A stretch of DNA of 33,080 nt from a virus (taxonomy: Duplodnaviria; Caudoviricetes). Shown one piece after another: positions 1 through 33,080 of the stretch. The notes under the pieces are model-generated. The model was not told the DNA's origin. It searched no databases and worked only from the letters and a program-made list of their open reading frames with translations. The translations under genes were made by a program, and so were the position numbers. The stretch is from positions 1 to 33,080 of the IMG/VR virus record IMGVR_UViG_3300020469_000149. One strand, 5' to 3'. Within the stretch, counting starts at the first letter, position 1. The number at the start of each line of letters is the position of its first letter.

Positions 1-9
1 GAGGGTTTC

Positions 10-81
10 CTAGCTACCGCTAGGCCGCGGACCTCGAGCCGGTTACGGGCAGCTCGAGGGCCACGGTCCAGGGGCGGCTAG
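10..81 (-). other. long imperfect intergenic hairpin (possible RNA processing/regulatory stem)
   Basis: CTAGC(10-14)/GCTAG(77-81), CCGCGG(25-30)/CCACGG(61-66), CCTCGAGC(32-39)/GCTCGAGG(52-59); the C-A mismatch becomes G.U on the minus strand, the coding strand here. Confidence 0.55.
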
Positions 82-281
82 TCCTCGAGGACTCGCACGC
101 CCTCAAGCTTCCATTGGTGCGCGGCGTTTAGCTCCGCGGCGCGTCTCATCGCGTAGCGGGCTGAACGTGTGCGGGCATAGACGCGGGCCGTCTCGATGTG
201 TCGCACGGTGTAGCCGCCTAAGCTCGTGCGGAACACTTCGTACGGCTCGAGGTCGAGGGGCGACAGTTCGCGCGCGGTCAC
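78..281 (-). CDS. hypothetical phage protein, 67 aa (MTARELSPLDLEPYEVFRTSLGGYTVRHIETARVY...)
   Basis: C-terminal part of ORF 78..800; the GTG at 281 overlaps the upstream stop (GTGA coupling); the upstream part of the long ORF runs through repeats. Confidence 0.6.
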   Translation of the reverse strand: MTARELSPLDLEPYEVFRTSLGGYTVRHIETARVYARTRSARYAMRRAAELNAAHQWKLEGVRVLED

Positions 282-358
282 AGTGCACCAACTAGGGCAA
301 GGATCGGCGGGCCTAGCAGTAGGGCCACAGTCACGGCGGCGGCGATAGTTTCGGTCAT
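278..358 (-). CDS. 26-aa single-TM hydrophobic peptide (MTETIAAAVTVALLLGPPILALVGAL)
   Basis: ATG preceded by TAGGAG RBS; stop overlaps next start; read by hand, below ORF-track cutoff. Confidence 0.55.
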   Translation of the reverse strand: MTETIAAAVTVALLLGPPILALVGAL

Positions 359-372
359 GCTTCCATCTCCTA

Positions 373-453
373 AGGGGTGAACCCTCGCGCGGTTGCGGGG
401 TTACTGCTGCGAATAGTAAAGGCCTCGACCTCGAGGGCGCAAGCGACACCCCT
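373..453 (-). other. long imperfect hairpin in the 5' leader of the leftward genes
   Basis: AGGGGTG(373-379)/CACCCCT(447-453), inner CCCTCG/CGAGGG and TTACT/AGTAA. Confidence 0.5.
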
Positions 454-463
454 ACATTGTGGG

Positions 464-481
464 TAGTTGATCGCTCAACTA
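464..481. promoter_or_regulatory. operator-like inverted repeat
   Basis: TAGTTGA-tcgc-TCAACTA perfect 7-bp inverted repeat just upstream of the leftward leader. Confidence 0.4.
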
Positions 482-491
482 TCTTGCACGG

Positions 492-717
492 CTCGAGCTC
501 GGCACTAGGGCCGGCGATAGGTCGCGGCAGCTGCTCGAGCTCCTGGGCCGTTTCCTCGAGCTCGGCGGCTTGACGTCTTCGAGGCTCGGAGCTGTCGAGC
601 TCCGGAGCTGTACCCCGTCCGACGTCGGTGCTTCCTCGAGCTCCGCGGCGTCCACTAGCTCGGCGCGGTTGTCTGTCCCCGTTCCTGCACTCAATCGGTC
701 GAGGGCCGCGACTCGAG
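492..717. repeat. cluster of CTCGAG(CTC) palindromic repeats
   Basis: CTCGAGCTC at 492, 534, 555, 635; TCGAGCTC at about 595; CTCGAG at 712. Confidence 0.75.
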
Positions 718-750
718 CCCGTTTTGCAGCTGGTAGGCGGGCAGGCTTGC

Positions 751-782
751 AGGGGTGCGGGGGTCGCGTAGGGGTGCGGGGG
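751..782 (+). repeat. 13-bp direct repeat AGGGGTGCGGGGG x2 forming a G-quadruplex consensus
   Basis: G4-TGC-G5-TCGCGTA-G4-TGC-G5. Confidence 0.6.
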
Positions 783-1101
783 ATAGCGGAGGAAGTCCAC
801 GGCGGGCGGCGAGCTCCCAGCGGGCGCGCGATCGCGTGCGTGCGCTCGACCCGACCCCTTTTTGCGCCCGCGCCCACCTATGTCACGTGATGTTGTTTTA
901 TTTCTAGGTTAGTTAGGGTTGGTCAACTGCGGTTTTGTAGGAGTGTTTGTCTCTTTTTGGTAACGATATGACTTTGATGTTGCCGGATTGGGTGTTTTGG
1001 CAAGGTACTAAGTATGGGGGGCTTTAAACCTGAGCGAGCCCTTGCGAGCGAAGGTTGGGGGGTCAACGTCGGCTCGTAGCGGCCTCCGTTGCCCTATTGG
1101 T

Positions 1102-1130
1102 GGCGGCCCTATCGGGCCGCCTTTTGTTTT
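1102..1130 (+). terminator. intrinsic terminator upstream of terminase
   Basis: GGCGGCCC-TATC-GGGCCGCC followed by TTTTGTTTT. Confidence 0.7.
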
Positions 1131-1232
1131 CGGTCGTCAGCTTCTCTGACTCCCTCATAAGAGTTCCCTTCATCGTCCCTACTGGTTCTTTTTTGGATGG
1201 GATAGCTGTGCCCTACGGGTTTGGGAGTGTTT

Positions 1233-3122
1233 TTGGCTACGCAACGCAAGGTGAAAGTTAAGCCTCGGGGCACGCACGCTGACTTGGTTCCGTTGAAGGC
1301 TCGCGTTTTGACGTTGATTGGTCAGGGCGAGACTGTGGCGAACGCGATGTTGAGCGTTGACCGTAGCTTGAAAACGTGGGAGGCGTGGAAGCGGAACGAT
1401 CCTGAGTTTCGGGCGTCGGTGGAGCGTGTGCGTGGTGCTCGAGCGAGTGGCTCTGGTGAGGATTTCCCGTCGTTCGCTGATTTCAGTAGGGAGTACCTGG
1501 ATGCTCCGGTGTTCCCCCATATGCAGAACGTGGTGGACTTGATTGACGGGAATGACCCGTCGTGGGTTCACCCGTCGATGGTGTGGGAGCGGAATGAGCC
1601 GGATCTGGTGATCTGCAACATGCCCCCTGAGCATGGCAAGTCTACGACGTTGACCGTGAACTTTGTGGTTTACCGGATTTGTAAAGACCCGAACGTGCGC
1701 ATCTTGATTATCAGTAAGACGCAGGCTATGGCGAGCAAGTTTTTGCTGGCTGTGAAGTCGCGTTTGACGCATCAGTCGTACTCGAAGCTGCAAATGCGTT
1801 TCGCCCCTACGGGGGGTTTCGCTAATAACTCGGCGTCGTGGACTCAGAACATGATTTACGTTTCGAGTGACGCGCGCGATATGGAGGGCAAAGACCCCAC
1901 TGTCGCTTCTCTGGGAGTTCGAGGGCACGTGTACGGTTCGCGCGCTGATCTGGTGATCCTTGATGACTGCGTGGATGGTACGAACGCGCACGAGTATGAG
2001 AAGCAGATTGACTGGATTCAGTCTGAGGTTTCGTCTCGTATTACGTCGAGTGGTTGTCTCTTGGTGGTGGGTACTCGGCTGGCTGGGCAGGACTTGTATG
2101 CGGCGTTGCGTGAACCGTCGAGGTATCCGGAGGAAACATCCCCGTGGTCGTACTTGGCGATGCCTGCGGTGTTGGAGTACGCCGATGAGCCTGTGGATTG
2201 GGTGACGTTGTGGCCTGCGACGCATGAGCCTGAACCTGGCGCGCGTGGCGATATGGCTGTTCCTCGTGATGATGGTTTGTTCCCGAAGTGGGATGGGCCG
2301 CGGTTGAGGAAGAAGCGTTCCCGTATTCAGCCGCGCACGTGGGCGATGGTGTATCAGCAGGAGCAAGTGAACTCGGCGGCTGTTTTCTCTCCGGAGATGC
2401 TCGCTGCGGCGGTGAACGGGTCGAGGTTTACGGGTTTGCTTCCGAAGCGGGTGAACGCTGTCCGTGAGGGTCGCGGTAGTGACGGGCTGATTCACGTTCT
2501 GGGCGTGGACCCTGCGACTTCTGGTTACACCGCTGGTGTCGTTATTGGCATGGATGTGCAGACGCAGAAGCGGTATGTCGTTGATGTTTTCAATAAGGCT
2601 GGGATCACTCCGGATCAGATGCGGGAGATGATTACTGGCTTCATAGATCAGTACAATCTCGCGGAAGCTCGTATTGAGCGTAACGGCTTCCAGGGTTTCC
2701 TCGTTCACGATACGGAGTTGAACCGTTACGCGGCCTCGAGGGGTTGCGTTATCCAGCCGCATTTCACTGGATCGAATAAGCATGACGCGGATTTCGGTGT
2801 GGCGTCGATGACGAGCTTGTTTTCGGGCTGGGAGGACGGTAACTGCCTATTGGAGTTCCCCTCGAGTGTGGGGAGCGAGGCGGTGAAGGCGTTAATGGAG
2901 CAGTTGGCGGTGTGGGCTCCTGACGCTCCGAAGAGTCAAAAAACGGACACTGTTATGGCGTTGTGGTTCGCGGAGCTGGCGTGCCGTGACCGCGTGGTTC
3001 ACACGATTGGTCGGTCGCACATGAATAACGTTTTTTCTACGCCGTGGGATTTGCGCCAGCAGCGCACTGTTTCTTTGCTTGACGCTCAAGCGCATCATCT
3101 ATGGAAGCCGGTAGGAGCGTAA
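1233..3122 (+). CDS. terL: terminase large subunit with N-terminal HTH-like extension
   Basis: Walker A NMPPEHGKST, Walker B LVILDD, VVGTR motif, RNase H-like nuclease LGVDPA...DTVMALW; directly upstream of portal; start TTG 1233 after GGGAG (ORF open from 1221). Confidence 0.93.
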   Translation: MATQRKVKVKPRGTHADLVPLKARVLTLIGQGETVANAMLSVDRSLKTWEAWKRNDPEFRASVERVRGARASGSGEDFPSFADFSREYLDAPVFPHMQNVVDLIDGNDPSWVHPSMVWERNEPDLVICNMPPEHGKSTTLTVNFVVYRICKDPNVRILIISKTQAMASKFLLAVKSRLTHQSYSKLQMRFAPTGGFANNSASWTQNMIYVSSDARDMEGKDPTVASLGVRGHVYGSRADLVILDDCVDGTNAHEYEKQIDWIQSEVSSRITSSGCLLVVGTRLAGQDLYAALREPSRYPEETSPWSYLAMPAVLEYADEPVDWVTLWPATHEPEPGARGDMAVPRDDGLFPKWDGPRLRKKRSRIQPRTWAMVYQQEQVNSAAVFSPEMLAAAVNGSRFTGLLPKRVNAVREGRGSDGLIHVLGVDPATSGYTAGVVIGMDVQTQKRYVVDVFNKAGITPDQMREMITGFIDQYNLAEARIERNGFQGFLVHDTELNRYAASRGCVIQPHFTGSNKHDADFGVASMTSLFSGWEDGNCLLEFPSSVGSEAVKALMEQLAVWAPDAPKSQKTDTVMALWFAELACRDRVVHTIGRSHMNNVFSTPWDLRQQRTVSLLDAQAHHLWKPVGA

Positions 3123-4943
3123 ATGGATTACGAGAAGGATCTGCGGAAGCGATACGAGGCGGCTAAGACTCGTTTTGCGAATCGTGACGCCCGCATGAGC
3201 ATGATCCGGATGGTTCGTCAGGGGCGCATGAACGAGGTCTACCCCGATATGTTCCCGACCGGCCCGTTGTCTACGGGGATCGTGGCAAACATGATTGACG
3301 TTGCGGCGCATGACTTGTCTGAGGTGCTCGCTCCCATGCCGACGTTTAACTGCGCGTCGAGCAAGTCGGTGTCGGACACGGCTCGGAAGTTCGCTGAGAA
3401 GCGGTCACTGATTGTGCGCGGGTACGTTGAGCACTCGGACTTGTCGCGTCAGATGTATCAGGCTGCGCAGGCGTATTTCAGTTACGGCAGCGTCCCTAGC
3501 ATTGTGGAGATTGACGCGGAATCGCAGTTACCGCGGATCACGTTCATGGAACCGCTGGGGGCCTACCCCGTGTTTGATCGTTGGGGTCACTGCATCGAGG
3601 CGTACTTCACTTTGCAGATGACGAAGGCTGACCTCATGGCGCAGTATCCGGAAACCGCGCAGGTTTTCCGGAAGCCTGGTTACAGCTCGTACCAGCGTGA
3701 CGAGATGAACCTCCCATGCACGGTGGTTCGTTATCACAGCGCGAGTAGGAACGTGCTGTTCCTTCCGGACTATGAGGGTTTCGTTCTCGAAATGGGAGCG
3801 AACCCTACGGGTGAGTGTCTCGTTGAGTGGACGATGCGGCCTAGCCTTGATGGGGAGCCTCGCGGCCAGTTTGATGATGTGATCGGCGTGCAGGTTGCTA
3901 AGTCCCGCATGGCGATGCTCGCTCTCGAGGCGGCACAGAAGTCTGTGCAAGCCCCACTCGTGTTGCCGCCTGACGCTCAGGAGCTCGCGTTGGGGCCGGA
4001 TGCTGTGCTGCGTACCTCTAACGCGGCAGCTGTACGCAGGATTCCTCTTGAGGTTCCGTCGAGTGCTTTCGCGGAACAAGGGATGCTTGATGGTGAGCTG
4101 CGCGCTGGCTCCCGTTATCCGGAGGCCCGAACGGGCAACGTTGACGGATCTATCGTCACGGGCCGTGGTGTGCAAGCCCTGATGGGTGGCTTTGACTCGC
4201 AGATCCGCACGGGTCAAGCGATGTTTTCTCGCACGTTTGAGAACTTGATCGCTAAGTCGTTGCGCCTGGACGAGAATCTGTGGCCCAACATCGAACGCAC
4301 CATGCGCGGAAATAATGATGGAACCCCGTACGAGATTAAGTACAAGCCCGCGAAAGATATTAAAGGCGATTACACGGTTGATGTTGAGTACGGGCTGCTC
4401 GCGGGGCTTGACCCGAATCGTGCTCTCGTATTCGGCCTGCAAGCACGCGGCGACAAGCTGATTTCTCGTGACTTCCTGCGTCGGCAGATGCCGTTCTCCC
4501 TGGACGCGACTGAGGAGGAGCAGATCGTTGATATCGAGGAGATGCGGGACGCCCTCAAGAACGCTGTCGCTGGGTACGCGCAATCCATTCCCGCGCTTGC
4601 GCAGCAAGGTCAAGACCCAGGAACCGTATTGAGCGTTGTCGCGGAGATTATTGAAGGTAGGGAGCGCGGCAAACCCATCGAGGAAGTCGTGAGGGAAGCT
4701 TTCGAGCCTGAGGAACCATCACCGGAAGAGCAAGCGATGATGGAGGCGCAGGCTGCTGGCGGTGCTGCCGGTCCTCTTGGTGGTGACGGGCTGAACCCTG
4801 ACGGGACGATGCGCGGTGTCGCGCCTGGTCAGCAAGGTATGGGGCCAGGGGGCCGCCCAGACTTGAACGTCCTACTCGCCTCGCTTGGTAGCAGGGGTGA
4901 ACCCAACTTGACGGCGGGTGTTTCCCGTCGGATTCCGGCTTAG
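3123..4943 (+). CDS. portal protein
   Basis: 606 aa immediately after terminase; helical, podovirus-portal size, G/P/Q-rich low-complexity C-terminus. Confidence 0.85.
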   Translation: MDYEKDLRKRYEAAKTRFANRDARMSMIRMVRQGRMNEVYPDMFPTGPLSTGIVANMIDVAAHDLSEVLAPMPTFNCASSKSVSDTARKFAEKRSLIVRGYVEHSDLSRQMYQAAQAYFSYGSVPSIVEIDAESQLPRITFMEPLGAYPVFDRWGHCIEAYFTLQMTKADLMAQYPETAQVFRKPGYSSYQRDEMNLPCTVVRYHSASRNVLFLPDYEGFVLEMGANPTGECLVEWTMRPSLDGEPRGQFDDVIGVQVAKSRMAMLALEAAQKSVQAPLVLPPDAQELALGPDAVLRTSNAAAVRRIPLEVPSSAFAEQGMLDGELRAGSRYPEARTGNVDGSIVTGRGVQALMGGFDSQIRTGQAMFSRTFENLIAKSLRLDENLWPNIERTMRGNNDGTPYEIKYKPAKDIKGDYTVDVEYGLLAGLDPNRALVFGLQARGDKLISRDFLRRQMPFSLDATEEEQIVDIEEMRDALKNAVAGYAQSIPALAQQGQDPGTVLSVVAEIIEGRERGKPIEEVVREAFEPEEPSPEEQAMMEAQAAGGAAGPLGGDGLNPDGTMRGVAPGQQGMGPGGRPDLNVLLASLGSRGEPNLTAGVSRRIPA

Positions 4944-4951
4944 GAGGGCGC

Positions 4952-5221
4952 ATGGCTAGAGAAATCATCGCTGGCATCCGTATGGGCGACTGGATTGCCG
5001 TTTCGATGGTCGCCTCGAACGCCAGCTACAACCCTGATATTGCCGACGACTTAGCTCGGCGCACAACTTTCATGTTTACCGAAGCGTTGAACACGATGGA
5101 TGAGTTTGACCTGATTGACCATTCACCTTTGGAAGATGAAGAGGGTGAAGAGGTCAAGGAACTAGACCCCCGCATAGTCCGATTTATTCAAGATGGGTGG
5201 GAGGGGAATCCGGATGCCTAG
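4952..5221 (+). CDS. hypothetical acidic protein, 89 aa
   Basis: GGAGG RBS, tight packing after portal. Confidence 0.75.
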   Translation: MAREIIAGIRMGDWIAVSMVASNASYNPDIADDLARRTTFMFTEALNTMDEFDLIDHSPLEDEEGEEVKELDPRIVRFIQDGWEGNPDA

Positions 5222-5645
5222 AGGTGGTTATCAAAAGCCAGCCAAACCCGCACCCGTGTCAGCCCCAGGCCGCTTATCACGCAGGACTGACGGTGGACCG
5301 GCGCAGATGACGCAGGAGATGACGGGACTGCCCTACGGGGAAAACGCCGACTACAACGAGATCCAGTCAAGCGCGCCACTACGAGCGACCCCAGGGGCGA
5401 GCGATATGCCACAAGCGAATCGCGGTTCCTCTGGGGCCGCTCGGAAGCCACCCACTCCCCTGTTTTCTCAAACGGAACGCCCTAACGAGCCGGTCACTGC
5501 TGGTTTGCCGTTTGGCCCAGGTGACGGCCCGACTCGCTCGACCAGGGGTTTTAAGCAATCTGATTCTTTCATGATGCTTGCGGATTCTCTTGGTGATGAG
5601 CGCATGTACAAGCTCGCACAGATGTTGCAAATCAGAGGGATGTAA
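5214..5645 (+). CDS. hypothetical Pro/Gly-rich virion-associated protein, 143 aa
   Basis: ATG 5214 after GGAGGGG; stop overlaps next ATG (TAATG). Confidence 0.75.
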   Translation: MPRGGYQKPAKPAPVSAPGRLSRRTDGGPAQMTQEMTGLPYGENADYNEIQSSAPLRATPGASDMPQANRGSSGAARKPPTPLFSQTERPNEPVTAGLPFGPGDGPTRSTRGFKQSDSFMMLADSLGDERMYKLAQMLQIRGM

Positions 5646-8600
5646 TGGCGACTGCTGATCGCATGGAGCGCGATATTCAGCGTCAACGGGAACAGCGGAA
5701 TGAACCTAACTCGCGTAACCCTTGGCCTGATATTGACGAGTACCTGAAAGCCACGGGCACGACGAACCTCGTGCCTAATCAGGATTTCCGCACCGATGAT
5801 CCGGTCGAGTTTCGTGAGCAAGACATTACTGACACTCGCCGCGAGATTAAGGGTGCGCAGCGGCGCATGGCTACGGGCGAATATGAGGGCATAGCCGCAT
5901 CTAACGCTTTCGCTACGACTAACGTTCCTGTCTCGACGTTCGTGCCAACGAGCCAGTCGAGCTTGTATGAGGCGAAGCTAGAGCTGCTCGAGCGGGAGCA
6001 AAACAGTCTCGGTAAGCCGGTGTACGGGCGTAGCAGATTGAGCCTTGGCGACACTGACCACTCCAATCAGGTGATGTTGGCTGCTGCGTTGGCCCGAAAG
6101 CACGGAGCCCCAATCGCGGCAAAAGACGTTGAGAATCTGATTAATTGGGAGCGCGTCAACCTTGCGGCTGACCGGATCGTCAAGCTGAACCTGGCTGACA
6201 AGCCGATTGCAGCTGACAACGTAGCCAGGACGTTCGCGGCAGACTTCTTTACGGGCGACCCTGAGGTTGACGTTGAGCTCGCCGCGCTATTCCAGGCCGC
6301 TGTCCAGATAAAGGTTGAGGACGACGGTATTGCAAAGCAGTTGATGGATGCGGCGGTTGACCCGACCATCATTAACACTTTCGCTGAGAGCGTCGGTGCT
6401 CGTCTAGTTCCAATATTGCAGAAGTACCTCGATAACGTCACTAACCCCATCCAGCAAACGGTTCGCGCTGTCGCGTTAACGGGCCGCGAGGTTTTTGGGA
6501 CTGATGATTTGGCTGTCGGGGATGGAAGCATCGTCGGAAACAGGCCGCTGGTTACTGAAACAAAATACAACGAAACGTACCTCGAGGATCTTGTAGCGAA
6601 AACTGACTTTACGGCTTACGAGGTTGATATCGCACGAACCCTGCACCAATCCTACGTGCGCAGGGACGGATCGGGTGAAGAAGTTATCCGCGACTTGTAC
6701 GAGAAGTACGGCGATGATGTTGAGTCGCGCATCATTCTCTCGAACATTGTCGAGAGTGCGTCGGGTGATCCTCGCTACTCGCAGCTCATGGCTCAAGTGG
6801 TTAGTGCATGGATGGGTAACACGGGACGGTTCCTTAACCCGTTCGGCCCCTCCCCCGCTACTAGCGAATATGCGGAAATAAACGACTCGAAACTTCTAGC
6901 TCAATCGTCTGCCGTTCTTGGCTTCCTTAGTGAAATCATTATTGACCCGCTGATCCTTGGGACTCCCCCACTGCGGGCTATCACTGCTACGCGCTACGCG
7001 CTTGCGAAACTAGCTCCTGGCGCGAAAGGCGGTGTCGGCTCGCTGGCGTTGAAGAGCCGCGCTTGGCATCCGACGAATAAGACGCAACGCGCTTTTCAGG
7101 CACTTGTTGATGACTTGAATCGTGTCGGTGACTTGCGTGCGAGCGGTGACACTGCCGGTGTAGCGGAAGCTCGCAGGCGACTGGCTCGACAGCACGGCGT
7201 TTATTGGAGCGACGAGATTATCGAGGCGGTAGCTCGGGAGGCTCCGCGCACGGATGGTCGGCTCACGGTCGAGGGTCTTGTCGAGTTCGCTGACAACATG
7301 AACGACGACTACCTAGACACGGTTCAGCACTACCTTAATGAAGCTGATGCTGCTGGCGTTACTGCTGCTGAGATACCTCAAATACTCGAACTTGTTTTGG
7401 ATGATCTTGGCGTGGAGTCGTTCGATCAGGCGATTGCCCGCACGAACAAGGCTAGTTTTCGAGCTTCTCGCAGGCCGCAAGCACCGAAGAGGACTCTTCT
7501 CGCGGATCTGCGAGCGAAAGTCGCTAACGCTGTTGGCGTGCGGTTTCTTCCAGTATCGAAGCAGGCGCAGATACTTGCCAAGTACGCCGACACATCTGAC
7601 CCCATACAGTTTTCTAAAGACCTGGCAGAGAACGGTATCGCTCTCGGTGATGACGTTCGGGTGTACAAGTCAGAAGGACTCGGTGGTGACGCCGCGGCAG
7701 TTACCGACTCGTCGGTAGCTGCGCAGGCTGATGAACTAACCCGAAACTTGATTCCATTTTCAGGCACTAACGTTGGCCGACCTTCCGCGGTGTGGGACAA
7801 CCTGGGGCGGGCTGCGAGCCGCATCGACACGAACCGCAAGTTCAACCTGAACAACGTTAATGATGCTGGCGCGATGTACAACTACGCGCGGCAGTTTCTT
7901 CCGCGCCACATGGCCGCACAAATCCGTAACGCCTGGGCGCAAGGCAACGTCGGTTCTCGACGCTTGCTAATGATCGGTCTTGTTCAGGCGGCTGGTCGCT
8001 CCCGTGGACTCCCCATAACTCGTCTTGAATCAACCAACATCGTGGACGGTCTTGCTGGTGCTGCCGGAAAGGGGCGGGCAGGTAAGGACGCTTACGGTAT
8101 TGAGATTTCGGGTGGCGAGGGGCTGCCCTCCGCGAAGCTGTTTGTTGCCGACCAGGAGCGTGCAGCTCGAGAAGCCGCTGCGCGAGCTGCTGCTACTCGA
8201 CAGCCAACCCCTGAGGATGACACGCTTCCCGTTGGGCAGCCGCTTTCTCGCTCAAAGGACGAACAGGCTCAAATTGATGAGGCATTTGACACGGTAACCG
8301 TCACCGTCAAGCCACCTACAAGATCCGACGCGGAGGATGACGCTATCCGCGACGTTGGTGGCGAGGAAGTCCTCATGGATGCGAGTCACCCGCAGCATGA
8401 GGCCGCGTGGGAGGAAATGACTCGAGCTGTCGAGGCGTGGCGGGCCGTAATGCTGATGGACGACGATCAAGTTGAGAAGATCCTTGACCACTACTTTGGA
8501 GTGCTGGACGATTCCGTTGATGACTCGTACCTAACGTGGTACGACCAACCGACGCTCGTTGGTGACGTTTACACCATCGAACCCAGCCTGCCTTCGGAGA

Positions 8601-11600
8601 TGACTGCCGGACTTAGCAGGACTGCTGACCAGAAGTTTATTGCTGACGGGACTATTTCACAGGCTGATCTGCGTCGCATGATTGATTATTGGGGCGTGGA
8701 GTACGTACACGCATGGCTTTACACGGGTCTTGGCGACAATTACTTGGTCGAAAACGCGATGGGCTTGTGGGGGGTGTCACCCGCCCCGCGGGTAAATATG
8801 GCGGGCGACTTACTACCTGGGAATGCGGCAATACCTACGGAATACATTGAGGGGCTCGGCGTACTTACCGCTTCTCGAGGCGGTCGCAGGGTCAAGACTG
8901 TCGATAAAGAGCAGATCAACATTGACGATATGACGCCGGAAGAAATCGAGGCGGCGTGGAAGCAGCACAGGAAGAAGCCCTCACGCAAGAGCCAGTACTT
9001 GCGCATCCAGGTTCCTTGGGCTAAAGGTGGTCGAAAGGGCCGGAAAGAGCAGGCCGTCGATGACCGCGACGAATGGATTTATGAACAACGTAAAATAGCG
9101 CGGCAGCAGCTTAAGGACGGCGAGCTCGATGACGCTATTGACGATTACTTGTCAACCGTTGTTCTCGGGTCGAGGCAGGAGCTTGTTCCTAAGACACCAG
9201 CACTTAAACCGACAGACCCGCCGAAGCCGTCCGATGACGTAGCACGCAACCTGGGTGACTCCGTTAACCCAGAAACGGGTGCTCGAGTACCTAGCGCGTT
9301 GCATTTTGATCAGACCGCAGACCAAATTGTTGTGCCGACGATTTCTGATTTTGAGACGTACAGAAACGACATAGGTGGGTACATCGGCCTGCTGCATCGG
9401 GGCGGCTATGGCTTGCAACGAGCGACTGATGGTTGGTCGTGGGGGACGCTCGCTGGTTACCGTTTCGGTCAACGCAACGCGATTGAGGAAAACCTGTTCT
9501 TCTTCCTGACGGGAGGACGACCATTCGATTGGGTTAGTGGCCGCCAGGTAACCACCACTCTGGGCAGGTTAAAGCCTGACGTTTACGTCACTAAGGGTCG
9601 CGGAAGCAAAAAAGGTGAAACACAGTTTATTTACAAGCAGAACGTGGGTTTCATTAACCGTTGGCTCGAATCGAGCCGCACGTTTGGCTGGCAGGTAGTG
9701 AAGGGTGACGGGCGTAACCTTCCGGACGTAATTGACGATTGGGCCGACCTGAACGGCCTCGGGGGTCAAATACTCAGGCATGTGATCGCGCCTGCGATGG
9801 TTCCTCGCGTCGGCATTAGAGGTAGAGGGCCAGCTAAGGGCAAGGTTCGTCAGGAAGATTTCATAAGTAATGAGGAATGGCGCACCGCCATAAACTTTCT
9901 TGTTGACGGCGACTCTGAGCCGTTCTACGAGTTGTTCCTGAGGGCTCTTGTTGCGCAGAAGATCGGCCCCGTCCCATTGACGATCCAAGAGAAGAAGCTG
10001 ATCGCTCGGGTAGCTACCGGAGATGCGGAGCGGGCACTACTCGAGGGCGTCACTGGCGCGGGACGGTTCATGAACAGCAGTGACCTCCCTGGGTACATGG
10101 ATGAGATGATCGGTGTCGCGGAGGAACTTCCCCCTGGTGTTGGTTACGCAGGCAGTAAGCCTCCCCCCGTCCGTGGCTCGGCTATCGGAGTTGATCGTGG
10201 ATACACCACGGCGACTGAGGTAACGGCGCGACTGAACGAGCATTGGCATCACCAGCTGAATTGGGTGATGAATGGCGATGGGCCGGTCGGTGAGCTGTCA
10301 GTGCAGCTTCTTCACTTAGTCTACCGCGGCGAGATGACTGTCGTTGAGGCGAAGCAACAGATTCGCACCCTGATCGCGTCGATGGACGAAAATGATGCTT
10401 GGTCACAGCGGTTCTCTAACTTGCAGCGTCCCGAAGATGTAGACCGTTTTTCTTCCGACTATTTCGAGTCAGTGCTCTCACTGTTCCAGCGGAAAGACGG
10501 GAGCATTAACGCGGAGCTGTTGCAGAAGTTTTTTAGCCCCGAAGGGAAATACTTGGGTTGGTACAGGCCAGCTCAGAAGCAACTCGACGGCGAAGGAATC
10601 ATATTAAAGGATCGCGTAACGGCCAGCGACCTCGCTCGCATCCCGAATGACGATTTACCGCCAGCTCTGCTTGTTCCTGAACAGGTAGATCCGCTTATTC
10701 CTGTCGCCACGGACACGGGAGGCTTGATTAACCACTCGTGGCGTTGGATGAACCGGCAAAACGCACGCTTGTCTAAAGGGCCGATTTTTTGGGCGAACGT
10801 CCTGCGCATCCATCGCAACACCGCGAAGCAGCGAGCCACTCTCGCAGACGAAATCGAAAGTAGAAGCCCAGGAGTCAATCGGGAAGCCATTGACGAAGCC
10901 GTCGAGGTACTCAGTACCCAAACGATCACGGAGCAGGCTTACGAGGCTTCTTTCGCGTACTTGGACAATCCGGCTGTTCGCACAAACGTCGCATGGAAGT
11001 CCCGTAACGTTTCCCGCTACTACCGCGCTACTGAGGATTTTTGGCGGCGTATTCGGCGGCTCGCGGTGCAGAACCCCGAAGCTATCGCTAAGGGAGCATT
11101 GATTTACGGGATCGCGCAGGACAACGGTTTTGTTTTCAAGGATCAGTTCGGGGCCGACTATTTCGCGCTACCTGGCAATCAGGTTTTACTGCGCACCCTA
11201 AGTGTCTTAATGAGCCAAGACCTAGGCATGTGGAACGAGGATATGCCTTACTCGATCACCGGCAAGGCACTCGCATCGAGCCCGTCCCTGGATTTCGAGA
11301 ACAACCTTGTCCCTGGACTTACAGGGATTTCTGCTGGGTTCACATCTATCGTGTTCGAGTTGGGGGATCTTGGTGACAAGTTCCCTGGCATACGTCAGCT
11401 CGCTCTTGGCCCGTACTACGAGCCTACGGGTCAGTGGTTCATTGATGCAGTGAACGCAGGGTTACCTGCTCACGCAAAGACATTATCGAACCTTCTTAAT
11501 CAAGAGGAGCGCGAAAGCGCGCAAGTTACGATGTATCTGCAAACACTAGCTTGGATGCACTCTCGAGGCGAGCTGGACACCTTGACAGTGAGGAACCCTG

Positions 11601-12760
11601 ACGGTTCCGTTACTGAACGTGAGTTCACGAGCTACGAGGACTTGAAGGGGACTGAGCAGGAGCAGTACGCAAATGCGTTAACGATAGCTGGGCTCAGAGC
11701 CAAAGACGTTATGCGGGTTTTCTCTGCTCCTCCCCCGCAACTGCGCGTTGATGACACGAGCCAGTTCGGTAAGCAGCTGGGTATCGAGAATCTTGCCGCG
11801 TACGAGAACATCCACAGGGAAGCCGTCATGGGCTTGTCTGATGAGTTTTTGAAAACTGTCGCTGAGTCGCGTGGTGACACGTACCTGTCTCCGCAGGATT
11901 ACGCGATGGATAACTGGATGGGTTTCCTGCTGGACGACTTGAAGGACAGCCCTTACGTGACGGGGAGCTACAACCTGTCCCCGTACCGCGTATCGACGTT
12001 CTCTACGGTGGGTGGGCCGACCTCGGAGGCGGCGATGGTGCAACCGTCCGTGGCGGCTATGGAGTGGTCGCGGGAGCCAGAGAATAAGAAGTGGCTCGAC
12101 AACGACGCTTACAGGGGTGCGTACTCGTTCTTTACACCTCGATCAGACCGCATTGAGTTCTCCTCAGCCATGTGGAAGCAGATGCGCTTTATTGACCGAA
12201 TCAAGGTGAAGAAGGAAGAGGAGCTGTACATCGACCAGCTGGCTAGGTCTGAGTACGACTACCTGATCGGTCGTGAGATTCAGCGAGACACTGAATACCG
12301 GCAAAACTTAAACGAGCTCGATCCAGGCTATTTCGATCAGCTCAAGTTCGCTGACAAACGAACCGAACTCGAGAAGGACAACCTGGAACGTGAGTACGGG
12401 TCTATGGCAACGAAAAATATGACGATGCGGCAGGGGTCGGCCCAGGAGTCGTACGAGGCGATGAACAGGCTGCTCGTTGAGCTGGATAAGGAATCTAACG
12501 ACGGCACTTATGGCGACCGCCCTGTTGCTCAACGTATTGCTTTCGTGAACCAGCAGTGGGAGCTGTGGGACGCGAGGCGTCTCGCTAACCCTGGAACAAC
12601 TAACAAGGACGAGCGTGAGCGGGCTAAGGCTGAACGGGATTTTTGGGCGAACGTGAAGGCGTACAACAATCCTCAAAATCCGGAAGTTAGGCATTACATC
12701 GGTGCAGTCATAGCGAGGCTCAAGATGACGAAGCTCGATAGCGTGGAAGGGGCTGCTTAA
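5645..12760 (+). CDS. very large putative internal virion (DNA ejection) protein, 2371 aa
   Basis: 7.1-kb ORF in the virion operon, coupled at both ends; mostly helical, without tape-measure repeats; function inferred from size and position. Confidence 0.7.
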   Translation: MATADRMERDIQRQREQRNEPNSRNPWPDIDEYLKATGTTNLVPNQDFRTDDPVEFREQDITDTRREIKGAQRRMATGEYEGIAASNAFATTNVPVSTFVPTSQSSLYEAKLELLEREQNSLGKPVYGRSRLSLGDTDHSNQVMLAAALARKHGAPIAAKDVENLINWERVNLAADRIVKLNLADKPIAADNVARTFAADFFTGDPEVDVELAALFQAAVQIKVEDDGIAKQLMDAAVDPTIINTFAESVGARLVPILQKYLDNVTNPIQQTVRAVALTGREVFGTDDLAVGDGSIVGNRPLVTETKYNETYLEDLVAKTDFTAYEVDIARTLHQSYVRRDGSGEEVIRDLYEKYGDDVESRIILSNIVESASGDPRYSQLMAQVVSAWMGNTGRFLNPFGPSPATSEYAEINDSKLLAQSSAVLGFLSEIIIDPLILGTPPLRAITATRYALAKLAPGAKGGVGSLALKSRAWHPTNKTQRAFQALVDDLNRVGDLRASGDTAGVAEARRRLARQHGVYWSDEIIEAVAREAPRTDGRLTVEGLVEFADNMNDDYLDTVQHYLNEADAAGVTAAEIPQILELVLDDLGVESFDQAIARTNKASFRASRRPQAPKRTLLADLRAKVANAVGVRFLPVSKQAQILAKYADTSDPIQFSKDLAENGIALGDDVRVYKSEGLGGDAAAVTDSSVAAQADELTRNLIPFSGTNVGRPSAVWDNLGRAASRIDTNRKFNLNNVNDAGAMYNYARQFLPRHMAAQIRNAWAQGNVGSRRLLMIGLVQAAGRSRGLPITRLESTNIVDGLAGAAGKGRAGKDAYGIEISGGEGLPSAKLFVADQERAAREAAARAAATRQPTPEDDTLPVGQPLSRSKDEQAQIDEAFDTVTVTVKPPTRSDAEDDAIRDVGGEEVLMDASHPQHEAAWEEMTRAVEAWRAVMLMDDDQVEKILDHYFGVLDDSVDDSYLTWYDQPTLVGDVYTIEPSLPSEMTAGLSRTADQKFIADGTISQADLRRMIDYWGVEYVHAWLYTGLGDNYLVENAMGLWGVSPAPRVNMAGDLLPGNAAIPTEYIEGLGVLTASRGGRRVKTVDKEQINIDDMTPEEIEAAWKQHRKKPSRKSQYLRIQVPWAKGGRKGRKEQAVDDRDEWIYEQRKIARQQLKDGELDDAIDDYLSTVVLGSRQELVPKTPALKPTDPPKPSDDVARNLGDSVNPETGARVPSALHFDQTADQIVVPTISDFETYRNDIGGYIGLLHRGGYGLQRATDGWSWGTLAGYRFGQRNAIEENLFFFLTGGRPFDWVSGRQVTTTLGRLKPDVYVTKGRGSKKGETQFIYKQNVGFINRWLESSRTFGWQVVKGDGRNLPDVIDDWADLNGLGGQILRHVIAPAMVPRVGIRGRGPAKGKVRQEDFISNEEWRTAINFLVDGDSEPFYELFLRALVAQKIGPVPLTIQEKKLIARVATGDAERALLEGVTGAGRFMNSSDLPGYMDEMIGVAEELPPGVGYAGSKPPPVRGSAIGVDRGYTTATEVTARLNEHWHHQLNWVMNGDGPVGELSVQLLHLVYRGEMTVVEAKQQIRTLIASMDENDAWSQRFSNLQRPEDVDRFSSDYFESVLSLFQRKDGSINAELLQKFFSPEGKYLGWYRPAQKQLDGEGIILKDRVTASDLARIPNDDLPPALLVPEQVDPLIPVATDTGGLINHSWRWMNRQNARLSKGPIFWANVLRIHRNTAKQRATLADEIESRSPGVNREAIDEAVEVLSTQTITEQAYEASFAYLDNPAVRTNVAWKSRNVSRYYRATEDFWRRIRRLAVQNPEAIAKGALIYGIAQDNGFVFKDQFGADYFALPGNQVLLRTLSVLMSQDLGMWNEDMPYSITGKALASSPSLDFENNLVPGLTGISAGFTSIVFELGDLGDKFPGIRQLALGPYYEPTGQWFIDAVNAGLPAHAKTLSNLLNQEERESAQVTMYLQTLAWMHSRGELDTLTVRNPDGSVTEREFTSYEDLKGTEQEQYANALTIAGLRAKDVMRVFSAPPPQLRVDDTSQFGKQLGIENLAAYENIHREAVMGLSDEFLKTVAESRGDTYLSPQDYAMDNWMGFLLDDLKDSPYVTGSYNLSPYRVSTFSTVGGPTSEAAMVQPSVAAMEWSREPENKKWLDNDAYRGAYSFFTPRSDRIEFSSAMWKQMRFIDRIKVKKEEELYIDQLARSEYDYLIGREIQRDTEYRQNLNELDPGYFDQLKFADKRTELEKDNLEREYGSMATKNMTMRQGSAQESYEAMNRLLVELDKESNDGTYGDRPVAQRIAFVNQQWELWDARRLANPGTTNKDERERAKAERDFWANVKAYNNPQNPEVRHYIGAVIARLKMTKLDSVEGAA

Positions 12761-13770
12761 TGGCTAAGTCTTGGTATTGCGGGGAAAACAAAATTGCAGC
12801 ACTTGATATGGAGGAACGGCTAGCCGCAAAAGGTGAAAGCAACTTGCTCAAGATGGACAGCAGCGGTGGGGTTGTTTGCGTCAACGGGGCCTCCTTGGAG
12901 CTCATGGATGACGACGAAGTTACAGGCGATGAGGGTGGTAGCAGGGTTGTTGACCGCACTTACGGCCCTTACAAAACGGAGTTAAGCAAGGACGGCCTCT
13001 CGAGCACCGAAGTTCGTGAAGTGACGATGGTGGACGACGAGGGTGAGGAGTTCACGCGAACGGAACGGAAACCTGGCCCGCAGCGTGTCATCTTTGACCA
13101 GAGCGAGCAGTTTTACGACCGCCTTGACCGCTTGGGCGGCGGTGGCTTGATGACTAACCGCGAAACAAAATCCATTGATGAGGCCAAGAACTACATTAAC
13201 GAGGTTCGCGCTAAGGGCGGCGGGGTGGAGAACAATCCGGAGTACGCCAACCTTGTCGCGGGTATCGAGGGCTATTTCGGCGTCAAGATCGAGAGCTACA
13301 CATCCATAGATGCCGCGTTTAATCGCATGGTCGATGACGTTGCCGAAGACGGCGGCTCCATCATGGGCGCACTTGACCAAGGCCGGAAGTTCCGGATGAT
13401 GCCAGGTTTCGGTGGCGGCGGCTCTGGTGGCGGTGGCACTCGGTACTCGTACACGGAAGCGAACGAGGCTGATGTGCGGCTTCTCGCTAACGGTCTTGCG
13501 GAGGAAATGATTGGTCGCCGGATTACAGAGAAAGAGTTTGACAAGCTGCTTAAGCGGGTGCGTGAAGAGGAGGGCGAGTCCCCAACTATTTCACGCTCGA
13601 GTGGCAGTACGACGCGCACTGAGACTGGCATCACTAACTCTGAGCGTGAAGAGGTACTAGCGGAGGTGCTGCGCGAGAACCCAGAGTGGAAGAAGTACCA
13701 GATGGATACGGCTTCCCTCGACTACACGCGCGATTTCATTCGTGAACAGAGGACGAAGGCGAACCTGTGA
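12760..13770 (+). CDS. putative internal virion protein, 336 aa
   Basis: translationally coupled ORF within the structural operon. Confidence 0.65.
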   Translation: MAKSWYCGENKIAALDMEERLAAKGESNLLKMDSSGGVVCVNGASLELMDDDEVTGDEGGSRVVDRTYGPYKTELSKDGLSSTEVREVTMVDDEGEEFTRTERKPGPQRVIFDQSEQFYDRLDRLGGGGLMTNRETKSIDEAKNYINEVRAKGGGVENNPEYANLVAGIEGYFGVKIESYTSIDAAFNRMVDDVAEDGGSIMGALDQGRKFRMMPGFGGGGSGGGGTRYSYTEANEADVRLLANGLAEEMIGRRITEKEFDKLLKRVREEEGESPTISRSSGSTTRTETGITNSEREEVLAEVLRENPEWKKYQMDTASLDYTRDFIREQRTKANL

Positions 13771-14723
13771 GCGCAGATCCAAGCGATGCAAGTATGGAGT
13801 CATCTGATCGTCAGCGACTTAAGAGCGAGTATGTTGCTATTTTTCAGCTGGCTCAGAACGACCCGTCGGGTTTTCTTCTCGAGAAAGCCAAGCAATACAA
13901 GAAGCGGCTGAACAAGAACAACCCCAACGCTTTCGAGTCTGCTGCTGACGCACAGGACTTCTGGAACCGCGCCTTGCGGGAAAACGAGTTCTGGTCAAGC
14001 TTGCAACTTTCAGAACAGGCCGCAGCAACTAACCTTGCTGACCCGACTATGGCGGGTGAGGTCGAGGCACAGATTGGTGATAAGCGTCTTGCCATTGAGT
14101 CTCGGGCTGCTCAAGTCGGAGTTGATCTGGCAGAGGAAACGCTTGTTGCGTTATCGGATCAGGCTTACCGTGAGAATTGGGGCAGCCTCGATATCGAGAC
14201 TGCTCTGCAAGCTCAGGTTAATGAGCAGCTCTCGGCCAGCGAGGACAACCTTGGTTTTACTGGCAGCTTGGGTGCAGCCGCGTCGGAGCTTTCCGCGTGG
14301 AGCCGTAGGAACGGTTTAGAGATTTCGCAGGCTGACGCTGACAGTCTGCTGAGTAACGTCTCTTTCCAAAACATGACACTCGATGAAGTCAAGACTCAAC
14401 TGCGCTCGCAATACATGGTGGGTGCGTACCCGTCGTGGGCTGAGCAAATCCAGAACGGGTACGACATTTACGACTTGTCGGCTCCTTACCGCGGCGTCGC
14501 GGAACGGATGCTCGGGCGCACCAATGGCTCGCTCGGCATGAGTGATCCGATCTTGAAACAGATGATGCAGTACCAGGACGCGAACGGTCAGATGCGTATT
14601 CGACCTTTGTATGAGGCAGAGGAGTACATACGTGGCCTTGACGAGTGGCAAGGGAGCCTTGACGCGCAACAAACGTACGCACGGACAGTGAGCAGTGTCG
14701 GCAAAATGTTTGGATTTGGGTGA
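13767..14723 (+). CDS. putative internal virion protein, 318 aa
   Basis: GTGA overlap with upstream gene; helical; ends in GKMFGFG. Confidence 0.65.
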   Translation: MSADPSDASMESSDRQRLKSEYVAIFQLAQNDPSGFLLEKAKQYKKRLNKNNPNAFESAADAQDFWNRALRENEFWSSLQLSEQAAATNLADPTMAGEVEAQIGDKRLAIESRAAQVGVDLAEETLVALSDQAYRENWGSLDIETALQAQVNEQLSASEDNLGFTGSLGAAASELSAWSRRNGLEISQADADSLLSNVSFQNMTLDEVKTQLRSQYMVGAYPSWAEQIQNGYDIYDLSAPYRGVAERMLGRTNGSLGMSDPILKQMMQYQDANGQMRIRPLYEAEEYIRGLDEWQGSLDAQQTYARTVSSVGKMFGFG

Positions 14724-14728
14724 TCTGA

Positions 14729-15832
14729 GTGGCTACTCCTTATGATGAGAACCTACGCAATCACCAGAACATGCTGCAATACCAGCAGTATCTTGCTTCT
14801 CGAGGTTTAGCGTCTGTCGGTTCCGTTCAGCATATTCAGAATGTTGTTAGCGGGATTCAATCTCAAATAAACAACTACACCCCCCCACAGACTCCACAAG
14901 ACAGGACGCCTGCGCCTCGGCAGCCAACAGCTGCGGAGATAGCTCAAGCGCAAGAAAATATCCGTGCCGCTAATGAGAAGAAGAAGCTGGACGAGGAGGC
15001 TCGAGCGATCCTGCGCACCACGTTTGGTGGCTGGGGCGGCATGGAAGGTCTGATTGACCAGATCGACCAATTAATCGTGAAGTACGGAAACAACACTGAG
15101 GTCATTCTTAGCAAGGTCACGGAAACGGAACAGTACAAGACTCGATTTAAGGGCTTAGTGGATTTGCGGGCGCAAGGAATCACGGACATTCGCAACGAGG
15201 CTGAGTATCTGGGCTTGGAGCGGGACTACCGCGGAGTGTTCCGTGAAGCTGGTATGCGGGACTTCCTTGGGCCAGACGGTACGCAAACCCAATTCGACGC
15301 TATCGCGGAGCTCGTGACCGACTACTCCGTCAGCGTGAATGAGGTTCGCGCTCGAGTCACCGACGCTGCTCGAGTGGTCCAAGATACGAGCCCTGAGGTC
15401 GCTTCTGCTCTCGAGGAGTATTACGGCCTCGACGCAGCCACTCTCACTGAGTACGTCCTTGACCCTGTGCGCACGCAAAACAAGATCAACCAGATCAGTA
15501 ACGCGACCTTGCTGGGCGCAACGGCAGCTCGAGCAACACTTGATATTGACAAGGCCACTGCTGAGAGCGTCGCTTCCCTTTCTGGTGATGAAGATGTGAA
15601 CGTGGGAGCGTTTACGTCAGAGTTCGGTAAGGCAGCTGTGATTCGTGACGCTACTTCCCGTCTGTCGAACATCGAGGGTAGCGAACTAACGGACGATGAA
15701 GTCGTGAGCGCGCAGTTTGTTAACGATCCTGACGCAACAAAGAAGATTCGAGGCTTGCAGTCTCGGGAGCGAGCGCGCTTTAGTGGTCGATCTGGGATCA
15801 CTAGCTCCTCGCTTGACACTAATCGCGGGTAA
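14729..15832 (+). CDS. putative internal virion protein, 367 aa
   Basis: ORF in structural operon; C-terminal ERARFSGRSG motif. Confidence 0.65.
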   Translation: MATPYDENLRNHQNMLQYQQYLASRGLASVGSVQHIQNVVSGIQSQINNYTPPQTPQDRTPAPRQPTAAEIAQAQENIRAANEKKKLDEEARAILRTTFGGWGGMEGLIDQIDQLIVKYGNNTEVILSKVTETEQYKTRFKGLVDLRAQGITDIRNEAEYLGLERDYRGVFREAGMRDFLGPDGTQTQFDAIAELVTDYSVSVNEVRARVTDAARVVQDTSPEVASALEEYYGLDAATLTEYVLDPVRTQNKINQISNATLLGATAARATLDIDKATAESVASLSGDEDVNVGAFTSEFGKAAVIRDATSRLSNIEGSELTDDEVVSAQFVNDPDATKKIRGLQSRERARFSGRSGITSSSLDTNRG

Positions 15833-15838
15833 GACCGC

Positions 15839-15917
15839 GGGGGCGAATAGGTAAGACCTCACGAAAATCCCCAAGAGGGCAACGTGAGGAACGTGGGTTC
15901 GAATCCCACCGCCTCCA
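15839..15917 (+). ncRNA. minimal tmRNA-like RNA (tRNA-like domain only, alanine acceptor, no mRNA-like domain)
   Basis: acceptor GGGGGCG/CGCCTCC with G3.U70 and discriminator A; stemless D-loop AATAGGTAAGA; helix CCTCACG/CGTGAGG closing 19 nt; AAC linker; T-arm GTGGG-TTCGAAT-CCCAC; CCA not encoded. Confidence 0.8.
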
Positions 15918-15923
15918 CGCCGA

Positions 15924-16005
15924 CCAGGACCGACCGGCCCCTGGCGAGAAACAGTCCGGTAGTCAGAGCCATTAGGCACTCCCCCAAGTGTTTTCTGCGG
16001 CTGGC
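15924..16005 (+). promoter_or_regulatory. structured leader (H-type pseudoknot plus hairpin) upstream of scaffold gene
   Basis: CCAGG(15924-28)/CCTGG(15940-44) crossed by ACCGG(15933-37)/CCGGT(15956-60); AGCC/GGCT enclosing GGCACT/AGTGTT. Confidence 0.5.
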
Positions 16006-16036
16006 GATTCACATAGAAGAGATAGGGAGAACACCA

Positions 16037-16495
16037 ATGTCCGAAAACGACGAGTTCGACATCGACAACCTGGATGACGATTCGGGTACTGACGTTGTTC
16101 GACAGCTCCGCAAGGCATACAAGGCTAAGCAAAAGGAAGTAGATCAACTCCGCAAGCAAGTGGACGAGTTTTCTTCTGCCAGCCGGAAGAGTGTCGTAGA
16201 GGGCGTACTGACCGAAAAAGGCGTGGATGCGCGTATCAGCAAGTTCATCCCCGAATCGGTTACGACCGTTGATGAAGTTGAAGCCTGGATAGGTGAGAAC
16301 GCTGACTTGTTTGGGCTCGAGACGCAACCTCAGGGAGATTCTGAGGAAGTCCAGGCCGCAGCTCGTATCGCTTCCGTTGGGTCTGCCGCGACAGCGGTGG
16401 ACGCGGGTGATTTGCAAACCCGCATCGCTAATGCGCAGAGTCAAGAGGAGTTAAACGAACTTCTGTTTGGCAACAAGTACGGGCCGGTCAAGTAA
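16037..16495 (+). CDS. capsid scaffolding protein
   Basis: ATG after AGGGAG; acidic N-terminus and coiled coil (VVRQLRKAYKAKQKEVDQLRKQ); directly before major capsid gene. Confidence 0.8.
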   Translation: MSENDEFDIDNLDDDSGTDVVRQLRKAYKAKQKEVDQLRKQVDEFSSASRKSVVEGVLTEKGVDARISKFIPESVTTVDEVEAWIGENADLFGLETQPQGDSEEVQAAARIASVGSAATAVDAGDLQTRIANAQSQEELNELLFGNKYGPVK

Positions 16496-16537
16496 TCCAC
16501 ATCACTACTACACCCTTAAGGGGGGTGAATCGCAAGT

Positions 16538-17530
16538 ATGGCTGACAATTTTATTGACTCAGCATCTAACTCCGGTGCGTCTATTAAGACGCCGCCGACG
16601 GTTAGTTCGACGCTCGCAGCTGGTGGCACTGGCACTGGCTTTGATGATCTAGTTGCGCGCGCATACGACCGGATGATTGATTTCCAACTCCGGTCACAGG
16701 TCGTCTACCGCGACCTTGCCGATAAGCGTCCGGTGCAACAGGCTATGCCTGGGTACGCGGTCACGTTCTCTCTGTACAACGATCTGGCTCAGGCCACGAC
16801 ACCGTTGGCAGAGGTAACTGACCTCGATGCGGCTGCGCTTGACGACGTTGACCAAGTTAGCGTCGTTCTCAAAGAGTACGGCAACGTTGTTGTCAACACT
16901 CGTTATGTGCAGGAGACTGCGTTCGCTGACATTGATCCAGCGATCGCTAACCTCATCGGATTCAACATGGTGGACAGCCTGGACAAGGTTGTTTCTACCG
17001 TGCTGGACGGTGCTGCCGCTGGTCAGACCGAGGACTTGAACGCGGGCGTGATTACGGGTACTTCTATCCGTAAGGCCGTTGCCAAGCTCCGCGGCGATAA
17101 CGTGGTTCCGCGTCAGGGTTCGCTCTACGCGGCGTACATGCACCCAGATGTTGCTTTCGATCTGCGCAACGAGACAGGTGCGCTTTCGTTTGAGGATATT
17201 CGGAAGCACACGGAGCCAAACGTGGGGGCTCTCCTTGAGCAGACCACGGGCGTTTTTGGTGGCACTTATGTCATCGAAACCTCTCGCGCACCCATGGCTT
17301 CGGCCACGGGTCCTAGCGGTGAGGACGAGTACAGCACGTTCGTTGTTGGGCAGCAGGCACTCGCAGAAGCGTGCGCCGTTGAGCCCTCCGTGCGCCTCGG
17401 TCCGGTTGTGGATCGCCTTTCGAGGTTCCGCCCATACGGGTGGTACAGCCTGTGCGGGTGGTCACTTTATCGCACAGAGGCACTCCGCAAAATCACTTCG
17501 GGTTCAACGATTGCGACTAACGCAACCTAA
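16538..17530 (+). CDS. major capsid protein (N4-gp56-like, HK97 fold)
   Basis: 330 aa after scaffold; motifs LKEYGN, YAAYMHPDVAFDLR, D-LSRFRPYGWY; followed by strong hairpin. Confidence 0.9.
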   Translation: MADNFIDSASNSGASIKTPPTVSSTLAAGGTGTGFDDLVARAYDRMIDFQLRSQVVYRDLADKRPVQQAMPGYAVTFSLYNDLAQATTPLAEVTDLDAAALDDVDQVSVVLKEYGNVVVNTRYVQETAFADIDPAIANLIGFNMVDSLDKVVSTVLDGAAAGQTEDLNAGVITGTSIRKAVAKLRGDNVVPRQGSLYAAYMHPDVAFDLRNETGALSFEDIRKHTEPNVGALLEQTTGVFGGTYVIETSRAPMASATGPSGEDEYSTFVVGQQALAEACAVEPSVRLGPVVDRLSRFRPYGWYSLCGWSLYRTEALRKITSGSTIATNAT

Positions 17531-17548
17531 TCACTCTGAGTGAATGTG

Positions 17549-17576
17549 GGAGGGGTCGGCTTCGGTCGGCCCCTCC
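17549..17576 (+). terminator. GC-rich stem-loop after capsid gene (terminator or mRNA stabiliser)
   Basis: GGAGGGGTCGGC-TTCG-GTCGGCCCCTCC with cUUCGg tetraloop; no U-tract. Confidence 0.65.
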
Positions 17577-17594
17577 TCGCGTTAAGGAGATTTT

Positions 17595-17849
17595 GTGAAG
17601 ATTCTGACTACACCGCAGATAAGTGAGAAGTACGCGACGGATCGTTTGTTCGGCGACTTCGTGACCACGAAAACTCCACAGACTTTACTGATCGAGAGTG
17701 GCGTCGGGTCGCTCGTGTCGTTTCCTTCCGCGGAGCGACTGAGGCTGGCCGACAGCTACTTCCTGGGCGGCCACCGCCACGAACTAACTGACGCACAAGT
17801 CACGGCAATCACCGCTGCTGGCTTCTCCGCATACATCGAGGACGTTTAG
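17595..17849 (+). CDS. hypothetical virion-associated protein, 84 aa
   Basis: AAGGAG RBS, GTG start. Confidence 0.75.
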   Translation: MKILTTPQISEKYATDRLFGDFVTTKTPQTLLIESGVGSLVSFPSAERLRLADSYFLGGHRHELTDAQVTAITAAGFSAYIEDV

Positions 17850-17851
17850 AA

Positions 17852-18055
17852 ATGTGTCGAACCGGATGCCCTACCCAGGATCACGAATCTTGGGGTGACT
17901 GTGCTCGGGACGCGAACATGCGTATCCAAGGTCAGACTGCCGCGAAAGTTAATAAAGACTTGAACACTTACGCTTACGCGAAATCTATTGGCTTACAGCC
18001 AGAGAAAAGCACTCATAAGGCTGCGCAAGCTGCGATCCAGGCGGTAGGCGCATGA
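17852..18055 (+). CDS. hypothetical protein, 67 aa (CRTGCPTQDH...C)
   Basis: tight packing, ATGA overlap with next gene; Cys/His cluster. Confidence 0.7.
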   Translation: MCRTGCPTQDHESWGDCARDANMRIQGQTAAKVNKDLNTYAYAKSIGLQPEKSTHKAAQAAIQAVGA

Positions 18056-18933
18056 GCACTACTTTGGGTGATGTTGTTGACTCGACGCTTCTGTACTTGT
18101 CGGGTTTTACTTCTCAGCAGGACCAATCAACGTACCTGCTGGGGAGCTTGGCAACGACGGACTTGACGGCGAGCGTCAGTGACGCTTCCGCTATTTCTCG
18201 TGGCGTGTGCGAAATCGGCTATGAGCTGTTGCAGGTTGATAACGTCGATAGGGCTTCTCAAACAATCACCATGCCGCCGTACGGGAGAGGGTTCCGTGGA
18301 ACCACTGCTGCGACCCACTCGGCGGGTACTCGAGTCGTTTCCTCGCCTCAGTTCCCACGATTCTCTGTTAAGCAAGCGGTAAATGACAGCATCGGAGCTG
18401 TCTACCCTGACTTGTATGCGATTCAGGACGAGTACCTAACGTCAGATCCGACCAAAACTAACTTCGTACTGTCGAACACGAACGCTCGCCACGTACTGCG
18501 CGTAGCTGGGGAACGGATTGGCCCGTCGGGTGAGTTCGTTCCGATCCGGCACTACGAGCTGCGTCCTTACGGCAGCGGTGGAGCTCAACTGAGCTTGTAC
18601 CAGCAGCCGGTTCCAGGGCAGCGTATTCACGTTCGCACGGGCGGCCCTCCGCAGACTTTGGCGAACGACACGGACTTGTTTAGTGCATCCGGACTTCCTG
18701 ACAGTGCTGTTGATGTGGTGCGACTCGGAGCTGCATACCGGATGGTTCCTTACCTCGAGACACCGCTGGTTTCGGGCTTGAGTGCAACCGCTGATCTTGC
18801 GGCGAACATGCGTCCTATCGGTGCTGGTGAGCGTCTAGGTAAGTACCTCCTGGGTCTTTACCGGACGCGGCTCGAGGAAGTTCGTCGTCAGCAGCAAGCA
18901 GAAAACCCGATTCGCGTCCACTACGAGAGGTAG
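18052..18933 (+). CDS. putative head-tail adaptor / tail tubular protein A
   Basis: 293 aa after capsid; helix-beta-helix layout with inserted RGFRGTTAATHSAG beta module; position typical of podovirus adaptor. Confidence 0.6.
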   Translation: MSTTLGDVVDSTLLYLSGFTSQQDQSTYLLGSLATTDLTASVSDASAISRGVCEIGYELLQVDNVDRASQTITMPPYGRGFRGTTAATHSAGTRVVSSPQFPRFSVKQAVNDSIGAVYPDLYAIQDEYLTSDPTKTNFVLSNTNARHVLRVAGERIGPSGEFVPIRHYELRPYGSGGAQLSLYQQPVPGQRIHVRTGGPPQTLANDTDLFSASGLPDSAVDVVRLGAAYRMVPYLETPLVSGLSATADLAANMRPIGAGERLGKYLLGLYRTRLEEVRRQQQAENPIRVHYER

Positions 18934-18936
18934 ACA

Positions 18937-20316
18937 ATGGCGCAAGCACGTTATTACTCATCCACGGCCAAAAAGACCACTCTGGTCAATGGCATTAACT
19001 CGACCGATACGTCGATAACTGTTGCGCTCGCCTCCGGATACCCAACGAGCTACCCGTTCACAATCGTTCTGGATAAGGACACGATTGATGAAGAGCTGGT
19101 CGAGTGTACGAATGTCTCGGGAACGATCCTCACAATCACTCGTGGAGTGGACTCGACTACCGCGGTCGCTCACTCTGTCGGCTGTCAGGTCGAGCACGCC
19201 TTTAGTGGGCGTGATTTCCGCGAGTCCCGTCAACACGAGGACTCAACCAATAATGTTCACGGCCTTGCTCTTACATCGAATGTTGTCGGTGAGACTGAGA
19301 CTCAAACGTTGACGAATAAGACGTTAACGTCTGCCACGCTGGGTGGCGACCTTGCTGCTGGTGCGAACAAGATCACCGGACTTGGTGATCCGGTTTCGGC
19401 GCAGGATGCTGCGACCAAGAACTACACGGATACCGCTGCTACGAGCCAGGTCGCTCAAGCGACCACTCAGGCCACGAACGCGGCGACTTCCGCTACTGCG
19501 GCTGCGACTTCTGCCACGGCAGCGTCAACGAGTGAGACGAACGCCTCGACTAGCGCGACCACGGCAAGCACAGCAGCGACTAACGCTGGTACGTCGGAAA
19601 CTAACGCAGCTACTTCTGCGAGTAACGCTTCGACTAGCGAGACGAACGCTGCCGCTAGTGCTACTGCTGCGGCTACGTCAGCAACGAACGCGGCAACGTC
19701 TGCAACTAACGCTGGTACTTCTGAGACCAATGCTGGTACTAGCGCGACTGGTTCTGCTGCTAGTGCCGTTTCTGCCGCGAACTCTGCTGCGGCTGCTGCC
19801 GCATCGTTGGACTCATTCGATGACAGGTATTTGGGGTCTAAGTCGTCTGCTCCGACTGTTGACAATGACGGTGACGCGCTAGTTTCGGGAGCCTTGTTCT
19901 ACCTGAACACGGGTACGTCGGAGCAGATCGGCATGTACGTCTATGACGGTTCTGGTTGGATTAAGGCGAGTGCCGCTGCAACAGCGTCAATTATTACTTA
20001 CGAGTACACGGCTACTGGATCGCAGACAGCGTTCACGGGTAATGACCGGAACGGTGTATCGCTGACGTTTACGGGATCGCTTCTGCAAGTGTTCCTGAAC
20101 GGTGTGCTGCTGTCGCCAGGTAATGACTACACGACTTCCACGAACACGGTGACTCTTGCCAGCGGTGCTACCGCTGGTGATGAGGTGTTGGTGGTCGCGT
20201 TCGCTTCGTTCTCGGTGGCGAACACTTACACGCAAGCACAAGCAAATGCGTTGTTTGCCACTCAATCGGAACTCGCGAGTGCGGGTTTCAGTCCAATTTT
20301 ATTGATGGGAGCCTAA
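18937..20316 (+). CDS. tail fibre protein with Ala/Thr/Ser heptad stalk
   Basis: TQTLTNKTLT, NKITGLGDP-SAQDAATKNY, A-TS(E/A)TNA heptads, C-terminal VFLNGVLL-PG-DY domain. Confidence 0.75.
   Translation: MAQARYYSSTAKKTTLVNGINSTDTSITVALASGYPTSYPFTIVLDKDTIDEELVECTNVSGTILTITRGVDSTTAVAHSVGCQVEHAFSGRDFRESRQHEDSTNNVHGLALTSNVVGETETQTLTNKTLTSATLGGDLAAGANKITGLGDPVSAQDAATKNYTDTAATSQVAQATTQATNAATSATAAATSATAASTSETNASTSATTASTAATNAGTSETNAATSASNASTSETNAAASATAAATSATNAATSATNAGTSETNAGTSATGSAASAVSAANSAAAAAASLDSFDDRYLGSKSSAPTVDNDGDALVSGALFYLNTGTSEQIGMYVYDGSGWIKASAAATASIITYEYTATGSQTAFTGNDRNGVSLTFTGSLLQVFLNGVLLSPGNDYTTSTNTVTLASGATAGDEVLVVAFASFSVANTYTQAQANALFATQSELASAGFSPILLMGA
19471..19806 (+). repeat. degenerate 21-bp (7-codon) tandem repeat encoding coiled-coil stalk
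   Basis: ATNAATS/ATAAATS/ATAASTS/ETNASTS/ETNAGTS periodicity, about 16 units. Confidence 0.7.
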
Positions 20317-20880
20317 GTGGGCACGACATACAAGGTGCTAGGGCAGGCAGCGTCGAGCGCGTCGTCCCTGTCAGTCACCAACAAAGCGTTAACGAGCAAC
20401 GTAGCGACGTTGACGTTGAGTACATCGCACTCCATTGGCGTGGGCCAGCAAGTCAGCGTTGTGATGGATACCGCTGACGCAGCGTTCGACGGTATTCGTA
20501 CCGTCACCGCTGTCACGAGTACGACTCTCTCGTTCGCCTCGGTTGCGTCCGATGTGAGCAGCGCGGCAGCGACAGGCACGCTCACAGCGTTTGAACACTC
20601 CACGCTCTACACCTGCCCGTCTGCTACGGCAGCCGTCGTGTCCACACTCACGATCTGTAATCGCAGCAATACTGCTGCGTACTACACGATTGCGATTTCG
20701 GACTCGAACTCGGGCGAACCAGCGACGAGCAAGTACATAGTTCGTAACGATGTTTTGACGGGGTTCGAGACTGTCGGCCTAACTCTTGGCCTCACGTTGG
20801 ATGCAACCAATAAGTATGTGCGCATTAGTGCAAGTAACGCGAATCTGACCTTCGCATTGTTCGGATCGGAGATTTCCTGA
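20317..20880 (+). CDS. tail-associated beta-rich protein, 187 aa
   Basis: MGTTYKVLGQ...TLYTCPSAT...STLTICNR...FALFGSEIS; Ser/Thr-rich. Confidence 0.65.
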   Translation: MGTTYKVLGQAASSASSLSVTNKALTSNVATLTLSTSHSIGVGQQVSVVMDTADAAFDGIRTVTAVTSTTLSFASVASDVSSAAATGTLTAFEHSTLYTCPSATAAVVSTLTICNRSNTAAYYTIAISDSNSGEPATSKYIVRNDVLTGFETVGLTLGLTLDATNKYVRISASNANLTFALFGSEIS

Positions 20881-20881
20881 A

Positions 20882-21856
20882 ATGGCTATTGATCGTTTAA
20901 AGAACCCGTTTGGTTCGGCTCAGATTGTATCTGGACTTGCTCCAGAGAACTGGGCTTACGCAAGTAGCACCACGGGTGCCGCGACCGCTTACACGTTCAC
21001 AGGTGACGGGACTGCTGGCACCGTAAACGGTGGTCAGTACCGAGTTCACCGCTGGGATTACACGGGGACGCAAACCTCGTGGGGTATCACGTTCTCCCAA
21101 GCCGGAATCGTTGACTTTCTTTGTGTTGCGGGAGGTGGCGGCGCACACGGAAACTCCTCGAACTCATATGGCGGGGGTGGCGGGGGCGGTGGCGGATTGA
21201 TCCTGAATTTTGATTACGGGGTAACCGCTTCGACGTACACCGTTTCCGTCGGCAAGGGCGGTCAGTATTCAGGTATTGGGCAGTTTTATTACCAAGACGC
21301 TAACTACGTTTCGGAAGATTCCGCATTCGGTTCGTTGACTGCTATTGCAGGCGGCGAGGGTGCCATGTCGTACTCAGGAACTCGACAAGGCGACGCGGGC
21401 GGCTCAGGCGGAGGCGGCTCATCCGGCCCCAGCCTTAGTGGGCAACCCGCTGGTGGGTCAGGAACATCAGGTCAAGGCCATCAGGGTGGAGCAGGCAGCG
21501 GTTCGACACCAGGCTATTCAGGCGGCGGCGGAGGCGGGTACGTCTCCCAAGGATCGGACGCTGGAATGGACAGCAACTACCTAGGCGGAAACGGCGGAAA
21601 CGGCCTAGCAAATTACAAGTTCGATGGGATCTCTCGTGGCTACGCCGCTGGCGGCGGCGGCGGCGGGTACAGCACCGGACAAGGAGGCACAGGGGGAGCC
21701 GGTGGTGGTGGCGACGGAGCGCAGAGCAACAACTCCAAGGGGTCGGACGCTGGTGGCGTTGGTTGCGGCGCTGGCGGCGGCATGGGCGCTACTGGTTCGA
21801 CTCATGGCGCGATGGGCTCGCACGGCATGGTCATCGTTCGTTACCGCATTGGATAA
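20882..21856 (+). CDS. glycine-rich tail fibre/adhesin-like protein
   Basis: VAGGGG...GGGGGG, YTVSVGKGG, GGSGGGG, YAAGGGG, GMVIVRY motifs. Confidence 0.75.
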   Translation: MAIDRLKNPFGSAQIVSGLAPENWAYASSTTGAATAYTFTGDGTAGTVNGGQYRVHRWDYTGTQTSWGITFSQAGIVDFLCVAGGGGAHGNSSNSYGGGGGGGGGLILNFDYGVTASTYTVSVGKGGQYSGIGQFYYQDANYVSEDSAFGSLTAIAGGEGAMSYSGTRQGDAGGSGGGGSSGPSLSGQPAGGSGTSGQGHQGGAGSGSTPGYSGGGGGGYVSQGSDAGMDSNYLGGNGGNGLANYKFDGISRGYAAGGGGGGYSTGQGGTGGAGGGGDGAQSNNSKGSDAGGVGCGAGGGMGATGSTHGAMGSHGMVIVRYRIG

Positions 21857-21865
21857 GGGAAAGTA

Positions 21866-22012
21866 ATGACACGATCAAGAAATGTTGCTGACCTGATCGC
21901 TACCGCTGTGGAAAGCGCAGACGCGAGCATTGTTGAAGTGATCGCTCTTACTCAAGCGGAGTATGACGCTCTTACTCCTGTTGCTACGACCTTGTATGTG
22001 GTGACTGACTGA
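21866..22012 (+). CDS. 48-aa fibre-associated peptide (MTRSRNVADL...LTQAEYDALTPVATTLYVVTD)
   Basis: AAGGGA RBS; TGATG coupling to next gene; LTQAEYDAL...TLY motif recalled from phage fibre proteins. Confidence 0.7.
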   Translation: MTRSRNVADLIATAVESADASIVEVIALTQAEYDALTPVATTLYVVTD

Positions 22013-23619
22013 TGCCAACGACCGCTAAGTTGTATTTGGGTAGTACGCAGATCGGTGGTGCTGGTCTTGCTGGTGCAGCGATTAGTGACACCCCTACGGG
22101 TAACTACACCAGCGGTGGAGTGACGTATGACTATTGGGAGTTCAATGCGTCGTCGTCCATAACGGTTTCGCAGGCTGGCATTGCTGATGTGCTGGTCATC
22201 GGCGGTGGTGGAGGCGGCGCTAAGGGGCCTTCCGGCGGCGGTGGGGCAGGACAGTATTTTGAGAAGCAACTTTACTTCGCACCCGATACTTACACGGTCA
22301 CTATTGGCGCGGGTGGTGCTGGATCAAGCACGACCGCAGACAGCAGCAACGGATTGCAGTCACGGCTAGGAGAGTTTTGGGCAGTTGGCGGCGGTGGGTC
22401 TACTAACCGTGGCATTGGACGCGACGGTGGTTCTGGTGGTGGTGGTGGCGACGTAACGGTCACTCCGGGTGTTACCACGGCAGGTGGTTTTTCTGGTGGT
22501 TCGGGAGGAAGCCAATGTGGTGGCGGTGGAGGTGGTGCAGGGCAAGTTGGCGAGGACGGCTCTGACTCGTCTACTCGTGAAGGCGGCGATGGTGGTAACG
22601 GAGTTGCTTCAAGCATTACGGGCTCGTCCGTCACTCGGGGAGGAGGCGGCGGTGCTAATGGTGCTTTTGCGCATGGCGCGGGTGGCTCTGGTGGAGGCGG
22701 CGCAGGTTCTGCGACGACAGGCGGCGATGGTTCTGTGAACACAGGATCAGGTGCGGGTTCTGGTGGTTCATCTGCAGGTGGCAACGGCGGTAGCGGCAAG
22801 GTCGTCATCCGTGTAGCGCGTCCGTACACCGCTGTTGCTGGTTTTGCTTCTATCGGTAACACGGCTACGGGAACTTACACTTCTGGCGCAGCGACGTATG
22901 CGTACTACTCATTCACGGCGAGTGGATCGCTGACGGTGAACACGGCTGGGTTTGCTGACGTTCTTGTCGTTGGTGGTGGCGGCGGCGGAGGCCGCAACGG
23001 TGGTGGAGGAGGAGGCGCAGGCGGGTACCTAGACGCTGGAAGCGCGTATCTATCCGCTGGGACTTTGACCGTAGCCGTTGGCGCAGGTGGAGCCGCAGCA
23101 CCAACTACTTCCGCACCTGCTTTCCCCGGTGTTGGTAGCCGCATTGGGAGTTACTACGGGGTTGGTGGCGGCGGTGGTGGAACTGCTTCCTTGTCACCGA
23201 CAAACGGTGGTTCCGGTGGCGGGGAAGGTGTCAGTACAACTGGAGTTGTAGGCACAGGTCTATCTGGACAAGGCAACGACGGGTCAGTACGACAGCCAAG
23301 CATTCAAGGCGGTGGTGCAGGTGGTGGTGCTGGCGGTGCTGGTTCGGTAGGCAGCGGCAGCGGCACGGGCGGTAACGGAGGAGCAGGCTTGTCATCCAGC
23401 ATCACAGGTTCAGCAGTCACTCGCGCTGGTGGTGGAGGCGGCGGTGGCAGCATCACCGGAGGTTCTGGCGGTTCTGGTGGTGGTGGTAATGCAGGAGGAT
23501 CAAGTGTTGCCGGGTCGGACGGAACCGCCAACACGGGCGGTGGTGCTGGTGCTGGTTACTCCGGTACCGGTGGCGCTGGCGGCAGCGGTGTAGTAATCGT
23601 CAGAGTAAGAACAGCGTAG
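22012..23619 (+). CDS. glycine-rich tail fibre/adhesin-like protein with two tandem Gly-rich domains
   Basis: internal duplication: TG-YTSG--TY-Y--F-AS-S-TV--AG-ADVLV-GGGGGG ... SSITGS-VTR-GGGG ... GGSG-V--RV, twice. Confidence 0.8.
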   Translation: MPTTAKLYLGSTQIGGAGLAGAAISDTPTGNYTSGGVTYDYWEFNASSSITVSQAGIADVLVIGGGGGGAKGPSGGGGAGQYFEKQLYFAPDTYTVTIGAGGAGSSTTADSSNGLQSRLGEFWAVGGGGSTNRGIGRDGGSGGGGGDVTVTPGVTTAGGFSGGSGGSQCGGGGGGAGQVGEDGSDSSTREGGDGGNGVASSITGSSVTRGGGGGANGAFAHGAGGSGGGGAGSATTGGDGSVNTGSGAGSGGSSAGGNGGSGKVVIRVARPYTAVAGFASIGNTATGTYTSGAATYAYYSFTASGSLTVNTAGFADVLVVGGGGGGGRNGGGGGGAGGYLDAGSAYLSAGTLTVAVGAGGAAAPTTSAPAFPGVGSRIGSYYGVGGGGGGTASLSPTNGGSGGGEGVSTTGVVGTGLSGQGNDGSVRQPSIQGGGAGGGAGGAGSVGSGSGTGGNGGAGLSSSITGSAVTRAGGGGGGGSITGGSGGSGGGGNAGGSSVAGSDGTANTGGGAGAGYSGTGGAGGSGVVIVRVRTA

Positions 23620-23630
23620 GAAGGTTAGTA

Positions 23631-23876
23631 ATGGCACACGCAGCACGAGTAGAGGACGGAATCGTCCGTGAAGTCATCGTCGTACCAGATGGTCTTGGTG
23701 GTGACGAGAACGACGCAGCGATACAGGCTTACGTCAATGGCATTGGCTTGCCGGGAACCTGGATTCGCACGAGTTTCAACGGTAAGACCAGGGGCCGGTA
23801 CGCGGGTATCGGTTTCACTTACGACGCTAACGAGGATGTGTTCGTCGCTCCTGTTGTTGAGGAAGAGGCTCCATAG
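23631..23876 (+). CDS. hypothetical protein, 81 aa, fibre-associated
   Basis: AGGAAGG RBS; WIRTSFNG--RGRYAGIGFTYD---DVF motif of small proteins that accompany Gly-rich fibres. Confidence 0.7.
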   Translation: MAHAARVEDGIVREVIVVPDGLGGDENDAAIQAYVNGIGLPGTWIRTSFNGKTRGRYAGIGFTYDANEDVFVAPVVEEEAP

Positions 23877-24112
23877 TGCATTGGAATCTTGATACTCCGG
23901 GTGCTTTGCTCGCAGTCCTGAGTATTTTCGGTCTGCTTCTTTCGGGTTTGATCTTTGTCATTGACGCAAGGATTAGCCGGATTAGAAAAGAAATGACCCC
24001 CAACGGTGGAACGTCGATGCGTGATGTTCTTGACCGTATTGAGAAGCAGAACGAGAAGTTGGAAGAGCAACTCGATCACCATATTACGTGGCATCTTGAA
24101 CAGCCAAAGTGA
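23876..24112 (+). CDS. membrane protein (one TM plus coiled coil), possible lysis accessory
   Basis: hydrophobic ALLAVLSIFGLLLSGLIFVI then PNGGTSMRDVLDRIE. Confidence 0.7.
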   Translation: MHWNLDTPGALLAVLSIFGLLLSGLIFVIDARISRIRKEMTPNGGTSMRDVLDRIEKQNEKLEEQLDHHITWHLEQPK

Positions 24113-24222
24113 TTGAGTGTTTGTGGTGCGGCCAAACATTTGACGGGACTCACTCGCGTTGGCTGTGTCCCTTTTGTGGCGCAAAGGCAAATTGCTGCGA
24201 GGGGGAACCGTGCCCTGTCTAA
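24109..24222 (+). CDS. 37-aa Cys-rich zinc-finger micro-protein (MIECLWCGQTFDGTHSRWLCPFCGAKANCCEGEPCPV)
   Basis: GTGA overlap; CxxC...CPxCG...CCEG; read by hand. Confidence 0.65.
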   Translation: MIECLWCGQTFDGTHSRWLCPFCGAKANCCEGEPCPV

Positions 24223-24291
24223 ATGCCTGCTCCTACGTGGAGTGGCGTGGAATGTCTATTTGTGAAAATTGCGGTCGTAAGGAAAACGCTA

Positions 24292-24453
24292 ATGCACTCG
24301 AAGAAAGCATTTTGGGACAAGCCAAACCCGAAGAAAAAGTCCACACCGTTATCTGGTGCGCAGAAGGCTGCTGCCAAGAGACGTGCTAAAGCCGCTGGTC
24401 GGCCTTACCCCAATCTTGTCGATAACGCCGCCGTTAAGAGGAGGAAGAAGTAA
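24292..24453 (+). CDS. small basic protein, 53 aa
   Basis: ATG after AAGGA within ORF 24223..24453; KAAAKRRAKAAGRPYPNLVDN. Confidence 0.7.
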   Translation: MHSKKAFWDKPNPKKKSTPLSGAQKAAAKRRAKAAGRPYPNLVDNAAVKRRKK

Positions 24454-24575
24454 TGCCAGGTCACTACGGCAAGGGAATGAAGAAGTCGGGCATGACAAAG
24501 AAGGCTAAGCCTGCGATGGGTATGGCTGCCAAGAAGAAGCCTGCTAAGAAAATGCAGGGCCGGAAAAAGAAGTAA
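24453..24575 (+). CDS. 40-aa Lys/Met-rich basic peptide (MPGHYGKGMKKSGMTKKAKPAMGMAAKKKPAKKMQGRKKK)
   Basis: TAATG coupling at both ends, GAGGAGG RBS. Confidence 0.7.
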   Translation: MPGHYGKGMKKSGMTKKAKPAMGMAAKKKPAKKMQGRKKK

Positions 24576-24853
24576 TGCCACCGAAGAAAGATCCTCGACT
24601 CGAGCGTGCAGGCGTATCTGGATACAACAAGCCTAAGCGCACACCTAACCACCCAACTAAGTCGCACGTGGTTGTCGCCAAAGAGGGCGACCAGATTAAG
24701 ACGATTCGGTTCGGGCAACAGGGAGTCTCGGGCTCCCCTACTGGAACTCAACGCAACAAGGACTTTAAGAGTCGCCACGGCAAGAACATCGCCAAGGGAA
24801 AAATGTCGGCGGCTTATTGGGCCAACAAGACGAAATGGTCAGGGAAGAAATGA
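24575..24853 (+). CDS. basic hypothetical protein, 92 aa
   Basis: coupled ORF; KTIRFGQQG...FKSRH...SAAYWA..KW motifs. Confidence 0.75.
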   Translation: MPPKKDPRLERAGVSGYNKPKRTPNHPTKSHVVVAKEGDQIKTIRFGQQGVSGSPTGTQRNKDFKSRHGKNIAKGKMSAAYWANKTKWSGKK

Positions 24854-25065
24854 ACAGCTGGAAAGACTTAATGACTTTCATTAACGATCACCCTTTGGGT
24901 GTTGCATTAAAGGTGTTTGCTGCGACAGCTCTCACGTGGGCTATCGACAATATCGCTGACTTTGGGTTACCGATCTGGGTTGTGGTTGCGGCCCCAGCTG
25001 CACTGACTGTCCTCGTGGATGCGCTGAATAAGGAAAACCCGCGCTTTGGCAGGAAGAGTGGCTAA
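24850..25065 (+). CDS. putative holin, 71 aa
   Basis: ATGA overlap; two hydrophobic segments, basic C-terminus LNKENPRFGRKSG; directly before endolysin. Confidence 0.65.
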   Translation: MNSWKDLMTFINDHPLGVALKVFAATALTWAIDNIADFGLPIWVVVAAPAALTVLVDALNKENPRFGRKSG

Positions 25066-25678
25066 GGGGTTTGCTGCTCGCCTCGAGGTCGCACTCGATA
25101 AGAGGCTCCCTGGCAAGGTTTATTACTTTGATAAGTGGGATGACAAGCTAAGGGGTATCAGCTGGAAGCGGAAGGGTAACCCTGTCGCACTAATGATTCA
25201 TCACACCGCTGGGTCGGCCACTTCAAGCCGATTGGCTAGTGCGCCAGGTAACCAGAAAGGCGCAAACAAAGGCGTAATCAATTACGTGCAAAGTAAGTTC
25301 CGCGTGCCCGCAGCTAACTTCTCGCTGGATCGGGATGGATCGGTGTACGTGCACTGTGCATATCCGGTTTATCACTCGGGCCGCGGATCGTTTAAGGGTG
25401 TTGATCGGTTTGCTCGATTAAACATTCCTGACGATAGAGCTGCTGACTACCTTGCGGGTGTCGAGGTCGTAAGCAAGGGCTTGAAGAAGGATTTCACGCA
25501 GGCTCAGAAGGAGTCGTTGGGTGCCTTGGCTAACGCTATGAAGGAAGCCGCTGGTTGGAAGGGCATGTGGATGCGCTTGCCAAACCACAAGACCTGGGCA
25601 CCGAAAAGAAAAATAGACTCTAAGTACAAGTTGTCCACCTTGCGTAAGTGGGCTAGCAAGTACGGCGTTGTTTCGTGA
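25058..25678 (+). CDS. endolysin, N-acetylmuramoyl-L-alanine amidase (Amidase_2-like)
   Basis: MIHHTAG, YHSGRG, GVEV, NHKTW...RKID zinc-amidase motifs; follows holin. Confidence 0.85.
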   Translation: MAKGFAARLEVALDKRLPGKVYYFDKWDDKLRGISWKRKGNPVALMIHHTAGSATSSRLASAPGNQKGANKGVINYVQSKFRVPAANFSLDRDGSVYVHCAYPVYHSGRGSFKGVDRFARLNIPDDRAADYLAGVEVVSKGLKKDFTQAQKESLGALANAMKEAAGWKGMWMRLPNHKTWAPKRKIDSKYKLSTLRKWASKYGVVS

Positions 25679-25701
25679 CGTTTAATTTTTGGGGTTTGCG
25701 T

Positions 25702-25733
25702 AGGGCCGGTGATAAATACCGGCCTTTTGTTTG
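25702..25733 (+). terminator. intrinsic terminator after endolysin
   Basis: AGGGCCGGT-gataaat-ACCGGCCTT followed by TTGTTTG. Confidence 0.7.
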
Positions 25734-25774
25734 TGTAGGAATCGACTTCCAGAACAAGATGATTTGGTGGAACA

Positions 25775-27688
25775 GTGTCTAACCTGAACCAGATTACTGA
25801 GCGGATTGTGGAGCGTCTTGGCCTCACTGAGATGCCAGGTGGCAAGGTTTTTGCTCCGGATTCCCAGGCGTGGGATTGCAGCCTCGGGGCTCTCACTTTC
25901 TTGTTCGCTATGTCAGACCAGAACCCTATGCTCAGGGAGACAGCTGATTTTCGCAGGGAACGCATTGACACGGAACGGACTCCTGGCGAGCAGTCCCTCG
26001 ACTCGGGCTTCTGGTATCGCTCGCAAGAGTCGTGGCATTTAGGAGCTGGCTTACGTTCCGCTGAGCCTCTCGAGCTCGACACGAGCGAGTCTCGCTTCCG
26101 CTACGCGAGGGGTGGCGGCGTTGACCCGTGGACACCAGGACAGCTCACGCTATTAAACGAGACTGAGAGCGTTCGTTCTCTTTCGAGTACGCACATCGAG
26201 GTCTTGGGAACATCGTCGGGGATTTTGACTGCGAATGACGCGGGCGTTGAGATGAGCAACCTGGATGGTGCAGTCACGTGGAGCTACGCGAACACAAACA
26301 TCCACTCTCTGACCACTGATGGTGATAATTGGTACATCGGCACGACCGGCGGTGAAATCTACTCCGGCACGAACGCAGCTGGCGGCGGCACGCTTTACAA
26401 CAACTTCTCGACCACGGCTAACGTCTTAGTGCGTTGGGTCAAAGGTCGCTTGATCGCAACCGTCGGTAGGGCTGTGCATGAAGGCGCGGGCGGAACGTGG
26501 ACTCAGATAGATCCTGGCACTACTTTCCCTAGCGGGTGGACTTGGACTGATATTGCGGAAGGCCCGTCGGCTATCTACTTGGCTGGTAACGCTGGCGACC
26601 AGGCAGCTATTTACAAGATTGAGGCCACCGCGACCTCGAGCGCGATTCAGCTAAGTGCCCTGGTGCAAGTCGCTGATATGCCTCGAGGCGAAACCGTGAA
26701 CACTATTTACGCTTACGTCGGCAGCTTCTTAATGATCGGAACCTCGACCGGCACCCGCGTCGCCTCGATCAACGATGACGGCAACCTGAGCATTGGCCCT
26801 TTGATTCACGAATCCAGCGACGGCGTGAAAGATTTTGTCGCGGTTGGCTCATACGTGTACGCAGCGGTCGGAGCTCAATGTCAAAAGGGCGACCGTTCGA
26901 CTGCTCCTGGCCTTGTACGCATCCATCTGGGCGAGACACTTAATAACAACCCGCTTGACTTCGCTCACGCCGACGACATTTACGTCGATGTGACGGGATC
27001 TTGCGAGAGCGTCACGTATGCGACGGACAAGCTAGTGCTTGGTGTGACGGGAACTGCTGGTGTCTACAAGCAGTCCACTACCTATGTTGCGAGCGGTTTC
27101 ATCGAGACTGGCCGAATCCGCTTAGGTACGGCAGAGGCGAAAACGTGGCGCGATCTTCGAGTGCTGAACTTGCCTGGATCTTCGGGCTCTGTCATTGGTT
27201 ACGCGAATCGTGATGAGGGCTCGACCAACCCATCGACCTGGCAGCAAGTGGTTTTCGCAGATGGTGAGCGTTACGACCGGACAGGGAAAGTCAGCTCGAA
27301 CCCCAATGAGCCTTTCACGGACATTTTCGTTGCGCTCGAGCTCAAGGCGTCTACCGACAAGTCAGGCACTTCTCACGTGTCGTCTTACAACCTGCGAGCT
27401 ATCCCAGCTCCGACGAGGACGCGGCTGATCCGCGTTCCTGTCATGCTGTTTGATCGGGAGACTGATCGAGCTGGCTCAGTCATGGGGTATGACGGTTATG
27501 CGTTTGACCGTTTGGAGCTGCTCGAGGCTCTTGAGCAAGTGTTCGCCGTGGTTCCTTTCGAGGACTTCACGACTGGCGAGAAGGTGAACGTTTACATCGA
27601 GCGGGTGTCGTACTCGAGGACTACTCCCCCAGCTCAAAATGAGGGAAATAACGGAGGAATAGCGACGATCCTACTGCGCGTTATTTAA
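25775..27688 (+). CDS. putative tail nozzle / tail tubular protein B
   Basis: 637 aa, beta-propeller-like W/T/G-rich repeats, C-terminal GFIETGRIRLGT-E-K motif; size typical of podovirus nozzle. Confidence 0.6.
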   Translation: MSNLNQITERIVERLGLTEMPGGKVFAPDSQAWDCSLGALTFLFAMSDQNPMLRETADFRRERIDTERTPGEQSLDSGFWYRSQESWHLGAGLRSAEPLELDTSESRFRYARGGGVDPWTPGQLTLLNETESVRSLSSTHIEVLGTSSGILTANDAGVEMSNLDGAVTWSYANTNIHSLTTDGDNWYIGTTGGEIYSGTNAAGGGTLYNNFSTTANVLVRWVKGRLIATVGRAVHEGAGGTWTQIDPGTTFPSGWTWTDIAEGPSAIYLAGNAGDQAAIYKIEATATSSAIQLSALVQVADMPRGETVNTIYAYVGSFLMIGTSTGTRVASINDDGNLSIGPLIHESSDGVKDFVAVGSYVYAAVGAQCQKGDRSTAPGLVRIHLGETLNNNPLDFAHADDIYVDVTGSCESVTYATDKLVLGVTGTAGVYKQSTTYVASGFIETGRIRLGTAEAKTWRDLRVLNLPGSSGSVIGYANRDEGSTNPSTWQQVVFADGERYDRTGKVSSNPNEPFTDIFVALELKASTDKSGTSHVSSYNLRAIPAPTRTRLIRVPVMLFDRETDRAGSVMGYDGYAFDRLELLEALEQVFAVVPFEDFTTGEKVNVYIERVSYSRTTPPAQNEGNNGGIATILLRVI

Positions 27689-27710
27689 GCCCTCAGAAGC
27701 CACGAGAATT

Positions 27711-27746
27711 GCCCCCTTGACCGGAATGGTCAGGGGGGCTTTTTTT
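27711..27746 (+). terminator. intrinsic terminator ending the virion operon
   Basis: GCCCCCTTGACC-GGAAT-GGTCAGGGGGGC followed by T7; between convergent genes. Confidence 0.85.
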
Positions 27747-27774
27747 GTGTCTCTACGTGCCCCTCAGGGCTGAT

Positions 27775-27996
27775 TTAGGCTGTTGTCGCCCTATCGACAT
27801 ACTGTTGCTTACGGAAACCTGCATACTTTCTTTTGCTCTTCTCAGACCTACCGACTTCCTTGTATCGGATGAACGGCTGGAAGCACCCGTCGCACAGGTC
27901 GAGGATGTATGTCGCTCGAGCGTCTTGTCGCCAGGTGACCTTGGTAACCGCGGGTGACTCGCACAGGTCGCAGATTGTGGACGTTACCTCTGCCAT
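27775..27996 (-). CDS. 73-aa zinc-binding protein resembling the Lsr2 dimerisation domain
   Basis: GGAGG RBS; CDLC...TYILDLCDGC...VGR versus Lsr2 TYEIDL...AGR. Confidence 0.55.
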   Translation of the reverse strand: MAEVTSTICDLCESPAVTKVTWRQDARATYILDLCDGCFQPFIRYKEVGRSEKSKRKYAGFRKQQYVDRATTA

Positions 27997-28008
27997 GCCT
28001 CCATGTTA

Positions 28009-29037
28009 CTAGACGGCCCGTAGCTGATTCTGGGCTTGCCCTGTCAGGTCGATTCGTGTCCCCGCTAGGAGGCTGTGGAGCTGGTTTTTCTCGATATCTC
28101 GGCCTATGTATTTCATGGTGTCTTTAATTGATTTGTGTCCCAGCATTTCGCTGACGCGCAGTAGGGCCGACTGTTCTCCTTGATTGAGGCGAAAATGGTC
28201 GAGCAACATTCGAGCTCCGCTACGCCGCAGCGCGTGGTTTCCGGTCTTGCCCTTGTATTCGGGGCCGACATATCCCAGCTCAGCGAAAGCCTTATTGACC
28301 GGCTCGTAAATGTGGGAGAGCTGCTCGTCCATGTTCATCGTGATTGGAGGCAGGAACGAAGTCTGGTGGTGGTTGAACACGCGCCTTTTGCGCCGCGGCG
28401 TCAAGACCCATTCGGGCCGTATTGATCCTTGTGTTTGCCGCACCCACTCGAAGTATCGCTCGAACTCATCGACCAGGTTGTCCACGATGGGATTTGATTT
28501 TTCTACCATTTCCGTCTGCTCGCCTGGGGTTGACTTGGGAACTCGGTAACGCATCCACTTACCCTTGAGGTCTACGTCCCCGAAGGTGAGGAGCTGTACC
28601 TCGCTTCCTCGAAGTAGTGAGAACAGTCCGACAGCTACGATCATTCGATCCCGCGGGTGGGACTTGTCGGCGGCCTCGAGTAAGTCATCGAACTCGGTGG
28701 CAGGAATCCAGAACATGCGAGAGTCCACCTCTCGAGCTGCCCGCCAACCGCGAGTCGGGTCGAAGCTAGGCTCCACGATCCCTCGATCACGGCAGAACTG
28801 AAAGAACTCCCGCAGGTTTCCTAAGTAAAGGTTGCGGGTTTTTGGAGCCCACTCGTGAGAGGAAAAATACTTGTCTACGTTGCTGGCGTTGATCCGACGA
28901 ACCATCGGATTTCCCCAAACTTTCTTGGCATGGTTGAGGGTCTGGATCTTGTTTTTTCGCGTGTTGGGCTTTAGTTTTCGAGCGACTATCCACTCGTCAT
29001 ATTGACGAGCTGCTGTGCTCAAAGTTTCGTGCGCCAT
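28009..29037 (-). CDS. int: tyrosine integrase
   Basis: LLRGSE (R), HALRRSGA (HxxR), LGHKSIKDTMKY (H, Y); SAM-like N-terminal domain; GGAGG RBS. Confidence 0.93.
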   Translation of the reverse strand: MAHETLSTAARQYDEWIVARKLKPNTRKNKIQTLNHAKKVWGNPMVRRINASNVDKYFSSHEWAPKTRNLYLGNLREFFQFCRDRGIVEPSFDPTRGWRAAREVDSRMFWIPATEFDDLLEAADKSHPRDRMIVAVGLFSLLRGSEVQLLTFGDVDLKGKWMRYRVPKSTPGEQTEMVEKSNPIVDNLVDEFERYFEWVRQTQGSIRPEWVLTPRRKRRVFNHHQTSFLPPITMNMDEQLSHIYEPVNKAFAELGYVGPEYKGKTGNHALRRSGARMLLDHFRLNQGEQSALLRVSEMLGHKSIKDTMKYIGRDIEKNQLHSLLAGTRIDLTGQAQNQLRAV

Positions 29038-29122
29038 AGCTGTCCTCCTATCGTGCTTTTTGTATTTGTCACGGTAGCACTAACTCGGAGGAGATACCGT
29101 GATTTACCCGTAATGCGGTTAA

Positions 29123-29146
29123 GGGTTCGAGTCCCCCTCCGGACAC
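29123..29146 (+). mobile_element. attP core homologous to a tRNA 3' end (probably actinobacterial tRNA-Leu)
   Basis: GGG-TTCGAGT-CCCCC-TCCGGAC-AC = partial T-arm plus acceptor 3' strand, no 5' half; about 85 bp from the integrase start. Confidence 0.8.
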
Positions 29147-29150
29147 AGCC

Positions 29151-29176
29151 CCCCAAAAACGCCATATTTTTTGGGG
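29151..29176 (+). terminator. stem-loop downstream of attP core
   Basis: CCCCAAAAA/TTTTTGGGG. Confidence 0.45.
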
Positions 29177-29413
29177 ACTTATCCACAGGTTTGGTGACGG
29201 TAATCTTGGCCCCCTCGGTTGTGCTACCTCATATTTATTCGTTTTGTCCCGCAATCAGGATCAATACTGAAACAAATTACCCTATGTTTGCTCGTTACCG
29301 TGTTTTGAGTAGGCAATCGCTTGTCTTTGGCATATGTTTCGGCTGCAATCATATTTCTAACTGAATATCTATGCCGGTGGCGACGGCGGACAATAACGCG
29401 GAAAGAGGACTCA

Positions 29414-29848
29414 GTGGGGCGAAATCGCATTAGTCCAACGGACAAAGAGTTAGCAGAGCTGTTGCGTCTGGGGTGCACACATGAGGATATTGTTGAGAAA
29501 GTTTACGAGGACACTGGCGTACGACTTTCTCGATCAACGATCAGTGTTGCTATTGGACGAGCTGGTTTAACTTCCCAAAACCGCTACACGGAAGAAGTGC
29601 CGTGGACAGTCGCAACGAAATACTTACGTCAGTACCAACCAAAAATGCTGCGCATCCTTGGTCGCCGTCGTGCCGGACTCGAGCTAAGCGACGTTGAAAA
29701 TGATCGGCTTGATAAGTGGCTTGCGAAGCTTGACGGTGAGAACGCCGTTGTCGTGTATGACCCGAACCGCGGGTTTGGTTACGCAGAGCGAGTGGCTTCT
29801 GATCCGAAGGATCTTCCGATACATCCGATTGATGTAGAACTTAGTTAA
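29414..29848 (+). CDS. immunity repressor, mycobacteriophage L5 gp71-like family
   Basis: N-terminal HTH then PW-V...LR...RL-KW--KL--EN-VV-YDP--GF-Y--R pattern; divergent from integrase; GTG after GAGG. Confidence 0.7.
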   Translation: MGRNRISPTDKELAELLRLGCTHEDIVEKVYEDTGVRLSRSTISVAIGRAGLTSQNRYTEEVPWTVATKYLRQYQPKMLRILGRRRAGLELSDVENDRLDKWLAKLDGENAVVVYDPNRGFGYAERVASDPKDLPIHPIDVELS

Positions 29849-30248
29849 AGACTGATGGGTGTGCCTTCACTCGAACTATTGGATTGTAGTTTTTTTGGCA
29901 CAGTAATACAAGCGACTCGCCCAAGGTTTCACAAAAACATTGATTCTTAAAGTACACCCGCGGCGCGCCGACAAAATGGTTGCGAAGTAAGGCTGACCTA
30001 ATTACAGTCCCGCTATGGCGAACAGCGAGAGGTACTCCTGCGGTACTTGGACTGCCCTCCTGTCGCGCTGCCCTTGCAATCAGGCGAACACGGCACAGTT
30101 TCCGGACTATTTCGCTCACTCCCCCCGCAGCGGATTTACTGGGTAAGCCCCTTTTTGGGGTTGCAGATGAGCACACGCATTATTATGCAGGCTGCGGCGT
30201 GTCGCCTGAACCGAAGCCCTTGATGGGTTACCGTTACCTACGTGTTTC

Positions 30249-30458
30249 ATGTTCCGCATTTGGCTTTTGAGGTCTACATTGGTTATCACACTTGATAAGG
30301 GAAGGTGCGTCGTCTTTTGGGACGGCTCTGACGACGGCTGGCAGCTCGCCGTCGAACGTCATGGCATCGCTGAACGCACCGATTTGTGCGTGCTCGCGGA
30401 GGAAAAAGTTGAGCCTGGGTTGCATTGGGTCGCCCTCGGCCCGCGGGAGGAAGAGTGA
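30249..30458 (+). CDS. hypothetical protein, 69 aa
   Basis: GTGA overlap with next gene; no clear RBS (possibly leaderless). Confidence 0.5.
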   Translation: MFRIWLLRSTLVITLDKGRCVVFWDGSDDGWQLAVERHGIAERTDLCVLAEEKVEPGLHWVALGPREEE

Positions 30459-31288
30459 GCGTCCTCGCTGAAGTTACTGGCAAGGCGCATTTAAGTCTGA
30501 GCGCACTCAAGTCGTACAGCACGTGCGGCGAGCAGTATCGACTTGAGCGAATCGTGGGGGTAGAAACCGACTCAAGCTGGGCGTTGTTCGGCGGGAAGGT
30601 TTTTCACACCGCGACTGAGTACCTGGATCTTATGAAGTTCTTGAGCCCTGAGCTGGCTGTCGAGGACGCATGGAAGTACGAGGAGCAGTCCGTCGATACG
30701 GACAAGCTGCGCCCAGGCGGTCGAAACAAGGTCGAAAACGGCGAGTGGTGGACTGAAAAACTTTTAGTCTTTTTGCAACAGTACCTCCAATGGAGGGACG
30801 CGCGGTTCGAGAACGGCTGGATGTGGCTTGACCTCGGGGACGGGCGACCAGCGATTGAGTTCGAGGTACGAGGAACCCTTGGTGGCGTCCCCGTCTTGGG
30901 ATACGTCGATAGGGCGATGGTCAGCCCTGACGGGGAAGTCCATATCTACGACCTTAAGACGGGTGCGCGGAGCAACTCGAGGGAGCAGCTCGACGTTTAC
31001 GGATCGCTGCTGCGGCAGGCGTATGGCATAACCGCTAGTCACGGCTCCTACTACATGGCCCGCAAGGGCAACACCGACGAGATGTTCCTGCTCTCGACTG
31101 AAAACCCGCAGCTTGACGCATGGTGGCAGGAGAGCGCGCGAGGTATCGAGGCCGAAGTTTTCCTGCCTAACCCCAGCAGCCCTTTCTGCGGGATCTGCCA
31201 AGTGAAGCCGTACTGCCGACTTAAGGGCGACCCGTCGGCAATCGCAAGTTTTGACACTAAGAAACGACAGAAGAAAGAGAGTGAGTAA
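30455..31288 (+). CDS. Cas4/RecB-like PD-(D/E)XK exonuclease
   Basis: LS-S-LK-Y--C, GKVFH, E...GYVDR...IYDLKTG, QL-VY, C-terminal CGIC-----C (Fe-S staple). Confidence 0.88.
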   Translation: MSVLAEVTGKAHLSLSALKSYSTCGEQYRLERIVGVETDSSWALFGGKVFHTATEYLDLMKFLSPELAVEDAWKYEEQSVDTDKLRPGGRNKVENGEWWTEKLLVFLQQYLQWRDARFENGWMWLDLGDGRPAIEFEVRGTLGGVPVLGYVDRAMVSPDGEVHIYDLKTGARSNSREQLDVYGSLLRQAYGITASHGSYYMARKGNTDEMFLLSTENPQLDAWWQESARGIEAEVFLPNPSSPFCGICQVKPYCRLKGDPSAIASFDTKKRQKKESE

Positions 31289-31845
31289 TGCAAGAAGCCA
31301 CAGCCAGCATGAACGTTTTTATGTTTCACGGGGCCAGGTCGATTGGCAGCTACACCAGGCGCAACAACGAGGGCCGCGATTTCACTAACGAAGAGGTGCA
31401 AGAAACTCTTGCTACAGCAACGTACGGCGAGAAGTTTTATGCGTCCATGCGTGGTGAGGGTAGCTCGCACCAGGCAGCAGCCGCAGCCGTCACCGCGTCC
31501 ATCCCAGGCACGAGCATTGTTGAGCAGATTGATGAGGTCACGAAGGCGGTCGATACTCGACCTGCTCCCCCATCACCGCAGGCGCAGCCACAGCAGGAAG
31601 TCCAGGTGGTTAGGGGTAAGTACAAGTATTGGGTTTACAACCACCCACAGGCTCCATTAACCCCAACGGGTCAGAAATCTGTGATGGTCTATTACCGCAG
31701 CAAGCCACCCAAGCTAACGCTTCATCATCGGTGGGCAGACCCGTCCGAAGCTGCCAGCGACGGCAAGCAAAAGGGGCCGTGGGACGGCGAATGGGTCAAG
31801 GACGACGTTGATAAGTCCATGCTCGAGGGCATTAAAGACATTTAG
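31288..31845 (+). CDS. hypothetical protein in replication module, 185 aa
   Basis: TAATG coupling; Ala/Pro/Gln linker and aromatic/basic C-terminal domain. Confidence 0.7.
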   Translation: MQEATASMNVFMFHGARSIGSYTRRNNEGRDFTNEEVQETLATATYGEKFYASMRGEGSSHQAAAAAVTASIPGTSIVEQIDEVTKAVDTRPAPPSPQAQPQQEVQVVRGKYKYWVYNHPQAPLTPTGQKSVMVYYRSKPPKLTLHHRWADPSEAASDGKQKGPWDGEWVKDDVDKSMLEGIKDI

Positions 31846-31847
31846 AG

Positions 31848-31954
31848 TTCCGCGCTCCGATAGCGCGGGATCGGCCCTGAGATTTCGTGGGCGGCTTCTC
31901 AGGGCTTGGGGAAGAAGGGGTGGGGGCTCTAAGGGGATTGGAGCTCCCACCTCC
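31848..31954 (+). other. three consecutive intergenic hairpins
   Basis: CCGCGCT/AGCGCGG; GCCCTGAGA/TCTCAGGGC; GGGGTGGGGGCTCTAA/TTGGAGCTCCCACCTC. Confidence 0.6.
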
Positions 31955-31973
31955 CGCCAGGAAAGGACAAGTT

Positions 31974-32108
31974 GTGGCGAAGAAAGACGACGCTGTGTGG
32001 GAGGCAAGGCAGTGCATCCATTGTGGAGCAGAAGCCTGGTTTGAGTGCGGCGAATACCTGCTCCGCTGCACAAACTACGCAGACTGCGGTAGGTACATGA
32101 TCCGATGA
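31974..32108 (+). CDS. 44-aa zinc-ribbon protein
   Basis: GTG after GAAAGGA; CIHC...C-----C; ATGA overlap with helicase. Confidence 0.65.
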   Translation: MAKKDDAVWEARQCIHCGAEAWFECGEYLLRCTNYADCGRYMIR

Positions 32109-32893
32109 GGCAGCTCCACAAGGCTGTGCTTTCACCCACTGCGCAAGCACCGTCCGTACCGAACATCTGGCCCGCACTTGCAGCTCGAGGCATCAGCTTC
32201 CGCGTCGGTGAAGTGTCAATGATCGCGGGGCGTCCCAGCACGGGAAAGTCGATGGTCGCACTGAACCTCGCGTACCGCGCGAAAGTGCCGACCTTGTACG
32301 TCAGTGCCGACTCACACATGGCGACGCAAAGCATCCGGCTTATGTCGATTATCACCGGCAAAGACCAGAAAGAAATGGAGGAGCTCCTGACGACGGATCG
32401 GAAGCGCGCGTCGGACTTGTTGAGGAGCGAGCCGCACTTGCGTTGGGATTGGAGTAGCAACCCTCGAGCTGAGCTGATCGAGGAGCTCGTTGAGGCGCAC
32501 GCTGAGATGTTTAGTAACGGGCCAACCATGCTGATCGTGGACAACCTGACGGACGTTATGCGTGACCCTGGGGACGAGTGGGGCAAGCAGTTCCTACTGG
32601 ATATGAAGTTCCTGGCCCGCAAGTGGGAGCTCGCCGCGGTGATCTTGCACCACATGAGCTTGTCTCGACCACACCAGCCTGGAACCGTGCCACCGCTTGA
32701 AGCGATCCAGGGCAAAACCGCCGAAACACCAGCTCTTGTCCTGTCGGTCACGACGCAGGACGGGTGGCTTGGTGTCGGTGCGGTGAAGAACCGTTACGGC
32801 TTGATGGATTCCCACGGGCAAACGGTCGATTGGTTCTCGTACGAACCGGCTCGAGCCTGGATCGGTGAGTCGGAGCGAGCTGGTGGGCCATGA
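32105..32893 (+). CDS. DnaB-like (SF4) helicase, ATPase domain only
   Basis: Walker A AGRPSTGKS, Walker B LIVDNL, VILHH, VKNRYG. Confidence 0.88.
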   Translation: MRQLHKAVLSPTAQAPSVPNIWPALAARGISFRVGEVSMIAGRPSTGKSMVALNLAYRAKVPTLYVSADSHMATQSIRLMSIITGKDQKEMEELLTTDRKRASDLLRSEPHLRWDWSSNPRAELIEELVEAHAEMFSNGPTMLIVDNLTDVMRDPGDEWGKQFLLDMKFLARKWELAAVILHHMSLSRPHQPGTVPPLEAIQGKTAETPALVLSVTTQDGWLGVGAVKNRYGLMDSHGQTVDWFSYEPARAWIGESERAGGP

Positions 32894-32997
32894 GCCAACC
32901 AAACCTTTTCCCTTTGGACGAGCACGAGTGCCGCACTGACGGTGCGTATGAGCCGTGCAACTTTTGTGGCTTGCCGTGGGAGGAAATAGATGAATAG
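32890..32997 (+). CDS. 35-aa Cys/His micro-protein (MSQPNLFPLDEHECRTDGAYEPCNFCGLPWEEIDE)
   Basis: ATGA overlap; HxC...CxxC; read by hand. Confidence 0.5.
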   Translation: MSQPNLFPLDEHECRTDGAYEPCNFCGLPWEEIDE

Positions 32998-33080
32998 CTC
33001 CATGAGCAGTCGGAACAAGGCTAAGGGAAGTCGATTCGAGAATCTGCTCGAGGTTTGGTTGATTGCTGCTGGATACATCG
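32990..33080 (+). CDS. Holliday junction resolvase-like nuclease (5' part, truncated by window)
   Basis: GGAGG RBS; SRNKAKGSRFE-LL--WL---GY N-terminus typical of Hjc-type phage resolvases. Confidence 0.6.
   Translation, partial: MNSSMSSRNKAKGSRFENLLEVWLIAAGYI

What the first reader, a model, noticed from the sequence alone, without database searches (positions are those of the whole stretch)
15839..15917. Minimal tmRNA: tRNA-like domain only, embedded in the phage virion operon
Seen: a 79-nt intergenic sequence, 6 nt after a stop codon, folding as 7-bp acceptor GGGGGCG/CGCCUCC with G3.U70 and discriminator A, an 11-nt D-loop with no D-stem (AAUAGGUAAGA), a perfect 7-bp helix CCUCACG/CGUGAGG, a 3-nt AAC linker and a canonical T-arm GUGGG-UUCGAAU-CCCAC. 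Established: this layout (GGGG-GA...GG...GAC start, no D-stem, P2, RAC linker, alanine identity) is the SmpB-binding tRNA-like domain of tmRNA, not a tRNA; normal tmRNAs carry roughly 270 nt of pseudoknots and tag ORF where this has a 19-nt loop; tag-less versions are known mainly from protist mitochondria. CCA is not encoded, as is common in actinobacterial tRNA genes. Inference: a phage mini-tmRNA excised from late mRNA that may (a) be alanylated and titrate SmpB/EF-Tu to blunt host trans-translation, (b) rescue stalled ribosomes without a degradation tag, (c) decoy tRNA-targeting defences, or (d) act in cis as a processing site that frees the scaffold-capsid mRNA. Intact pairing in every helix argues against simple decay. 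I do not know of a described phage system like this, but cannot check the literature.
Basis: partly seen in the sequence, partly recalled or inferred. Interest (0 to 1): 0.9.

Follow-up and report, generated by a model that had tools for sequence, protein, structure and literature searches.

The report
Phage mini-tmRNA with altered SmpB loop
A marine phage carries a real, conserved 79-base gene that keeps only the alanine-accepting, tRNA-like end of the bacterial ribosome-rescue RNA (tmRNA); this kind of phage RNA is already published for one phage, and it likely short-cuts or interferes with the host's rescue-and-tag system, although in this phage lineage the loop that normally grips the partner protein SmpB is altered.

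Summary
15839-15917 folds as described and fits Rfam tmRNA (41.3 bits, E 4e-15) better than tRNA (26.5). It is not a new kind: mycobacteriophage DS6A has a published 'TLD only' tmRNA of the same layout, and this scan reported the class at least eight times on other DNA. It is under selection: 37 of 38 distinct copies in capsid-related phages keep G3.U70, all paired stems vary by compensation, and none of 97 loci holds a full-length tmRNA. New here: 0 of those 38 keep tmRNA's GG..UYGA SmpB-contact loop (30 of 30 bacterial tmRNAs and DS6A do); 35 have a shorter tRNA-type GGNNAG loop, keeping G19 and A334. The site is the lineage's tRNA-cargo slot: cultured Streptomyces relatives put 21-22 annotated tRNAs there, others an ordinary tRNA or a ~45-nt tRNA-like stub, and 99 of 108 leader-selected slots are empty, so cis processing is not required. 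Best reading (0.45): an alanylated mimic that, with host SmpB, enters stalled ribosomes without tagging and competes with tmRNA; charging, binding and expression are untested. The adjacent pseudoknotted scaffold leader is separate and was also noted before.

The parts
15839..15917 (+). TLD-only (tag-less) mini-tmRNA gene, 79 nt to the discriminator; CCA not encoded
   Evidence: sequence; fold; Rfam RF00023 41.3 bits E 4.4e-15; RF00005 26.5 bits
15839..15845 (+). acceptor stem 5' strand (pairs with 15910-15916); G3 at 15841 pairs with U70 at 15914; discriminator A15917
   Evidence: G3.U70 in 37 of 38 distinct lineage copies, pairs 4-7 vary by compensation
15846..15856 (+). stemless D-loop of GGNNAG type; G15855 is the G19 equivalent, the U17-C18 positions are A-A and the loop is one base shorter than in tmRNA
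   Evidence: alignment to RF00023
15857..15889 (+). P2 arm: 7-bp helix 15857-15863/15883-15889, A-rich bulge, 3-bp cap hairpin 15869-15879, in place of the pseudoknots and tag frame
   Evidence: same layout in relatives and DS6A
15890..15909 (+). AAC linker (A334-C335 equivalents kept, G333 replaced) and canonical T-arm
   Evidence: linker ends in AC in 37 of 38 lineage copies, GAC in 3 of 38
15921..16005 (+). separate conserved structured leader directly 3' of the mini-tmRNA: stem 15921-15928/15940-15946, pseudoknot 15933-15937/15956-15960, hairpin 15962-16005 with a C-rich loop 15980-15987
   Evidence: covariation (22 of 27 pairs with two-sided changes, 92% of cells paired), second sample; no Rfam match
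14729..15832 (+). upstream 367-aa virion-module gene (PHROG 8424, unknown function); homologous to gp13 of Streptomyces phages Kumquat and Immanuel3, which marks the slot as syntenic
16037..16495 (+). 152-aa gene, putative head scaffold (by position before the capsid gene; PHROG 7813 is of unknown function, no Pfam match)
   Evidence: scaffold identity is inference
16538..17530 (+). major capsid protein (PHROG 1357); 42-46% identical to capsids of Streptomyces Beephvirinae phages

Best explanation
The phage encodes a stand-alone tRNA-like domain of tmRNA with alanine identity and no tag frame; it is likely cut out of the late transcript by host tRNA-processing enzymes, likely given CCA and alanine, and would then, with host SmpB and EF-Tu, enter ribosomes stalled on broken mRNA, take over the nascent chain and add alanine but no degradation tag, so competing with host tmRNA. 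Shown: the gene, its fold, its place in the lineage's tRNA slot, and selection on the fold and on G3.U70. Established elsewhere: a TLD plus SmpB is enough for ribosome entry and alanine transfer in vitro, and a TLD-only RNA inhibits tmRNA in E. coli. Inferred: processing, charging, SmpB binding by the altered loop, how the ribosome is finally released (drop-off and peptidyl-tRNA hydrolase, or a back-up release factor), and the benefit (phage proteins and ribosomes spared from tagging when late mRNA is cut).
For: G3.U70 in 37 of 38 distinct lineage copies found through the capsid gene, with compensatory changes in acceptor pairs 4-7 and T-stem pairs 49-52. Class-wide control: the G3.U70 pattern gives about 2,600 stretches, 77 of 120 sampled being TLD-only; the same pattern with G3-C70 gives about 300, at most 7 of 120 sampled not being ARAGORN tRNAs with a P2-like helix. 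G19 and A334, named as SmpB contacts in PMC8363625, are kept. TLD plus SmpB makes polyalanine without template (Shimizu and Ueda 2006 as cited in PMC3929946 and PMC2481249). The DS6A form or a similar molecule inhibits tmRNA (Mao 2009 as cited in PMC4131195 and PMC11915505). The slot holds 21 and 22 annotated tRNA genes in Streptomyces phages Kumquat and Immanuel3, so it is a place for trans-acting RNAs. No SmpB gene found in this 82%-complete record, so any SmpB would be the host's.
Against: 0 of 38 lineage copies have the GG..UYGA loop found in 30 of 30 bacterial tmRNAs, in DS6A and in 41 of 86 other viral TLD-only RNAs; 35 of 38 have GGNNAG and only 3 of 38 a GAC linker. PMC8363625 says weakening the C18-G19 stack destabilises the SmpB complex, so SmpB binding may be weak or lost. 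Ordinary tRNAs and non-alanine ~45-nt stubs replace it in 16 of 61 distinct slots, which a purely SmpB-directed function does not explain. Repeated alanine addition could itself make a degradation signal (own knowledge of alanine tails). No expression or processing evidence was obtained.
Confidence: 0.45

Rival explanations
1. SmpB-independent alanyl-RNA: this lineage's loop has reverted to a tRNA-type D-loop, and the RNA works as a charged, anticodon-less tRNA mimic, a decoy for defences or toxins that act on tRNA acceptor ends or EF-Tu complexes, or an alanine donor with another protein partner.
For: Loop motif lost in 38 of 38 lineage copies while G3.U70 is kept in 37; GGNNAG matches the tRNA G18-G19-N-N-A21-G22 run (own knowledge of tRNA numbering); 22 of 86 other viral TLD-only RNAs share it; it is interchangeable with true tRNAs in the slot. 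Defence systems predicted to bind tmRNA or tRNA exist (PMC11090510, passages).
Against: G19, A334 and C335 and the open, stemless elbow are still tmRNA-like; without an anticodon it is a poor decoy for anticodon nucleases; no partner gene was identified (one search tested SmpB only).
Confidence: 0.25
2. Cis punctuation: the element is kept mainly as an RNase P / RNase Z substrate whose removal creates the 5' end of the scaffold-capsid mRNA just ahead of the pseudoknotted leader.
For: In 54 of 61 distinct capsid-selected slots some tRNA-like element ends with its discriminator directly before the leader: 38 TLD, 5 tRNA, 11 stubs of about 45 nt without G3.U70 (hand-corrected, folds); CCA is encoded in only 4 of 38; in tandem cases (L166, L196, L197) the last element still abuts the leader.
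Against: 99 of 108 distinct leader-selected slots are empty (hand-corrected); a processing site does not need G3.U70, yet TLD copies keep it; TLD-only RNAs occur in unrelated settings, e.g. DS6A between gp33 and the polymerase-subunit gene. Cleavage there is best seen as a by-product.
Confidence: 0.13
3. Pure SmpB sponge: the RNA inhibits trans-translation by sequestering SmpB, whether charged or not.
For: [quoted passage not shown]
Against: It predicts conservation of the SmpB loop and freedom at G3.U70; the lineage shows the reverse.
Confidence: 0.12
4. Neutral relic of a captured tmRNA gene or of an integration site.
For: The slot is optional; one copy (L026) has lost half of the P2 helix and one (L174/L176) has G3-C70.
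Against: Stems are kept by compensation at 67-91% identity among copies; ARAGORN finds no tmRNA in 97 capsid loci; both ends are present and the integrase gene is 12 kb away.
Confidence: 0.05

Closest known systems
'TLD only' (CDS-less, standard-order) tmRNA of Mycobacterium phage DS6A (Hudson, Lau and Williams 2014, PMC4131195; Nawrocki, Petrov and Williams 2025, PMC11915505; located here at JN698994.1 28478-28557)
   Same: About 80 nt; GGGG acceptor with G3.U70 and discriminator A; no D-stem; P2 helix, A-rich bulge and short cap hairpin; NAC linker; canonical T-arm; no tag frame; CCA not encoded; phage-borne and unannotated in the record.
   Different: DS6A keeps the UCGA SmpB loop; this lineage has GGNNAG. 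DS6A's copy lies between gp33 and the DNA polymerase III subunit gene; this one lies in a tRNA-cargo slot abutting a structured leader before the putative scaffold gene of a podophage-like lineage related to Beephvirinae.
Standard bacterial tmRNA (Rfam RF00023)
   Same: Both ends of the model match (41.3 bits): acceptor, G3.U70, stemless D-loop, P2, T-arm.
   Different: Below the 47-bit cut-off; the model's 296 middle positions (pseudoknots, tag frame) are absent; D-loop and linker motifs differ from 30 of 30 sampled tmRNAs.
CDS-less organellar tmRNAs (mitochondrial RF02544; ~65-nt plastid forms reported in PMC11915505)
   Same: Tag-less, alanine-type TLD, thought to help with incomplete mRNAs together with SmpB.
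   Different: No match to RF02544; mitochondrial forms are circularly permuted (72 'permuted, no CDS' entries; the permutation of mitochondrial forms is own knowledge); this gene is in standard order and viral.
tRNA gene arrays of Streptomyces Beephvirinae phages (Kumquat OR193800.1, Immanuel3 MG518520.1)
   Same: Same slot between the gp13 homolog and the gene before the capsid gene; last RNA abuts a leader whose 3' hairpin weakly matches the leader model (E 0.001-0.01).
   Different: They hold 21-22 annotated ordinary tRNAs; by eye none of the larger gaps folded as a TLD-only RNA.

Membership tests
TLD-only phage tmRNA (DS6A type) | 7-bp acceptor with G1-C72, G2-C71, G3.U70 and discriminator A | tested here: met
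   37 of 38 lineage copies have U70 (that parser required GGG at 1-3, the parser did not and found no TLD with another start)
TLD-only phage tmRNA (DS6A type) | No D-stem, no anticodon arm; P2 helix closed by a short cap; canonical T-arm; standard order | tested here: met
TLD-only phage tmRNA (DS6A type) | No tag reading frame or pseudoknot ring | tested here: met
   19 nt between the P2 strands; 296 model positions skipped
TLD-only phage tmRNA (DS6A type) | Canonical SmpB-contact loop (U17-C18-G19-A20) as in DS6A and bacterial tmRNA | tested here: not met
   0 of 38 lineage copies against 30 of 30 bacterial tmRNAs and DS6A; G19 and A334 equivalents are kept
TLD-only phage tmRNA (DS6A type) | Inhibits host trans-translation when expressed | not testable with these tools
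   needs a reporter assay; reported for the DS6A form or a similar molecule only
Standard tmRNA (RF00023) | Reaches the 47-bit gathering score with mRNA-like domain | tested here: not met
   41.3 bits, no MLD
Standard tmRNA (RF00023) | Alanylated, RNase P-processed, SmpB-bound in vivo | not testable with these tools
   only assembled contigs were available
Ordinary tRNA (RF00005) | Cloverleaf with D-stem and 7-nt anticodon loop | tested here: not met
   ARAGORN 0 genes; 26.5 bits, under the 29 cut-off
Mitochondrial tmRNA (RF02544) | Match to the mt-tmRNA model | tested here: not met
   no match at E <= 1
attP fragment of a tmRNA gene | Only the 3' end of ssrA, next to the integrase | tested here: not met
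   both ends present; integrase at 28009-29037

The most novel reading that the evidence does not exclude
The GGNNAG form is a separate, widespread class of phage RNA: an anticodon-less alanine carrier that descends from tmRNA's tRNA-like domain, has abandoned SmpB, and works with another partner or as a decoy against tRNA-directed defences. In this lineage it shares one slot with true tRNAs and ~45-nt tRNA-like stubs that also act as RNase P/Z punctuation at the head of the pseudoknotted scaffold leader.
Probability: 0.22. Interest if true: 0.8.

Novelty: new variant of a known kind. Interest (0 to 1): 0.45.

Why it matters
The 2025 tmRNA database lists 9 standard-order, CDS-less sequences among 97,179 (PMC11915505), yet one pattern suggests on the order of 1,700 viral stretches with such RNAs (77 of 120 sampled, scaled to about 2,600; an extrapolation), mostly missed by ARAGORN. 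They point to ribosome rescue as a common phage target. This lineage separates two explanations cleanly: alanine identity is kept while the SmpB loop is changed, so comparing a GGNNAG copy with a UCGA copy in one binding and tagging assay would show whether charging, SmpB capture or something else is the selected function, and whether rescue without a tag works, which is also the open question for organellar tag-less tmRNAs.

Tried and rejected
Expression: 7 RNA runs hold part of 14700-17600; 4 of them were laid, all assembled contigs at depth under 8, spread evenly over the genes, one contig covering 15840-15990; contigs show no ends, strand or level and DNA carry-over is not excluded, so nothing follows. 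Host: the genome-contig scan gave 5 short contigs in assemblies of five unrelated taxa, read as probable mis-binning and not used for the host; the integrase had no match in cultured phages; no WhiB-like motif in six frames. blastn of the 82-mer against cultured phages gave only short T-arm-sized matches. No sigma-70 promoter match in 14500-17700 and no terminator next to the gene. MAFFT misaligned the 5' ends of 16 TLDs, so pair counts were made by structure-anchored parsing instead; an automatic D-loop register slipped on several rows and was replaced by motif counts. A first leader regex found nothing and was rewritten. An HDV-like/theta ribozyme reading of the leader was considered and dropped: the covarying helices do not have the nested HDV order and Rfam gave no ribozyme match. 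Pairing of the leader's C-rich loop with the ribosome-binding site is possible but shows no covariation because both sides are invariant. The literature search for scaffold autoregulation returned nothing relevant. A two-piece (permuted) tmRNA was rejected: the ends are in standard order.

Full report
Observation. The sequence and folds confirm every element at 15839-15917: 7-bp acceptor with G3.U70, discriminator A, stemless 11-nt D-loop, 7-bp P2, AAC linker, T-arm, no encoded CCA, 6 nt after the stop of ORF 14729-15832. The 79-mer folds this way at -34.2 kcal/mol (z -3.2). ARAGORN finds no gene and no Rfam family reaches its cut-off, but RF00023 matches both ends (41.3 bits, E 4.4e-15) and outscores tRNA (26.5 bits); mt-tmRNA does not match. 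The tmRNA score alone does not identify it, since 76-nt elements in bacterial genomes reach 42-44 bits with that model too; the identification rests on the missing D-stem and anticodon arm and on the low tRNA score. The '19-nt loop' holds a 3-bp cap hairpin after an A-rich bulge.

Setting. The window is an 82%-complete virus record with terminase, portal, major capsid, tail-fibre, endolysin and integrase genes; marine RNA libraries hold pieces of it. Its closest cultured relatives are Streptomyces phages of the Beephvirinae (35 records, capsid 42-46%), which suggests but does not show an actinobacterial host. In Kumquat and Immanuel3 the stretch between the homolog of ORF 14729-15832 and the gene before the capsid gene holds 21 and 22 annotated tRNA genes. 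The mini-tmRNA therefore sits in the lineage's tRNA-cargo slot.

Prior knowledge. PMC4131195 (passages) lists 'Mycobacterium phage DS6A (TLD only)' and says a similar molecule, chargeable or not, strongly inhibits tmRNA, perhaps by titrating SmpB (Mao 2009). PMC11915505 (part 1 of 5 and passages) counts 9 'standard, no CDS' sequences among 97,179 and says the DS6A form itself inhibited tmRNA in E. coli; the two wordings differ and I did not see Mao 2009. I located the DS6A RNA at 28478-28557: same layout, but with a UCGA loop. Nine literature searches found no paper on the spread of these RNAs or on the loop variant; the library lacks most subscription journals. PMC9004378 (passages) counts ARAGORN-called tmRNAs in 402 of 18,146 phages, which would miss most short forms. 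PMC10690425 (passages and 7 supplementary files; files 1 and 2 unreadable) gave no match to two leader motifs but may hold these RNAs in the unread files. This scan has reported the class at least eight times on other DNA and the leader once.

Selection. Capsid searches ([best 80 of 580], 43) gave 102 loci. With the window, 61 distinct slots remained after dropping 31 duplicates, 8 without a recognisable leader and 3 too short. After hand correction (L039 to TLD; L033, L035, L041, L042, L358 to stub) they hold 38 TLD-only RNAs, 5 ordinary tRNAs (Tyr, Ile, a Met-like one; ARAGORN), 11 tRNA-like stubs of about 45 nt and 7 nothing. ARAGORN found no tmRNA in the 97 viral capsid loci, so there is no series of deletions from a full-length gene here. 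Among 38 distinct TLD sequences (one spurious parse dropped; perfect acceptor and T-stem pairing and a GGG start were required by that parser) 37 have U70, acceptor pairs 4-7 and T-stem pairs 49-52 change on both sides, lengths run 70-97 nt, and 4 encode CCA. TLD identity does not follow capsid identity (L024 and L220: TLD 91% alike; window and L021: 67% with capsids 92% alike), so the cassette is exchanged. Class-wide, a pattern demanding G3.U70 gave about 2,600 stretches (120 from 4 of 64 parts), 77 of 120 TLD-only by a strict parse, 26 unparsed. The same pattern with G3-C70 gave about 300 (120 from 26 of 64 parts): 62 tRNAs, 18 labelled TLD of which 11 are ARAGORN tRNAs, 38 unparsed, 2 other. 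Alanine identity is thus favoured about a hundredfold (extrapolated).

The SmpB loop. PMC8363625 (passages) places SmpB on A15, U17, A334 and on G19 stacked with C18. All 30 distinct full-length tmRNAs parsed from 31 bacterial loci (mostly one phylum, not the likely host's) have GG..UYGA and a GAC linker; so do DS6A's loop and 41 of 86 TLD-only RNAs from the broad viral sample (89 parsed, 3 ordinary tRNAs removed; 22 GGNNAG, 23 other). In this lineage 0 of 38 have it, 35 have GGNNAG, 37 end the linker in AC and 3 have GAC. So the bases equivalent to G19 and A334 are kept, U17-C18 and G333 are not. This is the feature that makes it a variant and the main doubt about the mechanism. No SmpB gene was found in the record.

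Cis role. Whenever the slot is filled, the last element's discriminator lies just before a conserved leader, whose helices and pseudoknot are well supported (22 of 27 pairs with two-sided changes, 0 of 500 shuffles as high, slid controls 33-53% paired; top covarying pairs). But a scan for the leader itself (about 2,000 stretches; 120 from 4 of 64 parts) gave 108 distinct slots (5 duplicates, 5 without leader, 2 too short), 99 of them empty, 5 TLD, 2 tRNA, 2 stubs (with L365 and L401 corrected by hand). The classifier missed 5 stubs in the capsid set, so it may undercount here; in the rows that I saw (the output for L403-L433 was cut) the leader mostly follows the upstream stop codon directly. 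The leader works without a tRNA-like element; cutting the RNA out would still create a new mRNA 5' end as a by-product.

Mechanism. A TLD with SmpB supports ribosome entry and polyalanine synthesis without template (Shimizu and Ueda 2006 as cited in PMC3929946 and PMC2481249, passages). Selection on G3.U70 argues that the alanyl group matters, which pure SmpB titration does not need. I therefore favour (0.45) a charged mimic that uses host SmpB and EF-Tu to take nascent chains from stalled ribosomes without adding the tag, competing with tmRNA. Rivals: an SmpB-independent alanyl-RNA or decoy (0.25; PMC11090510, passages, shows only that such defences are predicted), cis punctuation (0.13), pure sponge (0.12), relic (0.05). 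Processing, charging, binding and expression are all untested.

Verdict. Real, conserved and selected; a new variant of the known DS6A-type tag-less phage tmRNA, not a new kind. Interest 0.45: the class is known and already found repeatedly by this scan, but the lineage-wide loop change with kept alanine identity, and the interchange with tRNAs and stubs in one slot, make a direct test of what these RNAs are for.

Noticed in passing
window 15921-16039; L014-L043, L164-L230, L361-L480: A pseudoknotted structured leader precedes the putative scaffold gene throughout this phage lineage (about 2,000 viral stretches), strongly covarying, with no Rfam match. Its invariant C-rich loop could pair with the GGG of the ribosome-binding site (no covariation to prove it); probably a translational control element. 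Its 3' hairpin weakly matches cultured Streptomyces phages. Noted before by this scan (e1-6097735).
   Followed up: partly
L200:2296-2339, L165:759-801, L166, L221, L224:2302-2347, L225:2289-2333, L033:600-646, L035, L041, L042, L358:255-299, L366, L434: About 45-nt tRNA-like stubs (6-bp acceptor, one short hairpin, T-like arm, discriminator) replace the mini-tmRNA in the same slot; none has G3.U70. Folding support is mixed (z -2.9 to -0.3 for 6 tested); no Rfam match for L200 and no earlier scan note by sequence. Possibly minimal RNase P substrates.
   Followed up: partly
L166:1382-1516, L196:2065-2337, L197:1960-2289: Tandem cargo in the slot: mini-tmRNA followed by a stub (L166) or by a tRNA-Tyr / tRNA-Ile gene (L196, L197); the last element always abuts the leader.
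   Followed up: partly
L039:2260-2300 and L040:1270-1318: A further conserved stem-loop element of about 55 nt lies just upstream of the mini-tmRNA in these two relatives; not identified.
   Followed up: no
L031:1890-2290, L032:1700-2300, L038:1400-1790, L040:700-1250: Short, very lysine/alanine-rich small ORFs are inserted between the 367-aa gene and the mini-tmRNA in some relatives; possibly DNA-binding core proteins.
   Followed up: no
L026:2300-2370; L174 and L176: Two damaged or deviant copies: L026 lacks 10 nt of the P2 3' strand relative to otherwise identical neighbours (could be an assembly error); L174/L176 has G3-C70.
   Followed up: no
L352:3391-3475 and L353:1452-1539: Unannotated gaps in the Streptomyces phage tRNA arrays contain a T-arm followed by a D-arm-like stretch, as in a circularly permuted or overlapping tRNA-like arrangement; not analysed.
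   Followed up: no
window 5645-12760: A 2,371-aa ORF in the virion module with no PHROG or Pfam match; by position a large internal virion (ejection) protein.
   Followed up: no
L190, L217, L226-L230: Capsid matches in these loci span about 170-250 bases more than expected, suggesting an insertion or intron in the capsid gene.
   Followed up: no
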